Shown here in pieces: positions 1 to 64,000 of a stretch of 64,000 bases of DNA. The stretch is from Promethearchaeota archaeon (GTDB lineage: Archaea; Asgardarchaeota; Lokiarchaeia; Sigyniarchaeales; SOKP01). A program made the position numbers and the translations under genes. A model generated the notes under the pieces. It was not told the DNA's origin and searched no databases. It was given only the letters and a program-made list of their open reading frames with translations. Position 1 is the first letter of the stretch, and each line of letters opens with the position of its first letter. Location: the NCBI GenBank assembly GCA_019894975.1, contig JAGXNO010000009.1:19644-83643 (forward strand). The letters run 5' to 3'.

Positions 1-2
1 TT

Positions 3-887
3 TCATTTGAGCGAGTAATGCCCGGGAAATTGCTTGAATACATTACAGATTTTCCGAGAGTGATTGGGGGAGGATGTGAAAGGGCTAATGAGAATGCTAA
101 ATTTCTTTATGGAAAAGTAGTAAAAGAAGAACTTCAGGTTACCGATACTTTAACAGCAGAATTGACAAAATGTATAGAAAACACATATAGAGACATAAAT
201 ATAGCATTTTCTAATGAAATGGCTTTAGTAGCGGAAGATTTCAATCGAAATATATTCGAAGTAATTAAACTGATAAACTATAGGCATGATAGGATGATGC
301 ATTTTCCTGGTAGCGGAGTTGGGGGGCATTGTTTGACGAAGGATCCATGGTTACTGATGTATGGTCTTGAAACATACACACCTAAGAAATATTTTGACCG
401 AGTTAAAATTTTGCCTTATGGTAGAGAACTGAATGATTTTATGCCGGAACATATGGTTGAATTGATGGAAGATGCTTTAATGGAAGCTGACAAACATGAT
501 AATTTAAAGATTGCTTTAATGGGAGTTGCATATAAAGCTGATTGTGATGATACACGAAATACACCCACTGAAAGAATAATTCACTTTCTGAAAAATCGAT
601 ATCATTCTCATAATATAGAATATATTGCCCATGATCCATGGGTAAGAGAAAAAGATTACAACGAAACTGAATTAACATCTGATTATGATAAAGCAGTTAA
701 GGATGCAGATGTGTTAATTTTCGCAACTAATCATAAAGAGTATTATTCCATAAACCTCGATGATTTAAAACATAAAATGCGAAATAAACCAATTATCATT
801 GATGGACGTAATATATTTGATAAGGGATTGCTAAAAGCAAATGATTTTATCTATAGAAAAATAGGGGAAGGGTCAAAAAATAATTAA
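3..887 (+). CDS. Nucleotide-sugar dehydrogenase (UDP-ManNAc/UDP-glucose dehydrogenase family, WecC-like), 5'-truncated by the window edge
   Basis: Frame is open from the window start (SFERVMPG). AELTKCIENTYRDINIAFSNE, catalytic GVGGHCLTKDP, YKADCDDTRNTP, IIDGRN. Confidence 0.9.
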   Translation, partial: SFERVMPGKLLEYITDFPRVIGGGCERANENAKFLYGKVVKEELQVTDTLTAELTKCIENTYRDINIAFSNEMALVAEDFNRNIFEVIKLINYRHDRMMHFPGSGVGGHCLTKDPWLLMYGLETYTPKKYFDRVKILPYGRELNDFMPEHMVELMEDALMEADKHDNLKIALMGVAYKADCDDTRNTPTERIIHFLKNRYHSHNIEYIAHDPWVREKDYNETELTSDYDKAVKDADVLIFATNHKEYYSINLDDLKHKMRNKPIIIDGRNIFDKGLLKANDFIYRKIGEGSKNN

Positions 888-911
888 AACTAAATAAAAA
901 AGACTTTGTTA

Positions 912-942
912 TAATCTCTAGTTCTTGCAGAACTCAAAATTA
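912..942 (-). promoter_or_regulatory. 3' hairpin downstream of micro-ORF 977-1123 (candidate SECIS-like element or terminator)
   Basis: Minus strand TAATTTTGAGTTCT-GCA-AGAACTAGAGATTA forms a 14-position stem with two G-U pairs and one mismatch. Related in sequence to 1275-1309. Confidence 0.4.
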
Positions 943-976
943 AATCCTAACGTTTTTTGATTTAATTTCTTGAGAC

Positions 977-1123
977 TTATTTATTATTTGGGGTTTCTGC
1001 TAAATCTTCCTTTACCATTTGTAATTTTCGTGCTCTTTGATACCACATATTAACCATTGATCAAGTTGTAGCATAACAACCATCATCAAATTCTAAATCC
1101 AGATAATCTTCTTCTTCTTCCAT
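977..1123 (-). CDS. Putative 48-aa micro-protein with in-frame TGA at codon 21 (candidate selenoprotein)
   Basis: Manual translation MEEEEDYLDLEFDDGCYATT-[TGA 1063-1061]-SMVNMWYQRARKLQMVKEDLAETPNNK-TAA. Not in the ORF track. Confidence 0.55.
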
Positions 1124-1274
1124 TGTTAAAAACCAATTTGTTTTTTAATTAATTTGAAACAGATGAGAGATTAAAGGGTGCTGATCATAAAAGATAAAAT
1201 CCGATGAGAATAAGTTAATTTTTTATAAAGATAAGAGTAATTTTAATAATTATAAATAAAATAAGTAGGAAATT

Positions 1275-1309
1275 TAATCTCCAATTCTTTGCGGAATTTC
1301 TAAGAATGG
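1275..1309 (-). promoter_or_regulatory. 3' hairpin downstream of micro-ORF 1328-1489 (candidate SECIS-like element or terminator)
   Basis: Minus strand CCATTCTTAGAAATTC-CGCAAA-GAATTGGAGATTA. Shares the TTC-YGCAA(A)-GAAYTRGAGATTA pattern with 912-942. Confidence 0.4.
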
Positions 1310-1327
1310 CTTCTAGCATTTAATAAG

Positions 1328-1489
1328 CTATTCTTTGAGATTTTTTTTATTTTGTTTGGTTTCTTTTCTTAATTTTCGTTTAAGTCTTAAATTTTTAATA
1401 CTATTCATGATTTGATCGACTGTAACTCACCCTGATTTATAGGGATCATTACAGAACGATGTATTAATTCTATCTTTCCACTCAGACAT
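1328..1489 (-). CDS. Putative 53-aa micro-protein with in-frame TGA at codon 21 (candidate selenoprotein)
   Basis: Manual translation MSEWKDRINTSFCNDPYKSG-[TGA 1429-1427]-VTVDQIMNSIKNLRLKRKLRKETKQNKKNLKE-TAG. Not in the ORF track. Confidence 0.55.
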
Positions 1490-1676
1490 TTGAATCAATT
1501 ATTTGTTAGTTTTTTAGTTATAAAATAGAGAGAAAAATAAATATCTTATTTTTATGGTAGATAAGTTAGAGGATCTCTATGTGTAAACACCCTCCTATAT
1601 AGTAATTTTTGGAATAAATTTTTAAAAACGAACTCTAACATATATTTAAACTTGTAAATTTGAAAAAGTGATTTAA

Positions 1677-2354
1677 ATGATTTTTGATTATTGGGATGCA
1701 ATTCGAGGTTTTTTTAGTTGGGTTGGTGAATCCGCCGCAATAATGATGGTTTTAAGTGGTTTAATGGCAATTACTTGGCTAGGTTTAGAAAGGAAGCGGA
1801 GAGGATCATTCACCAAAAGAAAAGTAGAAATAGAGTTTGTTGTAACAAGGTTTTTACGGGGATTATCTTATCTTGGTTTGGTTCTGGGGATATTTGTGGT
1901 GTGGTCGGGCGCTATTGGGTTAATAAGAAACATACCCCCTAGTTTTGAATACCGAGACGTCACCGAAGATGCTGCTAATCATTTTACATGCATCTTTTTG
2001 ATAGTTATAGGAATTGTGATGTTTATGAAGCCAATCAGCGATCTTCCACTGTCAAGTATTATTGGTCTCTTAGCCGGAACTGCTACGGTTGTCATAATTG
2101 CCTTACTCGTACCAGAAGGAGCGGTTCAATTAATTGCCGGAGTAATAGATCCAAAATGGCTGCTGGTTATAATTTTTGTTATAATAACAGTAATCGTTGC
2201 GCTTACGGTGAAATTTTATGTGGGTGTGTTAAAAACGATATCAAAATTTCTGTCGTGGCCTCCTGTAGCATTTGTAGTTATGATTTTTTGCTTAGTTCAA
2301 GGGTTTGCGTTATGGATTTGGGGTGTAAGTATCTTCGGTTTAAACCTCTTATAA
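1677..2354 (+). CDS. Hypothetical integral membrane protein (about 6 TM)
   Basis: 225-aa ORF with several long hydrophobic segments. Confidence 0.8.
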   Translation: MIFDYWDAIRGFFSWVGESAAIMMVLSGLMAITWLGLERKRRGSFTKRKVEIEFVVTRFLRGLSYLGLVLGIFVVWSGAIGLIRNIPPSFEYRDVTEDAANHFTCIFLIVIGIVMFMKPISDLPLSSIIGLLAGTATVVIIALLVPEGAVQLIAGVIDPKWLLVIIFVIITVIVALTVKFYVGVLKTISKFLSWPPVAFVVMIFCLVQGFALWIWGVSIFGLNLL

Positions 2355-2473
2355 TTTAAATAATTTTTTTTATATTTTTTTTGTTTGAGAATATAATTAT
2401 TTTCAGATTTTAGTACCAATTTTAATAAAAAGGAAACATTATTTTAGCTTAACCACGAAGTTAATGAAAAAAA

Positions 2474-2743
2474 ATGGCTGGAATTAAAGAGATAAGAAAA
2501 GAACTTACAGAATTAAGAACTAGTATGAATAGATTAACAGAAGAATTACATGAAACTAATATCACTATAAGGGAATCTTTAAAATTAACATCTCAAACTA
2601 TTACAGAAATGAGTAAATCATTAGATGCTACAATGAGAACGATGTCAGATTTGACCATTCAAATGAATATAAGAGAAACCATTTTAAAGAGTCTCGGAAT
2701 TGATGGGATGATTCCAGATTTTCTTAAAAAAAAAAAGAAGTAA
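2474..2743 (+). CDS. Hypothetical coiled-coil protein with polybasic C-terminus
   Basis: Heptad-like IKEIRKELTELRTSMNRLTEELHE. Ends FLKKKKK. Confidence 0.75.
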   Translation: MAGIKEIRKELTELRTSMNRLTEELHETNITIRESLKLTSQTITEMSKSLDATMRTMSDLTIQMNIRETILKSLGIDGMIPDFLKKKKK

Positions 2744-2754
2744 ACATCCCCTTT

Positions 2755-2940
2755 TTATTCCTTTTCCCATCTTGTTAGAACAAAATATGCGATAACTAGG
2801 GATATCATATAAACCACTGTAATTAATGACCATAAAACAACTTCATTTGAGTTGTTTTCAATTACTCCGACTATAGCTTTATATATAAAATAGATGCTAA
2901 ATAGGGCTAACAGTCTAATTGTTGATCGTGCTTTATCCAT
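2755..2940 (-). CDS. Small 2-TM membrane protein
   Basis: 61 aa with two hydrophobic helices. Confidence 0.7.
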   Translation of the reverse strand: MDKARSTIRLLALFSIYFIYKAIVGVIENNSNEVVLWSLITVVYMISLVIAYFVLTRWEKE

Positions 2941-3024
2941 GATTCATTATAAACTAATATTTAATGATTAAAGTAATATATTACTTAGAATTTAATTAAT
3001 TTAATTAAATTATTAATTTAAAAA

Positions 3025-3231
3025 ATGTCAGATATGTCAACTCCTCCTGAATGTTTTATTTGTAAAAAAACCAGTGAAAGATCAATAGAAAATAGTTACT
3101 ATTGTATATGCGATGTTGCTATATGCCCTGACTGTGTTAATTCTACTAAAAAAAATGACAAAACTTGGATTTGTCCTCATTGTAAAGAAGAAAATAACTT
3201 AGAAGAAAGTAGATTATTCCGATCATCATAA
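3025..3231 (+). CDS. Stand-alone C4C4 RING-type zinc-finger protein
   Basis: C-x2-C-x13-C-x-C-x4-C-x2-C-x12-C-x2-C. Confidence 0.75.
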   Translation: MSDMSTPPECFICKKTSERSIENSYYCICDVAICPDCVNSTKKNDKTWICPHCKEENNLEESRLFRSS

Positions 3232-3437
3232 GATAATTTTCGTTTCTTAAGCTATGATGAAAAAAAAATTAATTATGATTTCATTAAAATGATATCATTG
3301 AGGAAGACTGAGTTTAAGAAACATATTTTATTATGAGTTATAATATTTCATCTTGGTAGAAAAAAGTGGAAAGATATAAACTATTATGGTTTTCTGAATT
3401 TTATTATCTAATTAAATAATTTTTATGGTGGTATAAA

Positions 3438-3926
3438 TTGACTGCAAACATCATTACAAAAGTAGTAGAATTAGATAATTGTAATAAAGATTTACTCATA
3501 AAGGCGCTTTACACAGAAAAATTTTGGGAGATTACTAATCCGGCAAAAAAAATCGACGCAAAGTTCATCGCACCTAATGTATTATATAGCAAAATAACTG
3601 ATGAGATTGTGAAAATTCCTGTCGAAATGGAAGGAGAACTAGTATTACAAGATGAAGGAGAGCAAGAAGAAGGAAAAGGACGATTAATTGAACTTAATGT
3701 TCGTAATAATGAAGATGTTAGAGAACTTGAGGGAAGAATAAGGATTAAAGCGTTAACACCTACCAAAACAAAGTTTGGTATATATATAAAGAGTTTTAAA
3801 TTAGGATCTGATTTTTCGAGTTTAATAGGGGGGGTAGCAGAATTAACTTTGAGAAATAAGATCACAGAAATGTTAAGAAAGCTAGAACGTTGGCTTAGAA
3901 CCAACTCTTTAAATGATTTACTATAA
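3438..3926 (+). CDS. Hypothetical protein, possible START/SRPBCC (CoxG-like) fold
   Basis: TTG start after GGTGG SD. Beta-rich core with a long C-terminal helix (AELTLRNKITEMLRKLERWL). Confidence 0.6.
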   Translation: MTANIITKVVELDNCNKDLLIKALYTEKFWEITNPAKKIDAKFIAPNVLYSKITDEIVKIPVEMEGELVLQDEGEQEEGKGRLIELNVRNNEDVRELEGRIRIKALTPTKTKFGIYIKSFKLGSDFSSLIGGVAELTLRNKITEMLRKLERWLRTNSLNDLL

Positions 3927-4082
3927 CATTTTTTACCGAGATCTATTGTTAATAGTGAATTTATAAGGTTTAAATCCATAACTTAATTAAGTCTTAAAAT
4001 TATTTTCTTTATCCTAAGAATTTAGTGAGAGATTTAGAAGAATATTTTTATATCAGGTACATACTCGTTTAGGTGTTTTGAG

Positions 4083-4928
4083 ATTAACATTTGGATCTTA
4101 GAATCTGATTCAGGAATTACATTGGTATATAAACCGTATATGGATTTCCCTGTTAACGAGGATCTCGTTTCGGGACTTTTAACGGCGCTTAATCAGTTCA
4201 CTATAGTAGAATTTAAGCAGGGCATTGATTCTATAGAAATGGGTGGCCTAAGATGGGTTTATATTCAAGATAAAGAAACTAACTTATTATTTATTGCCGC
4301 AGATTCTAAAGCCATAAGCACAGATATGCTTAGATCGAGATTAGACGTCATTCGGCACACATTTATCCAACAGTATGCAAATTCTAAAAATCGCTGGAAG
4401 GATAAATGGACAGGCAATGTTGAGGTTTACAAACCGTTTGAGAATGTTATTGATGAATACTATACCCAGTGGATACAAGCTGAACGTATAACCACAGTTG
4501 CTGAATTTTTCGATATATTAGGTATCTTTCAACAGATCCTAAATTTAATAATGAACGTTATTGAAGGACATCTGTTTGCAAAAAAAAAGCAGAGAATTTA
4601 TAAGAAAATTGAAAAAATGTTTAAAAATTATACAAAGTTAGAGATTGTGAAGAAAAATCCAGAATTGAGCAATATCGTATTTCACAGAAAGACTGGAATT
4701 AATATTATTAATATTAATCCTATGAACTGTGATATGCTTGTTGTAGAGAAACAAATTATAAATTTAATTAAGCGAATGGTAGAAATCCTTAAGGATGAGG
4801 AAGAATATTTTGAATCCTTGAAATTTTTTGTTGATGAAAATATTTTTGAGTATCTTCTCTCGAATTTTTCTCTTTTAAATGATTTAAACTTGTTCATTTT
4901 TTTAATCAAACTTTTTCTAATGAAGTAA
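4083..4928 (+). CDS. Longin-like domain protein (Asgard eukaryotic-signature type); start probably ATT 4083 rather than TTG 4122
   Basis: INIWILESDSGITLVYKPY...DLVSGLLTALNQF...IDSIEMGGLRWVYI...LLFIAA matches the longin beta-beta-alpha-beta-beta-beta-alpha pattern. AGGTG lies 7 nt before the ATT. Confidence 0.7.
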   Translation: MNIWILESDSGITLVYKPYMDFPVNEDLVSGLLTALNQFTIVEFKQGIDSIEMGGLRWVYIQDKETNLLFIAADSKAISTDMLRSRLDVIRHTFIQQYANSKNRWKDKWTGNVEVYKPFENVIDEYYTQWIQAERITTVAEFFDILGIFQQILNLIMNVIEGHLFAKKKQRIYKKIEKMFKNYTKLEIVKKNPELSNIVFHRKTGINIININPMNCDMLVVEKQIINLIKRMVEILKDEEEYFESLKFFVDENIFEYLLSNFSLLNDLNLFIFLIKLFLMK

Positions 4929-5111
4929 TCTATCTTTAATCTCTTGAATTTATTCGGCTAAATTTAGATAGATGTAGAAGTTATAAATCAGATCTTTAGT
5001 ATTCTTAACTTTTTACTACTCAAGTTAAGGAAAATTAATTTTAAATAGATTTATTAAAAGATGTTTATTAAAAATATTAATTGACTTCAAATATTTAATT
5101 TCGAAATAATA

Positions 5112-6413
5112 ATGGAACCCGCACTGCTTATTATAATTTTCATTCTATTTATCTTAATTATTTTAAGTTATACGAAATCGGATTTAGATTTCGTAGCGAT
5201 CTCACTTTTATGTTGCTTTATTGCCGCCTCAATCACGGGATTAGTCAAAGGGATAGGATTTGATAGGTTTATAGGATTTATTGAATGGGAAGCAATTATT
5301 ATAATACTTAGTATGAGTATTATCACAAAGATAGCCCAGGATTCCAACATTTTGGAATTTGTAGCTGTAAAACTATTTAAATTGTCAAAAGGGGAACAAA
5401 GAATTTTCTTTTGGTTTCTCTGCGTAATAACTACTCTTTTGGCGGCGATAATAAGTGATGTTGTTGTGGTTCTAATACTGGCACCTATTGTAATTAGACT
5501 TTGTCACTTTCTTAAAATAAGAGCTGGAACATATCTACTCGGAATGACGATTTGTATCAACATCGGTTCAATACTGACCCCCTTCTCAAGTGGAGAAAAT
5601 ATTATCATTTCTACTGCATTTGCAGAGCTTGATACCCTTTACTTTATTCAGTTTTATTGGGTAATTTCATTCATTTTATTATTTGGGACAATTTTTCTAT
5701 TGGATAAATTTCTTTTGAGTAAAGAACCAAAAATAGAAGAACTTCAAAAAAAGTTTGTTATTGATTTAGTAAATACTGATATCATAGTAAAGAATAAAAA
5801 AATGTTCTACTTTAATGGCATAGCAATACTTATAACAATCGCATTGTTTGGTATTCTTCCACTGCTTTATTTAACGGCTGTAATTTCAGCTTTGATTTTA
5901 GTACTCGTAAACAGAAATCATACAAAAAAACCGATGAGTGAACTCTTAAAAGATATTGAGTGGGAAATCTTATTCTTCTTCATATCACTCTATGTAGTTG
6001 TTGGATGTCTTGTGGAAGCGGGATTTGGAGAAATCTTTGAAATAATACCGTTTGAAACCTTAAATCCTTTTCTATTAGCGCTAATAATTCTGTTAATAAT
6101 TAGTTTTATTTCAGGAGTCGTTGCAAATACTCCAACTGCGTTAATCTTTATCCCAATAACAGGACTATTAATTGATGGTTTTGGTTTTTCATCAGTTCCC
6201 TTACTTTTTTCTCTGGTAATAGGCATCAACCTTGGGGGCAACTTTTTACCCTCTGGGGCAGCTTGTGATATGATGACTCTAAAAATTGCCCGAGATTCAG
6301 GGGTAGAGAATTTTAGTTATAAACGGTTGTTTAAGGTAGGTGCTATATTTGCTTTTATTCACATTGGAATATCAATATTGTACCTATTACCTTTAGTACT
6401 AATTTTTGGATAA
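5112..6413 (+). CDS. ArsB/NhaD/SLC13 (CitMHS) family ion/anion permease
   Basis: More than 10 TM. INIGSILTPFSSGENII, SGVVANTP, GINLGGNFLPSGAA. Confidence 0.85.
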   Translation: MEPALLIIIFILFILIILSYTKSDLDFVAISLLCCFIAASITGLVKGIGFDRFIGFIEWEAIIIILSMSIITKIAQDSNILEFVAVKLFKLSKGEQRIFFWFLCVITTLLAAIISDVVVVLILAPIVIRLCHFLKIRAGTYLLGMTICINIGSILTPFSSGENIIISTAFAELDTLYFIQFYWVISFILLFGTIFLLDKFLLSKEPKIEELQKKFVIDLVNTDIIVKNKKMFYFNGIAILITIALFGILPLLYLTAVISALILVLVNRNHTKKPMSELLKDIEWEILFFFISLYVVVGCLVEAGFGEIFEIIPFETLNPFLLALIILLIISFISGVVANTPTALIFIPITGLLIDGFGFSSVPLLFSLVIGINLGGNFLPSGAACDMMTLKIARDSGVENFSYKRLFKVGAIFAFIHIGISILYLLPLVLIFG

Positions 6414-6443
6414 AAAGAATAAAAAAGAAATTAATATCTTAAG

Positions 6444-7694
6444 TTAAATCCAACCTCTAAGCCTCATTGCAGATATTACTCTCTCAAGAGCGATAACATA
6501 TGCTCCCATCCTGTTATGGGTATCAAATTTCCCTGATTGTTCAATTGTGGAACGATAAGCCCTTGTCATGACTCTATCTAATGCTTCAAAAACTTCACTT
6601 TCTGTCCAAAAATATCGGTAATATCCTTGAACCATTTCAAAATACGAAACAGTAACTCCGCCCGCATTGCATAAGAAATCGGGTATAACCAGTACTCCTT
6701 TTTCAAATAGAGTAGTATCTGCATCTGGAGTGGTAGGACCATTTGCTAATTCCGCAATAATTTTGGTGTTTATATTATCTGCGTTACTACTTGTTATAAC
6801 ATGTTCTAATGCTGCGGGTACTAGCACATCACATTCTAACTCTAGTAATTCTTCGTTAGAAATTTCTTTAGTACCCTTAGTGCCAACAACAGACCTTGTT
6901 TTTTCTTTATGTTCACCTGCCACATACGGATTAATGCCGTCTTCGCTATAAATTCCACCTCTAGAATCTGAAACCGCAATAATTTTACACCCAAAATCAT
7001 CATGTAAAATTTTGGCTGCCCAAGAGCCGGCATTACCATAACCTTGAACAGCAACTCTTGCGCCATTTAGGTTTAAATTGATGTCTTTTGCAGCCTCTCT
7101 AACAGTATAGACACCACCCTTTGCTGTTGCAATTGATCTTCCGGCACTACCTCCTAGAGGTAATGGTTTTCCAGTAATAACTGAGGGAGCATGATGGCGT
7201 ACTATTTGTTCATATTCATCTTGCATGTATGCCATAATCTGTGGATTGGTGTATACATCTGGAGCTGGAACATCGATATTAGGCCCTATAAAATCTGCGA
7301 GACGTCTGATATAGCTTCTTGCTAAAGTTTCTATTTCCCTATTACTCATTTCTTTAGGATTACAAATAATTCCCCCCTTCGCACCACCTAAAGGAATATC
7401 GACACAGGCTGTCTTCCATGTCATCCATGCAGATAATGCTTTTACGAGAGATGCAGATTCTTCGGGGTGCCATCTAATCCCTCCTTTCATAGGACCTCTT
7501 GCGGAATTATATTGACTTCTGAAACCACGGAATGTTTTAAGTGCCCCATCATCCATTTTCATGGTAATTTTGATTTGAACAAAACGTTCTGGTTCTGAAA
7601 GAGCATCATATAATTCACGATCATACCCTACCATCTTACAAGCATCGTGAAGTTGTTGTTGAGCAATAGAAAAAGGATCTAAATTCTCACTCAT
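6444..7694 (-). CDS. gdhA: Glutamate dehydrogenase
   Basis: GPMKGGIRWHP, MTWKTA, GGAKGG, VPAPDV, VQGYGNAG, AELANGPTT, NAGGVTVSYFE. ATG at 7694 preferred. Confidence 0.95.
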   Translation of the reverse strand: MSENLDPFSIAQQQLHDACKMVGYDRELYDALSEPERFVQIKITMKMDDGALKTFRGFRSQYNSARGPMKGGIRWHPEESASLVKALSAWMTWKTACVDIPLGGAKGGIICNPKEMSNREIETLARSYIRRLADFIGPNIDVPAPDVYTNPQIMAYMQDEYEQIVRHHAPSVITGKPLPLGGSAGRSIATAKGGVYTVREAAKDINLNLNGARVAVQGYGNAGSWAAKILHDDFGCKIIAVSDSRGGIYSEDGINPYVAGEHKEKTRSVVGTKGTKEISNEELLELECDVLVPAALEHVITSSNADNINTKIIAELANGPTTPDADTTLFEKGVLVIPDFLCNAGGVTVSYFEMVQGYYRYFWTESEVFEALDRVMTRAYRSTIEQSGKFDTHNRMGAYVIALERVISAMRLRGWI

Positions 7695-7921
7695 CTTAAT
7701 CAATTTTGTTATAAGTTTTATTCATAACTATCAGAATGAATTTTTTTCATTTTTATGAAAACAATATAGATATATTCTGAATGAACTTGAGTTTTTTTTT
7801 ATACTATTTGAATATTAAATTATAATATATAACCTTAGAAATAAAAGTTTGCTGAGTTTACTATGGGAATGTTTGGGGGAAAAATGTGAGTACTTGAACC
7901 CTCGAGTAATATCTTAAGTAT

Positions 7922-9310
7922 TTATGGCATTTTAGGTTTTAAATATTGATTTATTGCTTTTGCGGCTATACGTCCAGCACCCATAGCACTTATAACGGTT
8001 GCCGAACCAGTTACAATATCTCCTCCCGCAAAAATTCCATCTATGTTAGTTTTGCCATTTTCATCAGCTTTAATATAGCCCCACTTAGTTAAATTTAATT
8101 CTGGAATTGATTTTGTTAAAATAGGGTTTGCATTTGCCCCAATAGCTATAATAACAGTATCACATCTTATTAGATACTCTGAATTCTCAATTGGTATTGG
8201 CCTAGGTCTTCCAGAGTCATCAGGTTCACCTAACTGCATCTTAGCCACTTCAATTTGGTTAATATATCCATCAGGATCTCCTAAAAATCTTACGGGATTT
8301 GACAGAAATTGAAATTCAATTCCTTCTTCTATAGCATGATGATATTCTTCTTTTCTTGCAGGCATTTCTGTTTCAGTTCTTCTATAGACAATAATCACTT
8401 TTTCAGCACCAAGCCGTAATGCGACACGAGCGGAATCTAAAGCAGTATTTCCTCCCCCAATAACTGCTATAACTTTTCCTATTTTAATAGGCGTATCATA
8501 TTCAGGAAATTTATATGCTTTCATCAAATTCGCTCTTGTTAAAAACTCATTCGCAGTTAGAACACCATTTAGATTCATTCCGGGAATTTTTCGCATTGAA
8601 GGCAATCCTGCACCTACTCCTATAAAAAATGCTTTATAATCCATATCTCTCAGTTCGTCTATCAGTAACGTCTTCCCAATGATCTTATTATACTCAAAAT
8701 TTACCCCAAGCATTTTTAACGTCTCAATTTCATCCTCAACAATCTCTTTAGGAAGTCTAAATTCTGGTATCCCATAAACTAAAACACCACCTCCTTTATG
8801 AAATGCTTCAAAAACGGTCACATCATATCCATATCGGGCTAAATCCGCAGCACAAGTAAGTCCTGATGGACCTGAACCAATTACAGCTACTTTTATGTTA
8901 TTTGGGGGTTCACAATCGGGACACTCCTTTAACTGATTTCTTCTTTCCCAATCTGCCACATATCTCTCAAGGGCTCCAATTGCTACAGGTTCCCACCTTT
9001 TACTTAGAACGCACGCTTTTTCACACTGAAGTTCTTGAGGACAAACCCTTCCACAAATCGCCGGTAAAATATTATATTCTTTTATACTCCGAATTGCTTC
9101 GATTAAATTATCTTCTTTGATTAATCTGATAAATTCAGGTATATCAATATTAACGGGGCACCCATCGATACATTTAGGTTCACCACACTGTAAACATCTT
9201 TCTGATTCTGTTTTAGCCATCTCTTCAGTAAAACCTAAGGCAACTTCAGAAAAATTATGAGCTCTTTCAAAAGGATCTTGTTCTCTCATTTTTTGTCTTG
9301 GGATTTTCAC
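7922..9310 (-). CDS. sudA: NADPH-dependent flavoprotein, NfnB/SudA (GltD-like) large subunit
   Basis: RCLQC..C..GCPV, CGRVCPQELQCE, IGSGPSG, IGGGNTA, GGDIVTGSATVI. Lies directly after a SudB-like gene. Confidence 0.9.
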   Translation of the reverse strand: MKIPRQKMREQDPFERAHNFSEVALGFTEEMAKTESERCLQCGEPKCIDGCPVNIDIPEFIRLIKEDNLIEAIRSIKEYNILPAICGRVCPQELQCEKACVLSKRWEPVAIGALERYVADWERRNQLKECPDCEPPNNIKVAVIGSGPSGLTCAADLARYGYDVTVFEAFHKGGGVLVYGIPEFRLPKEIVEDEIETLKMLGVNFEYNKIIGKTLLIDELRDMDYKAFFIGVGAGLPSMRKIPGMNLNGVLTANEFLTRANLMKAYKFPEYDTPIKIGKVIAVIGGGNTALDSARVALRLGAEKVIIVYRRTETEMPARKEEYHHAIEEGIEFQFLSNPVRFLGDPDGYINQIEVAKMQLGEPDDSGRPRPIPIENSEYLIRCDTVIIAIGANANPILTKSIPELNLTKWGYIKADENGKTNIDGIFAGGDIVTGSATVISAMGAGRIAAKAINQYLKPKMP

Positions 9311-9325
9311 TCTTTAGCCCCCTTT

Positions 9326-10195
9326 TCATCTTGGTTTTAAATTCTTGCATTCTTCCTTGTAGAGATCATAGGATTTTTCTTCAAATTCGGCAAATCTTTT
9401 TTCTCTGTTTAACAGAATATCAAAATCTACAATATGACCATTAACATCAGGACCCTCAACACAAGCAAAATGAATTTGGCCATCTTTTGCAGGAAACCGA
9501 CATCCGCCACACATTCCTGTACCATCTATCATTATAGTGTTTAAAGATACAAATGTTTCTACGCGAGGTAGATTTTCAGTCCCATCAGTTATGCTAACAA
9601 CATTTTTCATCATTATCATAGGACCAATTGCTATAACCAAACTTATTTTTTCTTTGCTAATTATATCTTTTAATGGTTCAGTTACAAAACCCTTTATTCC
9701 TTCGCTACCATCGTTAGTTGATATAATTATTTTATCACTTATACCCGCCATTTTTTCTCGCCAAAAAATTAGGTCTTTTGTCCGAGCCCCTAATATTGAG
9801 ATTATTTTATTCCCGACTTCTTTCAGTTCCTTCGCTTGCGGATAGCATGGTGCAATTCCAACACCGCCGCCAATTATGATTATTGGATGCTCATATTTTT
9901 TAATATGAATTCTATTTCCTAATGGTCCAACCACATCTAAGAGCTCATCACCTTCATTTTGATGAGAAAGTAATAATGTTGACTTCCCGACAATCTGTAC
10001 AACAATCGTGATTATACCAACTTCTCGATTATAATCTGCAATAGTTAACGGAATCCTTTCACCTGTTTCATTTATCCTAATCAAAATAAAATTCCCCGCA
10101 AACGCCTTTTTAGCTATCAATGGAGCATATATATCCATTTCAAATAATGTCCCACTGTTTCCAAGTTGAAGCTTTTTTATAATTTTATAGGGCAT
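9326..10195 (-). CDS. sudB: NfnA/SudB small subunit (FAD/NAD-binding, 2Fe-2S)
   Basis: GERIPLTIAD, GPLG, GGGVG, MIDGTGMCGGCR, ACVEGP. Confidence 0.9.
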   Translation of the reverse strand: MPYKIIKKLQLGNSGTLFEMDIYAPLIAKKAFAGNFILIRINETGERIPLTIADYNREVGIITIVVQIVGKSTLLLSHQNEGDELLDVVGPLGNRIHIKKYEHPIIIIGGGVGIAPCYPQAKELKEVGNKIISILGARTKDLIFWREKMAGISDKIIISTNDGSEGIKGFVTEPLKDIISKEKISLVIAIGPMIMMKNVVSITDGTENLPRVETFVSLNTIMIDGTGMCGGCRFPAKDGQIHFACVEGPDVNGHIVDFDILLNREKRFAEFEEKSYDLYKEECKNLKPR

Positions 10196-10356
10196 AGCAG
10201 TTCATCGTAGTTTTAAAAATTTGTTTTAACACGTCTTATATAAAGTTTTGAATTAAAAAAAAGTCACTAGGTTAGTGAAAAAGTTAATTTTCTAAAATAC
10301 CTTTTTAATATTAATTTTAATACATTTTCGATTTACTTGATATAATTTAATCAACT

Positions 10357-11916
10357 ATGGATATTATAATCGTACTAGATTTTGGTGGGCAATATACTCA
10401 TTTAATTACTCGCCGAATTCGGGATTTAGGAGTATATTCTGAAATTTTACCTTTTGATGTAGATCTTGAATATTTAAAAAAAAAGGAACCTAAAGCTATT
10501 ATACTTTCAGGTGGTCCTGGTAGTGTTTATGAGCAAAAAGCCCCGAGATTAAAGAAAGGATTTCTTCAATATACTACTGAAAATAAAATTCCTGTTTTAG
10601 GAATTTGCTATGGTCATCATTTAATTATGCAAATGTCAGGAGGGAAAGTTGAATCTAAAGAAAAAAAGGAATACGGGAAAACGGATCTTACGATCATCGA
10701 CCCAAACTTACTTTTCGATTCACTAGAGAAAGAACAAATAGTATGGATGTCTCATGGAGATCAGATCACCGAGATTGCTAAAGGATTTAAACCTCTTGCG
10801 AATACTGAAACATGTCAGGTTGCAGCTTTCGGAAATCAACAAAATTTATTATATGGGGTTCAGTTTCATCCAGAAGTTACAAATACTCCAAATGGTAATA
10901 AAGTACTAGAGAATTTCATATACAAAATTTGCGAATGTAAAAAAGAATGGAAATTAGAAGGGTGGATTGATAAACAAGTTGAAGAAATAAGAAAAGAGAT
11001 TGGTACGGATAATCGAGTTGTTTTGGGATTAAGCGGTGGAGTCGATTCCTCTGTTACTGCTGCTCTTCTCCATAAAGCAATAGGAGATAGATTACATTGT
11101 ATATTTGTTAACAATGGGCTTTTAAGAAAGAATGAAGAAAATGAAGTTCAGGAAATGTTCAAGGAGAATTTGAAATATAGCAATTTTCATTATGTCAATG
11201 CTGAAGACCTATTTCTAAAAAGACTTTTGAATATTGAAGATCCAGAAGAAAAACGTCGCATTATAGGTCATACTTTTATAGAAGTATTTGAAAATAAAAC
11301 AATTGAGTTAGAAAAGGAACATCCAGATATTAAGTACCTTGCACAAGGAACTATTTATTCAGATCGCGTTGAAACAAGTGCTACAAGTAAAGTTTCAGCA
11401 AAAATTAAATCTCACCACAATCTTACTTTACCAGATGACATGAAATTAAAGATTATAGAACCTCTTAAGAATTTGTACAAAGATGAAGTTAGAAAAATTG
11501 GATTAGAATTAGGTCTACCAGATGACATTGTAAAAAGGCATCCATTTCCCGGGCCAGGACTAGCAGTCAGAATATTAGGCCCTATAGATAAAGAAAAATT
11601 AACGATTTTGAGAGATGCTGATGAGATTTTAATTAATGAGATTAAGAAAGCAAAAATATATGATCGTTTATGGATGGTTTTTTGTGTCTTTCTTCCCTTG
11701 AAAACAGTAGGAATAATGGGTGATTTTCGCACTTATGAGTATATATGTTCCATAAGAATAGTGGAATCTACTGATGTTATGACTGCAAATTTTGCTAAAT
11801 TAGATTGGGATTTGTTAGAGAGAATAAGCTCTAGGATCATTAATGAAGTTAAGGGTTTAAATCGTGTTGTTTACGATATAACTAATAAACCTCCGGGAAC
11901 GATTGAGTATGAATAG
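10357..11916 (+). CDS. guaA: GMP synthase (glutamine-hydrolysing), single-chain
   Basis: LDFGGQY, LGICYG, QFHPEV, LSGGVDS, RHPFPGPGL, KPPGTIEYE. Confidence 0.97.
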   Translation: MDIIIVLDFGGQYTHLITRRIRDLGVYSEILPFDVDLEYLKKKEPKAIILSGGPGSVYEQKAPRLKKGFLQYTTENKIPVLGICYGHHLIMQMSGGKVESKEKKEYGKTDLTIIDPNLLFDSLEKEQIVWMSHGDQITEIAKGFKPLANTETCQVAAFGNQQNLLYGVQFHPEVTNTPNGNKVLENFIYKICECKKEWKLEGWIDKQVEEIRKEIGTDNRVVLGLSGGVDSSVTAALLHKAIGDRLHCIFVNNGLLRKNEENEVQEMFKENLKYSNFHYVNAEDLFLKRLLNIEDPEEKRRIIGHTFIEVFENKTIELEKEHPDIKYLAQGTIYSDRVETSATSKVSAKIKSHHNLTLPDDMKLKIIEPLKNLYKDEVRKIGLELGLPDDIVKRHPFPGPGLAVRILGPIDKEKLTILRDADEILINEIKKAKIYDRLWMVFCVFLPLKTVGIMGDFRTYEYICSIRIVESTDVMTANFAKLDWDLLERISSRIINEVKGLNRVVYDITNKPPGTIEYE

Positions 11917-11935
11917 TGTAATGAGTTTCTGAAAC

Positions 11936-12631
11936 TCAATCAATTATCCTTGATTTTTCTTGCCTATATGCCCCATATCCATGTATAAAAAGACATATTG
12001 CAAAAGTATATAATACAATTTTTTGACCTGTTACCTGAAACACCAATCCAAGTGAGGTTTCAATGCTAGGACCTAAGAATATTAATCCAAGATATATTGC
12101 TAGAATTATTGTAAAGAATAGAAAGTTAAAGGCATAGCGTTTTTCATATGAATTTTTACGGAAAATTGCAAGGGAATAAAAAAATGAAACTATAAATCCT
12201 GAGACAAATCCCCCGTAAACAAAAAAAGAGTGTGCTTCTATGTGTATATCTGAAGGCGCAAAAGTTATACCTATAAAACAAAATGATGTAAATAAACCAA
12301 GAAGTGACCCAGAAGCACCGAATCCCCAATTGACAGATTTTTTACTAAAGAAAGATGGAAAAGCTAGAAACATCGGTATTAACATTATACCAACTAAAAA
12401 GAAAGCTAGACTAAAGAACACAAAAGAAATTATATTTGATTCTCCGGAATGTGAAATTGTCCGCCCGATATCACTAAAAAAATTCATAAAAAAGGAATAT
12501 CCTTCACTAGAGGGATTACTGTAGGTACCTCCAGTATAAAAAAGCATCCCAAAAAAAGTAAACAATATGAATAGAACACAACCTATCATATTTGTAATAA
12601 ATGCCCAGATTTTCCAATTTTTAAAATTCAA
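11936..12631 (-). CDS. Membrane protein, DUF998-like
   Basis: About 6 TM. YSFFMNFFSDIG motif. Confidence 0.65.
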   Translation of the reverse strand: MNFKNWKIWAFITNMIGCVLFILFTFFGMLFYTGGTYSNPSSEGYSFFMNFFSDIGRTISHSGESNIISFVFFSLAFFLVGIMLIPMFLAFPSFFSKKSVNWGFGASGSLLGLFTSFCFIGITFAPSDIHIEAHSFFVYGGFVSGFIVSFFYSLAIFRKNSYEKRYAFNFLFFTIILAIYLGLIFLGPSIETSLGLVFQVTGQKIVLYTFAICLFIHGYGAYRQEKSRIID

Positions 12632-12763
12632 TTTTGCTTCTCCGTAATACCTAATTTAAACCATAATATTTTTAATATCTTTATAAAAATCATGGATTCA
12701 AGAATGAAAACAAAACTATGGTAAAGGTTTTTAAATTTTCCAATTTTAAACGTCTTGATTATA

Positions 12764-14557
12764 ATGACTGAAAATGAAATCGCATGGGATTTGACTGAAA
12801 TTTTCTCTGGTCATGATGACCCAAAAATAACAGAAAGGATGGATAATCTTTCCAAGAAAGCTATTGAATTTATAAATGATTATAAAGGGCAAATCAATTC
12901 ATCAAAATTTACCGCTGAGAAGTTATTGGGTTTATTTAAAAAGCGAGAAGACTTCAGTGCTGAAATCGGTGAATTAAGTCTTTATAAGAACAGGTTATAC
13001 AGTGCTAATATGACTATTTCAGAAAGTGAAGCTTTAAAGAATCGTATTGAAGATTTTAGTACTAAATTATCGAAAGATCTAGCATTTCTAGACTTAGATA
13101 TTGCGAAATATGTAAATGATAATAAAAGCCTAATCAATGACCCAAATTTCTCTAATTATAAACACATTTTGGAGAAGATCCAAAGAGCATATCCTCATAA
13201 TTTATCTGAAATAGAGGAACAATTAATTTTAGAAAAAGATCAATATGGAGTCAGAGCATGGAGTAATTTGCAATCTAAATGGTTGAATACAAGAAAAATA
13301 ATTGTTATTGTTGAAGGTCAAGATCAGGAATTATCATATGGAGAAGCAAATGCTTTACTCACTCATCCTGATCGTGATACCAGAATTTCGGCAAATAAAT
13401 CAATATATGGACTGTTAGGAAAAGAAGAATGTGTCTTTTCTTCCTCTTTAAGAAGTGTTTGTGGAGATTGGGTAAACAATTCTAAAAGACGAAAATATGA
13501 CAGCCCGATGCATGATAGTTTACTGGTAAATGATACAACTCAGGAAATAATCGATAACTTAATGAATTCGATTGAAAATGGAGTTGGGGTATATCGTAAA
13601 TATTTAGATATCAAAGCCAAAATTTTAAAGCTCCCCAAGTTGAATTGTGCTGATGTTAAAGCACCACTTCCTATAGCACCACATAAGAATTACTCATGGG
13701 AACAAGCTAAAGAGTTAGCAATCCAAGCTTACGATAAATTTGACCCAGAATTCAGTGATATTGTAAAAGATATGTTTAATCGAAATCATATTGATGCAAG
13801 CCCTAGAGATGGTAAAAGAAATGGAGCAAATTGCGCAGCATGGTATAAAGGTAAATCTGCTTATATTCTTATGACCTATACTGGAGAATTAAATGAAATC
13901 TTTACCCTAATCCATGAACTAGGCCACGCGATACATGACTATTTAGCTATTGAAGCCCAAACTCACTCAAATTTTCATCCAGGATATACTGTTGCTGAAG
14001 TTGCATCCACCTTTGGGGAATTATTAGTAACTGATCTTCTCCTTGAAACGTCAGAATCTAAAGAAGAGAAAATGGGGATTTTAGCTCACGTTTTAGATGA
14101 TGCAGGACAAGCAGCTTTTCAAGTTAGCGCAAGAGTTTGGTTTGAACAAGATTTATATAAAGCTATTGAAAACGGGGAAAACTTGGATGGTGAAACGATT
14201 TCTAAATATTGGTGTGCTGGTAGGGATAAAATGTATGGAGATTCAGTTGAATGGTTTGATGAAATGAATTGGGAGTGGACAATGAAACCTCATTATTATA
14301 TTCCAAATTTTCGTTTCTATAATTATCCATATGTCTATGCTCAACTATTTGTATATGCTCTTTATCAAACATATAAAGAAGAAGGTAAAGATTTTGTTCC
14401 TAAATTTAAGAAGCTTCTTGCTGCTGGAGGTAGTGTTTCTCCAGAAGAACTCGGGAATATTGTTGGATTAGATATTACAAAACAAGATTTCTGGGATTTA
14501 GGAATAAAACAATATGAAGATTTTACTAATCAATTAGAATCGCTTTCTAAAAAATAA
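12764..14557 (+). CDS. pepF: Oligoendopeptidase F (M3B metallopeptidase)
   Basis: WDLTEIF N-terminus, TLIHELGHAIH, AEVASTFGE, HYY...FYNYPY. Confidence 0.92.
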   Translation: MTENEIAWDLTEIFSGHDDPKITERMDNLSKKAIEFINDYKGQINSSKFTAEKLLGLFKKREDFSAEIGELSLYKNRLYSANMTISESEALKNRIEDFSTKLSKDLAFLDLDIAKYVNDNKSLINDPNFSNYKHILEKIQRAYPHNLSEIEEQLILEKDQYGVRAWSNLQSKWLNTRKIIVIVEGQDQELSYGEANALLTHPDRDTRISANKSIYGLLGKEECVFSSSLRSVCGDWVNNSKRRKYDSPMHDSLLVNDTTQEIIDNLMNSIENGVGVYRKYLDIKAKILKLPKLNCADVKAPLPIAPHKNYSWEQAKELAIQAYDKFDPEFSDIVKDMFNRNHIDASPRDGKRNGANCAAWYKGKSAYILMTYTGELNEIFTLIHELGHAIHDYLAIEAQTHSNFHPGYTVAEVASTFGELLVTDLLLETSESKEEKMGILAHVLDDAGQAAFQVSARVWFEQDLYKAIENGENLDGETISKYWCAGRDKMYGDSVEWFDEMNWEWTMKPHYYIPNFRFYNYPYVYAQLFVYALYQTYKEEGKDFVPKFKKLLAAGGSVSPEELGNIVGLDITKQDFWDLGIKQYEDFTNQLESLSKK

Positions 14558-14619
14558 CTAATTTTACTGGTTTTCAATAAATTTTGTTTTTTTATTTTAT
14601 ATAAAAGAGAAATAGGAAT

Positions 14620-16266
14620 TTAATAATTCCCGGAATAAATTTCGTTTTTAACTAGCTCAAAATCAATTGATTCCTGAGAACTGATACCAAGATTCCATTT
14701 TGAACAAACTTCTTGAGCTCTTTGAGATATGTAAGCAATGTCTTGACGATCAAGAAGGTCTAATTTGAATTTTCGTACTCCTGCAAGTAGCTGTTTTAAT
14801 CCTGTTCCCAATTTGCTCGCAAAATAGGTATACACACCAACAGCTGATGGTGGGATATACTTACCATTGTAGATTCGATGTAAATTATCATATTCAACAA
14901 ATGATTCACGTATGGTCAGACTTTTTGGATCTTTATCCTTAGGAAATCCTAGATTTTTTAACATTGCCGGAGTTGCTTCCTTATTTTCTATAACTTCTCC
15001 AACATATTTTCCCTTCATAGCAGCGGTTATTGGTGCTCTTGCCATTGCTATACAGTTTACATATGGAGCACCCATTGCTAAAGCCTTGAACATTTGGGTC
15101 TCATTCGCTATACCTCCTGCTATTGCAATGCTAGGAATTTTTGTACTTGGACATTTCTTCTTGATCATATCAATACATCCAACTACTAACGCTTCTAAAT
15201 AGACTGTTGGAATTGAACCTTCATTCATCATGCTTACTGGGCTCATCCCGGTACCACCACCAGCACCATCAAAGGTCATTCCGTCTACTTTTCCTTCGAT
15301 CCCTAATCTTGTAAGCCAAGCTGTTGCTGCTGGCCTATATGCTCCAGTTTTGATGAAAATATTTTTGGCTCCACTTGCCCGAGTTTTATCAATTTCCTCT
15401 AAAACATCTTCTGTAGAAGATAGCCCTACTCTACTATGTCTCTCAAAATCAGGGATCAATCCCGCCTTCCATTCATCAATGATAAAAGGATCTGATGGAT
15501 CTGGGAACACTAAATACCCTCTTTTTTGTAATAATTGAGCACGCTCTAAAGATTCTAATCTCACTTCTCCCCCTATAGCTTTTGCACCTTGACCAAATTT
15601 AATTTCAAGGGAATTAACTTCTAACTTAGACATGACATAGTCAAACACACCCAATCTTGTATCTTCAACATTTTTTTGAACAATAATATCACCATGCTTA
15701 CCATCCCAAAACTCCCTAAATAATCTAACACGATTCTTCATATCTTCAGTGTCAATAACTTGAGGAAAAACAGAATGATTAGCGAATTTCGAATTAGGAT
15801 CCATTCCAACTACATTCTCGCCCACAGTAATACTGATACCTGATAGTGCCGCACCCATGGCTAAGCCATCCCAATTTCTCTTTGCTACATTGGTGCTTCC
15901 TAATCCTGCAATTACAATTGGATATTTTTGATCGATATTTCCCCATTTAGTTCCGATATTAACATTTGGGAAAATAACTTTATCTTCGTGAGCTTCAATA
16001 CCCTGAGCTCCCCGACATTCAAATTGGATCTGAAAATCGCTGTAAGAAAGCCCAAAATCCTTTGGAGATCCTGCTGTAGAATTACCAAAATATTCTCTTC
16101 GCGGGTATAACACCTCACGACCTCTCAGTGCTGATTTTGAAACTTCACAAAAAACTGGACAATCAGCAACACATATCGGGCACAAACCAGATTCACAAGA
16201 ATCCTCAACCCTTGTTCTCGACCCGATCATTGACATATTATGGGTGTCCATTGAAAATTTTGTCAT
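14620..16266 (-). CDS. FMN-binding glutamate synthase family protein (stand-alone GltB FMN domain) with N-terminal Cys cluster
   Basis: SGLCPICVADCPVFCE, EIKFGQGAKAIGGE, IKTGAY, DGAGGGTG, FKALAMGA. Confidence 0.88.
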   Translation of the reverse strand: MTKFSMDTHNMSMIGSRTRVEDSCESGLCPICVADCPVFCEVSKSALRGREVLYPRREYFGNSTAGSPKDFGLSYSDFQIQFECRGAQGIEAHEDKVIFPNVNIGTKWGNIDQKYPIVIAGLGSTNVAKRNWDGLAMGAALSGISITVGENVVGMDPNSKFANHSVFPQVIDTEDMKNRVRLFREFWDGKHGDIIVQKNVEDTRLGVFDYVMSKLEVNSLEIKFGQGAKAIGGEVRLESLERAQLLQKRGYLVFPDPSDPFIIDEWKAGLIPDFERHSRVGLSSTEDVLEEIDKTRASGAKNIFIKTGAYRPAATAWLTRLGIEGKVDGMTFDGAGGGTGMSPVSMMNEGSIPTVYLEALVVGCIDMIKKKCPSTKIPSIAIAGGIANETQMFKALAMGAPYVNCIAMARAPITAAMKGKYVGEVIENKEATPAMLKNLGFPKDKDPKSLTIRESFVEYDNLHRIYNGKYIPPSAVGVYTYFASKLGTGLKQLLAGVRKFKLDLLDRQDIAYISQRAQEVCSKWNLGISSQESIDFELVKNEIYSGNY

Positions 16267-16304
16267 ATTTTTCTCATCTTTTTATTATTTTGATTTTTAA
16301 ATTT

Positions 16305-16829
16305 TTATTCAAACTTTAAAAGGTAATTCAATTTCCTTTCAGTATTTTGGACATTGTTAAATTTAATGGAGGAAAAAATATTCCATTCATAATTTTCTTT
16401 CTCGAGTTTTTCTCTATGGGGTGTATCTTTTATAATTGTCTCAACAGTATGTAAATCAGATGCCAATAACTCTATGCAAGCCATCACAGTATTACAATTC
16501 CATCTATACGTTCTTTGTACAGGTTCGAAAATCTTTCCAAATGGTACTGATGTGCCCTCACATGTATGGCATATAGTCCGACCATATGAATATTCTTCTC
16601 CACACTTAGGACATTCAATCAGCTTTAATCCCGGTTCATTACACTTACCTAAATTACTCCCAAACGGTAAAGCATTCTGTTCTAAGAAATTATCACATCT
16701 CCATCTGTGATCATTTCTATCCTGAGAGTTTAATCCACTGCTAATAGCTTTTTCTTCACAGCTACGGCAAATCTTCCTGTCGTGTAAGTATTCCTTTCCA
16801 CAAAATTGACATTTTAATGACATTTTCAT
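16305..16829 (-). CDS. Hypothetical protein with two repeated Zn-ribbon units
   Basis: CQFCGKEYLHDRKICRSCE...RWRC and CPKCGEEYSYGRTICHTCE...RWNC. Confidence 0.75.
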   Translation of the reverse strand: MKMSLKCQFCGKEYLHDRKICRSCEEKAISSGLNSQDRNDHRWRCDNFLEQNALPFGSNLGKCNEPGLKLIECPKCGEEYSYGRTICHTCEGTSVPFGKIFEPVQRTYRWNCNTVMACIELLASDLHTVETIIKDTPHREKLEKENYEWNIFSSIKFNNVQNTERKLNYLLKFE

Positions 16830-16842
16830 TCACGCTCTTTTT

Positions 16843-17070
16843 TTAATTTTCTTCTCTTGCGACTTCATATAACCGGGGTCTTGTGTTATAATAGATTTGT
16901 AACTTGTCAGGCATAGTTTTTTTAATTCGTTTAATCACTGTCGTGACTCCATTACGATTTTCTCCATAACCCATTGCCCTAGCCCATTCTGCTGCAGAAC
17001 ATCTTCCAATTTCTTTCAATTTTTCCAAGCAAATTTCTTCCCATGTTCGAAAATACTCTTGAACTGTTAT
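16843..17070 (-). CDS. Small winged-helix-like DNA-binding protein; start probably ATA at 17070
   Basis: AGGAGGT SD 7 nt before ATA gives MTVQEYFRTWEEICLEKLKEIGRCSAAEWARAMGY. Helix-turn-helix-like pattern with a C-terminal wing (IYYNTRPRLYEV). Confidence 0.65.
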   Translation of the reverse strand: MTVQEYFRTWEEICLEKLKEIGRCSAAEWARAMGYGENRNGVTTVIKRIKKTMPDKLQIYYNTRPRLYEVAREEN

Positions 17071-17538
17071 TTTTAAAACCTCCTTTTAAAAAATTTTTTT
17101 TTTAAGCCTCTTATTTTATTCTATTTTTATATTGGTGGGAACTTCTTCCCGTGTTTTTGTTATATTAAAATAGGGATATCAGATATTTAAACTTTCTTCT
17201 AGTTTTTTTTGATTTCTCTAAAAGAAATACGGAAAATATTGCGAATCATTGAACAGATTATAGATATTTCAGAAGTCAATTGAAAACATTTTAGTTCAAA
17301 TTTACTTCTATTTAAAATTTACTATGCCCCATTGAACAATTTTTACTAAAATTTCCTCATTTTCGACAAAAATTTTAATTTATTTGATTGAAAATTGAAG
17401 ATGTTTTTGATATAAGTGTCATATATTGAATCACGTTCAGGTTTCTACTAATATTTTTTGCCAAAGAATGAACAAAACCTATAATTTAAACTCACTTTAT
17501 TGAAAGAATTTTAAGTACTTTGAAGATATAAAATTTTA

Positions 17539-18033
17539 TTACTTATTTTTACCCTCTTCGTTTTCAATCAAGTCAACTAAAGAGCTATTATCTTTAATTA
17601 TATTCAAAACGATATGAGTGTTAGTTCTTTCTACATAGGGTGAAGTATGAATATCTTTAATCATTTTACTCAGATTTTCTCTATTTTTAAATCTTGCTAA
17701 AATAAGTGCGTCGTAAGTTCCTGTAATATCATACACACCAAAAATATTAGGGATCTGAGCAATTTCATTTTCGACATCGAGCATTTTCCCTTTCGAAATT
17801 GTTAGTTCAATAATGGCGATGATATTATAACCTAATTTTTCATAATCAATTTGAACCCCATAATTCTTAATAACGTCATTTTCCTCTAATTTTTGAACAT
17901 GTTTGATTATAGTATTTGGCGAACGATTTAATTCTTCAGCAATGCTACTTTTATTTTTACGTCCATCAAGGCTCAATGCTTTTAAAATTTCAATATCTAA
18001 TTCTTCAATCTTGGTATCTTTTGTAGAATTCAT
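17539..18033 (-). CDS. Lrp/AsnC family transcriptional regulator, divergent from glnA
   Basis: LDIEILKALSLDGR..SSIAEEL, IDYEKLGY, YDITGTYD. Confidence 0.93.
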   Translation of the reverse strand: MNSTKDTKIEELDIEILKALSLDGRKNKSSIAEELNRSPNTIIKHVQKLEENDVIKNYGVQIDYEKLGYNIIAIIELTISKGKMLDVENEIAQIPNIFGVYDITGTYDALILARFKNRENLSKMIKDIHTSPYVERTNTHIVLNIIKDNSSLVDLIENEEGKNK

Positions 18034-18208
18034 CTAGTAATAATGTATTTTAATTATTAATAAACATGACGGATTTTTTTCATTCCCCGACAAAAACAAT
18101 TGCATTAATTTCAGAAATGTCCTCATTATCTGAAAAAGATCGAATGATTTTTAAGTATAATTGCATTTATCTAGATTATAAAAACCACGAATAAAAAAAA
18201 TACTAAAG

Positions 18209-19558
18209 ATGATTGAAAAAGGAAATCCCAAAAGAAAAGAGCTGTGTAATACTGCATTAAATGCAATTAAAGAGCAAGATATTAAGTTTATTTATCTACA
18301 GTTCACGGATATTCATGGAATCATAAAGAGTTTTGAAGTAAACTCAAGAAGGATTGAGGAGATCTTTGAGTTAGGAGAAAGCTTTGATGGAAGTTCTATC
18401 ACAGGTTATGGCGCAATTGAGGAATCTGATAAAGTAGCACTCCCTGATCCTAGCACGTTCTATCTATTACCGTGGCGAAAAGAGAATAAAGTTGCAAGAG
18501 TAATATGTGATGTTTATGGACCTGATGGAGAACGATATGAAGGAGATCCGCGTTATATCTTACAACGAGCAGTAAAAAAGGCAGAAGAGAACGGTTTTAC
18601 GTTTTTATGTGCTCCCGAAATGGAATTTTTTATATTAACTCCAGATACAAAGGAAGCATTTAAGCCATCAGATATGAGGGGGTATTTCGATTATGATCCT
18701 TATGATATTAGTGAAATGATAAGATATAGAATTGCAGATTATTGTGATAAGATGGGAATAAATGTAGAATGTATTCATCATGAAGTTGCTTTTGGCCAAC
18801 ATGAAATAGATTTTCGTTATGATAAAGCCGTAACTGCCGCCGATAGTGCAATAACTATAAAAACAATTGTTAAAACAGTTGCTGCTAATCAAAATCTTAT
18901 TGGAACGTTTATGGCTAAGCCTTTTCATGGAATAAATGGATCTGGTATGCATGTGCATCAATCATTATGGAGGAATGGAAGTAATGTATTTTATGATGAA
19001 AATGATAGAGATAATATTTCAGATACAATGAAAAAATGGATTGCTGGACAACTGAAGCATGCAAAAGCTATGTGTGCGGTTTTAAGCAGTTGGCCAAATT
19101 CCTATAAAAGGTTAGTTCCAGGGTATGAAGCACCTGTGTATTTAGCGTGGGGTTTTAGAAATAGATCACCTTTGATTAGGGTTCCCGATTTTGGCGGAAG
19201 GCCTAATGCGGCAAGGTGTGAAATTCGATGTCCTGATCCTTCTGGAAATCCATATCTTCAATTCGCCGTCCTTCTCACAGCAGGATTAGAGGGAATATTA
19301 TCGGATGATATCGAAATTTCTGAACCAACTGATAGAAACGTATATCATCTTACTTCTAAGGAAATGGAAAAAGAAGGAATTGAGTCTTTACCAGGAAGCT
19401 TACATGAAGCACTAATAGAATTTAAAAATTCTGAATTAATGAGAGAAGTATTCGGGGAAGATGCTTTTAAAAACTACTATTATGCCAAGCTTGAAGAATA
19501 CGATGCCTATCGCGTTGTTGTAAGTGAATGGGAAAGAAATCGGTATATTAGATTATAA
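18209..19558 (+). CDS. glnA: Glutamine synthetase type I
   Basis: LQFTDIHG, FDGSSI, HHEVAFGQHEI, KPFHGINGSGMH, NSYKRLVPGYEAP, EIRCPDP. Confidence 0.96.
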   Translation: MIEKGNPKRKELCNTALNAIKEQDIKFIYLQFTDIHGIIKSFEVNSRRIEEIFELGESFDGSSITGYGAIEESDKVALPDPSTFYLLPWRKENKVARVICDVYGPDGERYEGDPRYILQRAVKKAEENGFTFLCAPEMEFFILTPDTKEAFKPSDMRGYFDYDPYDISEMIRYRIADYCDKMGINVECIHHEVAFGQHEIDFRYDKAVTAADSAITIKTIVKTVAANQNLIGTFMAKPFHGINGSGMHVHQSLWRNGSNVFYDENDRDNISDTMKKWIAGQLKHAKAMCAVLSSWPNSYKRLVPGYEAPVYLAWGFRNRSPLIRVPDFGGRPNAARCEIRCPDPSGNPYLQFAVLLTAGLEGILSDDIEISEPTDRNVYHLTSKEMEKEGIESLPGSLHEALIEFKNSELMREVFGEDAFKNYYYAKLEEYDAYRVVVSEWERNRYIRL

Positions 19559-19674
19559 TAGTTCAAACTTTTTTTTTCTTTTCTTATTTGGTAATTTCAT
19601 CGTCTAGTAAATGTTTAAATAGTACCTCGACATAATATAAATTTGATAAAATTCCAAATTAAAGGTGAGAAGTT

Positions 19675-21540
19675 ATTTCTAATCTTAAAGAAAGGTATAA
19701 GAGTATAAGGAAACGCTATACGAGTATAAAAAAGTTCCATAGAAATATAATTATTACATTTCTTATTGCATTCGTAAGTCTATTTGTTGGATTATATATC
19801 ATTTTTTCATTCATTCGTCTAATCCCTGGGGATCCTGTAGCCGCTTATTTAGCTGCTATTGGTGTACATAACCCCACCGATGAACAATATCAGCAAATGG
19901 TCAGACGGTTAGGAATTGATGATTTTTTCTCGTTTATCAGAGCTTTATTTGCAGGGGAATGGCGAATTTCAGTTTATATAGCAAGAGGTGAACCAGTTAT
20001 TGATTTAATTGGAGAAGCAATCCTAAAAATGATAGGCATGATAACAATACCTCTAGTAGTGGGAATAGGGTTAGGAATCTTCCTTGGGAAGATCTCATCT
20101 AAGAATAGGGGAACATGGAAGGATAAAGCTATTCAATTTTTTAGTATTTTTGGAATATCACTTTCAGTAATTTTCTTCGGTCTTTTACTTAAGTACTTCC
20201 TATGTGAAGAGTTAGGATTTTGTGAACCTATGGGTATTTCTGCAGTACCGATAGGGATTTTAACTATTTCATTTTCTGCGCTAATAAGCTGGCAAACTCG
20301 CTCCTATATGATAAAGGAACCACGTAATAAGTCAGTCGTTTCCAACACAATAATGATTGGGATTATTTTCGGTTTTATTTTTTTGTTTTACATGTTAATA
20401 GAATATACTTTTTATATTGCTGGTTTTAGTAATCTATTATTGGTTAGCTTAATCCTTTATGATTATTTCCTTCTTGCGGGATGTTTATTTGCATTATTGA
20501 TAATGTTTGTCATACTGATATTAATTTCAAATTTGCTTTTTAGCTTTTATATGCATAAAAAAAGTGAATATCCTGAACGTGAACTTGAACCAATCTTAGC
20601 TAGACCTAAGACAATTAAAAGGGAATTATTAAAAAAGGAAAATCATGGAAAAAAAATATTGACTTGGATTTTTTCAAATCTGAAATTTCTTTTCCTTCCC
20701 GGATCAAGAATAGAGGAATTATCTTTACGCGAATTTGAGTATGAGAAAAAAATTGGTAAAAGATCAATAGCTAGAAGATTAAAAAATCCCTTAACAATTC
20801 TCGGCTATTCTGTATTATTTTTTGTTATTACTCTTGCGGTTTTTGCAGAATGGCTCTCTCCACAAGTATTTGATGAGGCTATGTTACCCCATGCGGGCTC
20901 ATGGAACCCACCATCCTCCGAATATCCCTTAGGACAAACTGTAATGGGGGGGGATGTACTTTCAAAAACAATCTGGGGTATACGTAATGCATTACTTTTT
21001 GGTTTTTCAACAATTCTTGTTGGTTTGGTAGGAGGTGGAATTTTAGGGTATCTTGCAGTTATTTTTAATAATTGGGGGGAAAGGATTATAAATGGATTAA
21101 TGATCTTCTTTTATATAATCCCCGGAATAATTCTCTGCCTATTATACATTGGTGTTTATGGACCATTTACAGAATTTGCATTACCCATTATCGGTATTTT
21201 ATTAATCCCTAACTTCACACGAGCAATAGCTAGTACAATACCTAGAAAAATTAACGTTAAACATATAACAAAGACAATAATTTCTCAAATTCCATTAAAT
21301 CTCGCAATTGCTATTATTCTCTATACCTCAACGGAATTTTTAGGATTCTTTATGAATGTAGATATAAGATTGGGAGATGATATTGGGCTTGCTTTTTTAA
21401 ATTTATCTGAGGCGCCTTGGGCAAGTTTATGGCCTGGATTTGCATTGTTTGGATTAATATTCGGGCTCTTTGCCGTCCATGCAGACCTTCAGGGGTATGA
21501 ACTCCCCCTAAGAGAATTAGAAAATGTAGAATTAAAATAG
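19675..21540 (+). CDS. Fused DppB/DppC-type peptide/nickel ABC permease; start probably ATT 19675, upstream of ATG 19897
   Basis: The in-frame upstream region encodes TM1 and the DppB motif RLIPGDPV. The C-half has DppC motifs (PPSSEYPLGQTVMGGDV, APWASLWPG). AGGTG lies 7 nt before the ATT. Confidence 0.8.
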   Translation: MSNLKERYKSIRKRYTSIKKFHRNIIITFLIAFVSLFVGLYIIFSFIRLIPGDPVAAYLAAIGVHNPTDEQYQQMVRRLGIDDFFSFIRALFAGEWRISVYIARGEPVIDLIGEAILKMIGMITIPLVVGIGLGIFLGKISSKNRGTWKDKAIQFFSIFGISLSVIFFGLLLKYFLCEELGFCEPMGISAVPIGILTISFSALISWQTRSYMIKEPRNKSVVSNTIMIGIIFGFIFLFYMLIEYTFYIAGFSNLLLVSLILYDYFLLAGCLFALLIMFVILILISNLLFSFYMHKKSEYPERELEPILARPKTIKRELLKKENHGKKILTWIFSNLKFLFLPGSRIEELSLREFEYEKKIGKRSIARRLKNPLTILGYSVLFFVITLAVFAEWLSPQVFDEAMLPHAGSWNPPSSEYPLGQTVMGGDVLSKTIWGIRNALLFGFSTILVGLVGGGILGYLAVIFNNWGERIINGLMIFFYIIPGIILCLLYIGVYGPFTEFALPIIGILLIPNFTRAIASTIPRKINVKHITKTIISQIPLNLAIAIILYTSTEFLGFFMNVDIRLGDDIGLAFLNLSEAPWASLWPGFALFGLIFGLFAVHADLQGYELPLRELENVELK

Positions 21541-21783
21541 GTTTGGGTACATCCTTTCAATATTTTCTATAGCTTCAGTGAACAAAGTAAGTAATATCAT
21601 ACTATCATTGACATACATGTTATTCATTACATAATCCAAAATGCTATTTGCTGTTGATTTATCTCTGTTAGTATACTTCTGCACCTTTGATTTGAACAAG
21701 ATAATAAATTCCTCTTTTAACCACTCTAGTTCCTCTATTAAACTTTCCTCTAAAATCTCATGATAATTCACACTTACTTTCAT
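21532..21783 (-). CDS. Small acidic hypothetical protein
   Basis: 83-aa ORF with GAGG SD upstream. Confidence 0.7.
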   Translation of the reverse strand: MKVSVNYHEILEESLIEELEWLKEEFIILFKSKVQKYTNRDKSTANSILDYVMNNMYVNDSMILLTLFTEAIENIERMYPNLF

Positions 21784-21941
21784 TATTTAACCTCAACCCC
21801 AACAAAATTATACAAATCTCCTTCTTCTTTAATTAATATGAGTTAGGTTAGTATAAATAAGTTAAAGAGACCGATTTTTATGTAATTTGTATTTATAGAA
21901 ATAGTTGAAAATCTCCTAATACCACTATATATATATTAATG

Positions 21942-23756
21942 TTAAGTCTTATTTTGGACAATCTCCTTCATTTTTTCAATGTATTCAAGAGATTGGTGGC
22001 GAAAGTATGTATTATAAAGCTCAGCATAGGTTCCACCCTTGGCCATTAAGGCATCATGGTTTCCTTCTTCCACGATCTTTCCGTGATCCATAACGATTAT
22101 ACGATCTACATGTCTTACAGTCCAAAGTCGATGAGCAATAATAATAGAAGTACGCCCTTCAATCGTTTTTTGTAAAGCATCCTGAATTTTTGTTTCAGTA
22201 AAAGGATCAACTGATGCGGTAGCCTCATCCAATATCAGAATTGACGGATTTTCTAATAAAACACGAGCAAAAACTACTAACTGACGCTGACCCATGGAGA
22301 GCATACTACCACGTTCTCCCGTATAAGTATTTAAACCATCTGATAAATCCTCGATCCAATCAGTGCCACTAGAATTATTTAAGGCATTTAAAACTGCATC
22401 ATCAGTTGCATTTTTGCAGCAGTACTTAATATTATTTTCAAGAGTGTCTGCCCAGAGAAATGGAGTTTGTGGTATTATTCCAATATGTTTTCGATATTCA
22501 CTTAAATCATAAGCTCTGATACTTTTTCCATCAATTAATATATCTCCTTCTTGGAATTCATAGAATCTAGCAATGAGCTTTGCTAAGCTTGATTTCCCCG
22601 CACCTGTATGACCTACGATAGCTACAGATTCTCCAGGCTTAATTTTTAAATTAAAATTTGTAAAGACTTCTTTTGATGCTTCATACTGAAAAGTTACATC
22701 TTTAAATTCAATTTCACCGTTTAGTTCTGGTGGTTTTATGTTATCATTTTGAATTACCAAAGGGATAGTATCTATCAAGGCAAAAATACGTTCTGAAGCT
22801 GACATACCTGTCTGAAATGCAGGCCAAAATGAGGCTATAGATAACAATGGAAAAAAGAGGAAACTTAATCCTGATAAAAACAAGTTCAAATCACCCACGC
22901 TTAAAGAACCATTTAAAACTCTTGCTCCCCCGAGAAACACAATTAAAGTTAGTACTATCCCTTGAATCATGCTTAAAGCGGGATATACAATACTGAAAAC
23001 AAAACCTCTTCGTAAATTGACTTTATAAGAAATATCATTTACTTCATTAAATGTGTCATAAAGCTTCTTTTCTTGTCGAAAGGTTTTTGCGATTTGAATT
23101 CCTGAAAAACTTTCTTTAACATATGCATTAACAGAAGCAAGAGCTCGTTGTCCCAATAAAGCTCTCTTTCGCGCGATTTTTCGATATGCGAATGCTATAA
23201 GAAAAAACAAAGGAAAAGTAATTATTGTGGCTAAAAATAAAATGATATCCATAAACACCATTATTACTAATAAAAAGATGATAATGAAAAATGAAGATAA
23301 TAAATCAAGTGAAAGATTTACAACTTCACCCAAATCTCTGGAATCAGTATTAATTCGACTCACTACCTTACCAATCGGATTTCTATCAAAAAATGATAAG
23401 TCATGATTTAAAACAGCTTCGCCAGCATCCCTTCTTAAATCTAGTACTACATCTCCAATGATTTTGGAGATTTTACGACGTCTAAAATAATTAAAAACCC
23501 ACCCTAATATATTCAACATAAAAGTAAAAGCTATAACGAATATAATATAAACTACATTTCTGTTGGTTTCGATATTGTTTAGAATTATTGAAGTTAGAAT
23601 TGGAATGAGAGAACTGGAGAGAGATCCAAGACTAAGAAGGAAAACTACAAACCCCATTGGACGTTTATAAGGAGTAAAATATTTTAAGATCCGTTTTATT
23701 AAGACTCTATCCGAAATTTCTTTGTCATACTCCTCAGCTTCAAGTCCAACCCACAT
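21942..23756 (-). CDS. ABC exporter, fused TMD-NBD (heterodimer subunit)
   Basis: GHTGAGKS, LSMGQRQ, ILDEAT, IAHRL. Confidence 0.93.
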   Translation of the reverse strand: MWVGLEAEEYDKEISDRVLIKRILKYFTPYKRPMGFVVFLLSLGSLSSSLIPILTSIILNNIETNRNVVYIIFVIAFTFMLNILGWVFNYFRRRKISKIIGDVVLDLRRDAGEAVLNHDLSFFDRNPIGKVVSRINTDSRDLGEVVNLSLDLLSSFFIIIFLLVIMVFMDIILFLATIITFPLFFLIAFAYRKIARKRALLGQRALASVNAYVKESFSGIQIAKTFRQEKKLYDTFNEVNDISYKVNLRRGFVFSIVYPALSMIQGIVLTLIVFLGGARVLNGSLSVGDLNLFLSGLSFLFFPLLSIASFWPAFQTGMSASERIFALIDTIPLVIQNDNIKPPELNGEIEFKDVTFQYEASKEVFTNFNLKIKPGESVAIVGHTGAGKSSLAKLIARFYEFQEGDILIDGKSIRAYDLSEYRKHIGIIPQTPFLWADTLENNIKYCCKNATDDAVLNALNNSSGTDWIEDLSDGLNTYTGERGSMLSMGQRQLVVFARVLLENPSILILDEATASVDPFTETKIQDALQKTIEGRTSIIIAHRLWTVRHVDRIIVMDHGKIVEEGNHDALMAKGGTYAELYNTYFRHQSLEYIEKMKEIVQNKT

Positions 23757-23758
23757 TC

Positions 23759-25597
23759 CTAAGATCCCTCCTTTTGTTTTATTAATTGATCAACGTCTAC
23801 ATCAAACTTTTTAATAAATATTTTTTGATATTCTTCTGAGGTCAATAAAAGTTCATCATGAGTTCCCATAGCTGCTATTTCCCCTTTTTTTAGGACAATA
23901 ATTACGTCGGCCCACCTAATTTGCGAAAGTCTATGTGTTATAAGAAGAGTCGTTCTATCCTTGAGTATATTTCGAATTGCTCTTTGTATTTTGTCTTCCG
24001 TATTTGAATCTATTGCAGATGTTGAGTCATCCAAAATAAGAATTCTTGGATCAGAAAGAAATGCTCGAGCTATTGCGATTCTTTGTCTTTCTCCACCACT
24101 TAATTGGACACCTCTTTCACCAACTTCGGAGTCGTACTGATTAGGTAACTGAGAAATAAAATCGTGAGCTTGAGCTTCTTTGGTTACCTGTACTATTTCT
24201 TCCTGAGAAGATACTCTACCAAACGATATATTGCTAAAGATTGAATCTGAAAACAAGAAAACATCTTGTTCTATATAGGATATTTGACCTCTCAATGATT
24301 TTAAAGAATAGTCCCGGAGATCAATATTATCAACTAAAATTCTACCTTCACCAACATCATATAATCGAGATAGTAACTTGGTTAGTGTTGTTTTTCCTGA
24401 TCCCGTGGTACCCACAATAGCTACTGACTGTCCGGGTTTTACCTCAAAATTAATATTTTTTAATACTATTTTTTCACTTCCTGGATAAGAAAAGGAAACG
24501 TTTTCAAATTTTATTCTTCCCTCTAAAGATTTCGAAATTCCCTCAATATTTTCATCAATTTCAGTCTCTTGATTCATTAAATTAAGTAATCTTTGAGCAC
24601 TAGTAATTGCAGTACGAACCATTGCAAACACAAATATTGAAATTTGTGTTGGAAAACCCAATTGTCTTAATAGCGCCATATAGCCAATAATAAAGCCAAT
24701 TGGGAACATTATTGTAAAATTTAGAATGATTCCATGAGTTAGACCAAAAGTAAATGTTAAAGCCAAAATTAAAAAAGGGAGATACTTTGCTTGAACATGG
24801 CCTTGTTCAATAAAAGCATCTCGATATCCTCTCGCGTTTAAAATATACTTTTCTAGCTCGCGTGCCTCTTGAACGGTACCTTTAACAACTTCAATACCAG
24901 TAAGAGTTTCATTTAAAGTAGTATTCATCCCACCGAAAAATCCTCTTAATTTCCATGAAATTGGAGCTATTTTCTTAACATAAGATCTTAAGGATATTAT
25001 GAATAATACAGCAAACACTAATGGTGCTATCATTAATTGAACGGGATAAAAGATTATTATATAAATTAGAGGAATTACCAAAGCAGTGAAGGATTCAAAT
25101 ATAAGAGAAATCGCGGGGCTAATAAGGAAATTTAGCATGCGAACGTCATTGGTGGCAAGGGCCATCAATTCACCAATTTGAATAGTTTCATGAAAGGATT
25201 GGCTTTTACCCAAAAGATTAGAATAAAATTCTCTTCTACAATCTCTTTCCATCCTATGAGCTAAAACCTCTCTTAATGCGAAGCTAAACATTCTCAAAAA
25301 TGGAGAACCAATGTTTAATAACAAAATAAAAACAGTATAATATATCAATGAAGTTGTCTTATGTAAAAAGAAATCTGTAATTGCATTACCAATAAGAACA
25401 GAAGTAATAGACCACAAGTTGGATGTTAAAATTGTTGTAAATAGCACAACTGCAATTAGATACTTATTTGATTTATAAAATAGATGTGAAAAAATCCACC
25501 TTCGTGAACCTTTGTGGCGAGCTTTTTCAAAGTGATCTTTTCCTGGTGAAAACTCAACAATCCGTTTCTGATATGTCTCGCTTTTACTATTTTTCAT
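23759..25597 (-). CDS. ABC exporter, fused TMD-NBD (partner subunit with degenerate Walker B)
   Basis: GTTGSGKT, LSGGERQR, ILDDST. ATG 25597 preferred over TTG 25645. Confidence 0.92.
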   Translation of the reverse strand: MKNSKSETYQKRIVEFSPGKDHFEKARHKGSRRWIFSHLFYKSNKYLIAVVLFTTILTSNLWSITSVLIGNAITDFFLHKTTSLIYYTVFILLLNIGSPFLRMFSFALREVLAHRMERDCRREFYSNLLGKSQSFHETIQIGELMALATNDVRMLNFLISPAISLIFESFTALVIPLIYIIIFYPVQLMIAPLVFAVLFIISLRSYVKKIAPISWKLRGFFGGMNTTLNETLTGIEVVKGTVQEARELEKYILNARGYRDAFIEQGHVQAKYLPFLILALTFTFGLTHGIILNFTIMFPIGFIIGYMALLRQLGFPTQISIFVFAMVRTAITSAQRLLNLMNQETEIDENIEGISKSLEGRIKFENVSFSYPGSEKIVLKNINFEVKPGQSVAIVGTTGSGKTTLTKLLSRLYDVGEGRILVDNIDLRDYSLKSLRGQISYIEQDVFLFSDSIFSNISFGRVSSQEEIVQVTKEAQAHDFISQLPNQYDSEVGERGVQLSGGERQRIAIARAFLSDPRILILDDSTSAIDSNTEDKIQRAIRNILKDRTTLLITHRLSQIRWADVIIVLKKGEIAAMGTHDELLLTSEEYQKIFIKKFDVDVDQLIKQKEGS

Positions 25598-25723
25598 TGA
25601 TATCTTTTGATGGTTTTGATAAGAAATATTACTAATAGTATGCAAATTGAAGTAGTTGTTAATTAATGAGTTTTATGCTATGATTTAGAGAAATAACATT
25701 GTATACAAAAATGAGAAGTTTAG

Positions 25724-26023
25724 CTAAGAGTGATAATCCTTTCTTGTGCTAATAAGGGTTGTAGTGGCTTCAATCCACTGATTCAATTCATTGTCAGATC
25801 TACAAAAAGTAACTATTTTCTCCAAATCCTCTAATTTCAGGAACTTACATTCAACCATTAAGTCCCAACCTCCGTAGATAGGTGTAACATAGGTGACTTC
25901 CCAATCTTCCTGTTGATTGCTGGATTTTAAACTTTTTAGTTTTTCTGTGACTTTCCACTGAGTACCAATAATTTTCAATCGAATCAAAATATAACCACGA
26001 TAATAAATCGACGTAACACCCAA
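25724..26023 (-). CDS. Stand-alone Lrp/AsnC ligand-binding (RAM-like) domain protein
   Basis: GYILIRLK...VTPIYGGWDLMVE...IEATTTLIS. Start uncertain. Confidence 0.7.
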   Translation of the reverse strand: MGVTSIYYRGYILIRLKIIGTQWKVTEKLKSLKSSNQQEDWEVTYVTPIYGGWDLMVECKFLKLEDLEKIVTFCRSDNELNQWIEATTTLISTRKDYHS

Positions 26024-26141
26024 ATTAAATCTTTAGATATTGATTAACCAATAAATAGTGATATATTTTTCAAGATTTTTCAAGATTTCTATTAATGAGA
26101 GAATTAGTGTATGAGTATTTCTAAAGCATTAGTTTCAAAAT

Positions 26142-29100
26142 CTACCAATATATTTCTTTTAATGTCTTATGATATTCATTAAGAGATTTAATCTCTACTT
26201 CTTTTTTCCTAACATCTTTTATAGCATCGACAATAGCTCTTGCAAGTTGTAAATTTATTATTACGGGAATGTTATAATCCACTGCCATTCTACGAATCTT
26301 ATATTCATCCTCTATGATTGTTGCGAATTTTTCTTCTACTGTAGTTGGCATTGGAATATTAATTACTAAATCTATTGCTCCATTTTGAAGGCAACCCATT
26401 ATATTTGGTTCCATTCCAGCTTCATGAATCTTATATAATCTCACAGCATAGATTCCACTGTTTTTTAATGCTAAAGCAGTAGCTTCAGTAGCGAATATTG
26501 TAAATCCCATATCTTTTAACTTCATAGCTAAAGGAATTATTTGTTTTTTTAATTCTTCTCCTCCTACTGAAATTAGTACATTCCCCCCTTCTACAGGAAT
26601 ACGCATTTCAGTAGCTTCTAAAGCTTTTATTAAGGCATCTTGGAAATCCTCTCCTATAATGCCAATTTCACCAGTAGATGCCATTTCAACCCCGAGTCGA
26701 AAATCTGCTTTGTCCAATCTCAAAAATGAAAACATTGGAGCCTTAATACCCACATAGTTTCCATAAGGAAGATCGAGCAGTCTTTCTGGAATTTTATTAC
26801 CCATTATTACCTCCGCTGCTAATCTCATAAGGTTTATGCCTCGAATTTTTGAGACATATGGCATACTACGGCTTGAACGCAAATTACATTCAATTACATA
26901 CACATCCCCATTTTTAATCATATATTGAACATTAAAAGGTCCCCGAATTTTCAGAGCTAAAGCAATTTTTTTAGTATTTTCTTCAATTACACTAATTACA
27001 TCTTCAGAAACCGTTTGGGGGGGAATTGTCATAGTTGCATCCCCACTGTGTATTCCTGCATTTTCTATATGCTCTACGATTGCTCCAATTAACACGTTAG
27101 AGCCATCACAGATACCATCACATTCTATCTCTCTTGCATTAGTGAAAAATTTAGTAATTACAATAGGATATTCCCTAGAAACGGAAGCTGCAAGATCAAG
27201 TGTATCTCTGAGGGTTGTTTCATCGTAACATACTCTCATGGCAGCTCCACTTAATACATACGAAGGTCTAACAAGTACAGGGTAACTTACATTCTTTGCA
27301 AAATTTAGTGCTTCTTCTTTATCCGTTAAAGCACTCCATTGAGGTTGTTTAATATTGAGCTGATCTAGTAATGCACTAAATTTACTTCTATCTTCTGCCA
27401 TATCTATTCTTGAACCATGGGTCCCAAGTATTTTTAGATTAGTTTTCCTAAAGAATTCAGAATACTTTGTAATTTTTGCGGCTAAATTATTTGCTATTTG
27501 TCCCCCTGCTGATACGACTATTCCCTCTGCTTTTTCAAGTTCACATATATCAAGCACTCTTTCCCCAGAAATTTCATCAAAGTAGAGCTTATCACTTACG
27601 TCGTAGTCGGTAGACACCGTTTCTGGATTATAATTAATCATAATGGCTTGGTCCACGCCCAGCCTCTTAATTCCCCATAAACAATTAACAGATCCCCAAT
27701 CAAACTCGACAGAAGCTCCAATACGATATGTACCAGAACCTAAAACAATAACTTTTCTAAGATTAGAATTATTTTCTTGCTGAAAATCTATGTCATGTTC
27801 AGTAGCGCTATATGTAAGGTATAAATAGTTAGTTATTGCTGGCCACTCTGCTGCTAAAGTATCGATCCTTTTCACATATGGATGAATTCCTAATTTTTTT
27901 CTCAGTTGTCTCACAAATATTGTATTGATCCCCATGATCTTACCTATTTGTCCGTCAGAGAATCCATATCTTTTAGCTCTTTCTAACAAATAAATTTTTT
28001 CTGAATCTGGAGATTCTAGTAAGTCAAGGCTTTCAATGTTCCGTTCTATATCTATAATATTTTTTAATTTATGAAGAAACCATTTATCCACTCTTGAGAG
28101 ACGATAGATTTCATCAATTGAAATCCCTCTTTTAATTGCTTCAGCAATTCTAAATACTCTTAAGTCTGTAGGGTTTCTTAATGCATATTTTAATTCATTT
28201 ATATCTTCAATTTCTTCCAAATCATTAGCTACAAAACCTTTCATCCCAATGTCAAGCATTCTTATTGCCTTTTGTAGAACCTCTTCAAAAGTTCTACCAA
28301 TTGCCATAACTTCCCCTACACTTTTCATCTGAGAGCCTAATCTTCGATCTACTTTTTGGAATTTTATAAGATCCCATCTTGGAAATTTGAGAACTAAATA
28401 ATCTAATGCCGGTTCGAAGCATGCTGTAGTAATTCCGGTAATTTTGTTTTTTAACTCAGGTAAGGTATATCCTATTGCAAGTTTTGCTGCTATATATGCC
28501 AAAGGATATCCTGTCGCTTTAGAAGCTAATGCTGATGATCTAGAAAGGCGAGCATTTACCTCAATCGCTCGGAATTCTTTTGAAAAAGGATCTAAACCAT
28601 ATTGAATATTGCATTCCCCAATAATACCAAGGTTACGAATAACCCTTATTGAAGCTGAACGGAGCATTTGGTACTCTTCATTAGTAAGTGTTTGACTTGG
28701 GCTTATTACTAATGATTCCCCGGTGTGAATACCCACTGGATCAAAATTCTCCATATTACAGTTAATAAAACAATTATCCTCAGAATCCCTTACTACTTCA
28801 TATTCAATTTCTTTCCAACCCCAGATACTTTCTTCAATAAGAATTTGATTTATCCTTGATTGAGCTAAACCTTTTTTTGCCATTCTTTCAAATTCTTTCA
28901 TGTTATTAACTATTCCTGATCCTCTTCCACCTAAAGTGTAGGCTACTCGGAGCATACACGGAAATCCGATTTCTTCAACCGCTTTCAAAGCATCTGTATA
29001 GGAACTTACAGCTTGACTTTTACAGACTTTAACTTCAGAACTTTCCATTGCTTTAACAAACAAATCACGGTCTTCAGTTGCCTCGATGGCTTCTATTGGT

Positions 29101-29453
29101 GTTCCTAGCACTCTTACATTATATTTTTCTAAAATACCGGCTTCTTTTAATTCAACTCCTACATTCAAAGCTGTTTGACCACCGAAAGATAATAAAATTC
29201 CGTCAGGTTTTTCCTTTTTAATCACTTCCTCTACATATTTAACGTTGATAGGCAATAAGTAAACATGATCAGATAACTGAGGATCAGTTTGAATCGTAGC
29301 TATATTAGGGTTTATTAAGATTGTTTCAATTCCTTCTTCCTTTAAAGCTTTAAGTACTTGAGAACCACTATAATCGAATTCACCTGCTTGACCAATACGA
29401 ATTCCACCAGAACCAACCACAAGTGCCTTTTTAATACTTCTATCAAGTGGTAT
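26142..29453 (-). CDS. carB: Carbamoyl-phosphate synthase large subunit; start probably ATA at 29453
   Basis: (M)PLDRSIKKALVVGSGGIRIGQAGEFDYSG, two ATP-grasp halves, EVNARLSRSSALASKATGYP, C-terminal MGS domain. Confidence 0.96.
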   Translation of the reverse strand: MPLDRSIKKALVVGSGGIRIGQAGEFDYSGSQVLKALKEEGIETILINPNIATIQTDPQLSDHVYLLPINVKYVEEVIKKEKPDGILLSFGGQTALNVGVELKEAGILEKYNVRVLGTPIEAIEATEDRDLFVKAMESSEVKVCKSQAVSSYTDALKAVEEIGFPCMLRVAYTLGGRGSGIVNNMKEFERMAKKGLAQSRINQILIEESIWGWKEIEYEVVRDSEDNCFINCNMENFDPVGIHTGESLVISPSQTLTNEEYQMLRSASIRVIRNLGIIGECNIQYGLDPFSKEFRAIEVNARLSRSSALASKATGYPLAYIAAKLAIGYTLPELKNKITGITTACFEPALDYLVLKFPRWDLIKFQKVDRRLGSQMKSVGEVMAIGRTFEEVLQKAIRMLDIGMKGFVANDLEEIEDINELKYALRNPTDLRVFRIAEAIKRGISIDEIYRLSRVDKWFLHKLKNIIDIERNIESLDLLESPDSEKIYLLERAKRYGFSDGQIGKIMGINTIFVRQLRKKLGIHPYVKRIDTLAAEWPAITNYLYLTYSATEHDIDFQQENNSNLRKVIVLGSGTYRIGASVEFDWGSVNCLWGIKRLGVDQAIMINYNPETVSTDYDVSDKLYFDEISGERVLDICELEKAEGIVVSAGGQIANNLAAKITKYSEFFRKTNLKILGTHGSRIDMAEDRSKFSALLDQLNIKQPQWSALTDKEEALNFAKNVSYPVLVRPSYVLSGAAMRVCYDETTLRDTLDLAASVSREYPIVITKFFTNAREIECDGICDGSNVLIGAIVEHIENAGIHSGDATMTIPPQTVSEDVISVIEENTKKIALALKIRGPFNVQYMIKNGDVYVIECNLRSSRSMPYVSKIRGINLMRLAAEVIMGNKIPERLLDLPYGNYVGIKAPMFSFLRLDKADFRLGVEMASTGEIGIIGEDFQDALIKALEATEMRIPVEGGNVLISVGGEELKKQIIPLAMKLKDMGFTIFATEATALALKNSGIYAVRLYKIHEAGMEPNIMGCLQNGAIDLVINIPMPTTVEEKFATIIEDEYKIRRMAVDYNIPVIINLQLARAIVDAIKDVRKKEVEIKSLNEYHKTLKEIYW

Positions 29454-29455
29454 TG

Positions 29456-30592
29456 CTATCTCAGCTCCATTATTTCAATAAATTTATCAAACAAATATAA
29501 GGAGTCTAGTGGACCAGGACATGCTTCTGGGTGGAACTGAACTGCAAAAATGGGTTTGGTTTCATGAATTAATCCCTCATTTGAATTGTCATCAATATTC
29601 CGCAAAAATTCTTTAAATCCCCCTATTTCAAAATCTTTCACACAAAACCCATGATTTTGTGAAGTAATATAACAATGATTAGTCTCAGTATTTATTACTG
29701 TCTTATTCCCCCCTCTATGCCCGTATTTAAGTTTGTAGGAGGATCCTCCTGCAGCTATACCGATTATCTGGTTTCCTAAACAAATTCCAAAAGTTGGGAT
29801 ATTATTCTTAATTAAACTTTTACAAACTTCAATAGCTCCCTTGTACATTGCAGGATCTCCTGGACCATTGGATACGAAAACCCCATTTGGCCGATATTTC
29901 ATAATTTGATCATAGGAATAATTATAGGGAACAATTATTATATCAATTCTTCTTTGTGCAAAGTTACGTAATATATTCAGTTTAACACCCATATCTAAAA
30001 CAACTACTTTGCCTATGGGATTAGGTTGACTGTAAACCTTTACATCTTTCGTAGAAACTTCACTCGAAAGGTGTCTTAAGTTTGGATCTTCTGCTTTTTC
30101 AACTTCCTTTCTTAAGAAGTCAATATTTATGTCTTCTCCTGATTCAAAAACAGCAAGTAAACCCACTTGAACACCCTCTTCTCTAAGGATTTTTGTGATA
30201 GCTCGGGTATCAATCCATTCGATTCCGGGTATTCCTTCCTCGCGAAGGAAAACATCTAGCGTCTTTACACTTTGATAATGACTAGGGTGTTTACAACACT
30301 CATTAACCACAAAACCTGTAACTTTTATTGAGTCTGATTCAAAATATTTAAGAATACCATATTTATCTTTTTCCCATGCGGGAACACCATAATTCCCAAC
30401 GAGAGGATGAGTCATTGTTACAATCTGACCTTGATAGGAGGGATCTGTTAGTGTTTCGTTATAACCCGCACCTGTCATAGTGTTAAAAACTAGTTCCCCT
30501 GTTACTATTTTTGAGGCTCCAAATCCAATTCCTTCGAGATATTTTCCATTTTTAAACATTAAAACTGCTGGTCTTTCCTTCTTATACAACAT
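29456..30592 (-). CDS. carA: Carbamoyl-phosphate synthase small subunit
   Basis: TDPSYQGQI, SNGPGDP, FGICLG, TSQNHG, QFHPEA. Confidence 0.96.
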   Translation of the reverse strand: MLYKKERPAVLMFKNGKYLEGIGFGASKIVTGELVFNTMTGAGYNETLTDPSYQGQIVTMTHPLVGNYGVPAWEKDKYGILKYFESDSIKVTGFVVNECCKHPSHYQSVKTLDVFLREEGIPGIEWIDTRAITKILREEGVQVGLLAVFESGEDINIDFLRKEVEKAEDPNLRHLSSEVSTKDVKVYSQPNPIGKVVVLDMGVKLNILRNFAQRRIDIIIVPYNYSYDQIMKYRPNGVFVSNGPGDPAMYKGAIEVCKSLIKNNIPTFGICLGNQIIGIAAGGSSYKLKYGHRGGNKTVINTETNHCYITSQNHGFCVKDFEIGGFKEFLRNIDDNSNEGLIHETKPIFAVQFHPEACPGPLDSLYLFDKFIEIMELR

Positions 30593-30747
30593 TTACAAAA
30601 CTGATATATCCATCTCATACATTCTTAAAACAAAAATAGATAGTTATATCTTTTAAGATTGATTATTAACGAGTTAAATAAACTATAACAGTTATGTCAA
30701 TTTTCAATTACAACCATTAAATCAACATAATCTTTATTTAAATTTAC

Positions 30748-41126: not shown

Positions 41127-42830
41127 ATGGGTTTAGTTAATGGTGGGGCCTTATTTGGTAAGGCTTTAGTAAATGAAGGTATTGAAAAGGCATTTGTTCT
41201 GGTCGGTGGACACATAATGCCCATCCTCCATGGTATGCGGAATGAGGGAATTGAGATCACCGATATGCGTCATGAATGTGCTGCTATGTATGCGGCTATT
41301 GCATGTGCACGTGCTTCAGGGAAACCCGTCGCTGTCGTAACTACAGCAGGTCCGGGTGTTTTAAATACAGTTGCGGGAATGCTCGAAGCACAAGGGTGTT
41401 GCATGCCGATCATCCTTATTGGTGGTGCGGCTTCTATGGATGGTATGAAGAGGGGCGAGCTTCAGGACCAACCAACGCTGAATGTTCAAGAAACCTGTTC
41501 AAAGTGGGCCCACAGAATCACCAATACTACCAGTATACCGTATTTCGTAGCAATGGCACTTCGTCACGCAATGGATGGAACACCAGGATCTGTATATCTC
41601 GAAGCTCCTGTAGATATTGTGCATGGGGAGGTAGACGAAGAAAAAGTTGAATTCCCCGTTAATTCTCGAGCGAAGGCGATGCCTGGTGGTGATTCAAAGT
41701 TGATCGAATCAGCTGCAAATCTTCTTGTTAATGCTAAGCGCCCGGTGGTAATAATTGGAGATGGAGCGCGATTTAGCATTGGTGATCATGCAGGTGATAT
41801 TACTGCTCTTTCGGATTATTTAAAAATGCCTATAAATGTTAGAGGTTCTGCTTGCAAGGGACTATTCGGAAATGAATATGAAAACTTGTTGCTCAGATCA
41901 GGAGGACTCTTACAAGCTGACGTAGTGCTGAGCTTGGGAGTTCGGTTTGACTTTGGCATCGGTTATGGAAGAATTTTTCAACTTGATACCGATATTATCC
42001 AAGTACATACGGATTCAAAGCAAATAGGCTTCAACCTCAGAGCAGACATTGGTATCATAGGAGGAGTTGGTGCTGTGGCAAAAAAAATACTAGATATTGT
42101 TAAAGCTAAAAGAGATAAACCGATAGCTGTTTCTTGGACTAGTCAACCGAAAACCAGTGTTCCTGAGAGTTTACCAGAAAGGTTTTACACAGAAGGAAGC
42201 CCTGTTCACCCATCACGTTTGGTAGCTGAAGTTGTGAAATTTCTTGATGGGGAAGGTGCGGATTGGGATTTTGTACTTGATGGTGGTGATATTTCTGTTC
42301 ATATGTTCGACTCTGGAGCCATGTTAGCCCATCGTTCCGGTCAAATTCATACTGGTAGTCCTAATGGTATGATCGGTATGGGACCAGGTCAAGTCGTAGG
42401 AACGTGGATTGTAAATCGCAAACCGGTATTGCTACTCACAGGCGATGGTAGTTTTGGTTTCTATTCCATGGAAATGGATACGATGGCAAGACTAGGGATT
42501 CCTGCGGTAGTTGTGATTTCTAATGACGGAGCCTGGGGGATGATTCGGTTGGATGAGAAACACAATACCCCCGAAGAAGTAGAAAGCTATGGTCATTGTA
42601 ATACGGAACTCATCGATGCTCAAGGTAAAATCCGGGCTTATGAATTAATGGTAGCAATGTGGGGTGGACATGGTGAGATGGTTTGCGATCCTGAAGAGAT
42701 TATACCCGCTATTAAACGAGCAGCAGCCAATGGTAAACCGTCGATTATCAACGTTGAAGTAGACCGGGAAGTTTTATCGTCCTGGACCCAAAGAACTGCT
42801 GATGCTGCCGCCCAACGGTCAAAAAAATAA
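41127..42830 (+). CDS. Thiamine-pyrophosphate enzyme (2-hydroxyacyl-CoA lyase / acetolactate synthase-like family)
   Basis: GGHI, MRHE, TAGPG, GDGSFGF...NDGAWG TPP motif. Confidence 0.88.
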   Translation: MGLVNGGALFGKALVNEGIEKAFVLVGGHIMPILHGMRNEGIEITDMRHECAAMYAAIACARASGKPVAVVTTAGPGVLNTVAGMLEAQGCCMPIILIGGAASMDGMKRGELQDQPTLNVQETCSKWAHRITNTTSIPYFVAMALRHAMDGTPGSVYLEAPVDIVHGEVDEEKVEFPVNSRAKAMPGGDSKLIESAANLLVNAKRPVVIIGDGARFSIGDHAGDITALSDYLKMPINVRGSACKGLFGNEYENLLLRSGGLLQADVVLSLGVRFDFGIGYGRIFQLDTDIIQVHTDSKQIGFNLRADIGIIGGVGAVAKKILDIVKAKRDKPIAVSWTSQPKTSVPESLPERFYTEGSPVHPSRLVAEVVKFLDGEGADWDFVLDGGDISVHMFDSGAMLAHRSGQIHTGSPNGMIGMGPGQVVGTWIVNRKPVLLLTGDGSFGFYSMEMDTMARLGIPAVVVISNDGAWGMIRLDEKHNTPEEVESYGHCNTELIDAQGKIRAYELMVAMWGGHGEMVCDPEEIIPAIKRAAANGKPSIINVEVDREVLSSWTQRTADAAAQRSKK

Positions 42831-42985
42831 ATATCTAATTATCTATTATATTTCTTATTTTGTTCAAATGCATTAAGAATATTATTAATTAAACGTTTCA
42901 CCCTCGATTGGAAATAATATAACCTTTATTATTTAAATTTCATTAAAGATTGGTAATCAATTAACAAAGATGATATTGATTTATA

Positions 42986-44140
42986 ATGATACAAACAAAA
43001 TTCCAAGAAATAATAGGGACAAAATATCCCATAATTCAAGCAGGTATGGGTCCTTACGCTACAACTAAACTCTGTATAGCCGTAGCTAAAGAAGGTGGAC
43101 TAGGTTTGATATCAACAATCGGTATGGCAGGTCCAGATGTGAATTTTATACCTGAAGAAGATCGAAAACTTGATTTTGGAGTTGGTGGAAGTCCAAAAAA
43201 TGTCCTCAAACAAACAATAAGATATGTTTATGAGAAACTAAGTGATTTTCCTAAAGCTAAATTCGGTGTTAATATACCAATTGCTAAAGAATTTACTATG
43301 GTATCACGACAGTTTATGAAAGCAGTTATCGAAGTATTTGAAGAAACCCCTGAAGTGAAGAAGCAATTAAAGGTTATGGTTACATCTGCAGGGGATCCTC
43401 TACCTTGGGCTATAGATGCAAAGGAAAAAGGATCAAAAAGAGCATTTCTTGAGGTTAAGAAAGAATTACCTTCAGTAGTATGGTGTCAAGTCTGCCCTAA
43501 TGTGAGAGGGGCAAAAAGAGCTGAAAGATCGGGAGTAGATGTTATTATTGCTTCAGGAAGAGAAGGAGGTGCTCATTGCGCTTGGAGAGATACATCCTCA
43601 ATGGTCCTTCTCCCCGAAGTAGTGAGGACTGTCAATCTACCTGTAGTTGGAGCAGGAGGGTTTGCTGATGGGGCATCTTTAGCCGCAGCTCTTGCTTTAG
43701 GAGCAATGGGAGTTCAGATGGGAACCCGTTTCATTGCAACTCAAGAAGGTGATTTTGAGCAAATGTGGAAGGAGCAACTCGTAAAGGCCACTGAATTCGA
43801 TACAATTGTTGGAAGAGGAATATTTGGTCCAATGAGATTTTTAATTAATCGTGCGTCTCTTGAAGTTATAGATGAAACTATAAAAGGTGCTTCAGATTTG
43901 TATCGCGGAAAACCATGTCCTTCAACAGATGAAATTCGTATTTTAGAAGAACGAGGTTTCAGAAAATTAGTAGATGAGGATGAGAATGCAAGCCTTATGA
44001 ACGCGGGTGTTGTAACAGGTAGAATTCATTCAATCCCAACTGTTCATGAGTTAATTCAAAGTATTATGACTGAAGCAGAAGAAATTATTGTAGGAATGTC
44101 AGAAAATTTAATAAAAAAAGAAAATCCAATAGTAGAGTGA
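42986..44140 (+). CDS. Nitronate monooxygenase / FabK-like flavoprotein (paralog 2)
   Basis: PIIQAGM, GREGGAH, AGGFADG, QMGTRF. Confidence 0.88.
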   Translation: MIQTKFQEIIGTKYPIIQAGMGPYATTKLCIAVAKEGGLGLISTIGMAGPDVNFIPEEDRKLDFGVGGSPKNVLKQTIRYVYEKLSDFPKAKFGVNIPIAKEFTMVSRQFMKAVIEVFEETPEVKKQLKVMVTSAGDPLPWAIDAKEKGSKRAFLEVKKELPSVVWCQVCPNVRGAKRAERSGVDVIIASGREGGAHCAWRDTSSMVLLPEVVRTVNLPVVGAGGFADGASLAAALALGAMGVQMGTRFIATQEGDFEQMWKEQLVKATEFDTIVGRGIFGPMRFLINRASLEVIDETIKGASDLYRGKPCPSTDEIRILEERGFRKLVDEDENASLMNAGVVTGRIHSIPTVHELIQSIMTEAEEIIVGMSENLIKKENPIVE

Positions 44141-44150
44141 GAAAAAAAAA

Positions 44151-45461
44151 ATGAAAGAATTAAAAGAATGTGTAGTAGTTGATGCCGTTAGAACACCAAT
44201 AGGAAAATCAGGGCGTGCCCAAATGAAGAAAGTTGGTGGAGCATTTAGGGAATGTTCGGCTCAGGACATGTTGGCTACAGTTTTAAGATCGATAGTAGAT
44301 AGGACAAAAGAAAAATATCCAAATTTTGATCCTAAAGAAATTGAAGATTTACAGGTGGGTTGTCTATCCCAATTCGGAGAACAAGGAGGTAATATCGCAA
44401 GGATAGCAATATTGCTAGCAGGATTACCTGATGAAATAGCAGGAGCAACAGTCAATAGGTACTGCAATGCAGGTCTTCAAGCAATTAATACTGTAGCTAA
44501 CGCAATTAGAGTTGGTGATGGTGATATTTGCCTAGCCGCTGGAGTTGAATCAATGACACATTATGCGATGGGTTCAGATTTAAATATTACTAGGCAGGTT
44601 AAGAAATATCCGATGATAATGTCTCCAGGATGGGCTAATGAACCACTAAGAAGTATAGTACCTCAGGGTGTATCTGCAGAGTTAATTAACGACAGGTATG
44701 GTTTTACTAGGGAAGAACTGGATAAGTTTGGTGTTTGGAGCCATCAAAAAGCAACGAAGGCAATGAGAAATGAAGAAGAGTATTATAACCGTGTAGTTCC
44801 AGTTACCTTTGAAAAAAGACACACAGACGAAAATATGCACCAAATAAAAGATGAATCTGGAAAACAAATTGTCGAAGAGGTTACAGTTACAAAAGATCAG
44901 ACAATACGAGAAGTTTATTTAGATGACCCAGAGAAAGGTTGGGAGATGATTAGTAGTTTGAAACCCGTTTTCAGACCACCTGAAAAAGGTGGTAAGGTAA
45001 CTGCTGGAAATTCTTCGCAAATAGTCGATGGAGCAGCAGCAACTTTATTAATGTCTCGAGAAAAAGCTGATGAATTAGGTATAAAACCAATGGCCAGAAT
45101 ACTTTCAACAGCTGTAGCAGGTGGTGACCCTATTATCATGCTTTTAGCACCAATTCCCGCCATGAGAAAGGCATTAGATCGAGCAGATCTCACAATAGAT
45201 GATATGGATGTAATCGAGCCAAATGAAGCTTTCGCAAGCCCATGTTTAGCATTTGCTAAAGATTTTGGTTATGAATTTGATGATCCTCGAGTTAATCCTA
45301 CTGGTGGTGCAATTGCTATAGGTCATCCCATCGGTGCAAGTGGAGTAGTCTATTTTAATGAAATGGTGCACTATATGAAAAATAATAAGAAGAAGTATGG
45401 TGTACAATTAATGTGTGGCGGCTTCGGTGTAGGAATTGCCACAGTAGTTGAAGCTCTTTAA
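44151..45461 (+). CDS. Thiolase (acetyl-CoA C-acyltransferase)
   Basis: AVRTPIG, NRYCNAG, NEAFA, GHPIGASG, MCGGFG. Confidence 0.94.
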   Translation: MKELKECVVVDAVRTPIGKSGRAQMKKVGGAFRECSAQDMLATVLRSIVDRTKEKYPNFDPKEIEDLQVGCLSQFGEQGGNIARIAILLAGLPDEIAGATVNRYCNAGLQAINTVANAIRVGDGDICLAAGVESMTHYAMGSDLNITRQVKKYPMIMSPGWANEPLRSIVPQGVSAELINDRYGFTREELDKFGVWSHQKATKAMRNEEEYYNRVVPVTFEKRHTDENMHQIKDESGKQIVEEVTVTKDQTIREVYLDDPEKGWEMISSLKPVFRPPEKGGKVTAGNSSQIVDGAAATLLMSREKADELGIKPMARILSTAVAGGDPIIMLLAPIPAMRKALDRADLTIDDMDVIEPNEAFASPCLAFAKDFGYEFDDPRVNPTGGAIAIGHPIGASGVVYFNEMVHYMKNNKKKYGVQLMCGGFGVGIATVVEAL

Positions 45462-45578
45462 ATTAATAATTAAATATCTATTTTTTTTACTCTTTTTATT
45501 AGTTTGGGAGTATTGAAAGTATTAGATAATAATATATAGAAATTAAAAAAAAAATTTCTTAGGATTTTAGATTTAAAT

Positions 45579-46745
45579 TTATTTACTCAAACCTTCATAT
45601 AAAGCCGTTATTAATCCTAAGGATCGAGGATCTCCGACTATTACCATACTCATTTGGTTCATAACATAGGATAAACTAAGTTTGTTATCTAAATCCATCA
45701 CTACCATACTGCCTCCTGCTCCACCCCACCATATAGTATTAGGGCTTGGTAAGGGAATTTCTTTACTCGGAAGGCCAAAGCCAATCCCAAAACGGATAGG
45801 CATCATCAAAACAAGATCTGGGGTGTAGCTTTGCTCCTCCATAGCTTTTTTAATTGTTTCCATTTTTAAAAGTTGAATATTATCTACCCCACCCCCACAT
45901 GCAATTGCAGATGCGATTCTTGCCACTGATCTTGCATTACCATGTCCTCCCGCTGCAGGGATCTCCGCAGCACGCCATTCTCGCGTCTTTATTTTTTCAA
46001 TATCTATAACAGGATTAGTAAACACACGACTAAAAAAGGACTGGGGATCCATTTCAAAATACCCAGGCTCTCCTTTTTGAGGAAGATCATAGGAAATTAA
46101 ATCAGCTACTCTATTATCGTTATCTTTTCCAAAACCAATGTGAAAATCTGCGTTAAGTGGTCCAGATACCTCTTCTTTAAAAAAAGTACCTAATGATTTT
46201 CCAGTAATACGTCTCACTATTTCTCCTAAAAGATAGCCATGCGTTATTGCATGATAACCACTGCTGGTCCCTGGCTCCCACCATGGTTTTTGAGCAGCTA
46301 ATAGTCTTACAGCCTTCTCCCAGTCATATAAATCTTCCATTGTTATTTTTTCTTCCCATCCGGCTAACCCCGAAGTATGACTGAAAATTTGTCGAACGGG
46401 TATTTTTTCTTTACCATTTTGGGCGAATTCCGGCCAATATTTAGCAACAGGTGCGTCAAGATCGAGTTGTCCTCCATCAACTAGCATAAGAGCACAAATT
46501 ATAGTCATAACTTTAGTTGTAGAAAATACATTTATAATTGAATCTTTTTCCCATGATCTTGATCTAGCTTTATCTGCATAGCCCCCCCAGATATCTACTA
46601 CAAACTTACCATTAATAGTTGCTGCAAAACTAGCTCCAACTTCACCGCTGTTTTTAAAATTTTTCTGAAATGCTTCTTTTACGGCTGCGAATCTCTCATC
46701 ACAAAAACCATGAATTTCAATTTTTTCATCCATATCTAAATTCAT
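45579..46745 (-). CDS. Beta-lactamase-family serine hydrolase (EstA-like esterase)
   Basis: FSTTK (SxxK), WPEFAQNGK, SHTSGL, GYH, WGGAGG. Confidence 0.9.
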   Translation of the reverse strand: MNLDMDEKIEIHGFCDERFAAVKEAFQKNFKNSGEVGASFAATINGKFVVDIWGGYADKARSRSWEKDSIINVFSTTKVMTIICALMLVDGGQLDLDAPVAKYWPEFAQNGKEKIPVRQIFSHTSGLAGWEEKITMEDLYDWEKAVRLLAAQKPWWEPGTSSGYHAITHGYLLGEIVRRITGKSLGTFFKEEVSGPLNADFHIGFGKDNDNRVADLISYDLPQKGEPGYFEMDPQSFFSRVFTNPVIDIEKIKTREWRAAEIPAAGGHGNARSVARIASAIACGGGVDNIQLLKMETIKKAMEEQSYTPDLVLMMPIRFGIGFGLPSKEIPLPSPNTIWWGGAGGSMVVMDLDNKLSLSYVMNQMSMVIVGDPRSLGLITALYEGLSK

Positions 46746-46809
46746 CTCGTTTTCTAATTCAATAATAATCTAAAAAATAGAAAAAAAAGAATAAAAAGAT
46801 TTGCTTTGA

Positions 46810-48816
46810 TTATTTCTTTTTTGGTTTAAACACAATTGATGGTTTAGCACTCGATGAATACGAAAAGCCTGCTGATTCCTTGATATCCCCATATTTTGAT
46901 TTTAATTCCTCTATTGTTCCAGAATCTAATGCACGGGCATAGCATGCTTCAACACATATAGGTTGCTTCCCAACATCAATCCGGTCAACACAGTAGTTAC
47001 ATTTTTGCATTCTTGCTTTTTCTTCCTCAACGAATTGAGGTGCTGAATACGGACAAACATCTTTACATAAGTGCCCCGCACAATTAAGACATCTCTTAGC
47101 TTCTGCTATAGCAGCATCCTGACTGAATCCTAAAGCAACTTCTATAAAATTCGACACTCTCTCGGATGCTGATAGAAGTGGCATAGGTTGACGATCTTTT
47201 TTCTCCGTTTCTGGAGGAATATCGATTTTTATTTCATTCGCAGGAATTTCAGGGATTGGTCTAACTCTTAGAACATCACCTTGAAGGTATCGATGAATTT
47301 TAGATGCCGATTTCTGACCACTTGCAATTGCATCAATAATGCTTGCTACACCACTAAAACAATCCCCAGCAACAAATACACCATTTGTTTCAAGCATTAA
47401 AGTTTCCGGATCAGCGGTAATAGTTCCCATTTTATTGACTTTCAAGATCCCTGAATTACCAACTTCAGGTGCTTGACCTATAGCAAAAATTACTGTGTCT
47501 GCCTCTAATGTGTGTTCATCATCACCAACTACATCGAAATGAGCTTCTCCGTCATCATCGAATGTACAACCTGTTATTTCAAGGCAGCCTACACCCGAAA
47601 CTTTTCCATTATTACTAACAATTTTAGTAAAAGTACGAGAATCATATATCTCAATTCCCTCTTCACGAGCTTGATCAATTTCGGTTAAATCTGCGGGCAT
47701 ATCATCACAACATTCAAGACATGATACACCTACTTCTGTAGCACCAAGACGACGGGCAGAACGGGCACAATCCATTGCAACATTTCCTCCACCTATGATT
47801 ATTACTTTATTACCGAGTTTAACTTCTTTTCCAAGATTCACATCTCGCATAAATGATGTTCCTACCAAAACACCGTCGAGATCAGCTCCAGGAATATTAA
47901 GTTTCTTCCCTTTATGAGCCCCAATCGCAATTAATACAGCACTATATCCCTGTTTTAATAGATCATCTACACCTTTATTCATATCTATGGGGGAATTTGT
48001 TTTGATTTCAACTCCAAGTGCTTTAATATAGTCAATATCTCTGTTAAGAATATCTCTCGGTAATCTATAATCCGGAATTCCTATGGCCAGCATGCCTCCC
48101 GCACTAGATAATGCTTCAAATATTGTTACACCATAACCCAATCTAATCAGATCATATGCTGCGGCCAAACCTGCAGGTCCAGATCCAATTATTGCAACTT
48201 TTTCTGATTGAGTTTGCTCTAAACGTTTTGGTGGTTTTTCAGATACGTTATCTGCTACAAATCCTTTGAGTGCTTCAATAGCAATTGCTTGGTCAACTTC
48301 CTTACGGGCACAAACCTCTTCACAGGGATGAAGACAAACGCGACCACATACAGAAGGTAAGGGCGTCCTTCGTCTAATTAAGTCTAAAGATTCTTTAAAT
48401 TTACCCTTAGCTATTAAAGCAGTATATGCGGGAATATGAAGGTGAACTGGACATGCTATTTGACAAGGTGCTTCCGATTCACCATATAAGAAATTGGCAC
48501 CCATTTTTTCTTTTGAGATTATACCACATGGAGTATCTTCTCTGCATTTGTCTTTATCAACTACAACAATCCCATCTTTCTCACGTTTTTCAATCGCTTC
48601 ATTAGGACAAATATAAGAACATACAGGATCTTCACAATGATAACAATTTGAAATAAGATAGCTAGCAAAAACATTAGGAAAGGGACCTTCTTCAAAGTAA
48701 TTAATCCTCATCCAAGATGCTGATCCTGATGGTTGATCATGCCAATCTTTGCATGCTACTCTGCAAGCATTACATCCAGCACATCTTGTTTGGTCAAAAT
48801 AAAAACCTACTTGCAT
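46810..48816 (-). CDS. Chimeric DmsB-type 4Fe-4S protein with an inserted GltD-like FAD/NAD(P)H module
   Basis: CAGCNACRVAC, CYHCEDPVC, then PCQIACP, CGRVC, GSGPAG, GGGNVA, RCLNC, then CKDVCPY and KCNYC...CVEAC. ATG 48816 follows GGAGGTG. Confidence 0.88.
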   Translation of the reverse strand: MQVGFYFDQTRCAGCNACRVACKDWHDQPSGSASWMRINYFEEGPFPNVFASYLISNCYHCEDPVCSYICPNEAIEKREKDGIVVVDKDKCREDTPCGIISKEKMGANFLYGESEAPCQIACPVHLHIPAYTALIAKGKFKESLDLIRRRTPLPSVCGRVCLHPCEEVCARKEVDQAIAIEALKGFVADNVSEKPPKRLEQTQSEKVAIIGSGPAGLAAAYDLIRLGYGVTIFEALSSAGGMLAIGIPDYRLPRDILNRDIDYIKALGVEIKTNSPIDMNKGVDDLLKQGYSAVLIAIGAHKGKKLNIPGADLDGVLVGTSFMRDVNLGKEVKLGNKVIIIGGGNVAMDCARSARRLGATEVGVSCLECCDDMPADLTEIDQAREEGIEIYDSRTFTKIVSNNGKVSGVGCLEITGCTFDDDGEAHFDVVGDDEHTLEADTVIFAIGQAPEVGNSGILKVNKMGTITADPETLMLETNGVFVAGDCFSGVASIIDAIASGQKSASKIHRYLQGDVLRVRPIPEIPANEIKIDIPPETEKKDRQPMPLLSASERVSNFIEVALGFSQDAAIAEAKRCLNCAGHLCKDVCPYSAPQFVEEEKARMQKCNYCVDRIDVGKQPICVEACYARALDSGTIEELKSKYGDIKESAGFSYSSSAKPSIVFKPKKK

Positions 48817-48818
48817 AT

Positions 48819-51125
48819 TTAGGCACCTCCCTTCTCCAATTTCACTTGTACTAAGCATGTTTTCAATGCAGCAGCACCTCCTTCGGACATTTCATCCTTA
48901 GTTAGGGTGTTTGCACAAGCACCTCTGTCAATTCCATCCTCATCAGGACTATACCATGCCCCCTCATAAATACAAACTACTCCTGTCATGATTCTCCTAG
49001 TAACAAAAGCTTCTATAGCAACTGTACCGCGATCATTGTGGACTAAACACATATCCCCGTTTCTAATTCCTCTTGGTTCAGCATCAGCAGGATTTATCCA
49101 CATGCGATGAGGTATTGCTTCCATGAGCCATTCGATTTTATATAATTCGGAATGAACTCGCTGACGTGGGTGGGGTGAAATCAATTGAAGTGGATATTTT
49201 TCATTTAGAGGATCATCTCTATTTTCCCATGTTGGCACATATTTCGCAATAGGTGGACATATAGGATTGTTCCAACTTGCAACTTGATCAGAATAAATCT
49301 CTATCTTCCCTGATGGTGTAAGGAATGGATTATTTTCGAAATCATCTATGTTCTTTTTGAACGCTACATAAGGTTCTTTAAGTTCAATTCTATGAACGCC
49401 TTCTCTTTTATACTTCTCATAATCTTTAACATTATTCCGAACATCATCCGCCATAACAGAAAACAAACGAAGCCATTTATCATTTATATCATCATATTGA
49501 TCTATGAGACCTTTGGCGGGAGCGAGTTGAGGATTTTTTAAATACATTTCAAGAACTTCCTCTCTTTTAAAGTTTTTAATACCTAATCTTTCAGCTAATT
49601 CTTCTGCTATTTGTATATCATCCTTACATTCACCTAACGGCTCAATTGCTTTATTCATATGACCAAGATACGGTCCAGATGGCCAGGGTCTTGTCAGTTC
49701 ACTTCTCGCAGAAAACGCAGTCACCGGAAGAACAATATCAGCATATTGAGCGGTAGGGGTGAGCCATAACTCTGGAACAACCGTAAATAAATCTTCCTTA
49801 CTCATAGCTTCTGCAGATTTATTTGCATTTCCTATTTGGTTCACGAAATCACAGACACAAAACCATGCAAATTTTATATCAGCAGGATAACCTCCTGATT
49901 TACCTTTAAGAATCGCATCAAAGATCTTATTTACATGCATTCTAGTATCTAAACGATCTCTTGGATTAATATTTCCCCTCAAAGACTTACCTTTTGGATA
50001 AGCTTTATTGGCACCAGGATTGATCATAGTTCCTCTAAACATATGACCATATGGGATTCCGTGGAGTCCACCACAGGCACTTCCCCCAGGTTTTCCGATA
50101 TTTCCAGTCATTGCAGAGAGTGTTATAGCACCTCGATTGTACTGTCCGCCCATTGCTGATCGAGCAGGTCCCTGACAGTCTTCTAATGCCGCAGGTTTGG
50201 TAGTGGCATATTCTCGGGCCAAATTCTCAATTGTTGAGCTAGGTACACCACAAATCTTTTCAGCCCATTCTGGAGTTTTAGGGATTCCATCCTCATCACC
50301 CATGACATAGGCACGATATTTATCAAATCCATGAGTAAATTTATCGAGAAACTCTTGATCCTGTAAATTTTCTTTTAGTATGACATGAGCCATCGCTGCC
50401 ATCATAGCAGTGTCTGTACCCGGAATTATAGGAATCCATTGATCAGCGGCAACTAAAGCTGTATCTGAATAGCGGGGGTCAATAACAACAATTTTAGCCC
50501 CATTTTCTTTTGCTTTAATTAACCACCATAATGTATTTGTCCCCGAAATCTGACGTGCAGGATCCCAACCCCAACATATTATCATTTTGGTATTCATCCA
50601 ATCTTCTCGACTGTTGCCTACGAAGATCTGACCGAATCCATATGAAGCTTGAGTTCCAAAAATCGCTCCTTGAGAAGATATATTACCATATGAAGACGTA
50701 TATCCACCAAGTGCATTTAGTAATCTTGCATAGGCAACTCCAGCCCCGTGTAGAGCTCCAAAATAGCCCCCTCCTGTAATATATAATAGACTCTGATTTC
50801 CATATTTTTCTATTGTTTCCTTTAATTTCTCTGCGATAGTATCATACGCCTCATCCCAAGAAATTCGTTTAAATTTACCCGAACCCTTAGGACCATCCCG
50901 CTTTAATGGATATCTCAATCTTTCTGGATGATAAATGTATTGTCTAATTGATCTACATCTTAAACATGCGCGTAGTTGTTTATCAGGATCAGGGAAATCA
51001 TCCCCCTCGACTCTTATTATTTTCCCGTTTTTAACGTGAAATCTTAAGAGACATCGTCCTCCGCAATCAAAAGCAGAAGTAGTTCTTACGATTTTTACTC
51101 CTTCATCATCTTCTTGACTTACCAT
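48819..51125 (-). CDS. DmsA-like molybdopterin oxidoreductase without a Tat signal
   Basis: DCGGRC, ACLRC, PERLRYPL, ISWDEA, YGNIS, ADIVLP, TPSGKIEIYS, molybdopterin-binding C-domain. Confidence 0.9.
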   Translation of the reverse strand: MVSQEDDEGVKIVRTTSAFDCGGRCLLRFHVKNGKIIRVEGDDFPDPDKQLRACLRCRSIRQYIYHPERLRYPLKRDGPKGSGKFKRISWDEAYDTIAEKLKETIEKYGNQSLLYITGGGYFGALHGAGVAYARLLNALGGYTSSYGNISSQGAIFGTQASYGFGQIFVGNSREDWMNTKMIICWGWDPARQISGTNTLWWLIKAKENGAKIVVIDPRYSDTALVAADQWIPIIPGTDTAMMAAMAHVILKENLQDQEFLDKFTHGFDKYRAYVMGDEDGIPKTPEWAEKICGVPSSTIENLAREYATTKPAALEDCQGPARSAMGGQYNRGAITLSAMTGNIGKPGGSACGGLHGIPYGHMFRGTMINPGANKAYPKGKSLRGNINPRDRLDTRMHVNKIFDAILKGKSGGYPADIKFAWFCVCDFVNQIGNANKSAEAMSKEDLFTVVPELWLTPTAQYADIVLPVTAFSARSELTRPWPSGPYLGHMNKAIEPLGECKDDIQIAEELAERLGIKNFKREEVLEMYLKNPQLAPAKGLIDQYDDINDKWLRLFSVMADDVRNNVKDYEKYKREGVHRIELKEPYVAFKKNIDDFENNPFLTPSGKIEIYSDQVASWNNPICPPIAKYVPTWENRDDPLNEKYPLQLISPHPRQRVHSELYKIEWLMEAIPHRMWINPADAEPRGIRNGDMCLVHNDRGTVAIEAFVTRRIMTGVVCIYEGAWYSPDEDGIDRGACANTLTKDEMSEGGAAALKTCLVQVKLEKGGA

Positions 51126-51310
51126 AATATCTACCACTAGATTATTGTTAATTTTATATTTTTTAGAATTTATTTTGTTTTTTGAAAATTTATAGTTCTA
51201 TTAAAGTTATTCTAGAATCCTTCAGTTATTAACTTTAAAGAAATCATTTGAAATGAGATCTTAGCAGAAAATAAAGAATTTTTAGTGAATTAAAAAGAAA
51301 AGAAGTAGAT

Positions 51311-52363
51311 TTATTTTAAATAAGAATGAGTTTTTTTCAAATTTTTTTCTGCAGCTGTAATTATGGTACCAATAATATCAGATACCGATTCTATTTTGTT
51401 AATAGCTCCAATACTCTGTCCTAAAGGAACAGCCCCATCGTTTATATTGCCTTGGTAAGCCATCTCGTATTTTTCTGCTACTTCATTAGCCCCCTCTAAA
51501 GTCATTGCTGCTTCTTGAGCCATTTTTTCTTCTTTATTCGCCACCAGCTCATGATGGGTTGAATACTCATTTTTCCATAAACGAATAAATCCTAATGCAC
51601 CAGTAGTTAATACAGTATCCTGAGCTTTCGCAGGAGGAACTATATTTTTATAAGAATCATGAAATTCACTTTCTTTAGATGCTATAAATCGAGAGCCCAT
51701 CGCAACAGCTCCAGCACCCATCGCTAAAGCAGCTGCTAAACTTTGACCTGTTGCAAATCCTCCACATGCTACAATAGGAAAATCGGGATATTTTTGTATA
51801 GCTTGTTGAAGTAAAACTAGACTACTCACTCTTTCGTATGATTGATGTCCTCCGCCTTCACCACCAGTAATCACCAAACCATCTACTCCGGAGGCAACAC
51901 ATTTATCTGCAAGCCATAGTGCGGGAGCAACATGGAAGTGTTTAATGTTTGAACCGCCTTCCTTTAATTTTTGGAAAGATTTTGATTGAGGTAACATCCT
52001 TGAAGATCCTGCACTAGTTACAGCATATACGCACTGTTCTCGAATCCTTTGATTTTCCAATATGAATTTTGGGATTTCTTTACAAATCCTCGAGCCACTT
52101 TGCTCAGTTCGGGAAGTCCTGATGTTAAGTCCAAAAGGTTTATCCGTCTGTTCAACTACTTTTAGCATATTCTCTTTCATTATTTCTGTAGGAAATCTTC
52201 GAGCTTGGAATTCACTAAGTAAACCAGTATGGCTTAACACTCCTAATCCCCCAGCTTCTGAAACTGCTATAGTTAGTTCAGTAGTAAAAAATGGACCCAT
52301 TGGAGCAGCAATTATAGGATGCTTAATACCAAGCATCTTAGTTATATTTGTCTCAATAACCAT
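51311..52363 (-). CDS. Nitronate monooxygenase / FabK-like flavoprotein (paralog 3, close to 36707-37759)
   Basis: Near-identical N-terminus ETNITKMLGIKHPIIAAPMGPF and motif HFHVAPALWLADKCVAS. Confidence 0.88.
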   Translation of the reverse strand: MVIETNITKMLGIKHPIIAAPMGPFFTTELTIAVSEAGGLGVLSHTGLLSEFQARRFPTEIMKENMLKVVEQTDKPFGLNIRTSRTEQSGSRICKEIPKFILENQRIREQCVYAVTSAGSSRMLPQSKSFQKLKEGGSNIKHFHVAPALWLADKCVASGVDGLVITGGEGGGHQSYERVSSLVLLQQAIQKYPDFPIVACGGFATGQSLAAALAMGAGAVAMGSRFIASKESEFHDSYKNIVPPAKAQDTVLTTGALGFIRLWKNEYSTHHELVANKEEKMAQEAAMTLEGANEVAEKYEMAYQGNINDGAVPLGQSIGAINKIESVSDIIGTIITAAEKNLKKTHSYLK

Positions 52364-52428
52364 TTTTAATCATTTTGATTGTTTGATATTTATTATTACA
52401 ATTCTTGCGATTACTTAAAGTCTTATAC

Positions 52429-53586
52429 CTAATAAATATCTCCGTAATCTTGTATCGCTTTAAAGAGAGTGACGATATTTTCAGGAGGTTGATCTAATAG
52501 GAAGTTGGTAGGACCGGGAATGAAACCCCCTTTTTTTCCTAATGCTTTGATATTTTGTTTCATAAAGTTTCTAATGAATGCAGGAGATTCATATTTTAAC
52601 ATTTCTGAATCATCAACAGCACCAATCAAAGTTATTTCAGGATATTTTTCTCTATACATTTGAAGATCGTTATTTTTTGGTTTTAAAGATTCAACCCCAT
52701 CAATACCAATTTCCACAAAGTCTGGGAAAATCTCACCGATATTACCACAACTATGGATAACAAACTTCGCACCCCCATCATGGGCATATTTTACATATTC
52801 TGCTAATTTTGGTTTTATATATTTACGCCAATTTCTAACATTCATTTGGAGACCTGCATTGAAACCATAATCATCACCGCACATGACAATATCTGGTTTT
52901 TGATCCATTAACAACTTTAATGAAGGTTCTTCAAATGTTTCCCATTGGAAATCTATATGTTGCTGAAGAAAACTGGGTTCTTTTCGAGCAAAACGAGAAA
53001 AATTAGCGAGTCCAATGCCAAATACACAGTTTTCAAATGGACCAGAAATCCCTTGTGAAACAACCACATCATATTTTTCCAACATCATTTTTCTAATACG
53101 GGATAAATGTCGAAAAGCAGCGGAATTTGGTTTCAGATTTTTTTCCTTTTCCCAATATTCTTCAATGTGTTCCTTTTTTAAAAGTGCTGGTCCCGTATAC
53201 CAAAAGTGTGGTATTCCATCTTCTTTTACAACTGCATCAAATGTACCACCAACGTTACTTAAGACCTGGTCAGTAAAGCTTAATTTTATATTTCTTCCCC
53301 CAGTTGTGCTCCAACACATGTCGATCTTTGCATCAAGACCACCAGGAAATATTTCGGGAGGTGAAAATTTAGCAACTATCGAGTGAATAAAAGGAATCAT
53401 AAAAGAAACTCTATCTTTTTCTAAATAGTCTATTTCTTCTTCCGTAAGTTTATAGGGAGAATTCATAAATTTGTATACAAAATCACAATCTCCGCCTAAA
53501 ATAAAGCTAGGAACGCGATCTGGAATATTTCCCTCCAAAACTGTTGTTATTCTTTCAAGTGCTGACATTTTTTGAACTTTAGTCAT
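52429..53586 (-). CDS. Uroporphyrinogen decarboxylase / corrinoid methyltransferase (URO-D) superfamily protein
   Basis: MSALERI...PDRVP, GPFE, GDDYG, IHSCGNI, GGFIPGP. ATG 53586 preferred. Confidence 0.82.
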   Translation of the reverse strand: MTKVQKMSALERITTVLEGNIPDRVPSFILGGDCDFVYKFMNSPYKLTEEEIDYLEKDRVSFMIPFIHSIVAKFSPPEIFPGGLDAKIDMCWSTTGGRNIKLSFTDQVLSNVGGTFDAVVKEDGIPHFWYTGPALLKKEHIEEYWEKEKNLKPNSAAFRHLSRIRKMMLEKYDVVVSQGISGPFENCVFGIGLANFSRFARKEPSFLQQHIDFQWETFEEPSLKLLMDQKPDIVMCGDDYGFNAGLQMNVRNWRKYIKPKLAEYVKYAHDGGAKFVIHSCGNIGEIFPDFVEIGIDGVESLKPKNNDLQMYREKYPEITLIGAVDDSEMLKYESPAFIRNFMKQNIKALGKKGGFIPGPTNFLLDQPPENIVTLFKAIQDYGDIY

Positions 53587-53602
53587 AATTAATTCCCCCT
53601 TT

Positions 53603-53959
53603 TTAAGACATAACTCTAAGTATACTTGAAAAAAAAGCAGATTCATTTTTCATTTTGACTTTCTGCTCCTCAATACCTTTCATTAAGGTAGAGGGGCCTC
53701 CAAATACATAGCTTTGTGGAGCTGCAAAATAACCGTCACAATCAATCTCTTCTAATTCTGAAATTTCCTTTACATGATCTAGTTTTTCCATTTCAAAGTT
53801 TCCATTATGAATATTAATCATAATAGCAGGTGGTTGATCGGTTATATATACCACGAACTTAAACGGTTCCTGAAAATCTTTCTTTAATCTATCAAATATC
53901 TGACGCCTCCACAAACCTGAATATATTAAGGCGGGGATTCCTCTAAACTTTGCACACAC
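53603..53959 (-). CDS. Hypothetical protein, possible SCP2 sterol/lipid-carrier fold
   Basis: FVVYITD..PAIMINIHNG..CDGYFAA...GIEEQKVKMK resembles SCP2 topology. Confidence 0.55.
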   Translation of the reverse strand: MCAKFRGIPALIYSGLWRRQIFDRLKKDFQEPFKFVVYITDQPPAIMINIHNGNFEMEKLDHVKEISELEEIDCDGYFAAPQSYVFGGPSTLMKGIEEQKVKMKNESAFFSSILRVMS

Positions 53960-53966
53960 TTCAGCA

Positions 53967-54803
53967 TCACTCTAGCGGGTAAAACTCAGGTAAGTCTCCT
54001 GGTACTTTCAATTTCCACTCAGGTCTTCTTTTTTGAAGAAAAGACACTACCCCCTCTCGGGCATCTGGTTGTAACCCCGTCCATGTAAAATACCGGTGGT
54101 TTATCAATTCAGCCTTATTTACATCTGTTTCAGTGAGAAATTGGTAAAGCATGGTTTTCGTAAGAGCAACACTCACAGGTGCACATAATAATATTTCATC
54201 TGCGATTTCTCTAGCGACATCCATTAATTTGTCATCTGGTACAACTCGACTGACAAGACCAAATTCTAATGATTCCTGAGCATTTAAAATTCTCCCGGTA
54301 TACATTAGTTCAGCAGCACGACTTACTCCAACGATCCTAGGTAATAACCAGGGACAGGCAATTTCAGGTATAACTCCACGCCGATTAAAGACAATTCCTA
54401 TACGTGCACTTTCGGATGCGATTCGAATGTCAAAAGGTAGAATAAATGTGACACCCACTCCGACAGTAGGACCATTAATCGCAACTATTACAGGTTTCTT
54501 CAATGAAAAATATCTTTTAATTGCGCCTCCTTGAGCTCTAGCTCTTTGTTGTTGTTCCTCACGCGGTCGTTCAGTCCCATCAAATGTCGTTGCACCTCTT
54601 GATAAATCCGCACCAGCACAAAATCCTCTTCCAGCACCAGTCATTATCGTAACCCGTAGGTTAGGATCATTTTCTACTTTCATAAGTGCATCCCATATCT
54701 CCATACTCATTTGCCACGTCCAAGCATTCAGACGTTCTGGTCTATTTAGAGTAATTGTAGCAATCTTTTCTGAAGTTTCAAAAATTATTTGTTCATAATC
54801 CAT
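53967..54803 (-). CDS. Enoyl-CoA hydratase/isomerase (crotonase) family
   Basis: TLNRPERLNA, FCAGADL, KPVIVAING. Confidence 0.92.
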   Translation of the reverse strand: MDYEQIIFETSEKIATITLNRPERLNAWTWQMSMEIWDALMKVENDPNLRVTIMTGAGRGFCAGADLSRGATTFDGTERPREEQQQRARAQGGAIKRYFSLKKPVIVAINGPTVGVGVTFILPFDIRIASESARIGIVFNRRGVIPEIACPWLLPRIVGVSRAAELMYTGRILNAQESLEFGLVSRVVPDDKLMDVAREIADEILLCAPVSVALTKTMLYQFLTETDVNKAELINHRYFTWTGLQPDAREGVVSFLQKRRPEWKLKVPGDLPEFYPLE

Positions 54804-54901
54804 AATTATACATACCTCCTTTAATAGAAAAAATAAATTTTTTTATATAAAATAGTTTTAACTTTTCTTTTTGATAAAATTATTATATAGTTTTATGGTT
54901 T

Positions 54902-55660
54902 TTATTCTCTACTTCTCCCAGGAATAAATCTGGTGTACCTATTCATCTGCCCATAGTACTCAAACAAAGCATCAATACCTCGCATTTTAAGATCAGTATT
55001 CATAGCAAGTTTATTATGTAAAGCCCCCCAAGCGGGTATTTTGGCAATTTCGTCTGCTAATTTATCCACTTCTTCATCAAGTTTATCTCTAGGGACACTT
55101 ATACTCACAAGACCCATATCTGCTGCCTCTATTCCTGAAATTTTTCTTCCACTCATTAATAAGTATCGTGCTTTTTTAACGCCTAAGTAAAATTGCCAAA
55201 GTGGTAAGCTTTGTGAACCACCCCATAATTGAGCTGGATGTCCTAGTATGGCATCTTCAGCAGCAACCGATATATCACAGCAGAGTTGAAGATAACATCC
55301 CGCATCAGTACAATTACCATGAATTTGAGCAATAGTTACCTTTGGAAAATTAAATATACGCGGATACTTCGCATATATTTTTTTACGTAGTATATCATAC
55401 GAATTCTTGTATTTCCAACCACCTTCAGGGGGAGTTAAATAGTATGAACCTTTTAAATCAAAACCAGAGCAAAAACTTTTACCTGCTCCTTTTAAAACGA
55501 TAACATTTACATCATCATCTGCTTCTGCATGATCAAAAACGGCATCTATATCGTCAAGGAGCTGATAACTTAATGCATTATGTTTTTCAGGTCTGTTTAA
55601 TGTTATATACCCAACTTTGGTTTCCTTATTACTTTCATAAATAACGGTTTCAAATTCCAT
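54902..55660 (-). CDS. Enoyl-CoA hydratase/isomerase family (atypical active site)
   Basis: TLNRPEKHNAL, FCSGFDL, PKVTIAQIHG. Confidence 0.9.
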   Translation of the reverse strand: MEFETVIYESNKETKVGYITLNRPEKHNALSYQLLDDIDAVFDHAEADDDVNVIVLKGAGKSFCSGFDLKGSYYLTPPEGGWKYKNSYDILRKKIYAKYPRIFNFPKVTIAQIHGNCTDAGCYLQLCCDISVAAEDAILGHPAQLWGGSQSLPLWQFYLGVKKARYLLMSGRKISGIEAADMGLVSISVPRDKLDEEVDKLADEIAKIPAWGALHNKLAMNTDLKMRGIDALFEYYGQMNRYTRFIPGRSRE

Positions 55661-55896
55661 CTTTTCACCTTTTATTTTTTTTTGTTATTAACTGATTTTA
55701 TTTCCCAAAATATTTAAAAGTTTAATTCTCACTTTTTTTTAGAGTTTCTAACTTTTATATCGGAATTATATATTGAGATAAGTCTTAATATAAAGTGAGT
55801 TAATATTGAGCTAAATCACAAGTATTATATTTTACCATAATTAAATACAATTTAATATAAACCTACAAAATTTTTGAAAAGAAGGGAAAGATAGAA

Positions 55897-56757
55897 ATGT
55901 GTAATACATGCTTCACACACGGCACAGGAAAAGCCTGGTTCAAGGATGCCAAGAGGTATGCTCGATTCATGTATCATCGAAATCGTGTAGATTTAGCGAA
56001 AAAAAATACAAACCGTATAAGCGGAGGAACTGCGGCTATTGAAGCTGCTGCAGGTCCGCTTATAGCTCAAGCAATAGACGCGTATAATCTTAAGGATGAA
56101 AGATTTCCTGATCTTTTGCGAGCTGCAAATCGGTTGCATACTAAAGTTCAGGGAGCTCAAACACTTACACTTCAGGATTCGTTAGATTTAATAGATATCA
56201 GTTCACCAATTTGCTTTATTCATTGTGAATGTAGAAAATTCAAATTTGGATATGTAGAAAGAGATCGCTCGAAAATGACATGCTTAGGTCTTGGTATTGG
56301 AATGTATAGATGGGAAAAGACTCCAGCGCGGTATGTTGCGGGGGCAGAATGGGTAGATCATGATGAGGCTCGAGAATGGGTTATTAAATGGAATAAAAAA
56401 GGATTGGTTCAAAACTTAATGAACTTTGGTGAATATAATGGTGGACCTTGGATTGGTGGCTTATGTAATTGCTCAAGACCTGATTGTGCATCAATTGAAA
56501 TGAGATTACGATATGGGGAAAAACAGTTAATAAAAGGTGAACGAGTTGCAATTCATAATATGGAAAAATGTACAGGATGCTTTAAGTGTGTTCAAAGATG
56601 CCAATTTGGAGCGATAGCTGCAGATATTCGACAAAAAAGGGTGCAAATTGATGCTCAGATGTGTTTTGGATGTGGACTTTGTGAAAGTGTTTGCGATTTT
56701 GATGCTATTGAGTTATACGATAGGAGAGATTTCCCTATTCTAAGATATGATTGGTAA
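55897..56757 (+). CDS. 4Fe-4S binding protein
   Basis: MCNTC, CECR, LCNC..PDC, CTGCFKCVQRC, CFGCGLCESVC. Confidence 0.88.
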   Translation: MCNTCFTHGTGKAWFKDAKRYARFMYHRNRVDLAKKNTNRISGGTAAIEAAAGPLIAQAIDAYNLKDERFPDLLRAANRLHTKVQGAQTLTLQDSLDLIDISSPICFIHCECRKFKFGYVERDRSKMTCLGLGIGMYRWEKTPARYVAGAEWVDHDEAREWVIKWNKKGLVQNLMNFGEYNGGPWIGGLCNCSRPDCASIEMRLRYGEKQLIKGERVAIHNMEKCTGCFKCVQRCQFGAIAADIRQKRVQIDAQMCFGCGLCESVCDFDAIELYDRRDFPILRYDW

Positions 56758-56768
56758 AAGGTGATTAT

Positions 56769-57176
56769 ATGGCAATACAAATAAAAAATTTGGATATTCC
56801 TACTATAAGAGTTAAAGTAGATAGGGAAAAATGTCAATTACCAATGGTTTGTGAGTATAAATGCTATACAAAATGTGCTCAGCAAGTGTTTCATGTTCAT
56901 TCCTATCCAAATGTGTCAGGAAGGTTTATGAAACCAGATCCAAATAGTCCAAAACATTATTTAGTGACTGGATCTGCTGCACCTAAATGTATCGGTTGTA
57001 TGGAATGTACTAAATATTGTCCTGAAGATGCGATAACTATTGAGATCACTCTTCCTGAAGTAAAAGAAGGAGATCATCCCTATAAACATCCATTCGAATC
57101 ATTAAAAGTTGCAATGGAAAACCAAAAACAAATTGAAAAATTAGATTCGATATTTAAGGGGTTGAAAAAATTATGA
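56769..57176 (+). CDS. Ferredoxin-like 4Fe-4S protein
   Basis: CQLPMVCEYKCYTKC and CIGCMECTKYCP. Confidence 0.85.
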   Translation: MAIQIKNLDIPTIRVKVDREKCQLPMVCEYKCYTKCAQQVFHVHSYPNVSGRFMKPDPNSPKHYLVTGSAAPKCIGCMECTKYCPEDAITIEITLPEVKEGDHPYKHPFESLKVAMENQKQIEKLDSIFKGLKKL

Positions 57177-57718
57177 TGCAACCAAAATATGAATATAATC
57201 TCCCTGAAGAGCTCTTCAAAACTATTGAAGAAGAATTTGGGGGAAATATAATTGCCGAGAAATATCTCGAATCAAAGGATATTTCAGTTTTTGAGGAATG
57301 GGGAAAAAATCTGATGGAAAAAACTTATGAGCTAGGGACAAAACCCGAATTCGTTGACCATACTTATGAAATGATTAAATTTGTTGATGATGAAACTGGT
57401 GAAGGAAGATTTCCCCATGAGGCTCAACGATTTATCGAAATTGCTTGTCTTTCAATTCACTTGATAAGTGTTTTATTAATCCAAACGGCTTATAATAAAG
57501 AATTGAGTTTTTCTATAGTAGAAGGATCTTGTACGGTTCATAACAAGCTAAAAGAAGGATTATCTGAAGACGAATTGAAAACATTACCTTGTAAAGGTGG
57601 GTGCCTAACTACTTGGAAAACTATTTTTAACATCCTTAAAATGGATGATGTTGAGGTTAGTCAAACTCAAGAAATACCCCGTGATGGGATGTGTACTTTC
57701 TTAGCTCTTAAAAAATAG
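57173..57718 (+). CDS. Hypothetical protein with V4R-like Cys motifs
   Basis: CTVH...LPCKGGCL...MCTF. Overlaps the upstream stop (ATGA). Confidence 0.65.
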   Translation: MMQPKYEYNLPEELFKTIEEEFGGNIIAEKYLESKDISVFEEWGKNLMEKTYELGTKPEFVDHTYEMIKFVDDETGEGRFPHEAQRFIEIACLSIHLISVLLIQTAYNKELSFSIVEGSCTVHNKLKEGLSEDELKTLPCKGGCLTTWKTIFNILKMDDVEVSQTQEIPRDGMCTFLALKK

Positions 57719-57796
57719 TAACCTAAATTTTTTTTACTCTCATATTTTATAATTCTAATACTATAAAATTTTGTTAATAACATAAAGTGAAATTGA

Positions 57797-59458
57797 ATGA
57801 AATATCGAAAAATGGGATCTTTAGATTGGGAAGTCTCTGCTCTTGGATTTGGGGCAATGAGAATGCCTTTAAATAGTGATTCAAGTGTTAATGAAGAAGA
57901 AGTAATTAAAATGATTCGCTATGCTATCGATAATGGGGTGAATTATATTGATACTGCATTTCCATATCACAACGAATTGAGTGAAGTAATCGTCGGAAAG
58001 GCATTACAGGATGGGTATCGTGAGAAAATAAAATTGGTAACTAAGTTACCCATGGGTCGAGTAACCAAAACAGAGGATTTTGATAGACTTTTAAATATTC
58101 AACTGAAAAAGCTACAAACTGATTATGTAGATATTTATATCTTTCATGGATTAAGTAAACCGACTTTTGAATTAGTAAAAAAGTTGGATTTAATTAAAAA
58201 GATGGAAGAAGCTAAGTCTAATGGAAAAATTAAAGGAATTGGGTTTTCTTTTCATGACTCTTATGTTGTTTTTAAAGAAATAATCGACTATTATAATTGG
58301 GATATGGCCCAAATTCAATGGAATTTCGTTGACCACAACACTCAAGCAACCACTAAAGGATTGGAATATGCAGCTAGCAAGGGTATTGCAGTTGTTGTGA
58401 TGGAGCCTATTAAAGGAGGGAAATTAGCAAACCCTTCAAAAGAAATAGAGGAAATAATCGAAAGTGCTCCGAATAAGAGAACTCCCGCAGATTGGGCACT
58501 TCAATATGTATGGAATCATCCTGACGTTTCTGTGGTATTGTCTGGGATGAGCACATTTGACCAAGTTAAAGAAAATATTGAGAGCGCAAATACTTCGGGA
58601 ATAAATAAACTCACTCAAGAAGAATTGAAAATAATTTCTGATATGGCAATCCGTTATAGAAAAAAATCTGTTATTCCTTGTACATTTTGCGAATACTGTC
58701 AACCATGTCCATCAGGAGTTAATATTCCTCAGAATTTTAGGTTACTAAATGGACTTCTATGGGTTGAAAATAAAGGGGAGCAGATAGCAAAATATGGGTC
58801 ATTAGCTAAATCTGAAGAGGAGTTAAAAACAATGGAAGATAATGGAAATGCTTCATTATGTGTGAAGTGTGGAGAATGTATAGAAAAGTGTCCTCAAATG
58901 ATTGATATTCCAAATGAACTGGAAAAAGTACATAAGGTTTTAGATGAGGAACAAGAAATATCAAGTGTCTTTAATTTATTTATAAGAGGACCTGCTTATG
59001 TGGATAAAGAAAAATTCCAGATCATCGGTGTTGAAAATATAGGTAAACCCGAAACTCGTAACCAAGGAACTGTATGGGCAAAGTTTCAAGCTTTAGCATC
59101 ACAAGTACCAAATAAGGATCAATCCCATGGCTTGGGAATTTATATGACTACACAAGAACTCATGGAAAAAGGCGAAAATCGCTATATTGTGGGTAATGAA
59201 ATATCTCAAATTGATGATGTGCCTGAGGGAATGATAATTGAAACAATTCCTAGCCAAAAGTATGCTGTATTTACACTCATTGGATCATTAAGAAACATAC
59301 AAAAAACCCATCGATATATTAATGAAGATTGGCTTCTTAACAATCCAAGATATGAACGTGTCCCATTCGGTGCAGAATTTGAATGGTATGACGCAAGATT
59401 CAGTATGGTTTCTGAAGACTCTGAATTAGATCTTTATATTCCAATCCAAGAAAAATAG
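57797..59458 (+). CDS. Aldo/keto reductase with 4Fe-4S dicluster and C-terminal GyrI-like domain
   Basis: SALGFGAMR, NYIDTA.PY, VMEPIKGG, CTFCEYCQPCP, CVKCGECIEKCP. Tail with YAVFT...FEWYD...DLYIPI. Confidence 0.88.
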   Translation: MKYRKMGSLDWEVSALGFGAMRMPLNSDSSVNEEEVIKMIRYAIDNGVNYIDTAFPYHNELSEVIVGKALQDGYREKIKLVTKLPMGRVTKTEDFDRLLNIQLKKLQTDYVDIYIFHGLSKPTFELVKKLDLIKKMEEAKSNGKIKGIGFSFHDSYVVFKEIIDYYNWDMAQIQWNFVDHNTQATTKGLEYAASKGIAVVVMEPIKGGKLANPSKEIEEIIESAPNKRTPADWALQYVWNHPDVSVVLSGMSTFDQVKENIESANTSGINKLTQEELKIISDMAIRYRKKSVIPCTFCEYCQPCPSGVNIPQNFRLLNGLLWVENKGEQIAKYGSLAKSEEELKTMEDNGNASLCVKCGECIEKCPQMIDIPNELEKVHKVLDEEQEISSVFNLFIRGPAYVDKEKFQIIGVENIGKPETRNQGTVWAKFQALASQVPNKDQSHGLGIYMTTQELMEKGENRYIVGNEISQIDDVPEGMIIETIPSQKYAVFTLIGSLRNIQKTHRYINEDWLLNNPRYERVPFGAEFEWYDARFSMVSEDSELDLYIPIQEK

Positions 59459-59485
59459 ATTCAAAAAAATATTTTTTATTATTAT

Positions 59486-60277
59486 TTATTCTCCTTTCCA
59501 AACAGGTTTTCTTTTTTCTGCAAATGCTTTCGGACCTTCTCTGAAATCATGAGACTGCATAAATTTAGTAAACAGTGGAAAACTTGCAAAAAGAGCTTCT
59601 TTTAACGTCATTTGAAGTCCGTCAATTGCCATTTGTTTTATTGTTCGAACTGCTAAAGGTGAACCTTCCATTATAAGATTAGCTATTTTTTCCGCTTCTT
59701 CTAATAATTGATCGAATGGGACTACTTTTTTTACAAAACCAAGCTCTACTCCTTCTCGAGCAGTCATTCGTTTACGAGTTAGAAGTATATCCATTGCTGT
59801 ATGGTATGGTAAGTATCTTACCAATCGATGGATTCCCCCTCCTGAAGGTATTCTTCCTACCATCGGTTCAGGCAAGCAAAAAGTAGCGTTTTCAGCAGCA
59901 ATAAGGAGGTCACAGCTCAATGCTAATTCAAATCCTCCACCAAATGCAAGACCATTAACCGCAGCAATTAACGGTTTTGTAAGTCTAAAATTTCTTATGA
60001 GGTAACCACCTTGAATTCTAACTTTTTCATAGGCTTCTCTTTGTTCTTCTGAACTAGCAGTAGCACCCCATTTTAAATCAAATCCTGCTGAAAATGCTCT
60101 CTCTCCTTCCCCTGTTAAAATGGCAACCCACATATTTGGATCATCCTCAAATTCATTGAACACGTGCCCAAGTTCTAATTGGATATAAGGGTGAAGTGCG
60201 TTTAACACTTCTGGTCGATTAAGGCGTACGATCAGAAGGTGTTCTTTTCTTTCGACTATTATATGTTTATAATCCAT
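59486..60277 (-). CDS. Enoyl-CoA hydratase (CaiD-like), tandem paralog
   Basis: FSAGFDL, GGGFELAL, LPEPMVG, EGPKAFAEKRKP. Confidence 0.92.
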   Translation of the reverse strand: MDYKHIIVERKEHLLIVRLNRPEVLNALHPYIQLELGHVFNEFEDDPNMWVAILTGEGERAFSAGFDLKWGATASSEEQREAYEKVRIQGGYLIRNFRLTKPLIAAVNGLAFGGGFELALSCDLLIAAENATFCLPEPMVGRIPSGGGIHRLVRYLPYHTAMDILLTRKRMTAREGVELGFVKKVVPFDQLLEEAEKIANLIMEGSPLAVRTIKQMAIDGLQMTLKEALFASFPLFTKFMQSHDFREGPKAFAEKRKPVWKGE

Positions 60278-60311
60278 AATCTTTCAATTCCTTTTTTTAC
60301 TCCTTTCTAAC

Positions 60312-61109
60312 TTAGACTCCTTTCCATTTAGGTTTTCGTTTTTCTGAGAAAGCTCTAGGGCCTTCAATAAAATCTTGAGATTGAGTAAATTTCCTATAGA
60401 GAGGAAACAATGTAGAGAATGCTTTTCTCAGAGTCATTTCTAATCCATCATTAACCATTTGTTTAATCGCTCGAATAGCTAATGGTGATCCCTCCATTAT
60501 AACATTTGCCATTTTCTCTGCTTCAACCATTAATTGGTCTAAAGGAACTACTTTATTCACAAAACCAAGTTCAACTCCTTCTTGAGCAGAAATCCGCTTA
60601 TATGTAAAGAGGATTTCCATCGCGAGATGAAAAGGGATTTGTCTCGATAATCTATGAACACCTCCTTCAGTAGGGACTCGGCCTACTAAAGGTTCTGGCA
60701 GAGAAAATACAGCATGCTCTGCAGCAATGATAAGATCACAACCTAATGCAAGTTCAAATCCACCACCAAAGGCGAAGCCATTTACCGCTGCAATAACGGG
60801 TTTAGTAATATTAGGATTAAATGTTAACCCTCCAGTTACAGCTTTATATTTAAGTTTACCAAAGGCTTCTCTTTGTTCTTCAGGACTAGCTGTGGCACCC
60901 CATTTCAAATCAAAACCCGCTGAAAAAGCTTTATCACCAACTCCGGTTACAATGGCAACCCAGGCATTTGAATCATTTTCAAACTCATTAAATACATCTT
61001 CTAACTCAACGCTTACATACGGGTTAATAGCATTTCTTACTTCTGGTCTATTAAGGCATATAATTGTTATATGTTCTTTCTTTTCCACAATAATATATTT
61101 ATATTCCAT
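60312..61109 (-). CDS. Enoyl-CoA hydratase (CaiD-like), tandem paralog
   Basis: FSAGFDL, GGGFELAL, LPEPLVG, EGPRAFSEKRKP. Confidence 0.92.
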   Translation of the reverse strand: MEYKYIIVEKKEHITIICLNRPEVRNAINPYVSVELEDVFNEFENDSNAWVAIVTGVGDKAFSAGFDLKWGATASPEEQREAFGKLKYKAVTGGLTFNPNITKPVIAAVNGFAFGGGFELALGCDLIIAAEHAVFSLPEPLVGRVPTEGGVHRLSRQIPFHLAMEILFTYKRISAQEGVELGFVNKVVPLDQLMVEAEKMANVIMEGSPLAIRAIKQMVNDGLEMTLRKAFSTLFPLYRKFTQSQDFIEGPRAFSEKRKPKWKGV

Positions 61110-61204
61110 TTTACTTTCTACTCTATTGATTTTTAAAACATCTAAGTATAATAGAAAAAATATATTAAATTTTCTGAAAAAAAGAAAATTAAAATAAATA
61201 ATAA

Positions 61205-62344
61205 TTATTCATAGTTAGAACGAGGGGGAGCTAACCTCACTATTCTCGGTTTTTCCACTAAAGAGACGGCACCTTCAGGACAGAAAGCAGCACATATTCC
61301 GCACCCAATACAACGTTCTTCATTGGTTTCAGCTTTTCCTTCATCATTTAATTCTTTAGCTCCTGAGTAACATTTCTCAACACAGGTCCCACATCCAGTG
61401 CAGAGGTCATGATCTACTCGTGCTATAAAACTAGAGAGATTAGAGGTTATATTTTTTGATTGTCCACAACAATCTGAACAACAATTACAAATACTGTCTT
61501 CGTCTCTCTTGAAGTCCATATTTGGGTGATAAGCTTTATGAACTAACCCATCCTTTTCGGATTTTTTTAATATTTCTATCGCTTCTTCTTTAGAGATCAT
61601 TCTAGCGAAACCTTGTTCTGTTGTATATCGAGCAGATTTTCCAAAGGTAAAACAATTTTCTCGTATATCAGTTTGTTTACAGGATTCTCCAACTAAATCA
61701 CGGAAATGTCGACAATAGCAATGTCCTACAGCAATTTCATCAAATTTTTGAATAATCTCTTCGACTTTCTGAGTTGAAATTATCTTCTCTTCTGGTACTT
61801 CAATTTCTTTATCAATGACAATATTGATATTGTCTCCGGATTCAAAATTTTCAGTATACGGTACTGTTCTATCAATTGGGCGCATTCTTGGTAAATAATT
61901 TTTTACTATTGCGTCATAATTAGCCAACATTCTCCCTTTAAATTCTTCATTCAGTTTTTTGTATAGTTTGGCTAATCCTTTTTCCCAATCGTTGTATTCA
62001 AGCTTTTTCATGAATGTATATTCGTATACTCCTACATTGACGAATGGCATTAAACGAAATATCATTAATCCAGAACTACTTGGTTGATTCATAATTAATC
62101 CTGTTTTTGCTAACACTCGAACATGTTCATTTATTTCCTCTTCAGAAAAACCGGTAGCTTCTTTTATCTGTTCCATAGTTTGAGATCTTTTACCTTTAAA
62201 AGCCATTATAAAGTCTAAATGTTTCTCTTCAACAATGTATTTTAATATTGCGACAGTATTATCAGTAACGGGAACTGGAGTACCTCCAGCACTATTAATT
62301 ACTTCAACTCCTTTCTTATATCTTTCATCTATAGCTTCTGACAT
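61205..62344 (-). CDS. 4Fe-4S binding protein with N-terminal helix-turn-helix-like region
   Basis: CYCRH, ICNCCSDCC, CTGCGTCVEKC, CIGCGICAAFCP. Confidence 0.88.
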   Translation of the reverse strand: MSEAIDERYKKGVEVINSAGGTPVPVTDNTVAILKYIVEEKHLDFIMAFKGKRSQTMEQIKEATGFSEEEINEHVRVLAKTGLIMNQPSSSGLMIFRLMPFVNVGVYEYTFMKKLEYNDWEKGLAKLYKKLNEEFKGRMLANYDAIVKNYLPRMRPIDRTVPYTENFESGDNINIVIDKEIEVPEEKIISTQKVEEIIQKFDEIAVGHCYCRHFRDLVGESCKQTDIRENCFTFGKSARYTTEQGFARMISKEEAIEILKKSEKDGLVHKAYHPNMDFKRDEDSICNCCSDCCGQSKNITSNLSSFIARVDHDLCTGCGTCVEKCYSGAKELNDEGKAETNEERCIGCGICAAFCPEGAVSLVEKPRIVRLAPPRSNYE

Positions 62345-62417
62345 TTTTTATCAATTATAAGTTAAATTCTTGTTTAAATTATTAAATAATTAAAATTAAT
62401 TGCGATTTTAAAATTTC

Positions 62418-62459
62418 TCGATAGAAATTAAAACAATACCAAATTTTTGTGTAATTAAC
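62418..62459 (+). repeat. 42-bp direct repeat, copy 1 (putative promoter/leader)
   Basis: TCGATAGAAATTAAAACAATACCAAATTTTTGTGTAATTAAC. 38/42 identical to 63511-63552. Confidence 0.8.
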
Positions 62460-62492
62460 ACATTCAAAAAAACTAATTTAATTGGTTACATC

Positions 62493-63482
62493 ATGAAAGT
62501 ATTGGTTGTGCGATCCTATCTAGCAGACTGGATAGCCAAACAAAAGGAACTGTTACCCGAAAATATTGAATTAATTACTCCGGAGAAAGGAACTGAAGAA
62601 GAGCTAGTAAAACTTGCCCGAGATATTGAAATCATTGTATGCACTCGTTTATCTGCAGAGGTCGTAAAGAACGCTAAAAAGTTAAAGCTTATCCAAAAAA
62701 CCGGAGCGGGTGTAGATGCTCTACCATTTGATGCCATCGGTGATGGTATTTTTGTAGCAAACACATCTGGAGCGAATCCTGTACCTCTTGCTGAAGGAGC
62801 AATAAGCTTACTCCTCGCACTGGCAAGACGTGTGGTTCAACGCCACAAAGCATTTCCAGATCTCGATAGAAGTCGGGGTACCGAATTGCGAGGAAAAAAA
62901 GTTGGTATTATTGGATTAGGAAGTATCGGTGTTGAAATTGCCAAACGGTTGCAAGCATTCGAAATGAAAATTCTTGCTTTGAAAAGGCGCAGCTCAGCTG
63001 ATTTACAAGAAAAGATGAAACTTGACTTTTTAGGTGGTCCTGAAGATCTTGATTACTTACTCACAGAATCAGATTTTATTATTGTTATCGTGCCACTTAC
63101 TCCCGAAACACGGGGAATGATAGGGGAGCGTGAAATAGGGTTAATGAAGCCATCAGCATACATAATTAACGTTGCAAGAGCAGCTATAATTGAAGAGGAA
63201 CCATTATATCAAGCACTTAAAGAAAATAAAATTGCAGGGGCTGCCCTTGACGTATGGTGGGTTCCACATTGGTGGGATCCTTCATGGAAACCTGAGTTAG
63301 ACAAACCATCAAAGTTTCCTTTTTGGGAGTTATCTAATGTAATTGCAACACCTCATAACATCGGATATGCCGATTTTACCAAATATTCTGAAAATCCTGT
63401 TCGAATAATAGCTGAAAATATCCGTAATATAGCTGAAGGAAGACCCCCTATAAATCAGGTCGATAAAGAACACCAGTATTAA
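62493..63482 (+). CDS. D-isomer-specific 2-hydroxyacid dehydrogenase
   Basis: GAGVD, ELRGKKVGIIGLGSIG, PLTPET, INVAR, AALDV, TPH. Confidence 0.92.
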   Translation: MKVLVVRSYLADWIAKQKELLPENIELITPEKGTEEELVKLARDIEIIVCTRLSAEVVKNAKKLKLIQKTGAGVDALPFDAIGDGIFVANTSGANPVPLAEGAISLLLALARRVVQRHKAFPDLDRSRGTELRGKKVGIIGLGSIGVEIAKRLQAFEMKILALKRRSSADLQEKMKLDFLGGPEDLDYLLTESDFIIVIVPLTPETRGMIGEREIGLMKPSAYIINVARAAIIEEEPLYQALKENKIAGAALDVWWVPHWWDPSWKPELDKPSKFPFWELSNVIATPHNIGYADFTKYSENPVRIIAENIRNIAEGRPPINQVDKEHQY

Positions 63483-63510
63483 AAATTTTTAAGTCAATCA
63501 TAATAATTGA

Positions 63511-63552
63511 TCGATAAAAATTAAAGTAATATCAAATTTTTGTGTAATTAAC
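63511..63552 (+). repeat. 42-bp direct repeat, copy 2 (putative promoter/leader)
   Basis: TCGATAAAAATTAAAGTAATATCAAATTTTTGTGTAATTAAC. Confidence 0.8.
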
Positions 63553-63577
63553 GATTTTGAGAGAATGATTCAAAATA

Positions 63578-64000
63578 ATGAGTGAAAATAATAACGATAT
63601 CAAAATAATTAACACCGGATGTTGCCATGATTGCGGAGGTCGTTGTACTCTTAAAGCTCATGTGAAAGATGGTAAAATAATACGATTTGAAACAGATAAT
63701 GGAGACGATCCCCAATTACGTGCCTGCCTACGTGGAAGAGCATATAGACAGAAAGTTTATCATCCAGATAGGTTGAAGTATCCTATGCGTCGTATTGGAG
63801 AGCGAGGAGAGGGAAAGTTTGAAAGAATATCTTGGGATGAAGCATTAGATGAAGTAGCAAGTAAAATGGAAGATATTAAAGAAAAGTATGGAAATGCTTC
63901 TATTTTATTTGTTCCAGGTGCTGGTAATCAAGGTATGCTTCATGGTCCAACTCCCTCAGGCTTAGTACTTAACCAGTTTGGAGGTTATACTCGTATGTGG
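63578..64000 (+). CDS. Second DmsA-like molybdopterin oxidoreductase, 3'-truncated by the window edge
   Basis: Manual translation MSENNNDIKIINTGCCHDCGGRCTLKAHVKDG...LRACLRGRAYRQKVYHPDRLKYPM...ISWDEALD. No Tat signal. Confidence 0.9.
   Translation, partial: MSENNNDIKIINTGCCHDCGGRCTLKAHVKDGKIIRFETDNGDDPQLRACLRGRAYRQKVYHPDRLKYPMRRIGERGEGKFERISWDEALDEVASKMEDIKEKYGNASILFVPGAGNQGMLHGPTPSGLVLNQFGGYTRMW

What the first reader, a model, noticed from the sequence alone, without database searches (positions are those of the whole stretch)
977..1489. Two tandem hidden micro-ORFs, each with an in-frame UGA at codon 21: candidate new family of tiny Asgard selenoproteins
Seen: the apparent intergenic gap holds two minus-strand ORFs missed by the ORF track. 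1489-1328 reads MSEWKDRINTSFCNDPYKSG-U-VTVDQIMNSIKNLRLKRKLRKETKQNKKNLKE. 1123-977 reads MEEEEDYLDLEFDDGCYATT-U-SMVNMWYQRARKLQMVKEDLAETPNNK. In both, the only interruption is TGA at exactly codon 21, the single Cys lies just upstream (C13 or C16), and the frame stays open for 27-32 protein-like codons until a TAA/TAG. Established: Lokiarchaeia encode selenocysteine machinery, and Sec is typically paired with a nearby Cys. Inference: these are Cys/Sec redox or metal-binding micro-proteins, or peptide precursors, invisible to standard annotation.
Basis: partly seen in the sequence, partly recalled or inferred. Interest (0 to 1): 0.88.

Follow-up and report, generated by a model that had tools for sequence, protein, structure and literature searches.

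The report
Two tiny hidden Asgard selenoprotein genes

Summary
Both minus-strand micro-ORFs (1489-1328 and 1123-977) exist, each with TGA at codon 21.

- **Conservation.** ORF2 is found in 64 and ORF1 in 103 of 161 genomes of the class. All solid hits lie in one family.
- **Coding signal.** The TGA stays fixed. Purifying selection acts on both sides of it (dN/dS 0.12-0.39). The frame has no TAA/TAG in any aligned ortholog.
- **Sec/Cys exchange.** Four ORF2 orthologs carry TGT (Cys) exactly at the TGA position.
- **3' RNA element.** Each gene is followed by a ~70-nt three-way-junction RNA (22/22 pairs show compensatory changes). Its long hairpin has the stem length and A-rich, ...AG-ending loop of the published Lokiarchaeota SECIS. 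It lacks the AUGA/GA core. The element is present after all 43 Sec-form ORF2 copies examined. It is gone in three of four Cys forms, and decayed where ORF2 was deleted.
- **Machinery.** The genome has tRNA-Sec, SepSecS, EFsec, a PSTK-like gene and Sec-containing SelD.
- **Novelty.** Neither protein has a Pfam match, a database name or a literature record, and the scan has not noted them on other DNA.

The biochemical function (probably a Cys/Sec redox pair at the start of a single long helix) is inferred, not shown.

The parts
1328..1489 (-). Micro-selenoprotein gene 1 (53 codons plus TAG). It has an N-terminal MSEWK motif. Sec is codon 21. Most orthologs carry C-T-G-U; this genome has Cys at -8 instead.
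   Evidence: The gene is found in 103 of 161 class genomes, always with one TGA at the same column. dN/dS is 0.27 upstream of the TGA and 0.29-0.39 downstream.
1427..1429 (-). In-frame UGA of gene 1, the proposed Sec codon.
   Evidence: TGA in 19 of 19 aligned orthologs and in every solid hit.
1272..1343 (-). 3' element e1: a three-way-junction RNA with closing stem P1, a long hairpin P2 carrying an A-rich loop, and a short hairpin P3. It overlaps the last 16 nt of gene 1. Proposed SECIS.
   Evidence: Covariance model R1 scores it 46.1 bits. The minimum-energy fold gives the same junction. Covariation is shown.
977..1123 (-). Micro-selenoprotein gene 2 (48 codons plus TAA). It has an acidic N-terminus, a C-x4-U motif, then a basic helix with a conserved MWY.
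   Evidence: The gene is found in 64 of 161 genomes. dN/dS is 0.12 upstream and 0.24-0.35 downstream. An RNA-seq contig covers 935-1122 (weak evidence).
1061..1063 (-). In-frame UGA of gene 2, the proposed Sec codon.
   Evidence: TGA in 23 of 24 aligned copies and TGT in one. Across the class, 62 places have TGA and 4 have a sense codon; TGT was read directly in G021, G085, G098 and G099.
909..978 (-). 3' element e2: a three-way-junction RNA directly behind the stop codon of gene 2. Proposed SECIS.
   Evidence: R1 scores it 78.6 bits. The minimum-energy fold is the three-way junction, z = -2.74. P2 is a 9-bp stem plus a 12-nt loop of the lokiSECIS type.
1518..1526 (-). TATA-like box about 33 nt upstream of the ATG of gene 1. 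This implies a very short leader.
   Evidence: Read from the sequence. Inferred, not tested.
1218..1229 (-). Nearly invariant TATA-like box in the spacer between e1 and gene 2, the candidate promoter of gene 2. A second conserved AT-rich box lies at 1183-1199.
   Evidence: Conserved columns in the alignment of 23 orthologous regions. Inferred.
891..902 (-). T-run behind e2, a candidate archaeal terminator.
   Evidence: Read from the sequence. Inferred.

Best explanation
The gap holds two paralogous, independently transcribed genes for very small selenoproteins (about 45-60 residues across orthologs).

In each gene the UGA is decoded as selenocysteine by the genome's tRNA-Sec and EFsec. Decoding is directed by a dedicated ~70-nt RNA that begins at or just before the stop codon.

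That RNA is a three-way junction with three parts:
- a closing stem;
- a 9-11-bp AU-rich hairpin whose 11-12-nt loop has an invariant AAA and ends in UAG, as in the Lokiarchaeota SECIS;
- a 6-bp hairpin with a conserved CGCAA-type loop.

It has no AUGA/GA kink-turn core, so it would be a new SECIS architecture.

The proteins are predicted to be an acidic, disordered N-terminal part followed by one long amphipathic, basic helix. A Cys lies 3-8 residues before the Sec, and the Sec sits in the first turns of the helix.

What is shown: the genes are real, they are translated through the UGA position, and the RNA is structured and tied to the UGA state.

What is inferred: the residue inserted is Sec, the RNA is the SECIS, and the Cys/Sec pair works as a reversible selenylsulfide redox or selenium/metal-handling centre.
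For: (1) Conservation. A ~480-nt block of the 'intergenic' gap is about 70% identical in 22 of the 24 same-genus genomes searched first. Alignment of 23 orthologous regions shows both ORFs.

(2) Coding signal on both sides of the UGA.
- ORF2 has pS 0.63 and pN 0.15 upstream, and pS 0.52 and pN 0.19-0.26 downstream.
- ORF1 has dN/dS 0.27 upstream and 0.29-0.39 downstream.
- The reading frame has no TAA/TAG in 24/24 and 19/19 orthologs. The other two frames carry 2-5 per sequence.

(3) Fixed UGA and Sec/Cys exchange.
- ORF2 has 62 places with one TGA and 4 with a sense codon. TGT was read directly in G021, G085, G098 and G099. In those four genomes the whole ORF is open under the standard code.
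- Every solid ORF1 hit has one TGA at the aligned position.

(4) The RNA element.
- 87 copies are found in 47 loci.
- 94.9% of cells are paired, against 27-54% when partners are slid.
- 22 of 22 pairs show double compensatory changes. Stems are fully rewritten in other genera.
- Minimum-energy folds of the window's own copies give the same junction.

(5) Likeness to the known SECIS of the same genome.
- The vhuD genes carry AUGA, a 9-bp stem, an 11-nt AAAAA...UAG loop, then GA or AA. This matches the description in PMC4989117.
- The P2 loop has AAA in 87/87 copies, a final G in 87/87, and a penultimate A in 84/87.

(6) The element tracks the UGA.
- It is present after all 43 Sec-form ORF2 copies examined.
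- It is absent after the Cys forms of G085, G098 and G099.
- It is degenerate after the Cys form of G021.
- It is degenerate in G024, where ORF2 itself is deleted.

(7) Machinery in the genome.
- tRNA-Sec scores 62.6 bits.
- SepSecS scores 482 bits and lies next to it.
- EFsec scores 248 bits.
- A PSTK-like gene is present.
- Two SelD and three VhuD genes have in-frame TGA.

(8) Protein models. Both models show one long helix with pLDDT 81-90 just after the Sec. The two families align over their whole length with U on U (hhalign probability 94.7%).
Against: - The element lacks the AUGA/GA core that the literature reports as invariant in Lokiarchaeota and eukaryotic SECIS. The covariance model finds it only behind these two genes in this genome. 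Its SECIS role therefore rests on association, not on shared use with known selenoproteins.
- The G021 Cys form still keeps most of the element.
- Three of the four Cys forms are near-identical, so they are probably one evolutionary event. The element-loss correlation rests on about two or three independent events.
- No Cys form of ORF1 was found.
- There is no direct evidence for selenium in the product.
- Transcription evidence is one RNA-seq contig plus two contigs from libraries that may be DNA.
- The alignment used for pair counts was fitted to the model structure.
Confidence: 0.85

Rival explanations
1. The UGA is read through without selenocysteine, for example by near-cognate Trp or Cys insertion. 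The 3' junction would then be a terminator, a stability element or a protein-binding site unrelated to Sec.
For: The element has no AUGA/GA core. It is not shared with any known selenoprotein gene of the genome. The G021 Cys form keeps most of it.
Against: - UGA exchanges only with Cys (TGT), the classic Sec signature.
- A Cys partner lies 3-8 residues upstream in both families.
- The P2 stem and loop copy the lokiSECIS apical part.
- The element is lost or decays when the UGA or the ORF is lost.
- The genome has full Sec machinery.
Confidence: 0.07
2. Translation stops at the UGA and gives 20-24-residue peptides. The conserved downstream part would be RNA structure, or a second peptide made by re-initiation.
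For: ORF2 has a Met two codons after the UGA in most orthologs. UGA is a normal stop elsewhere in the genome.
Against: - Downstream codons show protein-type constraint in the same frame (dN/dS 0.24-0.39) and no TAA/TAG in any ortholog.
- Most ORF1 orthologs have no Met after the UGA.
- Four genomes have a sense codon at the site, which gives one continuous ORF.
- The structured RNA starts only at the end of the ORF.
Confidence: 0.04
3. The region encodes only non-coding RNA, and the open frames are by-products of its conservation.
For: Part of the conserved block is indeed structured RNA. The region is AT-rich and annotation pipelines leave it unannotated under the standard code.
Against: - Third-codon-position variation and low dN/dS are seen in the reading frame.
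- Only that frame is free of stops.
- Amino-acid motifs are conserved across four genera while synonymous sites are near saturation.
- No Rfam family matches the region.
Confidence: 0.02

Closest known systems
Lokiarchaeota eukaryote-like SECIS (lokiSECIS; Mariotti et al. 2016, PMC4989117; type I/II of Huang et al. 2024, PMC11227280)
   Same: It sits at or just behind the stop codon in the 3' UTR and may overlap the coding end. It has a 9-11-bp helix capped by an 11-12-nt loop with a run of A near its start and a final ...AG. In a sister genus the loop is, apart from its first base, the same as that of a vhuD SECIS of this genome.
   Different: There is no AUGA before the helix and no GA/AA after it. 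The helix base opens into a three-way junction, with a conserved closing stem and an extra 6-bp hairpin whose loop is itself conserved. All junction-flanking pairs behave as Watson-Crick pairs, so no kink-turn is apparent.
Canonical selenoprotein genes of the same genome (SelD, VhuD/FrhD, HdrA, Prx-like)
   Same: They share an in-frame UGA at a Cys-equivalent position, a nearby partner Cys, a 3' RNA signal and the same Sec machinery.
   Different: Those belong to families shared with methanogens or bacteria and are enzymes of 150-650 residues. The two micro-proteins have no detectable relatives outside one Lokiarchaeial family and no Pfam domain.
Small thioredoxin-fold CxxU selenoproteins (SelW-like and relatives)
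   Same: They are small and have a Cys two residues before Sec (C-T-G-U in most ORF1 orthologs). The Sec lies at the N-terminal end of a helix.
   Different: The micro-proteins are far too short for a thioredoxin fold and are predicted as a single long helix. ORF2 has C-x4-U, and the window's ORF1 has Cys at -8. No sequence similarity was found.
Methanococcales/Methanopyrus SECIS (GAA_A bulge, GC-rich stems)
   Same: It is a 3' UTR location in an archaeon.
   Different: There is no GAA_A asymmetric bulge and no GC-only upper stem. The stems are AU-rich. No Rfam SECIS model matched.

Membership tests
Selenoprotein gene (UGA recoded to Sec) | In-frame UGA conserved at one alignment column across orthologs | tested here: met
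   ORF2 has TGA in 62 of 66 places. Every solid ORF1 hit has one TGA.
Selenoprotein gene (UGA recoded to Sec) | Protein-level conservation on both sides of the UGA in the same frame | tested here: met
   dN/dS is 0.12-0.39 on both sides. No TAA/TAG occurs in frame in 43 of 43 sequences, while other frames carry 2-5 each.
Selenoprotein gene (UGA recoded to Sec) | Homologs with Cys aligned to the UGA | tested here: met
   Met for ORF2: TGT in G021, G085, G098 and G099, plus database protein P0011. Not met for ORF1: no Cys form was found.
Selenoprotein gene (UGA recoded to Sec) | Sec machinery in the same genome | tested here: met
   tRNA-Sec, SepSecS and EFsec are present. A PSTK-like gene scores below the curated cut-off. 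SelD is present.
Selenoprotein gene (UGA recoded to Sec) | Selenium demonstrated in the product | not testable with these tools
   This needs 75Se labelling or Se-aware mass spectrometry.
lokiSECIS / eukaryote-like SECIS | AUGA immediately 5' of the main helix and GA (or AA) immediately 3' (kink-turn core) | tested here: not met
   Consensus of 87 copies: the helix is preceded by an A-rich junction and followed by U or UAY. Flanking G/A positions pair as Watson-Crick with covariation. Canonical cores are present at vhuD genes of the same genome.
lokiSECIS / eukaryote-like SECIS | About 9-bp helix with an about 11-nt apical loop, A-run at the loop start, final G preceded by A | tested here: met
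   P2 is 9-11 bp. The loop is 11-12 nt, with AAA in 87/87 copies, final G in 87/87 and penultimate A in 84/87.
lokiSECIS / eukaryote-like SECIS | Located in the 3' UTR close to, or overlapping, the stop codon of a UGA-containing ORF | tested here: met
   e2 starts at the stop codon. e1 overlaps the last 16 nt of ORF1 or starts 1-6 nt behind it.
lokiSECIS / eukaryote-like SECIS | Dispensable, and so lost, when Sec is replaced by Cys | tested here: met
   The element follows 43 of 43 Sec-form copies. It is absent in 3 of 4 Cys forms and degenerate in the fourth. It is also degenerate where ORF2 is deleted. The number of independent events is small.
Methanococcales-type archaeal SECIS | GAA_A asymmetric bulge between a GC-rich 10-bp stem and a 3-bp GC stem | tested here: not met
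   No such bulge or GC stems appear in the consensus. No Rfam SECIS hit was found.
Thioredoxin-fold CxxU selenoproteins | Thioredoxin-like fold carrying the CxxU motif | tested here: not met
   The proteins are 45-60 residues and the AlphaFold2 models are a single long helix. There is no Pfam match.

The most novel reading that the evidence does not exclude
The three-way junction is a working SECIS that needs no AUGA/GA kink-turn core. Recognition by the still unknown Asgard SECIS reader would then rest on the A-rich apical loop, and perhaps on the second conserved loop. This would be a third SECIS architecture within the lineage that bridges archaeal and eukaryotic Sec decoding. It serves two lineage-born micro-selenoproteins, which would be the first Asgard selenoprotein families not inherited from methanogen or bacterial families.
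Probability: 0.6. Interest if true: 0.85.

Novelty: new variant of a known kind. Interest (0 to 1): 0.8.

Why it matters
- **New families.** Surveys of Asgard selenoproteomes worked by homology to known families and list only seven, all shared with other prokaryotes (PMC11227280, PMC13188914). These two families show that lineage-specific selenoproteins exist there and are missed. They are shorter than typical gene-calling limits, interrupted by UGA, and followed by a signal that canonical SECIS models do not detect.
- **SECIS evolution.** The signal keeps the apical half of the eukaryote-like SECIS but replaces the kink-turn core by a junction. This bears directly on two open questions: what the Asgard SECIS-binding factor recognises, and how the eukaryotic SECIS arose.
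- **Practical use.** The pair gives a compact, testable system: a ~50-codon gene plus a ~70-nt RNA, with natural Cys variants that have lost the RNA.

Tried and rejected
- **Rfam.** A scan of 1-5000 at E up to 10 gave no SECIS or other credible family. The weak miRNA-like hits at 1291-1346 on both strands are simply the P3/P1 hairpin region of e1.
- **MAFFT alignments.** The alignment of all 46 elements put the two element types one base out of register, so RNAalifold saw only P2. It was replaced by a model-guided alignment.
- **Possible third element.** The candidate at C98:9549-9611 (24.5 bits) lies inside an ordinary coding region and was rejected.
- **ESM Atlas.** The look-up of the Cys form gave no usable hit.
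- **Homodimer.** The prediction for the Cys form returned no verdict.
- **SepSecS distribution.** SepSecS is in 153 of 161 genomes of the class, so presence of the Sec trait cannot discriminate genomes with and without the micro-genes.
- **Public reads.** Only assembled contigs were available. One 188-nt contig from a true RNA-seq library covers 935-1122. Two contigs from 'metatranscriptomic WGS' libraries also end at 1120-1122. This is a weak hint of expression and of a 5' end near the ATG. It may equally reflect strain-variant breaks or DNA carry-over.
- **Kink-turn hidden in the junction.** I considered a core formed by UGA before P3 and GA after it. The positions concerned covary as Watson-Crick pairs, so this was rejected.

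Full report
**Observation**

- One ORF runs 1489-1328 and one runs 1123-977. Each is interrupted only by TGA at codon 21.
- A single Cys lies 8 and 5 residues upstream of the TGA, respectively.
- The flanking genes are a UDP-glucose/GDP-mannose dehydrogenase family member and a membrane protein with no Pfam match.
- In dinucleotide shuffles of the gap, two or more such frames arise in 1.35% of trials. The single-sequence pattern is therefore only suggestive.

**The gap is not intergenic**

- A blastn search of the gap against 40 relatives showed that window ~892-1377 is about 70% identical in 22 of the 24 same-genus genomes searched. Two close relatives are 78-80% identical over the whole gap.
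- Aligning 23 orthologous regions shows both ORFs, a spacer with nearly invariant AT-rich boxes, and a ~70-nt conserved block behind each ORF.

**Coding evidence**

- Codon alignments give ORF2 pS 0.63 and pN 0.15 upstream of the TGA, and pS 0.52 and pN 0.19-0.26 downstream.
- ORF1 has dN/dS 0.27 upstream and 0.29-0.39 downstream.
- The reading frame contains no TAA/TAG in 24/24 and 19/19 sequences. The other frames carry 2-5 per sequence.
- Both halves of both ORFs are therefore under protein-type selection in one continuous frame.

**Distribution and Sec/Cys exchange**

- The ORF2 profile finds 66 places in 64 of 161 genomes of the class, all in one family and four genera.
- 62 of those places have exactly one TGA and four have none.
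- The four exceptions have TGT at the aligned codon. They represent at least two separate lineages. G085, G098 and G099 are near-identical to each other. G021 is distinct.
- The ORF1 profile finds 103 of 161 genomes (101 of 134 in the family, nine genera). Every solid hit has one TGA at the aligned position, and no Cys form was seen.
- Public records name these MAGs Promethearchaeota/Promethearchaeia, the Lokiarchaeia-type Asgard archaea.
- The two families are paralogs. hhalign gives 94.7% probability and E = 6e-8 over the full length, with U aligned on U.

**The 3' element**

Each ORF is followed by a related ~70-nt sequence: e1 at 1272-1343 and e2 at 909-978.
- *Search.* A covariance model built from 23 e2 copies finds 87 copies at E < 1e-4 in 47 loci. 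It always lies directly behind an ORF1 or ORF2 ortholog.
- *Own genome.* In this genome it finds only these two. A third marginal hit lies inside an ordinary gene.
- *Structure.* The element is a three-way junction:
  - P1 is a closing stem (AUCUC with GAGAU).
  - P2 has 9-11 AU-rich pairs and an 11-12-nt loop.
  - P3 has 6 pairs and a CGCAA-type loop.
- *Covariation.* On the 87-copy alignment, 94.9% of cells pair, against 27-54% when partners are slid. All 22 pairs show double compensatory changes. The caveat is that this alignment was fitted to the model.
- *Independent support.* In other genera P2 and P3 are rewritten with different base pairs while the loops stay. Minimum-energy folding of the window's own copies gives the same junction.

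**Relation to the known SECIS**

- This genome's vhuD genes, each with two in-frame TGAs, carry textbook lokiSECIS elements: AUGA, a 9-bp stem, an 11-nt AAAAA...UAG loop, then GA or AA. This matches the published description.
- P2 reproduces the helix length and the loop signature. AAA is invariant in 87/87 copies, the last base is G in 87/87, and the base before it is A in 84/87.
- In one sister genus, P2 is exactly 9 bp plus an 11-nt loop. That loop differs from a vhuD loop of this genome only in its first base.
- The AUGA/GA core is absent. The bases flanking the helices pair as Watson-Crick pairs with covariation. No Rfam SECIS model matches.

**The element tracks the UGA**

- All 43 Sec-form ORF2 copies examined have the element directly 3'.
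- The Cys forms of G085, G098 and G099 have only an unrecognisable remnant between the stop and the convergent gene. Their ORF1 upstream keeps its own element.
- The G021 Cys form keeps the element, but P1 and the P3 loop are altered.
- In G024, ORF2 itself is deleted. The e2 remnant has lost the UAG of the loop and the 3' strand of P1.
- This is the pattern expected of a SECIS. The number of independent events is small.

**Machinery**

- tRNA-Sec is found by ARAGORN and by Rfam (62.6 bits, above the cut-off).
- SepSecS lies next to it (482 bits).
- EFsec scores 248 bits, above the cut-off.
- A full-length PSTK-like gene scores below the cut-off.
- Two tandem selD genes each carry one TGA.

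**Expression signals**

- TATA-like boxes precede both genes and T-runs follow both elements. This is inference.
- One 188-nt contig from an RNA-seq metatranscriptome covers 935-1122 at 96% identity. Contigs from two further libraries end at the same place. This is weak evidence.

**Protein features**

- Neither protein has a Pfam match.
- AlphaFold2 with the ortholog alignments predicts ORF2 as a disordered acidic N-terminus plus a helix over residues 14-43. It predicts ORF1 as a short helix, a loop, then a helix over residues 19-52. In ORF1 the Sec lies in the first turn of the long helix; in ORF2 it lies about two turns into it.
- pLDDT is 81-90 over the 20 residues after the Sec.
- Most ORF1 orthologs carry C-T-G-U. 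The window's clade has the Cys at -8 instead. ORF2 carries C-x4-U.
- A nucleophile at a helix N-terminus with a nearby resolving Cys is the arrangement of thiol/selenol oxidoreductases. A redox, or selenium- or metal-handling, role is therefore the most likely chemistry. This is inference only.

**Is it known?**

- The 5.8-billion-protein collection holds 14 ORF2 and 18 ORF1 relatives. All are unnamed or 'hypothetical', and none has a Pfam match.
- All of these whose sequences were read (27 of 32) carry W at the UGA position, because gene callers used a TGA=Trp code on short contigs. The one exception is a Cys form of ORF2.
- The two Asgard selenoproteome studies and a 2026 review list seven families, found by homology to known ones. 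The 2016 SECIS-based search reported no further candidates.
- The scan's own notes hold nothing similar on other DNA.

**Verdict**

These are genuine, conserved, previously unrecognised micro-selenoprotein genes (confidence about 0.85). Each is served by a SECIS-like three-way junction that lacks the canonical core. Biochemical function and the SECIS role need experiments.

Noticed in passing
window 1613-1676 (+), upstream of the membrane-protein gene at 1677: A 64-nt stretch is 77-86% identical across the genus, more than expected for a spacer. It contains AT-rich TATA-like boxes and a GTGAT about 10 nt before the ATG, so it is probably the promoter and leader of that gene.
   Followed up: partly
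L013 (G005:C1:188480-191954) and L015 (G005:C1:2131500-2132800): One complete genome carries three copies of the ORF2 gene with its element. Two lie 1 kb apart at one locus and one lies at a second locus. This indicates recent duplication of the gene together with its RNA.
   Followed up: partly
L023 (G014:C20) and L027 (G019:C149): In two genomes about 1.4 kb is inserted between the conserved promoter block of the membrane-protein gene and the ORF1 gene. The content of the insert was not examined.
   Followed up: no
L029 (G024:C84:5800-6600): The ORF2 gene is deleted, leaving e1 and a decaying e2 only 48 nt apart. ORF1 is intact.
   Followed up: yes
G000:C108:10686-12773 (-): Two tandem selD genes each have one in-frame TGA and a type-II-like SECIS behind it. 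Duplicated Sec-SelD was noted as unusual in PMC11227280.
   Followed up: partly
window 3025-3231 (+): A 68-residue protein with two CxxC pairs gives weak RING/FYVE-type zinc-finger matches below the Pfam cut-offs. It is one of several very small ORFs in this neighbourhood.
   Followed up: no
window 3242-3322: Weak Rfam hits on both strands (snoRNA- and miRNA-like, far below gathering scores) point to a palindromic hairpin behind the small zinc-finger gene, possibly a terminator.
   Followed up: no
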